DNA of 64,000 bases from NCBI GenBank assembly GCA_051530055.1, contig CM121341.1:18764784-18828783 (forward strand), read 5' to 3'. Position 1 is the stretch's first letter. Every line of letters starts with the position of its first letter. The notes under the pieces were generated by a model. The model was not told where the DNA came from. It ran no database searches and was given only the letters and a program-made list of their open reading frames with translations. The stretch comes from Neoechinorhynchus agilis (taxonomy: Eukaryota > Animalia > Acanthocephala). This document shows, piece by piece, positions 1 through 64,000 of this stretch. Made by a program: the position numbers and the translations under genes.

Positions 1-1114
1 TCGCTTATTTTTGTCCGCCCAAAATACGTTTTACGACTTCGCCGAGGCAATTTTTGCATCTGCGCTTTAATTAGCGCGCTTTAGCGTGAGAATGTCGTCA
101 TCAACCGAACATTTTACGGTTCGAATTTTAGCACCAAAAAAGATTTTATTTACATGAGTATTCGAAAACTTTGAATTGCTCGAAAAATCATCTGAAAATG
201 CCTAGAGAATCTTAGATTTATTAAGGTCATCCGTTCAAAAGTTCATGTTCCTTCGTTGTCTCGCTCAATTTGGTAATAAATCGCAGATGCAATTTTCAAA
301 AATAGAAAAGATTTTCATGTTTTCTTGTTTGTCGCTGCTCCACAAAAACAAACAAATTACGCCACTTTTGAATGTGTTTTCAAGCGGTAAATCAGCTATA
401 AAAAGACTCAAAATCAATAATGCGAACCCGAATTTAAACACTTTAAGAATTGTTTTACTCACCGATGGAAATACGAAGATATTTGCTAAATTGTGAAACC
501 ATAGTCTGTTCTATAATAAAACCAGCATAAAAGTATCTTTGCAATTTCGAAGGCATTGTTGGTTGTTTTCTGAGGCGAAACTGTCGTCGCAAAAGTTCAG
601 TTGTTGTAATCAACAGACTGAGCATTACAAAACAAAGAATATTTTTTTCACCAAATTATTCCGATTTTCAGGTCAAAAAACAAATTGAGGATTGCATTCG
701 GGTGGTTAGTTATATTGTTGTTTAAAAATGGACTTCTTGTACATGTTGAGATTATTTCCTCACTCGTCGGCTTCGATTCCCTAAACCTTGGTTTATATTC
801 AGCCGTATCTAAATGGATGCCATCAACTGACAAGCACAAGAACTACGAAGCGAACTATTGGACGAAAAGTCGAGAGGAACGTTCGTTTCTTTTAATTGAA
901 CCGTCATTATGGCACCGTCCTCAATTGCACAAGAAATGACAGATCCTAGGTTCAATTCCAAATAAACTTTGATAAAATTAAGAAAACATTTTTTATCTCG
1001 GTGGAATAAAGAGAAGACTGAAACATGGAACTTATATTTCGAGCACAATTCGGTCACAAAATTAGACGACTTTGATATTTCGAATTAGTCAACCAAAAAC
1101 CTTTTTTATAAAGC

Positions 1115-1260
1115 TCGCTGCAATCTACAATTGCAATATCGTCTCCGTCGTGCGAACGAATCGTCGTGCCAAAAGAGGTTTCAACTAGCAAAGGAAGAGA
1201 AGAATAAAAAGAACGGTCTTCAGTAGCGTAAACAGAGTTTCTTTTCGTTACAAACTCAGT
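1115..1260 (-). mobile_element. Short decayed repeat, also present at about 6825-6960; probably a LINE RT remnant
   Basis: About 130 bp shared with 6825-6960 (gcaatatcgtctccgtcgtgc...cggtcttcagtagcgtaa). The minus strand reads SLPLLVETSFGTTIRSHDGDDIAIV, loosely like an RT region. Confidence 0.4.
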
Positions 1261-2904
1261 CTGCGAGTCCCACCGGATAAACTATTTGACCATGCTTCTT
1301 TTAAATTGTAGATTTTTTTAGGCAGTATTGTTTTCTATTTGGTTACTTTTCTTTACATTCACCACCTCCCACCAAATTCCAGCTTTTGTCCTTCCTCGAC
1401 CGTCGCCATCACGCTGGCAGCATTGCCCCGTTACTGAAGAAGGTCAACGAAAAAGCAGAAAATTTTCAGGATAAATCTATTTTTTCTGAATCAAACATCG
1501 CTAATTAAAACTGAAATTACAATTTTTTATTGCGATGAAATAATTTTTATCAAGCAGAAAAAGGCACTATTTTAAAAATTACTCAGCTTAATTTTTTATT
1601 AACAATCGATAAATATTATATAATCAACACTGAGATATACCGCCTTGAGAAGAGTCTTATAAGTGGACTTAAAAATATAGACCAAACCAAACCGATCATG
1701 GTAAAAATTTAACCTAAATTGCATTAGGACGGTAAAATTTGAAATAAATGCCCAAATAACCGTTAGCAAAGCTTCCCAATCGATCTTCAGTGATCGAGAT
1801 AATAATGAAGGGAGCAATATAGGAAATTATTGTAAATGAAATTTAATCCCCACAAAAGCAAAATACACCGCGTTTATTTGGAAAATTTTATTTAGTGTTC
1901 CCTGATATCATTTAGTCAGAGCTTTACCGAGTATAAAAAATTTAAGTACTAAACGATATTGCGTTTACAGAAGTAAACAACATAAAACAAAAGACAAACG
2001 AATCGCAATAATGTACACAATCAGTCGATCGGAATTTTGATAAATTTTTTCGACCCAAACTCGCACTTCAGTGAAGTAATTAACTGAATCGGCTTGTTAA
2101 AGTGAATCAAGCTTTCGACTTCGAATTTTAGTCGGTGACTATAACCGCCTCGAAGAAAAATAAATATGATAATTAATCAGAAAAATCGGGTGTGGGAAGC
2201 AAAAAGCGTATTCCGTTCCCGCAATGTTATCTGGTGCAAGTCGTTTATTATATATTTTGAGCTTGCGATTGAACTCTCAAAATCAAAAATGCTTCTTTAA
2301 AAACAAGAAAGCTGCTAGCCTAATGTTATATCCGAAATTGTAAACGAGTTGATTAATTCTCATTGAAAACATTGACGACTGTACAGCACTGGTTATAAAC
2401 ATCCGTGTTCGGCTTATTATCTAACCGGCACTTAAAAACCATTAAAATCAAGACGTGGTCGCCTTTCGTTAGTCGATTTTGGATCCATCGGAACAGCAAT
2501 GACGCTGTGTATTTCGGTGGTTGAGGGCAACAGGGAAGTCAGTTGCATTTGTCAGTGGGTGTGATAGACACGAAGAACTGATCATGAGACTGAATAAATT
2601 AAAGGTAGAACAGATTTAATATGTAGGTTCAATGACAATGGAAATAACGTTAAGAATCAGGCACTGCCAGATTCCAAATTACAATTGTGGACTTAGCTGT
2701 ATACCGTTAAACCGAAGGTCGAGAAATTTAAAATGGATCAATCGCTCGTAAGCACACTGGGCTCTGCACTCATATCAAGGGAAACGCTGCTCAAGCTTGA
2801 CTCCCAATTAATACTACACAGTTAGCTGCTGCTGGGTAGTTATTACCCATTTTTCACAATTATATGGAAAGATGCTATAAAAGACGACGATAACCCTCGG
2901 AAAC

Positions 2905-3330
2905 TCATAGGAATTTGATTCTCATAAAAAACGTGAATGTTATGCAATATAATTAGTGAAGTTCACAGCCTAGCGAAACCACAGCCAAGGGAACGGGATT
3001 AGGGAGTAACAGCGGAAAATGAAGACCCTGTTAAACTTAAATCTAATCAGTCTATGAAGAAACCTAGGACATTGCAAATGCTTGAACGCACAAGTACAGC
3101 GAGGTATTTAACACGCTTGCAAACTTCGCAGGTCAATTCATTTGATGCGTTGACATTGGGCGCAAATGATAAAGTCGCCACTAGCGGATAAATCATTGAG
3201 AAAACGTAATTTACACATAGAAAAAGTTCGCTCGTTTTCTGATTTGTACTAAATTTACTCCGCCAAGCGTGCATTTGTATTGTTGCTCCCATGTACGCCT
3301 CCGAATCGAAGGCGCTCAGTCGTAATCCGC
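2905..3330 (+). pseudogene. Heavily decayed and internally deleted 28S rRNA pseudogene fragment (3' half)
   Basis: cctagcgaaaccacagccaagggaacggg...gaagaccctgtt is the conserved LSU segment just downstream of the R2 target. Weaker matches flank it: tgattctcataa...taattagtga, aaagtcgccactagcggataa, ccgccaagcgt. Confidence 0.65.
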
Positions 3331-4014
3331 ATGTACCTGATGTCCAAACCTTTTATAATCTTCAATGTAATGCAATTAAATCACAGGCATCTAGCAAATG
3401 AATAATAATGATTGAAAATGTAAAAAATCCATGAGCACTCGTAATCGAAAGTAACGACCGTTGTTAGGCAAAAACCCAACGTAGCTTGGAAGAGTGTGGA
3501 AAAACGTTTGCCGGAATCCCCTTAATGTGGTTTTGTTAACATCGACGATCAGTGACAACATAGAAGATCTCGAGATCAACTTACGCCTACGAGACGGAAA
3601 AGTATATTTTATCGAAAAATGTACCCTCATTGCTTATTAAAAAAGCAGAATCTATCTCTGCTCTAAATCTTCTTCACCGTCGTTACAAATGAGACAATTC
3701 AGTTTTCCACACGCTACGATGTTGCTCTTACTTTCATTAATCGTGTCGAGAGATTGCAACTAATTTGTGGCCAAATCATTTGCAAGTGGAACTATAGTGC
3801 GCGATAAAGTACGAGATTAATTGATCAAACGATCTTTCCCAAAAATAAAGAATGCGGTTTCAGTGTTTATGGATTCAGGTAAATCTAAGGACATTGTAGA
3901 AATCAAATTGCTACATTACACTCAAAGTTTAGGCGTTTATTATCTTGCATCATTCGTTGCTTTTTTACGGTTTTATGCATGATGCATGTTATTTTGAAAG
4001 TCAATTTAAGCATT

Positions 4015-5031
4015 TTAGTTATTGCTATTTTGAGTTAAATCACAATCCGATTGGTCTTTATTATCTTTAGAGATGCCGTAATTTGAACACTTCTCGTACC
4101 TTTCGGATGTTCGGTGATCCCGAGATTTTATACTTGATAGAGCTGGATAGAAACTGCGCTTGAAAAAATTAATTGATCGGTATCCACGTCGAACCTTAAA
4201 TTTTCCTTCAGCGAGTCTTCGCAAGGAGCCGCCAGGTGGCCGACGAATCGATTTGCGACTGTCGGGCACTTCCCAATCACCGTAATATTGAAAGCCAGCT
4301 CGATCTTCGTCCTCTTCGTAAGCATCACTTTCGTAATCGTGCTCATAATAAGATCTAGTCGGTCGTTGCCGTGCCAAATGTACGTGCGGATCGATATCTC
4401 TTCCTTCAATTAGACTTTTCCTACGAGATTCAATATCTGTGCTTTTAGAATGTCGTAGGAGTTTAGTCCCAAGGACAGCAGTGTTGAGAAACAGTTCACT
4501 TGCGTATTTAATACCCATGTCTCTGTACTGTGATATTGCGACAATGCTACTTTTCTTTGTTTGATTTATGAGATCGTCAATGTCCTTTTCATGCTCCGTT
4601 AATTTAGGTTGTATAATTCGACGATACAGCACATTGTTTCCAGAAGTCGATAGCAAGATCAAGATTAGAAAAATCTTCCCGGTATAATATAAAGGTAGCC
4701 ATGAAAATAAAACGTCAAGTACATTCATCAATTTGGATGGGGAAAAGAGGTTTTTCGTAATTCTTTTAAATTACGCAGCCCAAGTAAAAGAGAGGGTATA
4801 TAAAATATGAAATAAAAGAGATCATTTTTGCCGAAACAAATGAGCCATAAAATCCAAATCGATTACGATTACATTTTCGACAGCAATGAAAAACGACAAA
4901 ACGATCCAGTATTCGAGCCACAGAGCAACACGTTTACGGTCATTTAATTTTAGGGCCTTGTACGATTTGAGTGCTGGATACCCAATGCTTGCGAAGATCA
5001 TAAATGTCCGGTAAATCAAAGTAGATGCCAT
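4015..5031 (-). CDS. REEP/TB2-DP1/HVA22 family ER-shaping protein (REEP1-4-like), interrupted by a 150-nt non-canonical insert
   Basis: MASTLIYRTFMIFASIGYPALKSYKAL...WLEYWIVLSFFIAVENV joined to LDVLFSWLPLYYTGK...VLYRRIIQPKLTEHEKDID matches the REEP1-4 N-terminal domain. ATG at 5031. Confidence 0.75.
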
Positions 5032-5484
5032 TACGAGTAGTTGGCGAATTTTCTGCGTCTTTTTAATCCACACACTAAACAGGCTGAATTTTTATAAGAT
5101 CGCTATAGATGGGTACTCAGCAAGAAAAGTGCATGGCGGCTGATACAAAGAGATAGTTACAAAGGAACGACATCTACGCGTTGGAACACGAAACGTCTCT
5201 ATGGTTTCAGTCTAAGAGTATTTTGGTTCTCGTGAACTTGAGTCAATATACTCATGCTTTTTTCTACAAATAACCGGGAAGCTCTCGCCGTTAATCTTGC
5301 TTACAAGTACAGCACTTTTAATACAGAGATACTTTTCGAAACATCCGCAGTTCTATCCTTATACCTAATCCACTTTTCCTGAAAGGATTAAAATGTTTAA
5401 TGCCAATGAACGTACTAATTTAGACGGATTGCGCTAAATATTATATCTAAGGACTCCAAGTTGATGGTTTTTACTAAACCGTAA

Positions 5485-5790
5485 ATTCTATTCACTCAAA
5501 CTTTTTACATTAAAGTTTCTCGTATTTTCTTAAATTTTTAAATTTCTTATTAAAATTATAGTAAACACTATACAACGCTTATTAACCTAAACTTTTTGTG
5601 TTAAATTTTCTCACCTTTTAAATTTTTAAATTTTATTAAAATTATTGTAAACACCACGGAACGTTTATTCACTTAAGCTTTTTATATTAAAGTTTCTCGT
5701 ATTTTCCTAAATTTTTAAATTTGCTATTAAAATTTAAGTAAACAGTATGCAACGATTATTCACTTAAGCTTTTTACATTGAAGTTTCTCG
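5485..5790. repeat. AT-rich tandem repeat, about 90-bp unit, about 3.3 copies
   Basis: The motif tatt(c/a)ac...aa(a/g)ctttt recurs at 5489, 5580, 5666 and 5757. Confidence 0.7.
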
Positions 5791-6300
5791 CCGCGGGCCA
5801 AGAGTTCAATAAAATAGTGGAGGCATTTAAGAAGGTAAATCTTAAAGGTATTGCGTCTGAGGGAAAGTGTAGTGTGTGAGTCTTATTTCAGATTTGATTG
5901 AGATTGGAGACCCAGAATTCTGAGGGAAGTAGCTCACTCGTCAAATGTCGTATGGAAGATAGGGTTATGATATGAGGTTGCGATAGAGTGAGGGGTCATC
6001 TCGAAGCATTGTAAAAGTTCAGGTAGAATTTGTGAATGATGCAGAAATCTTTGATGTGGATGATTTCGCTAGATGTTAACGAGAGGGAGAGGTGAAAGGG
6101 TGATCGTGTGATGAGAACAGATCGTCGACATATAATAAAAGTTTAGATTGAGACGACAGAGGTTTGAGCTCGTTTAAGAAAATATTAAAAAGAAGTGGTT
6201 ACAGAACGGTGCCTTAAGGTATGTTTTTGTAAGGGATTGGATGATCGAGGAAACAGCCCGGCAATGAAAGTACTGCTGACGATTGTGAAGATAAGCATCC
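5790..6300 (-). mobile_element. L2/CR1-type LINE RT C-terminal fragment
   Basis: The minus strand reads LRILGLQSQSNLK*DSHTTLSLRRNTFKIYLLK, homologous to ORF 31843-32220. Confidence 0.7.
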
Positions 6301-6397
6301 AGCCAGTTGATCTTCAACGCGTTTAGACCTAAATCGGAACAGGCCTGGAGGAATAGTGAATGGTCGATGGAGTTGATTTCTGTTCGTCACAACCAAA

Positions 6398-6600
6398 GGG
6401 GACGTAATACCGCTGAAAGGAGCAAACTCACCGATGAGTCCCGCCTCCTGGAGGTATCTGAGAATCCGGAGAGATGTACAAACTCCTTACCATATGCATC
6501 AGAGTCTAAGTGATTCAATCACTTCTCTGATGTAAGATATCGGTGTGGCTTCATGCTAAGAAGGAAAACTATAAAAGTCGAGGAAGGGATGCCCTAAATC
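6398..6600 (+). mobile_element. Copy 1 of the hammerhead-bearing SINE-like repeat; core degenerate (GTAA for GAAA, CCGATGA for CTGATGA)
   Basis: ggggac gtaa tacc...ctca ccgatga gtccc gcctcctgga ggta tc tgag at 6398-6462. The tail aligns with 18896-19060. Confidence 0.8.
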
Positions 6601-6960
6601 TGATAGTTTTTGTTAAGAGGTGGAAAAAGGCGAGTTTGAAGCATTTTTCGATAATTTTTGAAAACGCGGGCAGAATAAATATTGGACGCGATGATTCGGT
6701 GGAAATCGGATGTCCGTTTTTCAATCAGTCAATTAGAAACATTTTTTTTATAAAACTCGCTGATTTATCTAAGAAGATAAAAGGCTCCCTGCTAAAGTCT
6801 TTTGTCCTTGAAATTTATTTGTGCAGTCTACAATAGCAATATCGTCTCCGTCGTGCAAACGAATCGTCGTGTCAAAAGAGGTTTCCACTAGCAGAGGATG
6901 AGAAGAATAAAAGGGACGGTCTTCAGTAGCGTAACCAGTTTCCTTTCATTTACTTTCAAA
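6600..6960 (-). mobile_element. L2/CR1-type LINE RT fragment
   Basis: The minus strand reads KNGHPISTESSRPIFILPAFSKIIEKC, homologous to KKGHPTSAESFRPISILPALSKIIEKC in ORF 31217-31420. Confidence 0.7.
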
Positions 6961-8199
6961 CAGTAAGTTTTGTTCTTAATCAAAAGCCCGTTGAAGACTT
7001 ACCGCTTTAATGGTTCCGAGGGCGCTTTATTAATAAACGAAAAAACCCGTTGAGGTGAAGTCTCCATTGAAAACGACGATTAGTGGATCTTTCTATGTCA
7101 AAGTTTGTCCATTAAAGGTCCGTTTAAGGATTTGGCAATCCGTGTGGATATTAGAATTTTTTGATTGCGATGAAAATTTTTTTATCGCCACAATTTTGGT
7201 AACTTCATCGTACCAATTTCTAATATGACTTGTGTCTTCGAATGTACAATTGATCGATCTTTCAATATGCGCAATTTCGAAATCATCGGCAGAAAATCCT
7301 TCGGGATAATCAAATTAGAATTCTGGTCTGATTACGGATAACTGATCCACTAATTTCGAGATGTTCGGTCCCACTTTGTAATCAGCTCAGTTCTTGTCAA
7401 GATGTTCGTTTATTTGTTCCATGTCTAACAAATCAATTTCGTTGAGTTTGATTCTTAACTGTTGGAAGGTTTTACTGCTAATTAAATCGCCAAACCCATT
7501 GTCTTAAAATTGCGTAACATCAGTTCAAAAACACATGCAAATAATCCATCACAAAATGAGGGTTAATAACAGCGATGATTTGCTAGTCATAATAAAATCG
7601 AAATTTAAAAGTCGAACTCTAATATTACCGTGAAATAGCCCGTTTGTCCATTTCTAAGAACATATACGATAGACAACTCGAAAGCAGGCTTAGAAGGAGC
7701 ATCAGGATTCCATTAGCGCAGATCAGAGGTTATATGGAAGGTTCTAAACACAGAAGGATAGTTACATTAAATCTCTTTTTTGAGATAATTTAAAATTACA
7801 AAACACGGCTGAAGAAAACTATTAAAACGCTAAAAAGTTTTTTCGGATATAATTCTCAACTGTAGATGTGGGGGAAATTTAAGCCGGAGCTTATGGCTAG
7901 ATATGGGTTCAACTAAACGTCAAAGCGGGACGATCAATCGCATGCGGAGTGGGTCACTTAGCTCAGAGGAGCAGAGCGGGGGGGGTGCAAGTACTTTTCC
8001 GAGAAGATAGTCAATGAGAGAGCTGCAGTGGATTATCAGATAAAAGACCTGGTCATATTGAACACTTCGAATGTTGGACTGAGAACTGCCGCTTTGTAGA
8101 CGCAGAAAATTGACCCGGAGAAATTGCTCTGAATCACGAGCATGATGGAAGCAAGGTGAGCATGCTCTCGGCGAATAAAAGTGACCATGTTGCGTAGGA

Positions 8200-11000
8200 A
8201 GTGGATAAGTAAAATGAGAAAGGATTCAGACTAGGATTCAAGTTTCGACGATATGGACGAAATGAAGCTGATGGTCCGAAGTGCCGAAGATTAGGGTATA
8301 ATCATGTGGATAGAAATTGTCTTTCTGCAGGTGTGGAATGTTAAAAAGTCAACCTTGTGGGACATTTTGCTCGGAAGTGCGAAAACAAGCAGGTTTCGGC
8401 GGTAGAAACGGACAATGATGATGTGCGATTCGAGGTCGATATGGTCCATTCTGATAAAAATGGGAAGCAAGCGAAAATCTGTGATTTATTGAACAGTATC
8501 AAGGTGAACATGCAATTCGACACAGGCGGCGAGGTCAATTTGATCAACCACGCAGTTTGGAAAACGATTGAAAAATCTACTCTTAGAGGAGGTAGGCGAT
8601 TGATTTCATTTGGAGTAGGTGAAGTTGACAGCCTGGGAATATGTGAGATAACGGTTGAATTAACTGACAAACGAAGAAAGCTGAGTGCTCATGTTATGTA
8701 TAAAGGTGGCAAATGTTTGTTCTGACTTTCATGGTGCAAAGAATTCGGAATGAGATTGCCGGAAAAAGTATACATCAAGCAAGTGAATGCGGTCGGTTCT
8801 GAAGTCTCAATATATCAAATGAAGCAGAAATATCCGCAATTGTTTGAAAGGAATAATTCGACAGTAAAAGGCATCGAAGTGGACTTGAAACTGAGAAAAG
8901 ATGCGATACCAGTCAGATTTCAAACTAAGCGTATTCCGCTAGCACTATAGGAACCGCTTAAAATAATAATCGAACGATTGAACACAGCCGGAGTTGTGGA
9001 AATATGACAGTATGCCTGAATGGATTTGTTCCATTGTGGTTGTGAAAAAGAAAAATGGACAAGTCAGGATATGTGGAGATTTCCGAGTCACGATCAACAA
9101 AAATTTCCAAGAAGTTTATTAAATACCGGCATTCGACGAAATCTCGACTAAAATAGCAGACGGAAAGTGTTTATCAACGTTAGATTTGTCACAAACGTAC
9201 CATCAGTTGGAAATCGAGCCCGGAGCAAGACACTTACTCACAGTAGCAACTCAGTGTGGATTATATCGGTCTACGAGAATGCCATTCGGAATGGAGAAAA
9301 CTCCGAAACTGTTCCAGAGATTCATTGACGGAGTGATCGAAGATGGCCAAGATGTTGCGGCATACATTGACGGTATAATCATTACAGGAATGGATGATCA
9401 GGAGCATGTAAAGAATTTATATTGCATAATGCAACGATTGCAGGCAGTTGGCATGCGAATCAAAGCAGAGAAATGTAAGATCTTGCAAACTACCGTTGAA
9501 TATTTGGAGCATTGTATCCAAGAATGAAAAATTCAACCGACAATCGAAAAAGTTAAAGATTTGCTGAACGCTTCGCCTAAACGAAATGTGAAAGATATGA
9601 AAAGTTTTCTTGGAATGATTAATTGCAAGAGAGGTACATCCTACACTTGCACTCAATATGTGCGCCGCTTCACACCTTGACGCGTAAAGGTATAAGATAT
9701 CGATGAGATGCTAAGAAGCAGAAGTTTTAGTTTGCGAAAACGGTGCTGTCGAGAGCGGCGAATCTTGTTCTATTCTCAAAGACAAGCCATCGGTAGCTGT
9801 GATGCTTGTGATACAGGACTGGATGCTGTTTTGATGTAAGAAGACGAGAGAGGGTCTAGATGGCCTGTTTGTTATGCTTCAAAGGTATTGAGCAAAGCTG
9901 AAAATTATGCGAGAATAGATGAAGAGGCACCTACGGTAATTTTCCCACTAAGAAGGTTTCACATGTACCTATTCGGTATACGATTCCGATTAGAAACTAA
10001 TCACAAGCCGCTCGAATACATATTTGGCAACAAAGGAGAATTGTTTAAGACGACAAATCAAAGGCTGGTAACGTGGCTACCATCTTGAGCCAGTATGATT
10101 ATACGATCTAGGCGATCAGAGGCGCAAACAATGTGATTACTGATTGTTTATCGAGATTGGCGGGAAAGAGTAGCGAAATGGTAGTTGTGAACTATCCTGA
10201 GATAAAAACGATAAGAGAAAGTAAGATCGATAGAATCGAGTTATTGGAAGCAGTAAACTGAGAAGAAACGAACAAAGATCAACAGCTGAAGCGGATGTGA
10301 CGATATATTCCATATGGTTGGTCGAAAGTAGTAAAATCTGAAAATGCGATCATGTTTAGGAAACGAAAGGAGCTCAGTGACTCCGAAGGTATCCTAATGC
10401 TGCTAGATCGAAGTCATGCCTGCGAAGTTAAAAAAAGAGCGTCTTAGGTGGACATCATGAAGGTCGTTCAAGGCGCATTGGCAAGGCATTATGTGTATTT
10501 GCCAAGCATTGATGTTGATGTTAGAAGAAAAGTAAGTCTGTTTGAAGTATGTCAGCGATTTCGACAAAATAATCAGGAATTATTGCTGCTCATGTCGGAT
10601 TGGCCCAGTGAACCTTGGCATAGGTTATATATATATCTATCTGGACCATTCCGAGAAAGCAATTTTCTAGTGTGTGTATATGCGTGCACAAAGTGACCAG
10701 AGGTCTGGCGAATGGGAAAAGAGACGACGACTAGGAACGTTATAGAAAAACTCGAGGAGGGTTTTGCAAGCTTGCTTGTTAAGCAGTTCTGGGCGATGCT
10801 TAACACCGATCCGAGTCGGAAAGTTCAACGCTCAAGATACCGGTAATTATGCGACGGATCTCTTTTTCGACAGTCGAGCAGCACTATAAGACACTTTATT
10901 CTTTAGATGAGCATCGCCGTCTTTCAGGCACTTAGTTCGAGGACTCTTGGATCCTACAATAGACAGAAGGATGTAGGAGAAATTTGCAACCTTAAGCGTA
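8200..11000 (+). mobile_element. Decayed Ty3/Gypsy LTR retrotransposon (gag knuckle, protease, RT, RNase H, integrase), many stops and frameshifts
   Basis: GHFARKC knuckle; FDTGGEVNLI protease; GQVRICGDFRVTINK, LDLSQTYHQL, RMPFG and YIDG in RT; ETNHKPL in RNase H; PSEPWHRLYIYLSGPF in integrase. No LTRs identified. Confidence 0.9.
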
Positions 11001-11732
11001 GAGCCTAACGACGTTGTAGATTGCACTGGCGGAACGCTCAACGATGATTTAATGAACCTCAGAAGGAGCATAATTATACCCTCTTGTGTATCCGCCTGAT
11101 TCTTTAATGGCTTGACGAAACCTAAATGCAAGTGCAAGGTAAGTCTCAAGTTGTATAACAATATAGTTTTTGTGTAGGACAAACGGAGCAACGGTTTGCC
11201 ATGTATTTTTCTTACGTTTAACTAAGGAATGGTGGGAATTCATTAAAAGTCCCTTGTTTGTGAAGCCAATGTTCAAAAGTGTAACTATAAAATAGATAAC
11301 AAATGAGGTCCATGACTTTGGAATCGTATCGAAATCACCAACCGAAGAGCAGCAATCATCTTAAAAAACATTTGACAACGAGAACTCCCTAGGCTAAATG
11401 AAACCGAATGCAGTCACGGTTTAACGGAGGAGAGAATACTTGAGAGCGATGCGGAATTGTTTCAAAAAAGGGTAACATGTTGTTTTCATCAACATTAAAT
11501 CACATTTCAGTGACTCTTTAACGACTATTTTGGACTCTACGGACCGAACTTATGTCAGATCTTTTAAATCAAGACGTAGATCCTATATACAATTTATAGT
11601 TCGTGAATGAAACACTAAAACAAGACCCAAAGAGACTAATTGACCTATATGATCAATTCTATGGTTTATTTTTAAAACGCAACGTTCAAGCTTACGTTCG
11701 CTTAAGGTTCTCACATAAATCGTCATTGACTA

Positions 11733-13659
11733 TCAATATTCGGTGTTGCTAAACCAACGTACAACGACATTTGACTTTTCACTGGATGCAATCCACGACA
11801 GTCGATCATTAATCTGAAGACGACTAATTTCCAAAAGTTTTCCATTGTATAACCATCGATCAACAATTAATTGATCGTAATCGTAGTGAATCAGTGAAAC
11901 GAACGGTGTTTCAAAGCACACTTTCGACGTCGATAAATAGTCCCTTATGGAACTAACCTCATAATATGGTTTAGCGAATTCGGGTGTGCATTTGAGACTT
12001 ATAATCGTTTTCGGCTCGATTGAATGTATGTGTTAGTGGATATCGATTATATGATTTGCGCCACCTTTTGCCGATATCTAGCCAACTTGTAAGTGACTAT
12101 AAAGTGGAGTTGAGTAACATGGAAGTAGAAACACAACAGTTGAATTTCTTTTTTCCGCCACTGATTGTCTAACATGATTAATAAGTCTAATAGGTGCACT
12201 TTGGAACTCGACCAAGAGGAACAAAGTCACGAAAATGTTCAGGCCGATCACTATTTTCCAAAATAACGACAATTTTTTGTGTCTAGATAATCCGTTTGCA
12301 CAAAATATGAGCAAAAGAGGATACAGCTGACTGATAAATCGGATTTCTTTATGTTTGATAATTGAATAAGCGATCATAATAATTGCGCTTATCGTGAGAG
12401 TTCTATGCGAAAACACTGATGCGTGTTTCAACTCTTCCAGGATACCTCTAATCAATGAGTATGTGAAGAAATTGAATATTTGTGGAATTCCGATCACTAG
12501 GTACCAATACCATGGAAGCGTACCGAAATATGATGACAAATCCATCAGAATATTAAATTTAAAGAAATTGAATGGACTGCACGTGAGACGATTATAAAAC
12601 CAACAATCGGCGCTAAGGCAGACTGCCAAAGTAGAAAATCCAATAAGTCCCAGATGAATGACTTCAGAAATGGTCATGTCCTTTAGATTAGGCGAATTGC
12701 GCGATTGCTACGAAAATGAGTCTAGCTACTTTGATATTTTTGTGTTTTCACAAAGCATAGAAAATACGATAGACTTTTAGTTTTTAGATTTGGCAGGGAT
12801 ACATGTTTAAAGTTCAACCAAGATCAATATAAGCTACTGATTTAGATAAAATTTCAAAGTACGGACATATACTGCCGATTAACCGATAATCCAAATGTTT
12901 GCAACTAGTTGGAAATTTATAAATTGTATCACTCCAAACCAATGAACAATCACGTACAAACGCAATAAATAGTAAGAGAGGTGAAATGCCAATAATAGCT
13001 GTGGGCCGTATGTAAACAGAAATCGCTGAAATCACTGCCAATGAACTCAATACCGATTTAGTTGTTCTTTTCAAGGAAATCAGTAAACTAAAGTAGAGAC
13101 AGAATATAAATAGAGATTCCTCAATTGTGTTATAAAGAGTCCGAGATCCCAAAAAAGGTGAGAACCAGATGACGTATCTCAATGCGAGCATTACCATCGA
13201 AGATCGGGGCTTAATTAAGTAGACGTATTCGTATAACACTCGGTCCGCAATTGACGTTATTATAGATTGAACGAGCGAAGCGAATCTGTATGGTGTAATC
13301 AAAGCGAAATATTGCAAAAGTTCTCCATAGACAGGAGAGAACCAATGCATGTTTTAAATGAGTCCAAACGTAATCTGATTGGCCAATTTAAGGAGCCAAT
13401 AAAAAACAAGAGTGTAGATAGGAGAGCGTAGTGCGAACGAGCTCCACCATTCCCATGCAAGATCGGTTTCTGGATTGATTTCACGAGTAGATTGCATTAG
13501 CGACGAAATTTCGATCGATTGAAAATATTCGTCGGGCACAAAGTATGTGTTCAAAAGAAGCCAGAACGCAATACGACACAGAATGATTATTTGGGTAATT
13601 GAAAGTATTGGCAACTTCGCCCATAGTTGATTGATCACAGAATTTACGTGGCCATCCAT
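11733..13659 (-). CDS. PIGB: GPI mannosyltransferase 3 (PIG-B family), multi-exon; exact splice sites not resolved
   Basis: Motifs in PIG-B order: FVPDEYFQS, EW..LRSPIY, SRTLYNTIE, IRPTA, PFNFFKFN..YFGTLPWYWY, HKEIRF, FLLPCYSTPLYSH. Confidence 0.8.
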
Positions 13660-13769
13660 CTGGAAATTCTTAATTTGCACGAAATAACCTGAACATTTAA
13701 AAGGGGCGAGTCCGTTCCTCCTCGTAGTGCCGCTGGAAACCTTCCGTTGCATTCCAGTAACGGGAGGAA

Positions 13770-16700
13770 ATGAACACGGACACCCTCCTGGCGACAGGTC
13801 GATCAGGAGGTTTTAAGATCACTTTCGCCGCTAACCCAACCATGATTATATACGCAAAACAAGCTCAACATTATGCTATGGCGTTGGGAAGTTTCCAAGG
13901 GTTCGAAGCGCAAGGAAAGTGCCAAGACGCAAGCAGATTAGTCCAGAGTACCAGAACGGGAGAGCGAAGGCTAACGAAAACATGACTAAGACCGATTAAA
14001 GGGTTCGAATCGCAACGCTAAACGTAGGTATTTTAACTGGAAAGACTGGGGAGATCGCAAGGATGCTGAGAAGGTGAAGCATAGATGTTTGCGCGTTACA
14101 AGAAATTAAGTGGAAAGGGGCCAAAGCCTATAACATGGAGTGTGAAAAGAGAATTAGCGGCTATAAGCCTCTATATAACGGTAAGACATGGGCCTGCAAC
14201 GATTGGGTATCGGCATCTCTGAGAGATTCCGTGATGCCATAAAGGATGCCGAGAGATAAGATGACATACTGATGAAGATCACCATAGTAAGAGCCGAACG
14301 AACCATCCATATGTTTTCGGTCCACGCGCCCCAGAGTGCAAGAGATGAACATGAGAAGGATGCATTCTGGGAGATGTTGGACTCGTGGCTATAAACCTCT
14401 ATATAACGGCAAGACACGGACCTGCAACGGTGTGGGTATCGGCATCTCTGAGAGATTCCGTGATGCCACAAAGGATGCCGAGAGATAAGATGACATACTG
14501 ATGAAGATCACCATAGTAAGAGCCGAACGAACCATCCATATATGTTTTCGGTCAACGCGCCCCAGAGTGCAAGAGATGAACATGAGAAGGATGCATTCTG
14601 GGAGATGTTGGACTCGTGGCTATAAACCTCTATATAACGGTAAGACACGGACCTGCAACGCAAGACACGGACCTGCAGCGGTGTGGGTATCGGCATCTCT
14701 GAGAGATTCCGTGATGCCATAAAAGGATGCCGAGAGATAAGATGACATACTGATGAAGATCACCATAGTAAGAGCCGAACGAACCATCCATATGTTTTCG
14801 GTCAACGCGCCCCAGAGTGCAAGAGATGAACATGAGAAGGATGCATTCTGGGAGATGTTGGACTCGTGGCTATAAACCTCTATATAACGGTAAGACACGG
14901 ACCTGCAACGGTGTGGGTATCGGCATCTCTGAGAGATTCCGTGATGCCATAAAGGATGCCGAGAGATAAGATGACATACTGATGAAGATCACCATAGTAA
15001 GTGCCGAACGAACCATCCATATGTTTTCGGTCCACGCGCCCCAGAGTGCAAGAGATGAACATGAGAAGGATGCATTCTGGGAGATGTTGGACTCGCGGCT
15101 ATAAACCTCTATATAACGGCAAGACACGGACCTGCAACGGTGTGGGTATCGGGATCTCTGAGAGATTCCGTGATGCCATAAAGGATGCCGAGAGATAAGA
15201 TGACATACTGATGAAGATCACCATAGTAAGTGCCGAACGAACCATCCATATGTTTTCGGTCTACGCGCCCCAGAGTGCAAGAGATGAACATGAGAAGGAT
15301 GCATTGTGGGAGATGTTGGACTCGCGGCTATAAACAACCTCTCTATAACGGCAAGACACGGACTTGCAACGGTGTGGGTATCGGCATCTCTGAGAGATTC
15401 CGTGATGCCATAAAGGATACCGAGAGATAAGATGACATACTGATGAAGATCACCATAGTAAGAGCCGAACGAACCATCCATATGTTTTCGGTCCACGCGC
15501 CCCAGAGTGCAAGGGATGAACATGAGAAGGATGCATTCTGGGAGATGTTGGACTCGTGGCTATAAACCTCTATATAACGGCAAGACACGGACTTGCAACG
15601 GTGTGGGTATCGGCATCTCTGAGAGATTCCGTGATGCCATAAAGGATACCGAGAGATAAGATGACATACTGATGAAGATCACCATAGTAAGAGCCGAACG
15701 AACCATCCATATGTTTTCGGTCCACGCGCCCCAGAGTGCAAGAGATGAACATGAGAAGGATGCATTCTGGGAGATGTTGGACTCGTGGCTATAAACCTCT
15801 ATATAACGGCAAGACACGGACCTGCAACGGTGTAGGTATCGGCATCTCTGAGAGATTCCGTGATGCCATAAAGGATGCCGAGAGATAAGATGACATACTG
15901 ATGAAGATCACATAGTAAGAGCCGAACGAACCATCCATATGTTTTCGGTCCACGCGCCCCAGTGTGCAAGAGATGAACAAAGGATGCATTCTGGGAGATG
16001 TTGGACTCGTGGCTATAAACCTCTATATAACGGCAAGACACGGACTTGCAACGGTAGATGCTCGGCATCTCTGAGAGATTCCAGTGATGCCATAAAGGAT
16101 ACCGAGAGATAAGATGACATACTGATGAAGATCACCATAGTAAGAGCCGAACGAACCATCCATATTTTTTGGTCCACGCGCCCCAGAGTGCAAGAGATGA
16201 ACATGAGAAGGATGCATTCTGGGAGATGTTGGACTCGTGGCTATAAACCTCTAAATAGCGGCAAGACACGGACCTGCAACGGTGATGGTATCGGGATCTC
16301 TGAGAGATTCCGTGATGCCATAAAGGATGCCGAGAGATAAGATGACATACTGATGAAGATCACCATAGTAAGTGCCGAACGAACCATCCATATGTTTTCG
16401 GTCCACGCGCCCCAGAGTGCAAGAGATGAACATGAGAAGGATGCATTCTGGGAGATGTTGGACTCGTGGCTATAAACCTCTATATAACGGCAAGACACGG
16501 ACCTGCAACGGTGTGGGTATCGGCATCTCTGAGAGATTCCGTGATGCCATAAAGGATACCGAGAGATAAGATGACATACTGATGAAGATCACCATAGTAA
16601 GTGCCGAACGAACCATCCATATGTTTTCGGTCCACGCGCCCCAGAGTGCAAGAGATGAACATGAGAAGGATGCATTCTGGGAGATGTTGGACTCGTGGCT

Positions 16701-17825
16701 ATAAACCTCTAAATAGCGGCAAGACACGGACCTGCAACGGTGATGGTATCGGGATCTCTGAGAGATTCCGTGATGCCATAAAGGATGCCGAGAGATAAGA
16801 TGACATACTGATGAAGATCACCATAGTAAGTGCCGAACGAACCATCCATATGTTTTCGGTCCACGCGCCCCAGAGTGCAAGAGATGAACATGAGAAGGAT
16901 GCATTCTGGGAGATGTTGGACTCGTGGCTATAAACCTCTATATAACGGCAAGACACGGACCTGCAACGGTGTGGGTATCGGCATCTCTGAGAGATTCCGT
17001 GATGCCATAAAGGATGCCGAGAGATAAGATGACATACTGATGAAGATCACCATAGTAAGAGCCGAACGAACCATCACGCATGTTTTTTCTGTCAGCGCGC
17101 CCCAGAGTGCAAGAGATGAACATGAGAAGGATGCATTGTGGGAGATGTTGGACTCGCGGCTATAAACCTCTATATAACGGCAAGACACGGACCTGCAACG
17201 GTGTGGGTATCGGCATCTCTGAGAGATTCCGTGATGCCATAAAGGATGCCGAGAGATAAGATGACATACTGATGAAGATCACCATAGTAAGAGCCGAACG
17301 AACCATCCATATGTTTTCGGTCCACGCGCCCCAGAGTGCAAGAGATGAACATGAGAAGGATGCCTCACCAAACTCGGTAAGCGATACATTGACCACTGCT
17401 GCGCATGGATCTGGACGGATAAACAAAGGTGCATGAGAGAAAAATGAAAAATACCATGCGTTTCTCCGCTTCAAAACACACGCTAACTAGCAGAAATACA
17501 AAGAAGCCAAGCGTAGTGCAAAGAAGGCGAATGCTGCCGCAAGATCTGTTCACTACGATAAAACCATTCGCAACCTGGAACATCGAGGCGAAGATCGAAC
17601 ACTCTTCGGACTGATGAAATTGAGGCATCTGCAGACACAAGACGTTGAAAAATTTCACTGCGTCGATGAGAAAATGGTAACATAATCGTGAAGCAGCAAG
17701 AAGTACGACAAAGACGATACCGCTATTTCAAGGAAATTTCGACCGAGGAGTTTCCGCACCCACCAATTGAGTCGGCACCACCAATCGACGGATCTATTCT
17801 ATGCATCGATACAGTTGAAGTTACT
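13770..17825 (+). mobile_element. Decayed RTE-clade non-LTR retrotransposon whose endonuclease region is expanded into a tandem array
   Basis: ATLNVGILTGKTGEIARML..IDVCALQEIKWKG at about 14010-14125 is the RTE APE start. After the array, YFKEISTEEFPHPPIESAPP is the RTE linker. The 5' boundary is approximate. Confidence 0.85.
14161..17363 (+). repeat. 229-bp tandem repeat (satellite), 13 full copies plus one partial copy
   Basis: Units start at 14161, 14389, 14620, 14870, 15099, 15328, 15560, 15789, 16013, 16241, 16470, 16699, 16928 and 17160. The unit encodes GYKPLYNGKTRTCNGVGIGISERFRDAIKDAER, part of an RTE endonuclease. Confidence 0.97.
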
Positions 17826-18895
17826 GTTGGTGGGCTAGTATGGATAAGGACGTTCAAGAACATGTACCTTGTTGTTTCGAATGCCAAACACAATGGCCAA
17901 ATTCTCAAGGAAAACTATTATTTCCATCGGATACGCCATCGGGACCGTGGAAGAGAATTTATGTAGACTTTGCCGGTCCTATGAATGGAATGTATTTTCT
18001 GGTAACGACAGGCGCATCTGCGAAGCGACCAGAGATGTTTCTAAAGCCAAGTTTCACTTCAAAAAATACTACCATTTGTTGACAGTTGCAACCTTATTAA
18101 CCCCCCCGATGACTGATTTATTTGTACGAATTTTCGTCTGCATGCAGACCTCTTCAGGTATCTGGAATAGTACATGGTCCCGAGTTCTGCCCAAACTACA
18201 CTCACCATGTACTGTTCTTGATACCTGAAGAGGTCTGCATGCAGACGAAAATTCGTACGAATAAATCAGTCATCCGGGAGGTTAATAAGGTTGCAACTAT
18301 CAATAAATTGGAATTCCCCCCGATTGAAATCAAAGACACACTACCATTTGTTTGCGAGAAGCATTTGAAAACTTTAGATTTACTGAAAGAATTGCGCCGG
18401 ATAAAGGATCTCAATTTATCTCGAACAAATTCGAAATCTCTTGCAAAACGAATGGAATCACACATTGCCGAAGTTGAATCTATCATCTAAATACAAACGG
18501 ACTAGCAGAAAGATTTGTGGCAACTCAATAAAGGTTAGCAATGCCGGAGCGCGCCAGTCTACAAAAATGTCTAGATTTGACATAGGAATACAGCGCAAAC
18601 GCTTACAAAGAAATGGTCAGCTGAAATGATGAATGGTCGACGAATTCCAAAGTTAATGGATAACATAAGACTGAACCTTGGACGAACAGCTCAGAGCAAA
18701 CAAATGCTACAAAAACAGGCTCATGACAAGAGCCGTGCAACACTCAAGTGTTTCACGAGAGACGATAAAGTATGGATAGATCATGGCGTCACTTAAGAAT
18801 GGAAAGAGGGAGTAATAAGTGAGCAAAACGCGCCATTTTCGTATGTAGTGGAGACAAATGAAGATGATTGGAAGGAATACACGGAGGTCATATCT
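17826..18895 (+). mobile_element. Ty3/Gypsy integrase remnant
   Basis: MDKDVQEHVPCCFECQ...PSGPWKRIYVDFAGPMNG...; continues LREAFENFRFTERIAPDKGSQF once the 272-bp insert is removed. Confidence 0.85.
18081..18352. mobile_element. Fold-back (palindromic) insertion with a 13-bp target-site duplication
   Basis: Inverted arms at about 18072-18178 and 18204-18311; actaccatttgtt repeated at 18068-18080 and 18340-18352. Confidence 0.75.
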
Positions 18896-19195
18896 TAAGT
18901 TTTACTGGCAAGCCGGTATTGTTATCATCATTAAATTTTAGTCTATCCCTTTCTTGTCCGGCTTATTTTTTAGGCATAAAGCCAAACCAATTACATCAGA
19001 GAAGTGATATAACCACATGGTCTCTAATGCACGGTTAAGAGTTTGTACATTCCTTCGGATCCTCAGATACCTCCAGGAGGCGGGACTCATCAGTGAGTTT
19101 CCTCCCTTCAGCGGTATTTCGTCCCCCTGGCTGTGCGTCATTGGTGGTAACGGATTCGAACCACTTGACCCCTAATCGGGATTCCACTTCCTCAG
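18896..19195 (-). mobile_element. Copy 2 (best preserved) of the tRNA-related SINE-like repeat carrying a rearranged hammerhead
   Basis: B box GGTTCGAATCC (plus 19152-19162), then the hammerhead core at 19062-19127, then an approximately 165-nt tail shared with 6462-6600 and 63780-63990. Confidence 0.8.
19062..19127 (-). ncRNA. Candidate non-circularly permuted hammerhead ribozyme with an intact core
   Basis: GGGAC-GAA-AUACC-linker-CUCA-CUGAUGA-GUCCC-linker-GGUAU-C-UGAG. Stem II GUCCC/GGGAC, stem III AUACC/GGUAU, stem I UGAG/CUCA, AUC cleavage triplet. Confidence 0.7.
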
Positions 19196-22100
19196 ATCAC
19201 TTCATCATAATGGGCGATTTTAACAAACTGTCGATCCCGCCCTCGCTCTCTCATCTCTCCCAACTCGTTACTTTCCCTACACGCTTCTCCTCCCGCCTTG
19301 ATAAAATTTTCTCAAGCATCAGGCAATACTCGGGCTCTACCAAACTTCCCCCGATCGCTCCGTCTGACCATTGTTCCATCCTCCTCTCTCCCACATCACC
19401 TCAAAAACGTTTCTTTTCCGACCCCTACGATTTCTGGGATAAACGTGATCATCATACCCAATCCTTTGCTGTATGTGTCAATTCTCTTATCACGCAAAAC
19501 CGCTCTACCATCTTTGGCACCGACCCCTCGATTGCAATGGGCTCTTTGTTAAATCTAGTAGATTCTGCGACGAAGGCCTCCTTTCCTAGCAAAACAATAC
19601 GAATCTCGAACCGCGACCCTCCATGGTTCTCGCCTTTTCTAAAAACCCTACAAATCCAGGTCACCAAAGTTTTCCGGTCAGGTAATTCTGCTTACCCCTG
19701 CCTCCACTCCACACTGACAAAACGCATACGAAGAGCCCGCAAATTATTCCTCTCATCTCGTCTCTCGTCCGTTCCCAATCGAAACTGGTGACGTGAAATA
19801 AAAAATGTCACTGGTCTTGGTAGATCCACCTCATTCGCATCTCTCCCCAAATCTGATCTCCTCTCAATCCTTAACTCCATGAATAAAAACCTCTGTCCTC
19901 CCAAACCTCCCATCCATTGTCCCAACCTCCCTAGTTCTAGGCCAGCTGTTTAACGCTGATCGGATCCCCGCGCAAGAAGCGAGCGTACCCGTTTGGATAC
20001 GTCGAACAAACGCGGAGCATAGCTATCGCTGCCCACAGTACGCAACACCAAGTTCCGTCCTCGAAATCGACTCTTTCGCAAGAGCAAATAACTGAGACAG
20101 ATCCAAGAGTCGACAACATACCGCTTCTCGCGACAGCCCGGCTAGCTCAGCTCGTAGAGCCATTCCTTTTTCCGAAGTTACGGATCTAATTTACCGACTT
20201 CCCTTGCCTACGTTTCCCTATCGACTAGAGGCTACTCACCTTGGAGACCTGCTGCGGAAATCAGTACGAACAGGTACGGTCTGAATATTCTCGCACCCAG
20301 ATTTTCAAGGACAATACGAAGCGCTCGGTACATCGCAGGAATTGCGCTGCATTACGGAACGTGTACCCTATCAACAGACGATCTAATTCCAGGGATAAAG
20401 TTCCTAACAAAGAAGAGAAAACTCTTCCCCAGACTTCGTATAGTTATTCTCTGGGATTGCTCGTGTCACCACTTATGCTGAACATCATCTGCCCAAGAAG
20501 AACATCTGAATAGATCAAGCATAAACCGCATCCTGGCTCGGGAATATTAACCCGATTCCCTTTCCATTGTATTGCGCAATGCAACACGCTTAATCACGAA
20601 TTTGCACGTTTTCTTAGGATCGGCTGATCCATGTCCAAATGTTGTTCACATGGAACCTTTCTCCACTTCAGTCTTCAATGCTCTCATTTGAATACTTGCT
20701 ACTACCACCAAGATCTGCACTAGCGGCGGCTTCACTCCACCTCACGGTGCAAGTTTCAACACCACCGCATACGCCCTTCTACACGTCAAGCCATTTGTAC
20801 ATTTGTGTCTGGCATCGACGGTCAAGCATGGATATACGTCTCCAGTCCCGAAATCCTGGAGATTCTTAAACGCCTGCCCCGGCATTCTTCCCCAAATTCG
20901 ACTATCCCAAATTGGGTCATTCGTTTATTCATCCCGGAACTTATCGATCCTCTAACGCACATAACGAATCTTAGCTTTATATTCTGCTCTTTCCCATCGT
21001 GTCTTAAGGAAGCCCGTGTCGTTCCCCTACCCAAAAACGATAAGCCGATTTCCCCCACATCCTTTCGTACCATCTCTATCCTCTCACCCTTCTCTAAAAT
21101 CTTAGAAGAAATGTTTTAAACCCGCCTACTTCCCTTCTTCCTCAAAAACATCTCCCCTTCCCAATTCGCATTCCGTCCCAATTACTCTTGTTCGGATGCC
21201 CTTCTCTGCATCTACGATCGTGCAACTAGATATTTCCAGGGCGTTCGAGTCGGTAGATCACTCCCTTGTCCTCCAATCATGTGCTTCCTTTGGCCTCCCA
21301 ACTTGGAAACTCGCTTGGATTTCATCTTTCCTCTCCAACCGCGAACAATATATTCAATGTGGAACTTCTTGCTCCTCTTCTCTACCCATATTTAAAGGGG
21401 TCCCCCAAGGCGCCGTACTTTCCCCTCTCCTCTTTGACATTTTTCTAAATGACCTTCATCCCCTCACTTCCCCTACCAAATATTTTCTCTGTACCGATGA
21501 CCTCACAGTCATTACCATCGCATCTCCCTCTCTCGCCCTCTCCACAACCATGGACGAGCTCAACCATCTCATTTCCTCGCTCTCCACCCTAAACCTCTCC
21601 CTTAATTTATCCAAATCTTTTTAGCTTGTCCCCCACATGTCCAAACGCAATCTTATCTCCGCGCCTCTCCCTCTACCCATCCAACGTTCCTCTTGTCGCC
21701 GAATGCCGGGCCTGACTTTACAAGAAAACCTTAAATGGGATGCCCACATTTCATTGACCCTCTCTAAAGCAAACCCTCGTCTTTACCTTGTCAAACTCCT
21801 CCGGCGTCTCGGCGTATCCCCTAAACACCTTGCCCACTTTTATCTTTCAGCCATCCTTCCTATCCTTACATACGCTTTCCCCACTTTCCTCGCCCTCTCC
21901 GTCAATGCTCTCCATTCCCTAGAGACCTTCCACAAGAGAGCAGCGAGAATATGCGGGACTTTACTCCCTCCCCTCGACGCCCACCTCCACTCCATTTTCT
22001 CCAGAAACGCCCTCCGTCTTCTTCAACCCCTCCACAATTTTCTTCCCTCATCTCTAAATACTCTTCCCTTGTAAACACCCGTAACCCGAACCGTTTTCAT

Positions 22101-22230
22101 CCCCCCCTCGCTCGTACCACCCTCTACCAAAAATCTTTCTTCCCCCAAGCCCAATCTTTCCTTAATAACCGTAGAACAAAGAAAGACTCCCAACCGATCA
22201 TCTCCTGTACCAAGCCTCCGATCGCACATT
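19196..22230 (+). mobile_element. 5'-truncated, decayed L2/CR1-type LINE (APE endonuclease plus RT), split by a 28S rRNA fragment
   Basis: IMGDFNK...PPIAPSDHC (endonuclease); ARVVPLPKN...FRTISILSPFSKILE, QLDISRAFESVDH, GVPQGAVLSPLLF, CTDDL (RT). Confidence 0.9.
19932..20830 (-). rRNA. 28S (LSU) rRNA gene fragment, about 0.9 kb, inserted in a LINE; not a functional rDNA unit
   Basis: Reverse-complement LSU signatures: ccgaagttacggatc...ccgacttccctt, caccttggagacctgctgcgg, gggaatattaacccgattccctttc, gttcacatggaacc, tgctactaccaccaagatctgcac. Confidence 0.93.
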
Positions 22231-22329
22231 AACACCCCTTCAAGAGCAAGTCCCACCTCCCTTGCCTTCAACATCCGCCATCCAGCATCTATCTTTGCTG
22301 AAGGTGTCTGGATGGCATTTTAAAAATGG

Positions 22330-23760
22330 ATAAAGGCTATGGATACTGTGTACTTAACGAGGAATAGTTTATACAAATCGGAGAGCAGGTGTTACAAGGA
22401 GATGAATTTAAGAGACTCGATAGATGCCCTACGATGAAACGAGAAAAGGAACTCAATTGATTTCTTTTGAAATTTAATGCAACAAAAATGTCTTCCTGAA
22501 GACCATTATAAGAGATTGCGATCATCGAATGCAAAAACACCCAGAATGTATATGTTAGCGAAAGTACACAAATCTCCCATAAGAGCACGGCCGATCATAG
22601 TTGCTCACTCTTCGTACAACTACAAACTGTCGAAGTTTCTAGCCGGTCTTCTGAAGCAATTCCTTCCCCCGTCCAACCATTCTGTTTCATCAGGGGTGGT
22701 TCTAATTGATCGACTGAAAAAAGTGAATATCAATGACTCCTGCAAAATGGTATCTGCGGATGTCATATCGTTGTTCACGAAGGTTCCAGTTGAAGAGGTG
22801 ATTGAACCAGCCATTCCACTGTTGAAGAATTGCAAAGAATGGAAGCTGTCTAACAACGGGTGGCGTCAATTACTGCTTTTCTGCACTAAGTTCTCAAACT
22901 TCGAATTCGAAGGCACGAATTTCGATCAAGTAGATGGACTTGCGATGGGTAGCCCCCTTTCCCCAGTATTAGCAGAACTCTATATGGGGTACTGGGAGGA
23001 AACGCATCTGTCGAAATTGAAGGGAGTTGAACTATGGGTTAGATATGTCGACGACACGTTCATTATCCTCAACACCAACCTCTCTACTATATCAGAGTTG
23101 AACATAGCTTAACGGGATGAACCAGCACATCAGATGGACATGCGAAGAGGAGATCGAAAGGAGTTTACCCTTCCTCGACGTGATGATCAATAGAAATTTG
23201 GATGGTGGTTTCACAACTGCAGTGTATCGAAAAGATAATGTTCCACATAACGTCGTTCCTTGGATATCAGCACAACTGACGAAATATAAAATCTCCAGAG
23301 TGAGGTCCATGTTCTTGAGAGCATTCAGATATTGCTCGAATGAAGATGTTCTTAAGAATGAGCTTGACACAATTTGGAAATTGCTGAAAATTGGTGGTTA
23401 TCCGAGGGATCTGATTGCAAAAACGATGAGAAATACTCGACGGGCCATCAGCAAGTTGACCGATCTCAACTCAGCATTAGTTCATCATGTTAAAAAAACA
23501 AACATCGAATTGATCTTGATGCCACTGAAATAATGGCGAGATGCGACAACAAGCGTGACAGAATCACAATGGAGGCCATCATGATTGAACACGACAACAA
23601 GTTCACGCATAACAAAGCTGACTAAACCCTTAATTTACGTGTACCCTTTAACGCTGTGGTGAAAGGGTGGAAACTCAATCCAGACTAATTGCATGTGTGT
23701 TTCAGATCACTGAAGAAGACCAACGCATTGGTCGAAAATTCTGATTAATATATTCATAAT
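22330..23760 (+). mobile_element. Penelope-like element RT remnant
   Basis: PRMYMLAKVHK..ARPII, SADVISLFTKVP, QVDGLAMGSPLSPVLAELYM, WVRYVDDTF, SLPFLDVMI and FTTAVYRK are typical PLE RT motifs. Confidence 0.9.
23705..23746 (+). ncRNA. Minimal type I hammerhead of the Penelope-associated kind
   Basis: GATCA CTGAAGA A GACCAA cgca TTGGTC GAA AATT C TGATT: 6-bp stem II, palindromic AATT stem III, and ATCA/TGAT stem I, at the 3' end of the PLE remnant. Confidence 0.6.
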
Positions 23761-23829
23761 TTTTTCCTTCAGCTCACCATCATAATTAATTCCTAAGTGA
23801 ATATCTACATACATTCACAAACTATATCT

Positions 23830-24650
23830 GAACTTTTCTAAATGCTTCGGGAGGATCTCCTAACCCTCCCGCAACCCCATATATCACCCCCATCTTTCAA
23901 ATCACATCCGACGAGTCACATCCCTCAGAATTCAGGAACTCCAACTTCAATAAAATATGAAATGGGACTCACACATTACATTTTCCCTCAAACACAATTC
24001 CTTTAAACTTTACCTCCTCAAATGCTTCCGCTATTGAGGATTCCCTTCGCAAGCTCCCTCCAAGTCTTACTACAACTTTATTTTCCCCTCACCTACGGCT
24101 ATCCCGTCTTTTGCAACCTGCCTAAATCACATACCAATCGCCTTGAAGCGTTTCATAGAAGAGCCTCTAAAATTTGCAGAGCTGATTTTGCCCCGCTCGC
24201 CAAATGCCTCTATAAAATTTTCATGAAACAATCAAAACGCCTCCCAACCCTGCCGCCAAAATTTTTACCACATTTTATTCCCCTTTTCACATGAGCACAA
24301 CACTCGTAATCCCAATTCATTTCATCCACTTATACCTCGCACCTCCTTCTACCTCACCTCCTCTTTCCATACTGCTTAATCTTCTTGGATATCATAACCC
24401 ATAATGAACCTGAGGAAAGACTTAACCTCAAAAGCACGAATGCAAACAATAATCGCCAATCCCCGCAAGAATGGACTCCCAATCCGACTGGATATTCCCA
24501 CCCGACCGAGCCCGCAATCCACTCCAAAATCGACAACCGCATTCATTTAACAAATCAGAACTTGAGCGTCTATGAAGACTCGAAGTCACATGGATCCTAT
24601 TCTTTGTGGATTACCAAATAAACGTGTTGTTATTGGAACAGCCAGCTCAA
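23830..24650 (+). mobile_element. L2/CR1-type LINE 3' fragment plus 3' repeat region
   Basis: TYGYPVFCNLPKSHTNRLEAFHRRASKIC matches 31843-32220. The following 24385-24650 repeat also occurs at about 26920-27150(-), 32380-32610(+) and 32640-32900(-). Confidence 0.75.
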
Positions 24651-25479
24651 TTGTCCATTTAGAAACAAAACTTGAACTAGAATAAGTATCGTAAAATTTA
24701 TAACATTTGATTCATTGATGCACATCGAGCAGAGTATCCAGGATCTTTGTTTGCTCAAATGTTTATAAAACAGTTCGGTTGATGTTCAATAAGATTTATT
24801 GACTGTTTGCTGCTTTGCACAAGGGAATATAGCAAAGCGATTTTCTTTCCTTAGGTATCTACTATCGTTCATCTCATTATGGCCAACAATAAGATCACTA
24901 ACTCAATAATTCAATCCATCGTTATATCTCTTAAGGATGAAATCTGCAATGCACTCAGTATTACTGACTGCTGCAATTTAACTGCCGTCCGGTACTTGAT
25001 AATACCAGCCACCAATAGTATGGTACTCATCATCCGGGTATGTTCATCGGCTTAGATATTTTATAACATGCGTTAATGATAATCAGGTCCGTGCTGATGG
25101 AGGAGATTATCACGACATATCGGTTTCCTTGAACTATGGTGTTGGATTACCTATTAAAGCGACATTTGGGGCTGTGCGGGCCATGAATGTAGAGCCCGAG
25201 TCGAATCTAACGCTTTTTTAAAGAGGTCAAAAGTTCAAGTCTTAGATAGAAGTAGATTTCCTTTAGTTTCATCCATTAAACTCATATCTTAAAGCATGAA
25301 TGTTGGGATTCATCGGTGGAAACGTGAGTTTTAAAATAGCAGCGTTTAAATCTAGTTATTTCAAAGAAGATCACGGTAAGTCTTTTATACAAAATTTCTC
25401 AGTTGCTTGAATCTGACTCGTTATTAAATACACAATTGTTTACTTTTCGCAAAGTGCGAAATGCTCTCTAAATGGCAGA

Positions 25480-25800
25480 TGCGTTTGAAGAGGTAAATTT
25501 TAAAGGTATTGCGTTTAAGGGAAGGTGTAATGTGTGAGTTCAATTTCAGATTCGATTGAAATTGGAGACCCAGAATTTTGAGCGAGGTAACTGGTAGGAT
25601 GTCATTTGGAAGCTCCGAGGAGGTTATGGGGTGCGGGAGATTGACGGGAAATCGTTGATGTGTGTGATTTTGTTAGAGGTTAAGGGGAGGGGGGTGCGAT
25701 GGAAGTCGAAGCGTTCAACATTCAATGTTTCGAAGTATTAATGGTGAGAAGTGCTGGGACCAGACTAAAAGGTAGCGCGGTTTGTGTTCAACAGCTTGCG
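25480..25800 (-). mobile_element. L2/CR1-type LINE RT fragment
   Basis: Near-copy of 5820-5930 (gaaggtaaat...aaggtattgcgt...attggagacccagaatt). Confidence 0.7.
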
Positions 25801-26919
25801 CGTAGTATAACACCCTCAAATAAGTGTGGTTCAAATGGTCGTCATGATCTGGCGCGTTTTGTTTAAGTAACTAAATGTTCACTTGAACTGTAATATTTGT
25901 AAAATTGAGCGGGAAAAATTGGTGGCTGATGCCAATTAAGGGGTGGATATAATATTAATGATTGGCCTATGTGACAGTTGGGCAATTACATATAAATGGT
26001 GTAAGCGGTTGTGCGTTATCTTTCTTTGTTGAATTTGACCTGATATGTGTTTCGGTTTTCTCGCAACTTTGCAGGGAAAGATAACAATAATGAATTCAAA
26101 TCTGTTACTGTTTTTCAAAAAGAAAGACTCGTCATATAGAAGAATGTGTTGTATTGGAATTAATTAGCAAGTCCTTATACTATGCTTTTAAATAATTAAT
26201 GAGGGAACGATTTTTTTTGGGCGGGGACGACCCCGCAGATTTACTATTCTATTTTCTAAAATGGTTTATAAAAAGTAATCAAGAAGATTCACAAGCAAGA
26301 CTGGTAAATACTAATGAGTTTGGAACCGTTTCTTTTGAAAATATTTCCAACAAAGATTTGTATGTTTTTTCTAAGATATACATATATATGAATGAGATTT
26401 GAAGTTATGCAGAAAAAGAGTTTATTTTGTTGGGTGCTGATAATGTATTGGAAAGGAACGAATTATCAGTCTCAAATCTTGAAGTGTTGTAGTCAGTGGA
26501 CTATTGACTGTGAAGGATCTAGAAAATATTATGATCCGTTACGATGACGGATTATCTGAAATAACGTGAGAAATGGCGATAGAGACTAAGGCAGGAAATG
26601 ACAAAGGCATCAAGTGCTCTTAGATCCACCAAACACTTTCTTTGGCTTTTCATTGAATGAAGATGGAAACCGGACAAGGTACTAAATAGCAAAAAATTGA
26701 TTGAAGAATTAATACAATAATATAAAATTTATAAGGCGTGCATTCAAATAAATGGACTATGCTCACACTCCCTTAAAGGTAGGCTTTCGGGACATTTTCG
26801 AGATTTTTAAACGGTAAACAAAGAAGTCTTGGCTTATTATAGTAAGTAGAAAAACTATTGTCTGCTTTTTTTAAATAACATGTTTATCGTGTTATTTAAG
26901 AAATTGAACCCATTTACCA

Positions 26920-27150
26920 TTGGGTCATCATAAACACGCGGTTGTTGATTTTTTAGTGGATTACGGGTTCCGTGTGGGTGGGCAAATCATGTCGAGGGAA
27001 GTTCGTTCGGGAGAGAATATGCGGTTGGGGGATGCCCGTTCTGGTGGGGATTTGTGGATATTGTTTGCAGGGAGCTTGTGGGGTTGGTTCTTTACTCAGG
27101 TGCATTCATCAGAAGTAGATCATTTAATGTCGATTCGGGGGCCTTGAATA
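26920..27150 (-). repeat. Dispersed repeat, probable LINE 3' region
   Basis: Shares ctgcaaacaata..cca..aatcccacc.gaacgg and aaaatc(g/a)acaaccgc with 24385-24650 and 32380-32900. Confidence 0.6.
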
Positions 27151-28860
27151 TTTTCATGCTCAAATTCCACCTTCATATTGGATGGTCATGCGAGGACTCG
27201 TTTACGTTGGTAATAATCCGTTTTCAAATTTGAAATTGATGTTGAACTTTATTCTCTAAGAAGAGTGCCCTAAAAATTATATATGAACGGAAAGCAAAAA
27301 CAGTCATACGTTTGAATGGATTTATTCCATTGAATGTAATTATAGTGCGATTAAAATATTTAAAAACTAAGGCGATAGCCCCGAGGTTTGCAATTTTAGA
27401 GCTTCCAACTTGGTGATTATTTCTAAAAAATAAAATGAGCTAACCGTGTGCGAATTTCATTATAATGTGCTATGTAGCACGCAACTGATGCAAGAGAAAG
27501 AATAAATATAAAATTTGTACAAGTAAATTAAAATGGTATAACTAAAAAGAATTATACGATAATTCTTAAAGATGATATTAACAAACAAAAGCAATTTTAA
27601 ATCAGTGTAATATTGAGTATGTTAAGCTGAAATCTGAGTTACCGGCGAAGGCAACGTGAAATAAATTGGAATACGCTCTTCACGCAATTCATTAGAATTC
27701 AAACGGTTGAAAAAATCAATATTAAATTGTTAGTGATAATGTAACAGAACGGAATGCAGTAGAAAATAGACAATATTCTTTCGCATGGATAATACTAAGG
27801 TTTTGTACCGGTGAGCGTTGTGACAAAAACAAGCAGTAATGTTGCTCCGATATAGATTCAGCCATCTACCCGGTCTTGTCGGTTCAATAAGCTTTCTTAT
27901 TTAGAAAAAAGGATCGTTTATATGTTGAGATAAGTGATAAAACAAATGACAATCTGCGAAACAAATTTCATAATTCTATTGTCTAAAATCAATTCGTTCT
28001 TCGGTAAATCGGCACCACTTCACCCATCCGATACCGCAATTTAAATTTTCACTCTCGGTCCATTACATTCCTTACTCTTTCAGCTTCTTTACCCCTCACA
28101 CACATTTCCAATCCATCATTTCTTACTTTGTCACCTGTTCGTCTCATTTCAACCTCAAAGCATTATCACCCTTCCAGCTTTTGTGTTGTTTTTTCTCTTT
28201 TTCTCATGCTGAAAAGTTTCTTCTCCCTCTTACCGCCCGCCAACTTTGCCCTTTCTAATGATCAATCTCATTTACCATCAATAATTTATCTCATTTCCCT
28301 TGTATCCCTCCTTTCCACAATTTAATATGCTATCCCACTTTTCCAACCCCGTTCCCCATTCAAACCTTCCCGATTTCATCCACTTTTAAAAGATTAAAAC
28401 TGTTTCCATTTCTGCCGCTTTCCTCCTTCTTTAACTTTTCCGAGCTTTCACCCATTGCCCCCCGTTTTCACCCATATTTCTCTCTCCTGCATATTTCCAC
28501 CAATTGAACTCCTTCGTCCCGTTTTCATTCTCCTGTCTAATTTTTATCTCTATTACGGCTCATTATTTCCTTATTAAATTCAATTGTTTGACCATTTTCT
28601 TGGATCTCCATTTTATCTCTTCCCCGCTTTCCGCCTTTCTTTTTTCTATCATTTTTTCCTTCTTTTTCAACGTTCTCATGCCATTTCCACATTTTTCCAA
28701 TTTCATTCCTCCATCGTTTCCCCTTGATAGACTCATGTTCCTCTTTCCACTTTATTCGCTCGAACTTTTCACCCAACAGTTTTCGATTTTATCACCACTT
28801 TGCGACTGCTTTTCCACGCCCTTCTGACACTATTTCGTTCAATTCTATTTCCGAACTAAA

Positions 28861-30459
28861 GATGACCAGTGAAGACGATATTGACTTGTCCGAATCAGCA
28901 CTGGAACGCGTTCTATCATTTTTATCTCCGAGTGCTACATCAAAGCTATCGATTGGTGAAATAATGGAGAAAGCAGCAGCTCTTATCGAGAGTGAAAAAA
29001 ACACATATTCATACATCGATATAAAATTTTCTCTGATTTACGAACACGCCCTCATGACTCGCGATTGGCTCTGCTTGATTGAGTGTCGAATTCTTGCAAT
29101 GTATTTAATTCGCTTCTGTTTTTTACCTCACTTGAAAACTTTGGAAAACCCAATCATGTGCCGATTAGTGATTTCGATGCCATAAATGGTGAAATCTCAC
29201 ACCGTATAGTCTTAGGTGCGAGAAATCTACATTTTACGGACAACCTCCTGACATGAGCGAACTTTATTCGCTAAAGTCAATAATGGACGACAATGCAAAG
29301 TTTATTGACGTTGATTCAACAGTTGCGAAATTTTGCGATTCACTCATCATTCTTGATGAAGTTAAAATGACGACTTTTCTCAAAAGGATTTGGTGACGAG
29401 TAGTAAAGTCGCCATCATAAAAAAGAGCTCAAATCAATTTTTATAGATGGCTTAGGACAGGACGCTTATAGGAATGTTGTCAAAAATTTTAATAACTACA
29501 CTCCATGCGTTACGCTGGTGGACTGCAACCAGTCGGCGCTAAGTCACCGCGATTATCAGCGTGATCGACTGGAATATTTTAAGAAAATCGCCAGCGGTCC
29601 AAGAGCCCCTCTTTTCCATTCTTTTAAATCAGCATTGATACCGTAAGTGCCTCATCCGGCGGGAGAAAGTAGTTGCAATTTCCTTCTTTAGACTGCTGCC
29701 GCCGCTGTTTCCCATAAGTCCTCTTCAATTCATGATTCCATTAAAGACTCCAGATATTGAACCAATTTGGCATGATGGAATTTTGGATGAAATCAGATTG
29801 AAAGATGCCGAGGAAGCAAGACGACTAATTAACGAAGCAACCAATAAGTGCCTTCCAATGGAGAAATCATCTAATTTAATGAGTATGCACCTTTTCCACC
29901 AATTTTCACTAAATAATCGCAATCCCTAGAGTACCTGAACGTAATCCTTTCAAGAGAGTTAAATGCTCGTTTCCTCTGTCGTCCACCAAAACCTCTTGAA
30001 AAATTAGGATTAGACATTGATACGGCTAGGAAAGTACTCGCTAGGAATTTCAACCTGATGGCGGATATTCTTATAATTTGTATAAAAAATCGATATGACA
30101 CGAGGAAATATTTGAATTCTTTGTGCTGCGACAGTGTGACTATAAACAGCCTGGAACTTTTTCAAAGGATTTATGAGAATGCTAAAATTCCTAGACACAC
30201 AATCGACGAGTTTGTCAGTAATGCTGCAGTTCAAATAACGAAAATGTTTAAGTCAAATGATCAAATGGAAGACATTCGGAAATATACAGACGTATTTTTT
30301 TCGATTCTAACAGCTATCCTAGCAAACGAGCCCAAAAGCCTAAGTGCTGGCAGCCGAAACGATGTTGAAAGCCTAATGTTTAACAGTAAAGTTCTTAGTG
30401 GACACGAGGATATTTACGCCACTCTTCAGAAAACAATTTTAACCGGTTCAGACGATTAA
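28861..30459 (+). pseudogene. CNOT11-like (CCR4-NOT subunit 11, DUF2363) gene with frameshifts and stops: pseudogene or assembly errors
   Basis: RPPKPL...RNFNLMADILI...TINSLELFQRIYENAKIPRHTIDEFVSN..YTDVFFSIL resembles the CNOT11 C-terminus (RPPPPL; SMEVVNRL..LPPEFIHLYISN). One likely GTAAGT...AG intron near 29642-29690. The middle region changes frame. Confidence 0.5.
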
Positions 30460-30644
30460 TCCCTCTAACGTGTTATCTATTTTACGCCACTGAAGTGTGA
30501 TTAGTAAATTTGGTGTCAACTTCCTGAACAGATGGAGGAAGCAATGCATGTCTCAGCCACAGCTGATAATTTTCATTGCGCACACAGTAAATCGATCTGG
30601 GTCAGAGAAATGATTGAATCACTTAGAACATTAGTCATAAAGGT

Positions 30645-30770
30645 GGGGCACATCAGTGAGTTTCGTTCCTTCAGCGGTATTTCGCCCCCCTTTGTTATAA
30701 GTCGTCTGCGATAATGGACCTCGAAAAATTCGACCCAATAACAGGGATTCAAGCCTCAAGTTCACTATAT
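30645..30770 (-). mobile_element. Copy 3 of the hammerhead SINE-like repeat; truncated, with compensatory stem II
   Basis: GGGGC GAAA TACC GCTGAAGGAACGAAA CTCA CTGATGT GCCCC; the cleavage-site segment is missing. Confidence 0.7.
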
Positions 30771-30820
30771 CATTTTGACAACTACGGAATGTGCAAACTC
30801 AGTTAGATTTAAACCCCGAG

Positions 30821-30915
30821 AGGGTACGAAATACCGCTGAAGGGAGGAAACTCAGTGACGAGTCCCTCCTCCTGGAGGTACATGAGGATCTGTAGCGATG
30901 TATAAACTCTTAACC
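30821..30915 (+). mobile_element. Copy 4 of the hammerhead SINE-like repeat; core degenerate
   Basis: agggtac gaaa tacc gctgaagggaggaaa ctca gtgacga gtccc tcctcctgga ggta ca tgag. Confidence 0.8.
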
Positions 30916-31074
30916 TGCAATCCGAAACAGATATCGTATCCGAATGGTGCCCACTCCCAATTAATTCGGACAAATGACGTTTTACTGTAATTTGATTGAA
31001 GTCTGAGGCGCTGCAATCTGTGAGTAATAATAACACGTTTATTTGATAATCCACAAAGAATAGCACCCACGACG

Positions 31075-32610
31075 TACTACAGTATCTCAAGAAATTACCT
31101 CGAAATTTGTCCTCCCAATACCAAACTGGGCTCTTCGCTACATCATCCCCGAACTCACCGACTCTCTTACCCACATTATAAACCCCAACTTTTTATATGG
31201 CATCAACCCCTCATGCTTGAAAACTGCTAAAGTTATTCTTGTTCCAAAAAAAGGACATCCTACTTCGGCCGAATCATTCCGTCCAATTTCCATTCTACCC
31301 GCTCTTTCAAAAATCATCGAAAAATGTTTAAAATCTCGCCTTTCACTTCTCAACGAAAAATTTTCGCCCCTACAATTTGGCTTCCGACACAAATTTTCTG
31401 CAACCGATGCCCTACTTTGATTTTATGACACGCTTCTACGTAACCTCGACAATAATCCCTCCCACGTCATCCGTCTCATTCAACTTGATTTATCGAAAGC
31501 ATTCGACTCCGTGGACCATACACTCCTTCTCAGGGCCTGCTCCGATTTTGGTCTCAACTCGTGGCAGATCCGCTGGCTCGAATCTTATCTTTACAATCGC
31601 AGACAATACATCAACTGACGTTCTACCTCTTCTATCAACCTATCCCTCTTCAAAAGCGTAAAGGTGTTGGTCTGTCACCACTTCCCTTTAATATTTTCAT
31701 AAACGACCTCCTCTTCTTATACACCGACGATATCACCCATTCACCACCCCACCTCCCTCTCCTTAACCTCTAACGGAATCACACACCTAAAAATTTCTGC
31801 ACCAATCACAAACTCCACCTGAATTTCTCTAAATGCTTCGAAATGATCACCTCTCTTTCCCGCAACCCCACATCATCCCCTGAGCTTCTAAATGACATTC
31901 TACGAGTAACCTCCTTAAGAATTTTGGGTATCCAATTTCAATCAAATTTGAAATGGGACTCGCACATCACTCTCTCCCTCAAGCACAACACCTTTAAAAT
32001 TTATCTCCTCAAACGCCTCCGACATTTAGAAATCCCTTCACCCGATCTCTACAAATTTTACTTCTGCTTTATTTTACCTACCCTCAACTACGGTTATCCC
32101 GTATTTTGCAACCTTTCCAAATCTCAAATCGGCCGTCTTGAAATTCTTCATAAAAGAGCATCTAAAATTTGCACTGCTGACTTTCCCCTCTCACCGAATG
32201 CCTTGATGCTATTTTCATAAACAATCAAAACGCCTATGAACTCTACCACCACAATTTCTACCACACATCGCCCTCTTTTCTCATGGGAACGACACTGTAA
32301 TACTAATCCGTTTTATCCTCCTCTAGCTCGTGCCTCCCTATATCTACGCTCCTTTTTCCATGCTACCCAATCTTTTCGAATATCAGAACTTGAAATGAAC
32401 GGGAGAAAAGACCAACCTTACAAACGCTCCTGCAAACAATAACCACCAATTCCCACCAGAACGGACGTTCCAACCCGACCGGATATTCTCAAACGAAGGT
32501 ACATCCCCCGCTGGATGGTTCCCACCTGAATGGTCATCCCTCCGACCAGATATTACCACCCGAGCGGACATCCCTCGACTGGATATTCCCATCCTAACGG
32601 ATGCGCTTTT
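31075..32610 (+). mobile_element. 5'-truncated L2/CR1-type LINE (RT) with 3' repeat region
   Basis: KVILVPKKGHP..FRPISILPALSKIIEK, QFGFR, QLDLSKAFDSVDH, LRILGIQFQSNLKWDSHI. Confidence 0.85.
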
Positions 32611-32639
32611 TTGAACAATTATGAATTCGAATGCTTATG

Positions 32640-32900
32640 AGGAACCAAAGGTACATAGGTCCTCCAATTCTTTGTATTTTTCAACAATAAACGTGTTATT
32701 ATTATGAGTCTTCATAGACACTCGAGTTCTGATTTTTTTAAATGAATGCGGTTGTCGATTTTGGAGTAGATTACGGGTTCGGTCGGGTGGGAATTTCCTC
32801 TCAGAGGAATGTCCGTTCGGGTGGGATTGGTGGTTATTGTTTGCAGGAGAGTTTGTGAGGTTGGGTCTTTCCTCTGGCCCATTTCGGGTTATAATATCCG
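32640..32900 (-). repeat. Second copy of the LINE-associated 3' repeat, tail-to-tail with 32380-32610
   Basis: The minus strand contains gaaagacccaacct.acaaac.ctcctgcaaacaataaccaccaat, as at 32407-32453. Confidence 0.7.
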
Positions 32901-33522
32901 AGAAGATTGGGAATATTTGATTATAAAACTTTTTCACAATGTCGATGACATCAATAAAACATGTTTAGTGAATTTTTGAGTGGGAGAATCGGAAAAATTG
33001 TAATAAAAAAACTGGTCAAGGCGTCGATCACTCCAAAAAGATTCCAAATCTCATCCACATAAGTAAATTCACTTGAACGGCCTGATCTACGATCCTATCA
33101 ATTCGTACAATTTGCATTCTTCACTCCAAGCGACGTCACATGCCGAACTGATGTATCGACTACATTAACCACCCATAACAAATTTTTATCATCGAAAAAT
33201 GCGCTTTCTCAGATGCTACCACACCCAATGCCGTCATCGGGAAACACCCCAGAGGTGACTATTTACTGTCAACAAATGTTGAAATATCCGCTCTGCGCCT
33301 GATGTCGACTTTTGCTGCACATCCGGAAATGCTAGATGCCGTGCGACCAATGGCTGTAAATAATTTTGAAATTTCACCATTCTGTTTGCAAAATCATGCC
33401 TTTGAATCTTTTTATTGTTCTATTTTAATTCGAAAATTAAACAAATTTTTATGATCGGCTTACGGGTTTGGCGATCCAGCGCACTCGAGCATAAAACCTT
33501 AATGTGTAAAACCCATTTTTAG

Positions 33523-33560
33523 ATAACTGACGAGGCGAGGTTACTTCGCGAAATATTTCC
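33523..33560 (+). ncRNA. Minimal hammerhead-like motif (family shared with 51690 and 56246); stem I disrupted
   Basis: ATAA CTGACGA G GCGAGG tta CTTCGC GAA ATAT T. Confidence 0.5.
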
Positions 33561-36169
33561 AATAAATCAAATAGGTTATGACCGGGAATATTTTCACCAA
33601 AAGTATACTTTGATTAACCCGAAGGATTTTCTATCAATGAAAAGTTTTATTCTTAAAACCAATCCAGGGATTGCATCAAAAGGTTTGGTGTGATTTGCGG
33701 ATCCATTGACCAATTTAAGTCCTGAAATTCGTTTAAACTCTTTATAGACAGCATTTTATTTGATGAAAATTAAGCGCAATTAGGACATTGGATATGCGAA
33801 ACACTGTATTGATTTTGCAAAAATAAAGTACGCGTAACGCTCAACCTGATACTTCATTGCCTAATAAATCGAAGTTTGGCTCATAAAATGTTGAGATACT
33901 GAGTTCGGAATGCTGTTTTCCGCCTGCCATTCTGCGAGACGCTAATCGATATCTTTGAACCGTTGATTGGCTCGTTCTATTAAAAAAATTATGACTAATC
34001 CGGATAAACAGGCAAGCAAAAATAACGAAATGGTACCGATCAGAGCATATGCCAAATTGTAGGGATTACACAAAGATTGGAAACTGGAACAATTATTATT
34101 ACCGGACTCGATTGATTTCTGTAAACGATTTTATGCAGATGGGAGTATACTTTAAAAAAATATTTCGACAGCGATCGCTGGTTTAGTTTATGTTGTCATG
34201 GCGATTTGTACTCTGCACGTCCTTAAATTTAAGGGCAGTACACGATAGCTCTCAAACACACTTTTAGTATGAAAGTAGCTTAAATCCTATGCTTTCACGA
34301 TGAACGATTGTTAAAATTTCGTTTGACTTATTGTTAAGAAAGTTCTTAGGCGATGAACAGGGGCTAAGTTTTTTATTTAGAACGAAACCCATTTTGTTAC
34401 AGCTATATACGCTTTTCGAAAAATTTGGTTATCTTCAACTGGACCGAATTGACTGAGCGCCAGATAATTGAAATTTGTAAGCTGCAAAGAAAACCGATCT
34501 TAAACATTAGATTGTTCCAGCGATCACTAAAAACTCAAGAAGCTGAATAATTTTTGCGCTGGTATTAAATGGCTGGTATTTATTTTACACTTTAGATTCT
34601 TTGCGTCCGTTGAAGTAAAACTGCAGCTATATTGCGTGCCTTTACGCGAAGTGAATTCGGAGTGTTGCAATTTAATTAGCAACGAGACCGTGCTTCTTAT
34701 CGTAATATAAAAGTGAAGATTTATTCGAAGATCTTAAAGCTGCTCTGTAATGACTCCAATTCTCATCTCCTTCAACCAAGCTCTATACAAACTGAAACTT
34801 ATAAGACCAGTCAAGGCAAAACATGTGATCCGTCGGATTCTCGGTCTATATCGTTCCAAACCCAATATCAGAAAATACATTCTGGTGGAATATTTTGCAG
34901 GCGTTGGGCGTTATCTAAGCGATTCCGAGTATGTGTTTCCGAACTCTGAAGGGATTTTTCAAGGCAACTGCTTTTTTGTCATCGAAGAAGTTAGGTGCAG
35001 AATGCAGAACTATGGCACGAAAATCGAGTTTTTGCTTTCACAGATTCTACTTGAACTCAAGCACAATAACGAAATCGTTTCACACATCCGTCAAAGAAGA
35101 ACGGTTTCGCACGGTCGGATAAACACAGTGGCTGTTGACTCGGCTTACGGAAGCAGTAATTGAGCATGAGTTTTTGTTTCTATTTTGCCAAGAAAATGCG
35201 CTTTTAAATTTTGTGAATATTGTTCCCGTATCATGGGCGTTAATCTCTGGGATGTAAAAGGTGCCGATGTATGAGAGATTTGCAACTTAAATGTTTCTGT
35301 GACGGCAATTATAGACTTCTTGTGATTGTTTTATGGATAAGATGAGAGACACTTACACGGGTGGGGACCATGAAATCTTGAAATTAAAGTGCTTCAATAA
35401 TAACGCTTTAACTTGCAATTGATAAGCATCTATGACTTTTATGGCTTACATTAGACCACAATTCGTAGCTTATAGCCGAGTGCTGTATGTCGAATATTCG
35501 CGAAAAATTCTGATTCGTTTCCAAACCTAAAAAGAATATTCTATTGATCTCGCTCATTAGTGTTTTTCTAAATGAGTAAATTTTGTAAGAGGGATGAGAA
35601 CCGTTTTCTGCAAATTTATTGTAAAATTCACCGGTTCAATTGCATACTTTAAAATATATTGATAACTTTGTGCGTTCAACTAAAAAACTTCCGATTTCTG
35701 TGTTTGCAAAATAAAAAATGTCATCAGCATATATTAATGGGATTATGTGTCTTGATTTATTCATTTTCTTAAATATGCACATCAAGATTAACATGAATAG
35801 CGTTTGGGAGAGAGATAAACCCTGATGGACAATGTACTTAGTTTAGAAACAAGTGCTGTCAGGGTCAACTTCATAGTAAAAAGATTTTGTTTCTAAAAGA
35901 CAGTCAATTTTGATTGATTTAGGAATTTCCGATTAACTGAATCAAAAGCTTTGTTAATAAAAGGAGTGGACGCTTCTCCATGGGACAAAAACATGAAAGT
36001 AGTAAAATAATTGATTCTACGGGACTAAAACTTAAAAGGCATTCAAGGCAGCAAAATCATTTCCCATTCACGTTGCATTTATCAAACGTAGTCACAGCTC
36101 CGGCATTGACAAGCAAAAATGAACTGTCGCGAGAATATTTTAAAGGACGACTAAATCTAAGGAAATTTT

Positions 36170-36572
36170 AAATCTGGAATCAGCAGAATCAGCCTTGCTT
36201 TTAAAGCTTTTCAGCCTCACCGATCATGATAATGAATAGCAGATATCGGTTCAAGACTTGAAGCTATTCGTTTCATCACTGATTAACCAAGAAATCAATG
36301 ACGAAAAAATACTTAAAAGAACAATGCAACTGATTGGTATCGATCAACGTGGATTTATTTCCTCCAAAGCGTTTCTAGATTTTGTCCAACACGGGTCACA
36401 AAACGTAAAGACTAACGATGACACTGCATTTATAAAATTGTTCGAATATTTGGATGTGGACAACGATGGGGTGATAAGCCAAGATGACCTAGAAAGATCT
36501 CAAGCAAGCTGATTTCAACAGAGATGGATACATTGACATTGGTGAATTTAAGAGGTTATACAGATACGTGTA
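36170..36572 (+). pseudogene. Calmodulin-like EF-hand pseudogene (copy A)
   Basis: Compared with 44431-44880: ATG changed to CTG, an in-frame TAG near 36238, and a 50-nt frameshifting deletion after GAAAGATCTC. Confidence 0.85.
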
Positions 36573-37702
36573 AGATTATTTTACGCTTAATTGAACCCTA
36601 AAATCATTTTTCTGTTTGCAGTGTTGTCAACATTTCGGTGTCACATTTATTATCAACAGAGAGCAAAAATTACTATGCCGATTTTAATATCGAATTCTTC
36701 TAATTAAGACAAGATTTAACAGCAAGGTTACTTGCGAAGCGCAGTTTACACAAATCGTTTTTTAAAAAAACCATTTCACGAAATGAATTAACCTCGGTCT
36801 GCGTCAATGGAACTATCTAAACATAAACGGGACTGCAGTTGTGGTGATAATAATCCTGGATAAAACATGTTTTATTGAATCGAAAAGTGTTTAATCACCA
36901 ATTTATTTTGCTTTGATAATAAACGGGACTTGATCAAGTAAAAAGAGCGCAAAAGTTACATCTTCTAAACAAAGCTTAAAATCTATTACATCTTAACGAT
37001 AAAATAACTTGAGAATAATATCAATAAATTAAAGAATATTCAAAATCCTAACCATAAGCATTGCGATCAAAAGGATGGCAATAAATTTTGTTTGCCACAC
37101 ATAACCAACATGAAAATAAATCACGGAACGTTACCGTATTTAACGCAAAATATTGAGCGATATAGCCGCTGTTTTTGTGAATTTTGTTTTCCAAATCCTA
37201 CAAACACCGTATCCCATGAGCGTTTAGGCATTCTAATCGGCTATGCATGAATCGGTATTGGCAATACCCGTATAAATACCTAGCCGATCATTCCCTGCAC
37301 ATACCCAGTGTGATACAGTACCTAGCGATAGCGCCACCTTCCAGCACTGATCATGATTCGCAATTGGTTCCGGCGAAAAATCTCCTTCATAACTTTTGTT
37401 GCTAGAAATAGTAATTACTTTTGCTCGATCCAATGAGTAAATTTTAGTTAATGGGGGATAGATTGAAATTTTTTCGTGATAAAACGTCGTTTAAAATTTA
37501 GGGCAGTTAACACTCCTTTTTTTACTGCCACACAACATTGAGTACGTATCCCTTAATTGGTTAGGCAAGATAAGAAAATATTTGCGGATAGCTGATATTA
37601 CTTTGGCTTATATGGAACCAATAGAAGGTTTCAATTCGAGAATCTCTCATCGATAATACTTCTTTATCTTTGAATCTTAAATTAGATTGTTCTTCAAGTG
37701 TT

Positions 37703-38570
37703 ATGGAAGCACACAACACCAACGGAAATGATAATCTTAACAACGACAACATTCAAAACCAAGAGCAGTCTCCTAACAATGCCCCAACACCTATTGTTCA
37801 TCGGACAAACTTAAGTGGTCAGTATATATACTTTGAATATTCATCACATCTAATGCACTAATTATTGAAGAAAACTGTTGTGGCATTTGTAAGGATAAAT
37901 CATCTGGCCGTCATTATGGCATTAGAGCCTGTGAGGCGTGTAGGGCATTCTATAAACGCTATCTGAGAAGTAGGTACTTAAATGTTTTTTGCAAAGTAAG
38001 ATATAAGATTTAGATAACCGAGCTTATGTGTGTTACAAAGAGAATGAATGCGTTATTAATAGCGAAACAAGAAGAGATTGCAAGGGCTGCAGGTTAACGC
38101 TTTGGCGAAATGCTCGTCTGCACCTAGGAAACCGGCAAATTCCAAATGCAAACGCCAATGGAAACGCGAATAACAATCAAGATAGCATTCCGAACAATGT
38201 TATTCAAGAACGATCCGCCAATGAAGTTCGAGATTCTAACGGTTAGTCGCGTTCACAAACTTCTAGATACAATCACCCAACGGTGTTTTCATCATTAAAT
38301 TAGGCAAATTGTGTGAGATATGCAAGGATGTAGCCGCTGGACGCCACTACGGCGTAAACGCATGCGAGGCATGTAGAGCGTTTTACAAGCGCCATTTTAA
38401 AAGTATGCTTTATATCGATTTAATTTTTGTTTATTAAGTTCATTTTAGAGCCGATAACCCATGAATGTGTTTCGAATAGTACCTGCACAATCAATAAAAG
38501 TACAAGAAACGACTGCAAGTCTTGTCGATGGAAGATGTGGCAAGATGCAATTAGCAAACTGGAATTATAA
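37703..38570 (+). CDS. Nuclear-receptor-type protein with two C4 zinc-finger DNA-binding domains and no apparent LBD, 220 aa (copy A)
   Basis: Exons 37703-37817, 37871-37969, 38014-38241, 38304-38402 and 38449-38570 with GT-AG introns join in frame. DBD1 [27 protein letters not shown]...CKGCR; DBD2 [27 protein letters not shown]...CKSCR; then TAA. Confidence 0.8.
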
Positions 38571-39027
38571 TTTCACAGTTATGATGATAAAAATGTAGAT
38601 CGGCTCCAGCTCGTTTTGAACAATTATAGCTTCTAAACGGCATACACGAGCCGCTCGTTAGATGACAACAACATATATTCATTTCTTTACAAATATCACA
38701 AGTAAATGTATATTCATTGAGTGATTTATTTGGGCATTAAACGGTTACTCAGTCGACTGATGAGCTGGAATTAGACGTACAGTTCACAATTGATAATAGC
38801 TAAACTTTTTTAAGGTCACTTATAAGAACATTTCACTTGAAAGGTGTCTAACACAAGAGTTCTTTGAGAAGTCTTTTCGCGTAAAGATAAAATCGAATCA
38901 AAGCCCGGAGAAAATTCAGCAACTATCTTAAACCTGAATAAAAAATCTATTCTTGTGCTTAGATGGCCACTTTACCTCGAAAACATATTTAGTATCTTAC
39001 CTAGGTTTCCTCTTAAACTGGATAAAA

Positions 39028-39190
39028 ATTAGACTTATTGTTTAACTCTTCACCTGGTAAATAATTTTTTATTACACACGTTTCGAGCCTCGTCGGGTTC
39101 ATCATCAGTCTGTTAGTTATTAGAAGACGCGAAGTTCGAAACGTTTAAAAAAATTATTTACGGGCTTGATACCTAAGCAATAAGTCTAAT
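39028..39190. repeat. Imperfect inverted repeat containing opposed degenerate Penelope-type hammerhead motifs (also at 47377-47538)
   Basis: Paired segments attagacttattg/caataagtctaat, gtaaataatttt/aaaattatttac and acgtttcga/tcgaaacgt. The minus strand reads CTGATGA T GAACCC gacg AGG(C/T)TC GAAACGT. Confidence 0.65.
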
Positions 39191-39625
39191 CATATGCCCC
39201 GGTACCTCATATATCGACATTTAGAAGAAAATTGATCGTTACTTAATTTTTGTACTACTTGTGTGTCCTATTGACTATAAATCGTTTTGTTTAAAATTTT
39301 TCTAATGAGCGTGTCTGTACTTAACAAGTTTCGAAAGTTCATTAAGAACCTCATTGACTTTTTCATATGCTGGTATAAATTGTAGAAGGTTCAATGGTTG
39401 TCTCCAAACTGTAATACCAACCAGTATTTATTATTTTTAAAAATCACAAGCTTTTCATCTGGGCCACGAGGGTTCATCTTATAAAGCTTATAATGTTCTT
39501 ATCCGTCGGATGACTTTTGATACTTTCAAAAACCTAATTTTAATTCAAAGTGGAACAAATGCCTTTTATATAGAACTTGCTGGTGAATAACATCTTAATA
39601 TTTAAAATTCTTTGTTCTGTAAATT

Positions 39626-42191
39626 AACCCAGCAATCGGGATGACTCGGTGCTGGTCCCAAGCCCGAACAAATGGGGAGGGTTGGCGTCAGAAAGGGCAT
39701 CCGGCCGTAAAATCTTGAGCCAAAAACACATCAGCAATGTCCGATCGATAAAGCTAAAGCATTCCCTTCATGCGACGCGGAAACCCGGCGCCCGGGGTTT
39801 GTGAAAAATTATTCATGGTTACCGGATAAACGACGGGTCCGGCTAAAGAAGCGAGTCGCTTTCAAAATACGAATCGGCACCCTGAACGTAGGTTCAATGA
39901 CCGGGAGAAGCAGGTAAGTGGTCGATTTGATGAGGAGGAGAAAAATCGAAATTCTTGGCGTCCAGGATATCAGATGGAAAGGAGGGAAGGCTAGAGAATT
40001 GGGCGACGGATTTAAACAGTTCTAGTGGAGGAGCAAGCGGTAGGAACAGAGTGGGCGTCATAGTATCAAAGGATCTAGTGGACAACGTCGTAGAGGTGAC
40101 ACGAACAAGCGATCGGGTAATGGCGCTGAAATTAAGCGTTAACGGCGAAGCCACGACAGTAGTTTCCGCGTAAACCCCACAAGTCGGTTGTAGTGAAGAG
40201 GAGAAGGGGGAATTTTGACTGGATTTATCGGAAGTGACAAGGCCTAGGGAAGGTCGATGCGTGATAACCGGCGATTTCAACGGACACGTGGGGCCGAGAG
40301 ATGGATACAAGCGAATTCATGGAGGACACAGTGTAGGATCAAGGAACGCCGAGGGTGTAACACTATTGGATTACGCAGCAGCGTTGGAGTTGCTTATTTG
40401 AAATACATACTTCAAAAAAGACCCACGGAACCTTTACCCATACTCAAGCGGTGGAAGATCAAGCCAAATCGATTTCATTTTGAATCCGATAGGGAGGTGG
40501 GGTGAAGTTCAGAATGTCAAGATAATACTAGCAGAGGAATGCATGACGCAACATAGAGTGCTCGTGATGGACCTCAATATTTGGGGAAAGCCAAACAGTC
40601 GACAACGGGCATTGCGCCGAAAATCAAGTGGGGAGGTTAAACATCCTATACTCAGGGAAAAGATGAAAATGGGTCTCACCCAGAAATATAGCGAGAATGT
40701 GGCTGAACTGGAACGCTGGTGGAATGAGACAGCCGAAGTGATTCGTAGTGAAGCACAAAAAAACTAGGAATGACATCGAGGAAACCTAAACCCCAAAACA
40801 AAGAGGCGTGGTGGTGGAATCAAGTCGTCAAGGACGCAATCAGTCTAAAGAAGTCAGTCAGGAAAAGATTGGATTTTGACGCTTCGGCCTCGAATGCAGG
40901 CGCTTACAAACAGGCTAAAAGGAAGGCCGCATGAGAATGCGCCAAAGCCAAGAGGGAAGCCGATAACGACCTGTACGAGCAATTACAGCGAGGGAGTTGT
41001 AGAGATATGGTCTTCTGGTTGGCCAAAGTCAGGGATAAAAAATCGCGTATATCGTGCATCTTAAAATGATCAGTGATAGCCACGGAAAGACGCTGGACCA
41101 ATGCAAGGACATTTTACAATCGACGCAATATTCGTGCTAAGGCAGCTGTATGAGAGGTTCAGTGAGATGCAGTGCCCTTTACACAGTGTGTTCGTCGATT
41201 TGGAAGAGGCGTACGATTCGGTTCCTCGAGATCTGGTGGGGGCATTCCTCAGGAAAAGGAATTGTCCCGAACACTATGTCGCCGCGATCCAAGCGATGTA
41301 TCGAGAATGCTACAACTGCGTGCGATGCCACAGCGGAACGACCGACTATTTCCGAGTATCAATGGGTCTTCAACAAGGTTCGGCTCTGAGCCCATTCTTG
41401 TTCACGATCGTGATAGACGTCCTGGGAAATGCGGAAAGAAAAACGAACGCACCATGGACGAAACTATTCGCGGACGATTTGGTGCTCACAGTTAGGGACG
41501 TGGACACGCCCAGGAATTTGCTGAAGAGTTGGCAACAGCGATTAGAGAGCAACGTATTGAGAGTGAGCAGGCGCAAAACGAAATACATGGGACCGGGTAA
41601 CCTCGATATGGAAGGAACTCAGATCGAAAAGATGGACACCTTCAAATATTTGGGCAGCATGTTGAACATGCAATGTGAGCTCGCACCAGAGATCGGACAA
41701 AGAGCTCAACGCGGGTGGAACAACTGGAGTAAGACAGCAAGCATTCGTTGCGATAAGCGTCTCCCGAACAAGATTTAAGGGTGGGTGTGCAAGACAGTAG
41801 TGCGACCCGCCATGCCCTACCGAGCAGAGACGTGGGCTACGAAGAAAGAAGACCTTCAACGATTGGCCGTCAGCGAAATGCGGATGCTGAGATGGCTCGT
41901 AGGATTGACACGCAAGGACCGAGTGCCCCATGAGGAGGTGCGAGAACTGTTTGCTGTCGAGCCGATTGAGGAGGCAATCGCAAAGAGGCGGGTGCGATGG
42001 TACCTGCAGGTGACAAAAGCAGATGAAGACGCAGCTTGAGGGGAAAGGGAGAAGGGGGAGGCCAAACAGAGGTGGAAGGACAGTGTGAGCGGAGATTTCA
42101 AGGCGTTGGGAAAGGCGAAGAACAAAGACGGAAGCCGACAATGCTGGAAAGAACGACCTCTCAAGTGGGAGAAAAGTTCAAAGAAATTTTG
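39626..42191 (+). mobile_element. RTE-clade non-LTR retrotransposon, decayed and internally deleted, with a 14-bp TSD
   Basis: RIGTLNVGSMTG endonuclease start; FVDLEEAYDSVPR, GLQQGSALSP, LFADD in RT. TSD ttgttctgtaaatt at 39612-39625 and 42192-42205; empty site at about 49986-49999. Confidence 0.93.
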
Positions 42192-42805
42192 TTGTTCTGT
42201 AAATTCTGGTACTCTCATGCGTTTTTAAACCCTGCGAGACTCGTTCTGCTTCTTCCTTTGTAGAAGAGATCAAATATGGTCTGTAAATTCGTTTTTGAGC
42301 GTAGAGGGCGATTTTAGATCCAAACTAGCCAAAGACTTCCTTATAATGATCTGACGAATTTCCAACTGCTTCATTCATGTCCTATAATTTCGTTCATTCT
42401 TTGCAGAAAGCTTTATTCTCCATCTTTGGATTTGTTCACCTGCATTGTTAGATTTATATCGAGCAATCGCGTTGAAGAAGAGCACGGCAAGCGAAATATT
42501 GAATTATAAATTCTGTTTATCAAAGCATTCAAATCGTATTATTTTTGTACCTGCTAAAGAAAAACACGGGAAAGTATTAATTAAGTGATTTTTCGTGACT
42601 AACTGTTTTAGGAAGCGAAATTACGAGTCTGCAGAGTTTCTTTGGATACGCGCTGCTCACTGATTTTTGCCATTCGTTGACTTTATTTATTACTACAGCC
42701 GTATAAAACAATTAAAAAAATTGAGTCTAAACTCGAACGGTCGTCGTATTGCGAAAAAGCATTGGGAACACACTAAAAAAGTTGTTGAGGTTATTCTTAA
42801 GAGAT

Positions 42806-43522
42806 ATTTTGTCGCAAGAATACACCTGCTCGTGCGTCGCCGGTCGTTTCTCTCAATTTCTTCGAGAGATCCCGGAGCAGAGTGAGTGCGGAGCTGCCAA
42901 GCGCTCCATACGTCTCTACTCCTAAGGGTACTAAATAGTGGGCCCTTTCTAAATCCCTATATTTTCGTACATTCCTCCCTTACGCTGCACTGGATGCACC
43001 TTGAGCGATTTCGAGAGAGTAGGGAATGTTGCTTATTGCGAGCGTGTCCACACAAGTGGCGTCTCAGAGAAGGCATTTGCCCTCCCGCCACGGAAAGAGC
43101 GAAATTCCGTCAGGTCGACGACCGCTTAGTCGACAAAGATGGGCGGGTTCCAATGTGTCGAAGTTCGCCGTTCTCAACGCACGAGAAATTACGCTATTGA
43201 TCTCAGAATGGCGTGAGAACCTACTTCCTGGCTTACGGCAAACGAGACCCTGTTGCCCGAAAGCATCAACCGAAGACCCACATCGACAGCGATGGGGCGT
43301 GCATATCGGGAGACCAAATCTTAAGGACACTGCGATCTTCGTTACCTCATACCGACTATGCACGAGCAGGTGTATTCCTATAACAAAATATCTCGCTCGC
43401 AATACAGAGGCAATGCTGCTAGCGTGATAGCGACAGCCGAGGAAGAAGAGAAGCTAAGATTTTACGGACGGTGGTGATTGCACGTGTTGTGTTCAATTAT
43501 TGTAAAACTTATTGTATTTGTC
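42806..43522. mobile_element. CRE-like RLE non-LTR element, 3' part with an inverted 5' segment, 12-bp TSD
   Basis: Minus strand: CRCG..CRK..RHSEIN..RPDG..PWREGK..GVETYGALG. Plus strand 3' end: QNISLAIQRGNAASV. TSD ttcttaagagat at 42794-42805 and 43523-43534; empty site at 50609-50620. Confidence 0.85.
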
Positions 43523-44430
43523 TTCTTAAGAGATTGTCAGTTAATCTTCACTTTAGAGATCTAAGACTAATTGATCTTACTTTATACTGGATGTGTTTTT
43601 ATGGACGTATCGATAAAATGTCGATTGTTCACAGACGGAAATCCATTCCCAAAATACGATAATTTTATATAATAAAGGTAGATAAAAGGAATATTTTATT
43701 GATCTCGCTCATTAGTGTTTCTCTAGATGAGTAGGTTTTTTGTAGGAGAAATCAGAGTCGTTTTCTGCGAATTTATTGTCAAATTCACGGGTTCAATTGC
43801 AAACTTTAAAATATTTAGATAACTTTGTGTGTGTTCAATTAAAAACTTCCGATTTCTGTGTTTGTAAAATAAAAAATGCCATCAGCATATATTAATGGGA
43901 TTATGTGTCTTGATTTATTCATTTTCTTAAATATGCACATCATGATAAACATGAATAGCGTTTGGGAGAGAGATAAACCCTGATGGACTATGTACTTAGT
44001 TTAGAAACAAGTGCCGTCAGGGTCAACTTCATGGTAAAAAGATTTTGTTTCTAAAAGATAGTCAATTTTATAAAAAAATTACTGGTAATTTCAAATAGCT
44101 AAGAGATTGATTTAGGAATTGCCGATTAACTGAATCGAAAGCTTTGTTAATATCCAGTTGTAATTAAATTTTATTTACATGCGTGGACATTGAATTTAAA
44201 TCATTCAATTCGCATAAAAAGGAGTGGACGCTTCTCCATGGGACAAAAACATGAAAGTAGCAAAATAATTGATTCTACGGGATTAAAACTTAAAAGGCAT
44301 TCAAGGCAGCAAAATCATTTCCCATTCGCGTTCATTTATCGAACGTTGTCATAGCTACAGCGTTGACAAGAAAAAATGAACTTTTGCGAGAATATTTTAA
44401 GGGACGACTAAATCTAGGGAAATTTTGAAT

Positions 44431-44880
44431 ATGGAATCAGCAGAATCAGCCTTGCTTTTAAAGCTTTTCAGCCTTATCGATCATGATAATGATCAGCAAA
44501 TATCGGTTCAAGACTTGAAGCTATTCGTTTCATCACTGATTAACCAAGAAATCAATGACGAAGAAATACTTAAAAGAACAATGCAAATGATTGGTATCGA
44601 TCAACGTGGATTTATTTCCTCCAAAGCGTTTCTAGATTTTGTCGAACAAGGGTCACAAAACGCAAAGGCTAACGATGACACTGCATTTATAAAATTGTTC
44701 GAATATTTGGATGTGGACAGCGATGGGGTGATAAGCCAAGATGACCTAGAAAGATCTCTTCAGTTCTTATACGAAGAAGATATTGGTAAGATAGCTAAAC
44801 GTTTATTGAAGCAAGCTGATTTCAACAGAGATGGATACATTGACATTGGTGAATTTAAGAGGTTATACAGATACGTGTAA
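44431..44880 (+). CDS. Intronless calmodulin-like four-EF-hand protein, 149 aa (copy B, intact)
   Basis: Loops DHDNDQQISVQD, GIDQRGFISSKA (degenerate), DVDSDGVISQDD and DFNRDGYIDIGE. The ATG at 44431 is used rather than the TTG in the ORF track. Confidence 0.85.
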   Translation: MESAESALLLKLFSLIDHDNDQQISVQDLKLFVSSLINQEINDEEILKRTMQMIGIDQRGFISSKAFLDFVEQGSQNAKANDDTAFIKLFEYLDVDSDGVISQDDLERSLQFLYEEDIGKIAKRLLKQADFNRDGYIDIGEFKRLYRYV

Positions 44881-46050
44881 GATTATTTTACGCTTAATTG
44901 AACCCTAAAATCATTTTTCTGTTTGCAGTGTTGTCAACATTTCGGTGTCACATTTATTATCAACAGAGAGCAAAAATTTCTATGCCGATTTTAATATCGA
45001 ATTCTTCTAATTAAGACAAGATTTAACAGCAAGGTTACTTGCGAAGCGCAGTTTACACAAATCGTTTTTTAAAAAAACCATTTCACGAAATGAATTAACC
45101 TCGGTCTTTGTATAACCTGGATGCGTCAATGGAACTATCTAAACATAAACGGGACTGCAGTTGTGGTGATAATAATCCTGGATAAAACATGTTTTATTGA
45201 ATCGAAAAGTGTTTAATCATCACCACGACTTCAACTCTATTATCCCAATTTATTTTGCTTTGATAATAAACGGGACTTGATCAAGTAAAAAGAGCGCAAA
45301 AGTTACATCTTCTAAACAAAGCTTAAAATCTATTACATCTTAACGATAAAATAACTTGAGAATAATATCAATAAATTAAAGAATATTCAAAAACCTAACC
45401 ATAAGCATTGCGATCAAAAGGATGGCAATAAATTTTGTTCGCCACACATAACCAACATGAAAATAAATCACGGAACGTTACCGTATTTAACGCAAAATAT
45501 TGAGCGATATAGCCGCTGTTTTTGTGAATTTTGTTTTCCAAATCCTACAAACACCGTATCCCATGAGCGTTTAGGCATTCTAATCGGCTATGCATGAATC
45601 GGTATTGGCAATACCCGTATAAATACCTAGCCGATCATTCCCTGCACATACCCAGTGTGATACAGTACCTAGCGATAGCGCCACCTTCCAGCACTGATCA
45701 TGATTCGCAATTGGTTCCGGCGAAAAATCTCCTTCATAACTTTTGTTGCTAGAAATAGTAATTACTTTTGCTCGATCCAATGAGTAAATTTTAGTTAATG
45801 GGGGATAGATTGAAATTTTTTCGTGATAAAACGTCGTTTTAAATTTTAGGGCAGTTAACACTCCTTTTTTTACTGTCACACAACATTGAGTACGTATCCC
45901 TTAATTGGTTAGGCAAGATAAGAAAATATTTGCGGATAGCTGATATTACTTTGGCTTATATGGAACCAATAGAAGGTTTCAATTCGAGAATCTCTCATCG
46001 ATAATACTTCTTTATCTTTGAATCTTAAATTAGATTGTTCTTCAAGTGTT

Positions 46051-46918
46051 ATGGAAGCACACAACACCAACGGAAATGATAATCTTAACAACGACAACAT
46101 TCAAAACCAAGAGCAGTCTCCTAACAATGCCCCAACACCTATTGTTCATCGGACAAACTTAAGTGGTCAGTATATATACTTTGAATATTCATCACATCTA
46201 ATGCACTAATTATTGAAGAAAACTGTTGTGGCATTTGTAAGGATAAATCATCTGGCCGTCATTATGGCATTAGAGCCTGTGAGGCGTGTAGGGCATTCTA
46301 TAAACGCTATCTGAGAAGTAGGTACTTAAATGTTTTTTGCAAAGTAAGATATAAGATTTAGATAACCGAGCTTATGTGTGTTACAAAGAGAATGAATGCG
46401 TTATTAATAGCGAAACAAGAAGAGATTGCAAGGGCTGCAGGTTAACGCTTTGGCGAAATGCTCGTCTGCACCTAGGAAACCGGCAAATTCCAAATGCAAA
46501 CGCCAATGGAAACGCGAATAACAATCAAGATAGCATTCCGAACAATGTTATTCAAGAACGATCCGCCAATGAAGTTCGAGATTCTAACGGTTAGTCGCGT
46601 TCACAAACTTCTAGATACAATCACCCAACGGTGTTTTCATCATTAAATTAGGCAAATTGTGTGAGATATGCAAGGATGTAGCCGCTGGACGCCATTACGG
46701 CGTAAACGCATGCGAAGCATGTAGAGCGTTTTACAAGCGCCATCTTAAAAGTATGCTTTATATCGATTTAATTTTTGTATATTAAGTTCATTTTAGAGCC
46801 GATAACCCATGAATGTGCTTCGAATAGTACCTGCACAATCAATAAAAGTACAAGAAACGACTGCAAGTCTTGTCGATGGAAGATGTGGCAAGATGCAATT
46901 AGCAAACTGGAATTATAA
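46051..46918 (+). CDS. Two-DBD nuclear-receptor-type protein without apparent LBD (copy B)
   Basis: Near-identical to copy A at offset +8348; splice sites, cysteines and stop codon are preserved, with only a few substitutions (e.g. HFK/HLK, ECVS/ECAS). Confidence 0.8.
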
Positions 46919-47636
46919 TTTCACAGTTATGATGATAAAAATGTAGATCGGCTCCAGCTCGTTTTGAACAATTATAGCTTCTAAACGGCATACACGAGCC
47001 GCTCGTTAGATGGCAACAACATATATTCATTTCTTTACAAATATCACAAGTGAATGTATATTCATTGAGTGATTTTATTTGGGCATTAAACGGTTACTCA
47101 GTCGACTGATGAGCTGGAATTAGACGTACAGTTCACAATTGATAATAGCTAAACTTTTTTAAGGTCACTTATAAGAACATTTCACTTGAAAGGTGTCTAA
47201 CACAAGAGTTCTTTGAGAAGTCTTTTCGCGTAAAGATAAAATCGAATCAAAGCCCGGAGAAAATTCAGCAACTATCTTAAAACTGAATAAACAATCTATT
47301 CTTGTGCTTAGATGGCCACTTTACCTCGAAAACATATTTAGTATCTTACCTGGGTTTCCTCTTAAACTAGATAAAAATTAGACTTATTGTTTAACTCTTC
47401 ACCTGGTAAATAATTTTTTATTACACACGTTTCGAACCTCGTCGGGTTCATCATCAGTCTGTTAGTATTTGAAGACGCGAAGTTCGAAACGTTTAAAAAA
47501 ATTATTTACGGGCTTGATACCTAAGCAATAAGTCTAATCATATGCCCCGATACCTCATATGTCGACATTTAGATAAAAATTGATCGTTACTTAATTTTCG
47601 TACTACTTTTGTGTCTTATTTTTTACAATCATAGGT

Positions 47637-49649
47637 TTTATTTTGAAGATATAAACATAATTATTCGCCGTTTTCGTCCTCAATTGTCGCCCGAATGCTT
47701 GTAGTGTTGCCTCTCAACGCGGCGATGCTGATATTGTGAACCAAGTTTTAACCTGACATTACATCACCAGTTGTAACCTTAAGGCGTCGCTTCCAATTCC
47801 ATTAGGAGTTGAAGAGCCTCGCTACCAAGAGATCCGTAGGTCTCAACCCCAAAAGGCACAAACACATTGGCCCGGGCTAAATCGAATTATTTCGCCGTTT
47901 TCCGTCCTTCCGCAACGCTCGCTGCAGCTCCAGCTTGAACCACCGAGAACTTGAGATTGCTGACCGCGAGATTATCGACACAAGTGGCGTCCTAGAGGTG
48001 GCATTTACCCTCCCGCCACGGAAATGCGGTCACCCCATCAGCTCTAGGAGCGTCGTCCCTACAAAGGTTGGCAAGTTCCAAAATATTGGGGGCATGTGTC
48101 GTAACAAGTGCCCGGCTCAGCACCATGTTAATTTCGGCATGTTTTGCGAATCTGTTGGTTTATTTTCTACAGGTGAGACTGACGTCCCGTCGAATCCACA
48201 TTTGCACCGCAGCGGCAACGGTGGGGATGACACATCGGTAGCCCTAGTCTCATTGAAACTCCGACCCGTATTGCCTCGTCGGAGAGGAGAGTACTCACAG
48301 ATACCTGCGGGACCGCGTTCAATCAAGCACTTGATTCTCTAGATGAGACTGCCAACAACCTGGCACGGACAACGTCGTCGCTTGAGTCTGATAAGAGAGC
48401 TTTGAACTCTTGCGACGAGCGGTCGATCCCACACAGATTGTTTTTGGCCATTCACAGGTACTTGATCGGAGTTGGTCAGTGTACACCACTAACTGATTCC
48501 CTCCTCAAAATACCTATCAAGACGATACGTATCTTTCGAAATGTGCTGAACTGCGCTTCGGCTTCCCTCATGGGAGCGGGATATGTCTGCTGCTTTCCGG
48601 ATGCCCAACCTGCCAGAAGATACAGGCAAGAATGCTTGTCGCCATGCCTCTTCTGACAGCTGCACATTTAAAACTTGCTCGAGACAGTCCTTCGATCTGT
48701 CATCTAGCTTGCCAAGCGGAACCTTGTGCTTGAAAAACGGCGCAGTGCGTAGAGCATAAAGGAACTTGGGGTTCACGAGGGTATAAAAAGAGCCCATCCA
48801 AGCTCACAGACCCTATCGCAAAGCACCGATAATGTTTTAGAAGGCTGTTAGTTTCGTGTTCTATATTCCCATCGAAAACACAACTACCCAAAAGCTTAAG
48901 CCGGTCTAGATCGATCATTTCTATCCCGAGTGCAACATTTTCAAAGTCGCGCTTGATTACGTCTTTTGCAGGGTACCTCTCTATGTTACGGAATAGAATT
49001 TCGCACTTTTCTGTGTTCAATTCAATGCCCAGCTTGCTTGCCCCCATCTTGATTTTCTCCAGATCACGAAGAACTACCTGGGGATCGCCTCCCAGCGTAG
49101 CATCGCCTAGGTACCAGGCATTGAATTCCGCATCAAGAGAATGCGCTAATTTGTTCACTGTGAGCGCGAAACCAATTGGACATAATGCGGAAGGAATGAT
49201 GTGATCGTTGAATACAAGGGGGGGTCGCAGCGCCGTACTAATTTATAAAATACACGTAAGCCTCCATTGCGTGATCTCCGACAGCTTTTAAGAGCGAATC
49301 GCGATTAACGGAGTTGAAGATGTTCCGGAAATCTAATTTTAGGATCACACACGGTTTGACGTTCTCAATAACAAATGTACGGAGTGCGTGGACTATGGCT
49401 TCCGTCCCACAAAGTGTGCAGCAACCAAGTTGAACTGGACGAAGAATTTCAGCAACACCTTCTGATACTCGCCTAGAAATCACTTTCCCTGCTAGTCGTC
49501 CCAATATAGAGCCAATCGCGATGGGACGAATCCCACCGTCCTTCTATTTTAAAGCGCAGAGGGAAGCGCAAAAAACAATTCGATCGCTTTGGGGGATAGG
49601 TTGTCCCAAGAGAAAAAGCCGTCTAACCAAGTCAAGGCGTTCAGGAGAA
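47637..49649 (-). mobile_element. 5'-truncated CRE-like non-LTR retrotransposon (RT plus RLE endonuclease), decayed
   Basis: IRPIAIG..GRLAGKV..PVQLG..GTEAIVHALR..KLDFRNIFNSV; AWYLGDATL; PWREGK; ISIAALRGN. Probable 7-bp TSD cataggt at 47630-47636 and 49650-49656; absent in copy A near 39275. Confidence 0.85.
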
Positions 49650-50869
49650 CATAGGTCGTTTTGTTTAAAAAAATTCCGATGAACGTGTCTTCATTTAAGA
49701 AGTTTTGAAAGTTCATTAAGAACCTTACTGACCTTTTCATATGTTGGTACAAATTGTAGTAGCTTCAACGGTTCTCTCCAAACTGTAATACCAACCAGTA
49801 TTTATTATTTCTAAAAATCACAAGCTTTTCATCTGGGCCACGAGGGGCCATCTTATAAAGCTTATAATGTTCTTATCCGTCGGATGACTTTTGATACTTT
49901 CAAAAATGTAATTTTAATTCAAAGTGGAGCAAATGCCCTTTATATAGAACATGCTGCGGAATAACGTCTTTATATTTAAAATTCTTTGTTCTGTTAATTC
50001 TGGTACTCGGATGCATTTTTAAACCTTGCGAGACTCGTTCTGCTTCTTCATTTGCCGAAGAGACCAAATATGGTCTGTAAATTCGTCTTTGAGCGTAGAA
50101 GGCGATTTTAGATCTAAACTAGCCAAAGACTTCTTTATAATGATCTGAAGAATTTCCAACTACTTCATTCATGTCCTATAATTTCGTTCATTCTTTGCAG
50201 AAAGCTTTATTCAACATCTTTGTATTTGTTCATCTGCATTGTTAGATTTATATGGAGCAATCGCGCTGAAGAAGAGCACGGCAAGCGAAATATTGAATTA
50301 TAAATTCTGTTTATCAAAGCATTCAAATCGTATTATTGTTGTACCTGCTAAAGAAAAACACGGGAAAGTATTAGTTGAGTGACTTTTCGTGACTTTATTA
50401 ACGCCAACCGGTTTACACTGTTTTAGGACGCGAATATACGAGTCTGCAGAGTTTCTTTAGATACGCGTTGCTCACTAATTTTTATCATTCGTTGACTTTA
50501 TTTATTACTACAGCCGTATAAAACAATTTAAAAAATTGAGTCTAAACTAGAACGGTCGTCGTCTTGCGAAAAAGCATAGGGAACCCGCTAAGAAAGTGGT
50601 CGAGGTTATTCTTAAGAGATTGTCATTTAATCCTCACTTTAGAGATCTACGACTAATTGATCTAAATTTATAAAGGATGTTTTTTTATGGACGTATTGAT
50701 AAAATGCCGATTTTATGGGACCCGAACTTGAATGGCATTAAAGGCGGCAAAATCATTTCCCATTCACGTTGCATTTATCGAACGTTGTCACAGCTACGGC
50801 GTTGACAAGCAAAAATGAATTTTTGCGAGAAGATTTTAAACGATGACTAAATCTAAGTAAATTTTAAAT

Positions 50870-51180
50870 ATTAAATCAGCAGAATCAGCCTTGCTATTAA
50901 AGCTTTTCAGCCTCATCGATCATGATAATGATCAGCAGATATCGGTTCAAGACTTGAAGCTATTCGTTTCATCACTGATTAACCAAGAAATCAATGACGA
51001 AGAAATGCTTAAAAGAACAATGCAACTGATTGGTATCGATCAACATGGACTTATTTCCTTCAAAGCGTTTCTAGATTTTGTCGAACAAGGATCACAAAAC
51101 GTAAAGACTAACGATGACGCTGCATTTATAAAATTGTTCGAATATTTGGATGTGGACACCAAACGTTTATTGAAGCAAGT
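50870..51180 (+). pseudogene. Calmodulin-like EF-hand pseudogene (copy C)
   Basis: Start codon lost (aatattaaatcagc versus aatatggaatcagc); internal deletion after GATGTGGAC; truncated before EF-hand 4. Confidence 0.8.
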
Positions 51181-51409
51181 ACTATCATTTGTTGTTTTGT
51201 CAGCTGATTTTCTCGACCGCAAGTATATTTCTTTTTAATTTTTGTATGAATTATTTTAGCACTTTCGGCGGTAGAATTGTATGTTTTACATTAGAGAAGT
51301 GATATGATCACATAAAGTTTGATAAACAATTTTTATGTTTTACATCAGAGAAGTAATATGATCACGTAAACTTTGATGAACAATTATAAGTTTACAATTT
51401 CGGTGAGAA

Positions 51410-51650
51410 TAATCCCGGTAATTGCATTGGGGTAGAGACGTATGGAGCGCTCGGCAGCTCGACACTCTCTCTGCTCCAGAATCTCTCGAAGAAATTGAGA
51501 GAGGCAACCGGAGACTCAAGAGCAGGCGTATTCCTTCGACAAAATATCTCGCTGGCAGTACAACGGGGCAATGCTGCCAGCGTGATGGCGACGGTCGAGG
51601 AAGGACAAAAGCTGGAATTCGGCGGGAGGTGGTGAGTGTGTTAATTGTCG
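51410..51650 (+). mobile_element. CRE-like element 3' end
   Basis: IGVETYGALGS..LRQNISLAVQRGNAASV, homologous to 42806-43522. Confidence 0.8.
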
Positions 51651-51689
51651 AGAAATGAAGATTGATTGAATACAAGATTTTTATTTATT

Positions 51690-51726
51690 CGAAATATTTC
51701 GCGAGGTATCCTCGCCTCTTCAGTCA
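51690..51726 (-). ncRNA. Minimal type I hammerhead (Penelope-type)
   Basis: TGA CTGAAGA G GCGAGG ata CCTCGC GAA ATAT T TCG: perfect 6-bp stem II, palindromic ATAT stem III, 3-bp stem I. Confidence 0.55.
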
Positions 51727-51769
51727 TTGCTTGTAGGTTTTTAAATATGCGTTGGTATTTCTCCGGATC

Positions 51770-51932
51770 CTCAGATACCTCAAGGAGGCGGGACTCATTA
51801 GTTAGCTTCCTCCCTGCAGCGGTATTTCGTCCCCTTTTGTCGTTCGTAATCGGCGGTCGTGGATTCGAACCCTTTGACTCTGAAACAGGAATCCGGAGCA
51901 CAAGTCCACTAGACCGCCTCTGCGCAACTACG
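51770..51932 (-). mobile_element. Copy 5 of the hammerhead SINE-like repeat, with the most complete tRNA-like head; core has CTAATGA (G5A)
   Basis: GGCGGTC...GGTTCGAATCC AC GACCGCC (7-bp acceptor-like stem plus B box), then GGGGAC GAAA TACC...CTAA CTAATGA GTCCC...GGTA TC TGAG at 51770-51834. Confidence 0.8.
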
Positions 51933-51959
51933 AAATGTACAAACTCAGCCGAGTAAATC

Positions 51960-52900
51960 AGTTTGCTCAACCGCGTGTCTTATCATTTGTTGGATTGTGA
52001 GCTCGATATATAGATGACATCTTAACCATATTCAAGGATAAAGCAGACGTGATTAATTTCAATCACCATCGATGAGTGTGATAAGCGTGATTTCCATTTC
52101 TTGGACGTCTGAATTCCGCTAAACCCAGGACAACCCCCAAGAAACCGCCGTCTATCTCACAAACCAAGTGATAATGAAGTCTACACACATTTGCAGTCCT
52201 TTACTCCTTTCAAATACAAAAGAGCAGTAGCGGCGGATGCATTGGTAAATCGTGCAGTTAGATATTCAACGAGGATAAGTGGCATGGAATAAGAGTTCAC
52301 AAGAATAAAACAGGCTCTGGTAGACGCAGTATATCCGCTGAAAGTAATTTACGCAGCAATTAAAAGATCACAAACAAGAATAGGGGACAAGATAAAAGAC
52401 AGCTCAGAGAAGATAGTGCCATTTTACTATGAAACAGATTACCCGTTGAACATAAAGTCGGACAGCAGGGACCTGCAGAGAATACTGGACACCCATGTGA
52501 AGACAGTGGATCAAAACAAAAGAACGCAGGTCCTATGCTTCTATCTCCCTCGAACAATCCGATCATGCCTTTATACCAAGCCCCGACCATCCACACTAGA
52601 GACCTGCAATGTGGTGTACCGGTACAATTGCTGTAACGCATTCTATATCGGCTACACTACATACAAGTTGATCGATGGGATAAGGCAAGCAAGTGCGATA
52701 CATAAGCATATAAAGAATGAACATGGAGACATCTATCCCTCAAACTTTGAGACCGAATTCATGATCTTCTATAGGAACAATGAGACCACAAGACTAAGAT
52801 TGACTGGCGCAATGATCATTCGTCATGACAGACCCTCAATCAACGTCAAATATAATGAGATGTTTAGTGGCCTCAGATTGTATGGCCAATTGTAATGACG
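51960..52900 (+). mobile_element. Penelope-like element remnant: RT C-terminus plus GIY-YIG endonuclease
   Basis: HFLDV; VVYRYNCCNAFYIGYT...SAIHKH...AMIIRHDRPSIN in ORF 52416-52895. Confidence 0.8.
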
Positions 52901-53199
52901 CAAAGATTAAAGTGTGTTGACTTCTTTCGGGACATCATATTGTTAGTGTGAGAGTGTGTATATGTTTTAATGTTACCATATAGATGGATTTGATTAAAAT
53001 CCGAAATATTGGAGCAATGAAAGATTTCGCGGTGTGCATATTCTATTCAAGAATCGTGCTAAGAAAAATTACTTAGGAGGGTAAAGATATATTTAACAAA
53101 CTGATCAAGAAATTAAAGTTACTAACAAATCTTTTTTTTAACCAGGCATCGATTTCTCAGGCTCATATACATGTCGGTACGGTGAGATAGTGAACAGGT

Positions 53200-53650
53200 T
53201 GGTTACTCACGGCCTTGACTGCAAGCGTTCAAATACTCGCCACGCACGGCAATCAGCAGTCAACCGCATAATTAAGGAAGCCCTCTCCTCCCATGGTGTT
53301 CCTGGAACATATTGGTTTGTTATTTGACTTGCCCCAACTCGCTCGCGGTGTCCTGCTTACGGAATGCCTCTTCAAAGCCGGGAGCAGTCGCCAGCCTCAG
53401 CAAGGAAAAGAAGCGGCATAAGTACTCCTCGCTCGATGGGCATCAATATGTATTCATCCCGATTGCGGTGGGCACGCTGGGATGCCTCGGTAAAGAAGCC
53501 GATTATTTCCTTTCCCGACTGGGAAAGATGCTAAAATATGCCACCGGTGACATGCGCTCCAGCAGCTTCCTGGTGTAGCGAATCATCGCGACGATCCAAT
53601 GCGGCAATGCCGCGGCCATCAAGGAAGCTGCCGAACAATCATGACGAAAG
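53200..53650 (+). mobile_element. CRE-like RLE endonuclease fragment
   Basis: RQSAVNRIIKEAL; VFIPIAVGTLGCLGKEA; ATIQCGNAAAI. Confidence 0.7.
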
Positions 53651-55045
53651 TTGCAGAATTGGACGAAAAGGAGGAATTTGTGAACGAAAATAGTCGCGAA
53701 TTGTAAGCGATTCCAACATTTTTTCAAAAATTTCACGAAATAAACTTACGTCGTTCCTTGTATTACCTGGATGCGTCAATGGATATAACTGCGAAATTTT
53801 ATTATATGATTAAAGTAGAAGATGAAAAAGCAAGAAAACAACCACGACGACTGTCATCCTACAAAAATAAAATAACGATCTCAACAATTACTGTTAATTT
53901 ATGATTATTTGAGTATGCTTGATCTATAGAAGTCATCTGTCGGATCCCTGACAAGAACACCCCATTATTTACAATAAAGTTAAATGATTTAGCATTCAAC
54001 CTGAGCGACTACTTCTTTGTCTAAAAACAATGTAAATCCCCAATTTCGTGAAGGCAATTGAGCAAAATCTATCCGTTTTAATCTAAACAACACTAGCAGA
54101 CAATTAAGCGATGCTCATATTTCAGAATTCAATTGCATTTAAGAAATTTTGTATGCAGCGTTTAGCAAATATCGACAATAAGTTCCTGGAAGTTCTTGTG
54201 TATAAGCGTAAATATTGAATTTAATCGATTTTCTTAAAAATATTCATTTCGAAAAGACCAAAATGATGCATTGTGAATAATTACAATGAGATTTATTAAC
54301 TATCTCAATTTTCGATAATTGAGTAAATGATGATCGAGTCTCAGTTCTGCCAAATATTGCAATAAACAAAATATGCAGAAATGTCTAAGTAAACTGGAAT
54401 AAATCGTTTTGGTCGATAATAAAGTATTAGAAACTATTGTCAAATTTATTATCAACAAGTGTTATAAGAAACGTCTTACCCTTGTATTGGATGAATTGAC
54501 AATAGTTTTGCTCAAATTTTCGATCAGAAGCAGACAAACGACTCGCATCTGAAATTTGCAATGGTTAATTAACATTAAAACTCGTACAAGCAGCGAACAT
54601 CTAAATTGACAACAAATACAACTTTTGTAAGTCAAACCCATTTAAAATTTGAGAGACCGTATTTTGAGGAAATTTGCACCATTAAAAACATTTAATAAAT
54701 CAATTAAAAGAATTAACTTCTCCGTTATCTAAACAGCTCGTCGTATTTTTAAAATAGCTAGGAAGTTTTTATTCGCTGAACTAAAAGTACAATAACAAAA
54801 TGTTTTATTAAGTGCTTTACGGTGTAATGGTGGTCACTACATCACTTAATAAAAAGTAACCGGCTTGCCAGACATAAGGTGAAAATAAAATGCATTATAT
54901 TACATTGTATGTATTAATGGTTTCCAGCAATCGTGACACGACATGCAACGCATAATGTGTCGCATCGAGAAGTCATGAGTAATCACACCGTACGTTTTGA
55001 TTAAGAAAGGATATTTTCACTGGTGGATTGTCTCGGGTTATCGAA

Positions 55046-55576
55046 ATGATAATGAAATCCACATTTGGCGGCGGTTGTTTCTGGTGTTTAGAAGCATTCT
55101 TTAAGCGCATTCGTGGAGTTCACAGTGTGGTTCCAGGATACGCTGGTGGAAGCAAACCAAATCCTACTTATCAAGAGGTATGTACGGGATCCACAGGACA
55201 CGCCGAAGTCATTCAAATCACTTTTGATCCCCAAGTTCTGCCTTTTGATAAACTCCTCCATGTCTTCTTTAACACTCATAATCCAACAACGCTTAATCGA
55301 CAAGGTAATGATATAGGAACGCAGTATCGATCAATCATTCTCTATCATGATGAACAACAAAGACAAGCTGCAGTGGGAGCACGTACCAGCGCACAAATGG
55401 ACGTTGGAAGTAATCCAATCGTAACAGAGATAACACCACTCACTGCATTTTATCCGGCAGAGAAATATCATTTTAACTATTTTGAGAACAATCCATGCAA
55501 TCAATACTGCTCACTGGTTATCGCTGAGAAACTAAGGAAACTATGCCACCAGTTTAGAGACATAATGGAATTCTAA
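55046..55576 (+). CDS. msrA: Peptide methionine sulfoxide reductase A, intronless, bacterial-like sequence type
   Basis: FGGGCFWCLE, GYAGG, NPTYQEVCTGSTGHAEV, HNPTTLNRQGNDIGTQYRS, FYPAEKYHFNY. Start at ATG 55046 or 55052. Confidence 0.95.
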   Translation: MIMKSTFGGGCFWCLEAFFKRIRGVHSVVPGYAGGSKPNPTYQEVCTGSTGHAEVIQITFDPQVLPFDKLLHVFFNTHNPTTLNRQGNDIGTQYRSIILYHDEQQRQAAVGARTSAQMDVGSNPIVTEITPLTAFYPAEKYHFNYFENNPCNQYCSLVIAEKLRKLCHQFRDIMEF

Positions 55577-56245
55577 AGGTTACGCTCGAATGATTACAGT
55601 AAAATTTGTGGAGTTCCCAAAAAACTGCTGTTTAGTGCTTATGAAATTACGCAATAAGAAGACAAGAAGCATTTCTTAACTTATTAATATTTACATCCCA
55701 ATTCTATAGACGTGCTAATTTCTACATCTTTCACCGATACATTGTTGGGTGATTACTTCATTTTACGTCTATGTTCTTCCACAATGGCGTTTTGCTCTAT
55801 TAAACCGCCCTTGGTTAATTTTCTATTTAAATATACTTACTTTCAGTGTATAATTTCATTCTATTTCTCATTATTTCAAACCATCTCAGTTACTACCGCG
55901 TTCTTCTAAATTCCCAAACGCCCTTGTTTGTAAAAGCTCGTTTTTTTCTGGTTTTGTCAAATTTCGCATTCTTAACCCTAACAAACTCAATATTATCATT
56001 TATACAAATCATTTATATTAAATCCCAAAAAAATTAAACGATATTTACAAATTATATCAAGAAGATCCTTTGGGGTGGTAAATATTAGAGGGTATATATA
56101 AACACGTTTTATTAATTTAAGCAAAGCACGATCCACACACTTGCCAGCATCTATCTTTGCTGAAGGTGTCAGGATGTCGGATGTTGTCTGAACAAAGTGC
56201 TTTATTCGCACTTAGACATTCAAGTGCGAATAAAACACTTTAATA

Positions 56246-56284
56246 ATAACTGATGAGGCGATGTTTCCTCGTGAAATATTTTAT
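56246..56284 (+). ncRNA. Minimal type I hammerhead-like motif
   Basis: ATAA CTGATGA G GCGA tgtttcc TCGT GAA ATAT T TTAT; stem I ATAA/TTAT. Preceded by a 19-bp inverted repeat at 56195-56240. Confidence 0.5.
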
Positions 56285-56720
56285 AACAATAAAAGAATCT
56301 TTAATCAATATTATGTTCACCACCCTGCAATATTTACAAATTGTCTAATTCATAACTTACCTAACCACAAATTTGATTGGCGGTCTCTAAAAAATCACAT
56401 CCATGCACTCTTTTGGTAATGGCGGTCCCCAAAATGGGTTCCAAAAACTTATTTTGGAAGTTGTAAATATATAGATGCTTATCTCGGCATTTTCGTAGGA
56501 AAAATAGATCTTTCCTGCAAATTTTCAAGTTATTCGGCAACGTAAAGCCACGATGCTGCAACTAAAAAGCTGTGTACGTGAGGACGAGGTGAAATAATCT
56601 ATTTGGCAGAACTACTAAAGTAATCTATTAACTTTCGTTTAAAATCCAAAATCCAACTGAGATTGTCACGTTCAGTTTATTTGTTAACACATATAGAAAT
56701 ACAAAAATATATTTTTCCAT

Positions 56721-59700
56721 TCATTGTTTGCGGCACGGTGCGATCACGAAAATCCCCAATTCACTGTTGCCTACATTTTCATTCTCATCGTTGTCGTTTG
56801 GAATTGGGGATCTTACCAATATTGTGGCGGATATTGAATCCGGATCCATACGAGCTCCGACGGGTAGCTTCGGTGTGAGATAGATGTATTGGCAACCCGA
56901 AAGTTTGCATTGACTCACCATGAGTTCAAATATCTTACGTTCATTCTCAGGATCCATTCCCTGATTTATCTCGTCAATGCATAAAAACGGAATATCCGTA
57001 ATAGCCTGAATTGACATAATGAACACAATTGCGGTAACGCTTTGTTCGCCGCCACTCAGAATCTTCTTGGCCTTAGTACGATGCATTTGTCTATTAATCA
57101 AATCAAAGTCCATTCGAAAAGTGTTCTGAAATAGATTCTAAAATTCACGTCTTTATGCTAATTATTAAAGTGTATATAACACGATTGGCAAGTATTGCAA
57201 ATTAAGAAACAAAAAGTTATAAAAAGTCAATATTTTCGACTATATAAAATTTGTTTGTTAGTGGCGGAAAAATTAAAGAAGTTTATTAAATCCGATATTT
57301 CGCCACAACAGATTAAATACTTTTTAAAACCTTAGTAAAGGCACGATATTGTGCTGAAATATCGGATTTAATAAATTCCTTTAAATTTTCCGCCAAAAAC
57401 AAGTATGAATAGTTTAATCTTCAAACATAGAAAATTTGTAAAATTGAGAAATTTCAATGAAAATCTTAGACTCTGAGTCGACCTTTACAATCCGAAATTT
57501 CGGTATTATTTAAATTTCTAAAAGAAACTGAAATTTCCACACCATACTCGGCGAAGTCGTGAGAGTTTGAGGGAGTCAAGAGCTTCATTGTTCCCTCATA
57601 ACCCATTAGACGAAACAACTCTTGGAATTTTTTGGCGGCCGTGGCAATATATTTATTGATTCCGGTAATCCAATTTATTTTTTCAGTATCAGTGCACTTA
57701 TCCCGAAACTGTTTATTATGTTCTGCATTTTGGACAGCAAGGTAAAGTTCATCCAATTGATTCCTTTTACAATAAAACTGTTCTATTATTTCATCATCTT
57801 TTTCACATTTCAGATCAGCGATCTCACCATTTAATACAGCCTCGCGTAGCAGCATTTCTGAAAGTTGGCATTTACCTTCATGTTGTTTAGACGAATCACA
57901 TACGCAAACGCTATCGATAAACGATTTAAATTCTTTGGATGCAGTCGGTAAAGCTTCATTGTCCATCGTAAGTTCAAAACGTGGTTCAGTTATTTCTCCT
58001 TCTATCAGAAGCACTTGAATTTCGTGGATGGACGATTCCAACAAACGCTTGGCACGATCGAGGAAATATTTAGCATTTTTTACTTGGCTTTTTATGTCCA
58101 GTAGCTGATTTTTAAATTCCTCAAGAGAATTCTCGCTAATTGACTGGTTTATCTTCAGATACTTTAAATTTAGATCCTCTTCTAAAATTTCCACAACTAA
58201 CTTTTCCATATCAAAACTTGCGATTTTGTTGCAAGTTTCATTTAGATTGCTGAAATGAGCCACCATCTCTGGCACCTTGCTCTCAATCCTCTCAATAATA
58301 TCCGACTCTTGTTCCTTAAATACTACCAACGCACCCTTCAATCGATTTAACCTTGCCTCAATTTCCCTTACTCTCACTGTACCAGAATTCACTTCGCTTA
58401 GCATCAACTCGAAATTGCGTACTTCTTCCTCAAAAGATGATCGCTCTTCATCGGATCGTTTAAAGTCCACCATAAAAGTCTCTAAAGTGTCTTCAGCCTT
58501 CTTTAGCTTTGCACCCAATCCCACAGACAAATCATCGTCGCCGTCGTATTGGGGCCTAAACCGTGAATCACTAATACATCTACTAATTGTCGACCGTCCT
58601 GACGTATATCGTGAATTGATAACATTGTACCGATTGAACCCGGCAAAAAATAAACTAAGCTTTGGAAATCGTTGCGTAATTTCGCCAATTCTCTTCTGTA
58701 TACTCTCAGGTCCTATCATTACATAATCGAGCCCAAAACTTTGACGAAGATAATTTGTAACTTTTGGGGGACCAATCAAATAACTAGCTAAACACGATTT
58801 GAAATCAAACTTCTGAAATTCAGAAATAGAGTCAATAGGCATATTGGTGTCCGGTAATTGATCGCCAATTGTACCCGCGTTAATATTAAGTTTCAACTTA
58901 TCGTGGCATTCGACCATAAACACTTTAAGGTCATCAAGGGATTCAAAAAGAAATAAGGACAAGAAATCCCGACTAGGTATAGTCGCTTCAATGTACTTGT
59001 AAATCTCTGGATCATTCATTCGAATACTAATAATGGGCGGATCGAAAACGCGCCGCTTAAAAAAAATATGACCGTTCGCAGCGATCCATTGGTGGGCCGT
59101 GTAAACATCCGGTCTCACGCTTTTTACATATTCAAGAGCCTGCTGCTTAAACGGTTTAAAAGACTTAAGTTTACCGTTTAACGATCGAATCTCTTCCTTA
59201 CATTTTGTCATTTTCACCAAAATCCGCTGGCAGCATTCGCCCGCACGATCGCGATTTCGTCTGGTTTCACGCAACCGAGATTTAATGTTATCCTTTTTTT
59301 CAGAACAATCTTTTTCGGGTAGAAGTAGTTCATTGTTTAAAGAAACGATTTCAGTTTCGCACTTTTTGATCTTTGCTCGCACTTCCGATAGTATTTCATC
59401 CAATTCATCATTTTGCCCATCATCGCCCTGAATTCTATTAAGCTCAGCATCGATTGTGTCTGCATATTCACTTTTGTTTGAGACTAAACGTTTTATCGCG
59501 TCAATAGCGTCCTTCATTTCAGTTAGCTTCCGCGAAGACTGATCTGCTTGATGCTTCAATACGGAAATTTCATTGGTCTTTTCCACGACCTTGTTTTGAT
59601 GAGAAATTAGAACTTCTCGCTGTTTGGGGACCATTTGTACCTGTGAGCGAGCGCTTTCACTTAATTCTTCAAACCCGTTCCACGCCTGTTTTATTTTCAA

Positions 59701-60402
59701 CCATACCAATTGCTTTTTCAGTTCCTTTAGTTTTTCGATTCGTTCAACGTCGACTTGCAGTCTCTCGATTGCAGCTTCCGTTATTCTTATCGATTCTTTA
59801 ATCAGCTTCAAGCTATTTTCTTCTTCTTTTTCTTTATTCCCAACAGCAATCAGCGCATTGTGCATCTCCAGTAGCTTTTTATTTTCTACGCATGACTCGA
59901 TTTCTTTCAGAAGATCACTTGAACTTTTCCGGTTAAATTCTGTCACACGATCTTGAGGTAAGTATTGACATAGGCTTGATAGATCGATATTTAACCTGCT
60001 TACCGCCACTAGAATATCATCCAAAGTAACTTTCTTTCCATTTAGCCAGAAAATGGAATTCTGTTTCCGAAATGATTGGCTAAACCCGTTACCGATCTCT
60101 CTTTTGATTTTCAAATTTGACCCATCGTTGTTGGCCCTATGCAGTTCCACCTCGATTGAGCATGAAGTACATCCGGATTTTACAAATCGCTTTATATTCC
60201 CAGAACGACCTGAAAGGGATGGATGACCTCCCATGACCAGACAAATGGCACACATCAGCGAAGACTTCCCAGCGCCATTATGACCAAGAACGACATTGAA
60301 CTTCGAATCTGGGATCCAAACGAATTTCGAGAAACTCATAAAGTTCATAACAGATAGTCTCACTATGGCTCCTTTGTGTATAACACTGTCATTTTCATCC
60401 AT
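56721..60402 (-). CDS. SMC5: Structural maintenance of chromosomes protein 5; one exon of about 2.9 kb plus a 3' exon after an intron of about 340 bp
   Basis: Walker A GHNGAGKSS; NIDLSSLCQYLPQDRV; long coiled coils; LSGGEQSV and IDEINQGMDPENER in the C-terminal head. Confidence 0.93.
57262..57395. mobile_element. MITE-like inverted repeat in the SMC5 intron
   Basis: Arms of about 46 bp: tggcggaaaa...ccgatatttc and gaaatatcgg...ttttccgcca. Confidence 0.6.
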
Positions 60403-60689
60403 CTACAATTTCATACAACAAGATCTGCGTTATTTGTTACAATGTTATCAATGTGTGCTCTATCTTCTAAAGGTAGCGATCAAGCGACGGTTTTATGTAT
60501 CATTCTCTTGGAGAAAATTCAAATCATTTCCTATGAACGTAAAAAATTTCTAGAAACTTACTGCCTTCCAAAATCACGTAAACAAAAAACTCGATTTTAA
60601 CCCTAAAATCTCGCAGATGATAACTACCTCGAATGCATCTCGGCTTGTCATTTACGTTTTCAAATATTTTTATTCAGCGGAGAATGAGC

Positions 60690-61120
60690 TAAGCGGCAAT
60701 TCGGAAAATTTTATACTCGCCCAACGATCCAAATCGTTTTATTTGGCGGTGAATCAGCCATGCGACCCAAATAGTCCAAACGGTAGATTTCATACTCATC
60801 AAACGATCCGAATGTTTTTATTTAGCGCAGCAGGAGCTTCGCGACCCAAATTGTCTCAACGGAAGGTTTCATACTCACCAAATGATCCGAATAGTTTTAT
60901 TTGCTCAGCATAAGCCTCGCGACCCAAATAGTTTAAACGGAATGTTCTTTACTCGGCTAACGATACGAATTGTTTTATTTAACGGGCTATTAGCCTCGCG
61001 GCCCGAATTGTCTGAACCGAAGTTTTTATACTCGGCTAACGATCCGAATGGTTTTATTTAGCAGAGCATGAGCCTTGCGGCCCAAATTGTCTGAAGCGAA
61101 AGTTTTATACTCGACTAATG
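60690..61120. repeat. Diverged 79-bp tandem repeat, about 5.5 copies, between divergently transcribed SMC5 and DDRGK1
   Basis: The atactc anchor recurs at about 60713, 60792, 60871, 60949, 61028 and 61107; gatccgaat..ttttattt and gcg(a/g)ccc(a/g)aat are conserved. Confidence 0.85.
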
Positions 61121-61622
61121 ACTCAAAAAGTTGTCTCAAACATGTCCGAAATAGTGACCACATCCGCATCTTCTATAAAGAAATTCAATTTGAGCTTCAG
61201 ACTAGTTGATAGTGGGTGTAAATGGAAGAATATGCCCATTATGTATGGGAGAAGATAACACATATTGCACACGTCATCTCTTGATTGGAGAAAATATCTA
61301 AAAACGAGACAAAGTGGAACTTAAAATTCATTCGAGTGTCCTTTCTGATTCAGGTACGGAAGAACCCTTAACGTTCAATGATATGCCTGAAAACCGTCAT
61401 GGACAGCCGCCATTTTCTGCTAAATTCATCGACGTGACTAGTTCGTGGAATATTTTCGTGATGAAACGAGATAAGTGGAGTTTTATGGACACGAGAAAAT
61501 CTACATCGAATTGTTCACTTTATTTGAGAGGCGAGAAACTATTTGACGCCAAAAAAATAATTATTTTGATTCTATGAGCCACTAAGAGCGTCTTACCCAG
61601 TCTTATAATTTCTTTTGAGAAG

Positions 61623-62588
61623 ATGGTATCCCTGATCTATATAATTTGGGGAATTGTGATTGTGAGTTTATTGCTACTATTGATACAACTTTGGAAGGCT
61701 TTGTACATGAGTGCTGATGATAAGACTGCGAATGAAGCTGAACAACAATTAATGGGGCGGCGAGACTTGCGATTGCTAAGGAGGACAAGGCGAAAGGTGG
61801 ATAGCAATTGTATGGATGACGTTGAGGACGAGGATGATCTGGTGGATGTACAGGACAAAGGAGCTTATCCAAATAATCAACTGATTGGAAGAAAGAAGCT
61901 GAAAAAGTTGCAACAGAAAGCTGAACGGAGACAATATAGAATGGTCAGCTAAATTTTGACGAAAAGAGTATTTTTAAGTTTACAAAATAGGAAATAGAAG
62001 AGCAGCGGGAGCGCATGAAGGAAATTCAGGAGCAAAAGAAGCTACAAGTGGAAGCGGAGGAAAGGAAGAAGGACAATGAAAAAAGAAAAAAGGTTTACTT
62101 AGGTCGTTTTAGAATTTAAAAAGATCATTTATCTTTTAGTTGGAAGAAGATCAACGGCTACGAGAAGACGAAAAGCGGAAGAGTGATGTACTTTATCGGG
62201 AAATTAAACAAGGATTTGAGGTGTCACAAGAAGGTTTTGAGTTCGATGACAGTAAAAAGGTTGTTAAATCTTGCACCCCGAAGTCCGAATCGTCTTCTTT
62301 GTTTCAATTTAGATTAGTGTGGCGGAATTCATAGAGTATTTGAAGACATCACGGGTTTGTCCTATTGAGGAAATAGCATCACATTTTAGCATGAAGTTCG
62401 GAGATGTCATGAATCGCATTAATGATCTTCTTAATTCTGGAGATCTCATAGGTATTTTGGACGATAGGTGTCGTTTCATTTGGGTCGATGAAGACATCCT
62501 CGATCGGCTAGCGAGGAAGGCAAAGTCGCTGGGAAGATTTTCGATATCTGAGTTCGCCGCGCATTGTAATGATATCGTTCTAAAATAA
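61623..62588 (+). CDS. DDRGK1: DDRGK domain-containing protein 1 (UFM1 pathway)
   Basis: Exons 61623-61943, 61991-62092, 62140-62259 and 62313-62588 (phase-0 GT-AG introns). N-terminal TM segment, IGRKKLKKLQQKAERRQYR, charged coil, EFIEYLK..IEEIASHF..LIGILDDRCRFIWV. Confidence 0.9.
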
Positions 62589-63785
62589 AAAAATTAAAGC
62601 GGATCTTATATTGTCCTTTCGTAGTGAGTCGAATTAACGCATTCATCAAAAACCTTTTTGAGAGCAATAAGATTGGATCGAAAAACTCAGCATTTAATTC
62701 GACTGGGAACTCGAACTGCCTGTCCCAACGGATAAAAAACGTTAGTTTGACCCTTGGTTTGAGAAAAAAATCCGAAACATACTTGGTTCTTGTGCCTGCC
62801 TTAAAGAACGAGCACGCCTACTCGTTGCCGCAACCAAAGGGTGCGATATTTTTCCTAACCCTTTACCAATCTCGTCGATTGATACTAAAATGAATGACAG
62901 TTCTTTTGGTCTCGCTTCGACACTACGCTTAGGCGTGGCTTGCTCAATCCCTGCAGAATGCAAGTGAGGTGCAAAAATGGACAGCACATGAATCGCAAGG
63001 TTCTATTGTCCAAAAGCCAGGCACAATCTCCTTAGCATGTTGAATACTCTGAAACGTAGGTTTTGGCAATAGCATTATATCTCCCCTCGAGGTGGTCGGT
63101 TTTTGCCGATGAAGGGAAAAGACCGCACGGCGCATAAACAGTTCTGTTTCCGAATACGATTGCTAAAAGCAACTTGTTTCTTGCAGTTTAAGGAGCCGTT
63201 GAATTGGCGAAAAGGGCACTGATGTTAGACCAAACACCGCAGAATTTTAAAACAGGTATTAGATAGTTGGTCCCCGAGAATAAGCTGTGCGATTCAGAAA
63301 GGAAATGTTGGATCTTCAAGGCAATATGAGATAAAGATGTTCCTCCGTTCCCATCATAATTTGTTAACATAAATTGCGATCTGCTTAATCACATATTTTT
63401 TGTGTTGCTGCGTTCTAGAAACATGCTGAAAAAAGGGAACTGTATTGATTTATAACCACCAGGACAAGGTTCCCATTCTAACCTGCACTGCCTGTAATAA
63501 TATAGTGCTTGCAACGATTCGTGGATGCTGTCTAGTAAAATGTATGCTCGTAACAGATAGTCTATCGCATACTCTTTCGATCTAGCGCTTGTGAGCTCCA
63601 TATTGGGGAGAATTTAGAGAATCAAAAAATGAAAATCATTTACATATAGCAGTGTTAATGGCGAACAGTTCGGCATTGAGAGCGTCAGAATTGAATTCGA
63701 TTATGATATTAATAAGTTGAAGAAAGCAAGCCAATTACGAAAATGTCGATATGTGAGGTACCGGGGTATATGATTAGGATTATTA

Positions 63786-63957
63786 TCATTCAATTTTAGT
63801 CAATCCCTTTCTTGTCCGGCTTGTTTATTTAGGCATGAAGCCAAACCAATTACATCAGAGAAGTGATATAACCACATCACTCCTCTGATGTAATTGGTTT
63901 GGCTTTATGCCTAAATAAATAAGCCGGACAAGAAAGGGATTGACTAAAATTGAATGA
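63786..63957. repeat. Near-perfect 82-bp-arm hairpin made from the 3' tail of the hammerhead SINE-like repeat
   Basis: Arms 63786-63867 and 63876-63957, loop ataaccac, three mismatches. The sequence matches 18896-19017. Confidence 0.9.
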
Positions 63958-64000
63958 TGATAACAATACCGGCTTGCCAGTAAAACTTAAAAAAATTAGG

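Follow-up and report, generated by a model that had tools for sequence, protein, structure and literature searches.

Nuclear receptors that carry a pair of DNA-binding domains (DBDs) in one chain are known as the 2DBD-NR family, in which NR7 / 2DBD-NRA and 2DBD-NRB have been distinguished (Wu and LoVerde 2007 and 2023; PMC1810520, PMC10497141). The canonical members carry a ligand-binding domain (LBD), have 17-22 residues between the two DBDs, and display P-box pairs such as CEACKK-CEGCKG (PMC10497141). The 2DBD-NRC1 and 2DBD-NRC2 proteins of Aphelenchus avenae are listed in the same work (PMC10497141). Receptors without a DBD or without an LBD have been placed in NR0, which is a structural bin and not a grouping by descent (PMC4070562). 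Two-DBD receptors have been treated as a single ancient subfamily, defined by the possession of two DBDs plus an LBD.

Here, a receptor-like gene of the acanthocephalan Neoechinorhynchus agilis is compared with these systems. We consider it probable that the gene belongs to a lineage-restricted tandem pair whose 231-aa product, with two DBDs and no LBD, was built from an internally duplicated ER/ERR-like module and is not a canonical 2DBD receptor (NR7).

Gene model and tandem duplication

The gene occupies positions 37612-38570 on the + strand of the window, that is, the whole 64,000-nt stretch of contig CM121341.1 of GCA_051530055.1, which was read directly and whose numbering is used throughout (Table 1). 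Its product had been described as invisible in the list of open reading frames, but it is already deposited in GenBank as KAL7678280.1 (P0001), a predicted model titled "hypothetical protein ACOME3_004510"; the deposited annotation of N. agilis was produced by BRAKER with RNA-seq hints (PMC12690905). The initial annotation had read five exons from the ATG at 37703, which total 663 nt and give 220 aa plus the stop. Those exons and their TAA are identical in the DNA reading and in the BRAKER model, and the C-terminus of the deposited protein, SKLEL, is the end obtained by reading exon 6. The length needs revision, as the model comprises six exons over 959 nt and encodes 231 aa, the additional 16-nt 5′ exon contributing 11 residues. 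The N-terminus of KAL7678280.1 maps onto the window as ATGGAACCAATAGAAG/gt ... ag/ATTGTTC (slashes mark the splice junctions), with 37627 spliced to 37686. The deposited start is therefore 91 nt upstream of the ATG at 37703, whose Met becomes residue 12. All introns between 37703 and 38570 are GT-AG and in phase 1, and AATAAA motifs are found near 38940 and, for the second copy, near 47290. On structural grounds we take the gene to be real: it is well formed, deposited, and undescribed.

Two separate single-DBD genes were considered in place of one and rejected, given that DBD2 lacks a separate in-frame ATG and that the frame stops after ...SNG if intron 38242-38303 is left unspliced. Since retention of that intron ends the frame, a single-DBD isoform produced in this way is possible.

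Table 1. Positions of the exons, of the second gene copy, and of the two duplication units in the window.
Feature	Positions	Strand	Remarks
Exon 1	37612..37627	+	16 nt, MEPIE plus 1 nt; only in the deposited model
Exon 2	37686..37817	+	Asn/Gln-rich N-terminal region
Exon 3	37871..37969	+	99 nt; first zinc finger of DBD1, P-box CEACRA and FYKR; Pfam zf-C4
Exon 4	38014..38241	+	228 nt; second zinc finger of DBD1 (CRLTLW) and Asn-rich linker; Pfam zf-C4
Exon 5	38304..38402	+	99 nt; first zinc finger of DBD2, P-box CEACRA and FYKR; Pfam zf-C4
Exon 6	38449..38570	+	second zinc finger of DBD2 (CRWKMW), 9 more residues, TAA at 38568-38570
Second gene copy	45960..46918	+	KAL7678282.1 (P0151); same six exons, offset +8348
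Duplication unit 1	35528..43700	+	EF-hand gene, receptor-like gene, spacer; retrotransposon inserted at ~39626-42183; self-BLAST
Duplication unit 2	43683..50620	+	different insertion at ~47620-49650; self-BLAST

The gene is present twice, as had been noted at the outset, and the second copy includes the 5′ exon. Self-BLAST and the repeat families indicate that a segment of about 8.3 kb has been duplicated in tandem; each unit consists of an EF-hand gene, a receptor-like gene, and a spacer. Over their core (36502-39272 versus 44809-47620), the units agree at about 99% of aligned bases; in the flanks, identity drops to 90-95%. This difference suggests either gene conversion of the core or a younger overlay. 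An uncollapsed haplotype was also considered as the source of the second copy. The limited identity of the flanks (90-95%) and the different retroelement insertions make it unlikely and favour a real duplication. A six-frame motif scan of the 64,000 nt revealed neither a third receptor-type finger nor a third copy of the gene.

Other features of the region are as follows. A reverse transcriptase frame (RVT_1) is found at 41101-41775 (+) within the unit 1 insertion, and the unit 2 insertion has long frames on the - strand that do not match Pfam. The EF-hand gene occurs three times in tandem (36013-36800, 44270-45107, and 50709-51238); an open frame of 151 aa, intact and with EF-hand Pfam matches, is present in the middle copy at 44425-44880, and the first copy has no frame longer than 84 aa, its region showing 15-nt and 25-nt indels relative to the second. 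At 55028-55576 there is an uninterrupted 182-aa frame that strongly matches peptide methionine sulfoxide reductase (PMSR, E 7e-62) and is intronless, unlike the short-intron genes around it. For the open frame at 30058-30456, Pfam gives a CNOT11 match that is weak (E 3e-5) and falls slightly short of the cut-off; a gene for a CCR4-NOT subunit probably has one of its exons here.

Features and origin of the two DBDs

Pfam zf-C4 (PF00105) matches KAL7678280.1 in two stretches with 130 bits, against a cut-off of 21.1, and so recovers both DBDs. Taken alone, the four exons that encode them are matched at profile positions 2-30 (exon 3, E 1e-10), 35-61 (exon 4, E 3e-4), 1-31 (exon 5, E 3e-11), and 36-61 (exon 6, E 5e-6). 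By motif scan, each DBD has the arrangement C-X2-C-X13-C-X2-C followed by C-X5-C-X9-C-X2-C, which completes the eight zinc-binding cysteines. Besides the P-box CEACRA and the adjoining FYKR, both share the first-loop sequence GRHYG, and the ninth Cys is replaced by a Trp, within CRLTLW and CRWKMW, respectively. The shared P-box and the replacement of Cys by Trp had been pointed out in the initial annotation, and the exon translations and the motif scan agree with it. The ninth Cys of receptor DBDs is non-liganding.

These residues are rare. Among the 289 other proteins compared, CEACRA was found in none of 417 other first fingers, 14 of which have an Arg at the P-box position of the near-invariant Lys, and a Trp at the ninth-Cys position was found in none of 270 other second fingers. 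A text search of the literature for CEACRA as a P-box returned unrelated words only. When a profile of the first fingers was run against 1.84 billion representative proteins, a single outstanding match was obtained, KAL7678280.1, at 143.6 bits; all others scored at most 97.5 bits, or about 50 bits per finger. Large protein-database searches, this one included, yielded no orthologue in another species. The gene appears to be lineage-restricted, being known here from one species.

AlphaFold, run on the deposited protein with an 18-row alignment, gives pLDDT values of 83-93 at residues 50-118 and 160-229, and Foldseek aligns the model with the solved DBDs of RXR, GR, TR4, and ERR (target-normalised TM 0.75-0.9, rmsd 1-3 Å). 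Residues 1-5, 9-47, and 120-157 have pLDDT below 50, so that the N-terminus and the linker are predicted to be disordered. The Asn/Gln-rich leader and Asn-rich linker first described for the protein are borne out by its composition: Asn plus Gln make up 29% of residues 1-52 and 33% of the approximately 48 residues of the linker (114-161).

The two DBDs are identical at 34 of 64 positions (53%), and the best identity of either to about 100 other DBDs examined is 25-28 of 61. In a maximum-likelihood tree of 100 DBDs and 73 columns, DBD1 and DBD2 form one clade with support 100/99, although both are long branches and the grouping could be partly attraction. The exons for the two first fingers have the same length, and phase-1 introns are found at equivalent positions, as the initial annotation had stated from the DNA. 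Together, the tree, the identity, and the matching introns support its proposal of an internal duplication that doubled a two-exon DBD module. We suggest that the pair arose by an old tandem duplication of this module within one ER/ERR-like receptor gene.

Was that parent a canonical 2DBD receptor? In the tree, canonical first DBDs make up a clade of their own (100/98), with that of the canonical N. agilis receptor P0170 beside rotifer NR7A proteins; neither DBD of the present gene falls within it or among the canonical second DBDs. An AU test rejects the placement of DBD1 with canonical first DBDs (delta lnL 30.9, p 0.004). The introns differ as well. In both DBDs of the gene described here, the intron is in phase 1 and lies in the fourth codon after KR, eight codons beyond that of P0170, in which the P-box Lys of each DBD is immediately followed by a phase-0 intron (CEACK/K and CEGCK/G). 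An intron at the P-box is also present in Brachionus P0201 (DBD1), Brachionus P0283 (CEACR/T), and the NR1-like amphioxus P0024, with phase 0 read from sequence in P0170 only; the survey gave no data from P0062, a single open frame on a metagenome scaffold, or from P0153, an intron-free and apparently transcript-derived contig. Because of the tree, the AU test, and the different position and phase of the introns, an origin independent of the described 2DBD receptors, as first envisaged, is supported.

It follows that descent from a canonical receptor of the rotifer NR7A kind, truncated by loss of its LBD and altered by later divergence, is hardly credible. It is true that P0170 is encoded on the same chromosome-scale record and that rotifer NR7A3 and NR7A5 have an Ala in the second P-box (CEACKG; PMC10497141), but in addition to the tree and to introns unlike those of P0170 and Brachionus P0201, the spacer of 48 aa exceeds the 17-22 of canonical members and the P-boxes differ. 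P0170 itself is a protein of 650 aa with CEACKK and CEGCKG and an LBD (CM121341.1, 12599905-12606878 on the full record); given its introns after the P-box Lys in both DBDs, the canonical DBD pair appears likewise to stem from the duplication of a two-exon module.

As for the proposed ER/ERR-like parent, the solved sequences nearest to the first finger are ERRs, and the P-box CEACRA differs from the CEACKA of ERR by a conservative Lys-to-Arg change. An ERR-type gene of Intoshia linei has its inter-finger intron at the same position and in the same phase (phase 1, fourth codon after KR), a match that rests on one comparator, the other genes examined being NR1-like and NR7. In the tree, the sister of DBD1 and DBD2 is a marine metagenome receptor with the P-box CEGCKA (99/86, on a long stem), and ERR-like sequences form a neighbouring group that is weakly joined to them. 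The intron match, the nearest solved DBDs, a P-box one residue away, and the CEGCKA sister point to an ER/ERR-like receptor as the probable parent, a link that the tree leaves weak.

Between DBD1 and DBD2, synonymous sites are saturated (pS 0.90 and 0.81) and pN is lower (0.19 and 0.41), which argues that the internal duplication is old and that the domains have been kept by selection. The odd residues that the two DBDs share would have been maintained since that duplication.

This history bears on whether the gene is of any use at present, as an intact reading frame could also belong to a silent or useless gene, one of a young tandem pair drifting to decay. Several observations would fit such a fate: the lack of an orthologue in the large protein searches, the retroelements around the gene, and the four coding substitutions that separate the two copies, half of which are replacements (F to L and V to A) and half synonymous. 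All four are in the DBD2 exons (5 and 6), with none in exons 1-4, and they are uninformative on current selection. We nevertheless regard decay as unlikely. Each copy retains, across its two DBDs, the full set of 16 zinc ligands as well as the base-contacting residues, and the two domains, saturated at synonymous sites, are still 53% identical as proteins. In each copy, all ten splice sites are intact. Furthermore, BRAKER would be unlikely to call a first exon of 16 nt without an RNA-seq intron hint, and its presence in the model suggests that such a hint existed.

The C-terminal end and proposed mode of action

In exon 6, the reading frame closes nine residues past the final Trp of DBD2. When the protein is aligned with canonical 2DBD receptors, the KC..GM motif and the whole C-terminal extension are missing from it. 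Pfam finds zf-C4 only in KAL7678280.1, and no Hormone_recep; the same search matched Hormone_recep in P0170, which served as a positive control. The lack of an LBD, claimed from the start, is thus borne out on the protein, and a scan of the DNA beyond 38570, which the initial annotation had advised, gave the same result.

Could an LBD have been missed, with downstream or alternative last exons joined in some transcripts to yield a receptor of normal length? An LBD that has diverged and is split over short exons easily escapes detection, and about 1 kb of 3′ flank is conserved between the copies. Against this, the 20 downstream open frames, on both sides of the retroelement, contain no Hormone_recep match by Pfam, and when 133 receptor tails from the LBD side were compared by tblastn with the DNA downstream of each copy, only noise came back, the best hit (E 0.02) being on the opposite strand. 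From the last Cys codon of exon 6 to the TAA there is no GT at which such a transcript could leave the exon, except one weak site inside the helix, and the BRAKER model stops at the same TAA. Finally, the downstream DNA of the two copies is interrupted by different retroelements. We therefore hold an overlooked LBD to be very unlikely and return to a protein that ends shortly after DBD2.

How might such a protein act? In ER-type DBD-DNA structures, four residues contact bases: the Glu and Lys of the P-box and the Lys and Arg of FFKR. Both DBDs of the N. agilis protein have Glu, Arg, Lys, and Arg at the corresponding positions. Given these residues, we infer that the recognition helix of each DBD would enter the major groove of an AGGTCA-like half-site. 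A single chain on two half-sites would then amount to a covalently linked dimer, in which the flexible linker of about 48 residues would tolerate a loose spacing between the sites. With neither an LBD nor an AF-2, the protein would not respond to ligand. Its action would be constitutive, whether it competed for the sites that full-length receptors use or worked through the Asn/Gln-rich regions. It is tempting to go further and see in the gene a second, independent invention of the two-DBD layout, made in an acanthocephalan lineage from an ER/ERR-type module: an LBD-less single-chain "dimer" with a bipartite site of its own that serves as a ligand-independent competitor or regulator at hormone-response elements; we offer this as a tentative reading to which we give somewhat less than even chances.

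The gene provides a compact natural test case for how two linked receptor DBDs choose the spacing and orientation of their sites, and for the effect of an Arg at the conserved P-box Lys on the choice of half-site. It is equally a case in which to follow the rewiring of receptor signalling in a parasite with a reduced gene set.

Comparison with described receptors

With the canonical 2DBD receptors (NR7), the N. agilis protein shares two complete zf-C4 DBDs in tandem in each chain and an Ala at the second variable position of the first DBD's P-box (CEAC..). It differs from them in having no LBD, no P-box pair of the CEACKK-CEGCKG type, and no RxGRQ C-terminal extension, and its inter-finger introns lie downstream of the P-box intron found in the canonical genes of N. 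agilis and Brachionus. Of the features by which membership in NR7 was judged, then, the tandem DBDs are present, and the LBD, the P-box pair, the grouping of the DBDs, and their gene structure are not those of NR7.

The likeness to ERR (NR3B) lies in the first finger, which is most similar to solved ERR DBDs, and in the inter-finger intron shared with I. linei. The N. agilis gene differs from ERR in lacking both an LBD and the C-terminal extension for an extended half-site, in having FYKR instead of FFKR, and in the Trp that takes the place of the ninth Cys. Members of NR0A (knirps, knrl, and eagle) and other DBD-only receptors resemble it in having a DBD without an LBD, hence in ligand-independent regulation, but they have a single DBD and it has two; the comparison set contained no knirps-type sequence. 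The absence of an LBD is the one feature by which the gene fits the NR0 bin.

The statement in the initial annotation that the described 2DBD receptors carry an LBD does not hold for all of them. In the A. avenae proteins 2DBD-NRC1 (KAH7714729, 327 aa) and 2DBD-NRC2 (KAH7714119, 321 aa), Pfam finds zf-C4 only. Like the N. agilis protein, these are short and have two DBDs that are mutual sisters in the tree, a sign that they underwent a separate internal duplication. They are nematode proteins and differ in their P-boxes (CTGCKT, CAGCRI, CLGCKA, and CFGCKT) and in keeping the ninth Cys, the GM motif, and an RDRRGP extension, and they are unrelated to the N. agilis gene in the tree. LBD-less models with two or three DBDs are also found in a stick-insect RefSeq entry and in two further assemblies. 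An LBD-less architecture with several DBDs is, accordingly, not unique to the N. agilis gene.

Databases also hold models with three to five receptor DBDs (P0002, P0034, P0078, P0005, and P0010). XP_063216918.1 of Bacillus rossius has three DBDs and no LBD, and CAL2035663.1 of Caenorhabditis brenneri has multiple DBDs with an LBD; some of these multi-DBD models may be fused tandem genes.

With the LBD-less two-DBD layout already known, what sets the N. agilis gene apart is the CEACRA P-box and the Trp at the ninth-Cys position, each absent from the other fingers compared. Like the nematode 2DBD-NRC proteins, the N. agilis gene indicates that the tandem-DBD layout, so far treated as the mark of one subfamily, can arise again by internal duplication and persist without an LBD.
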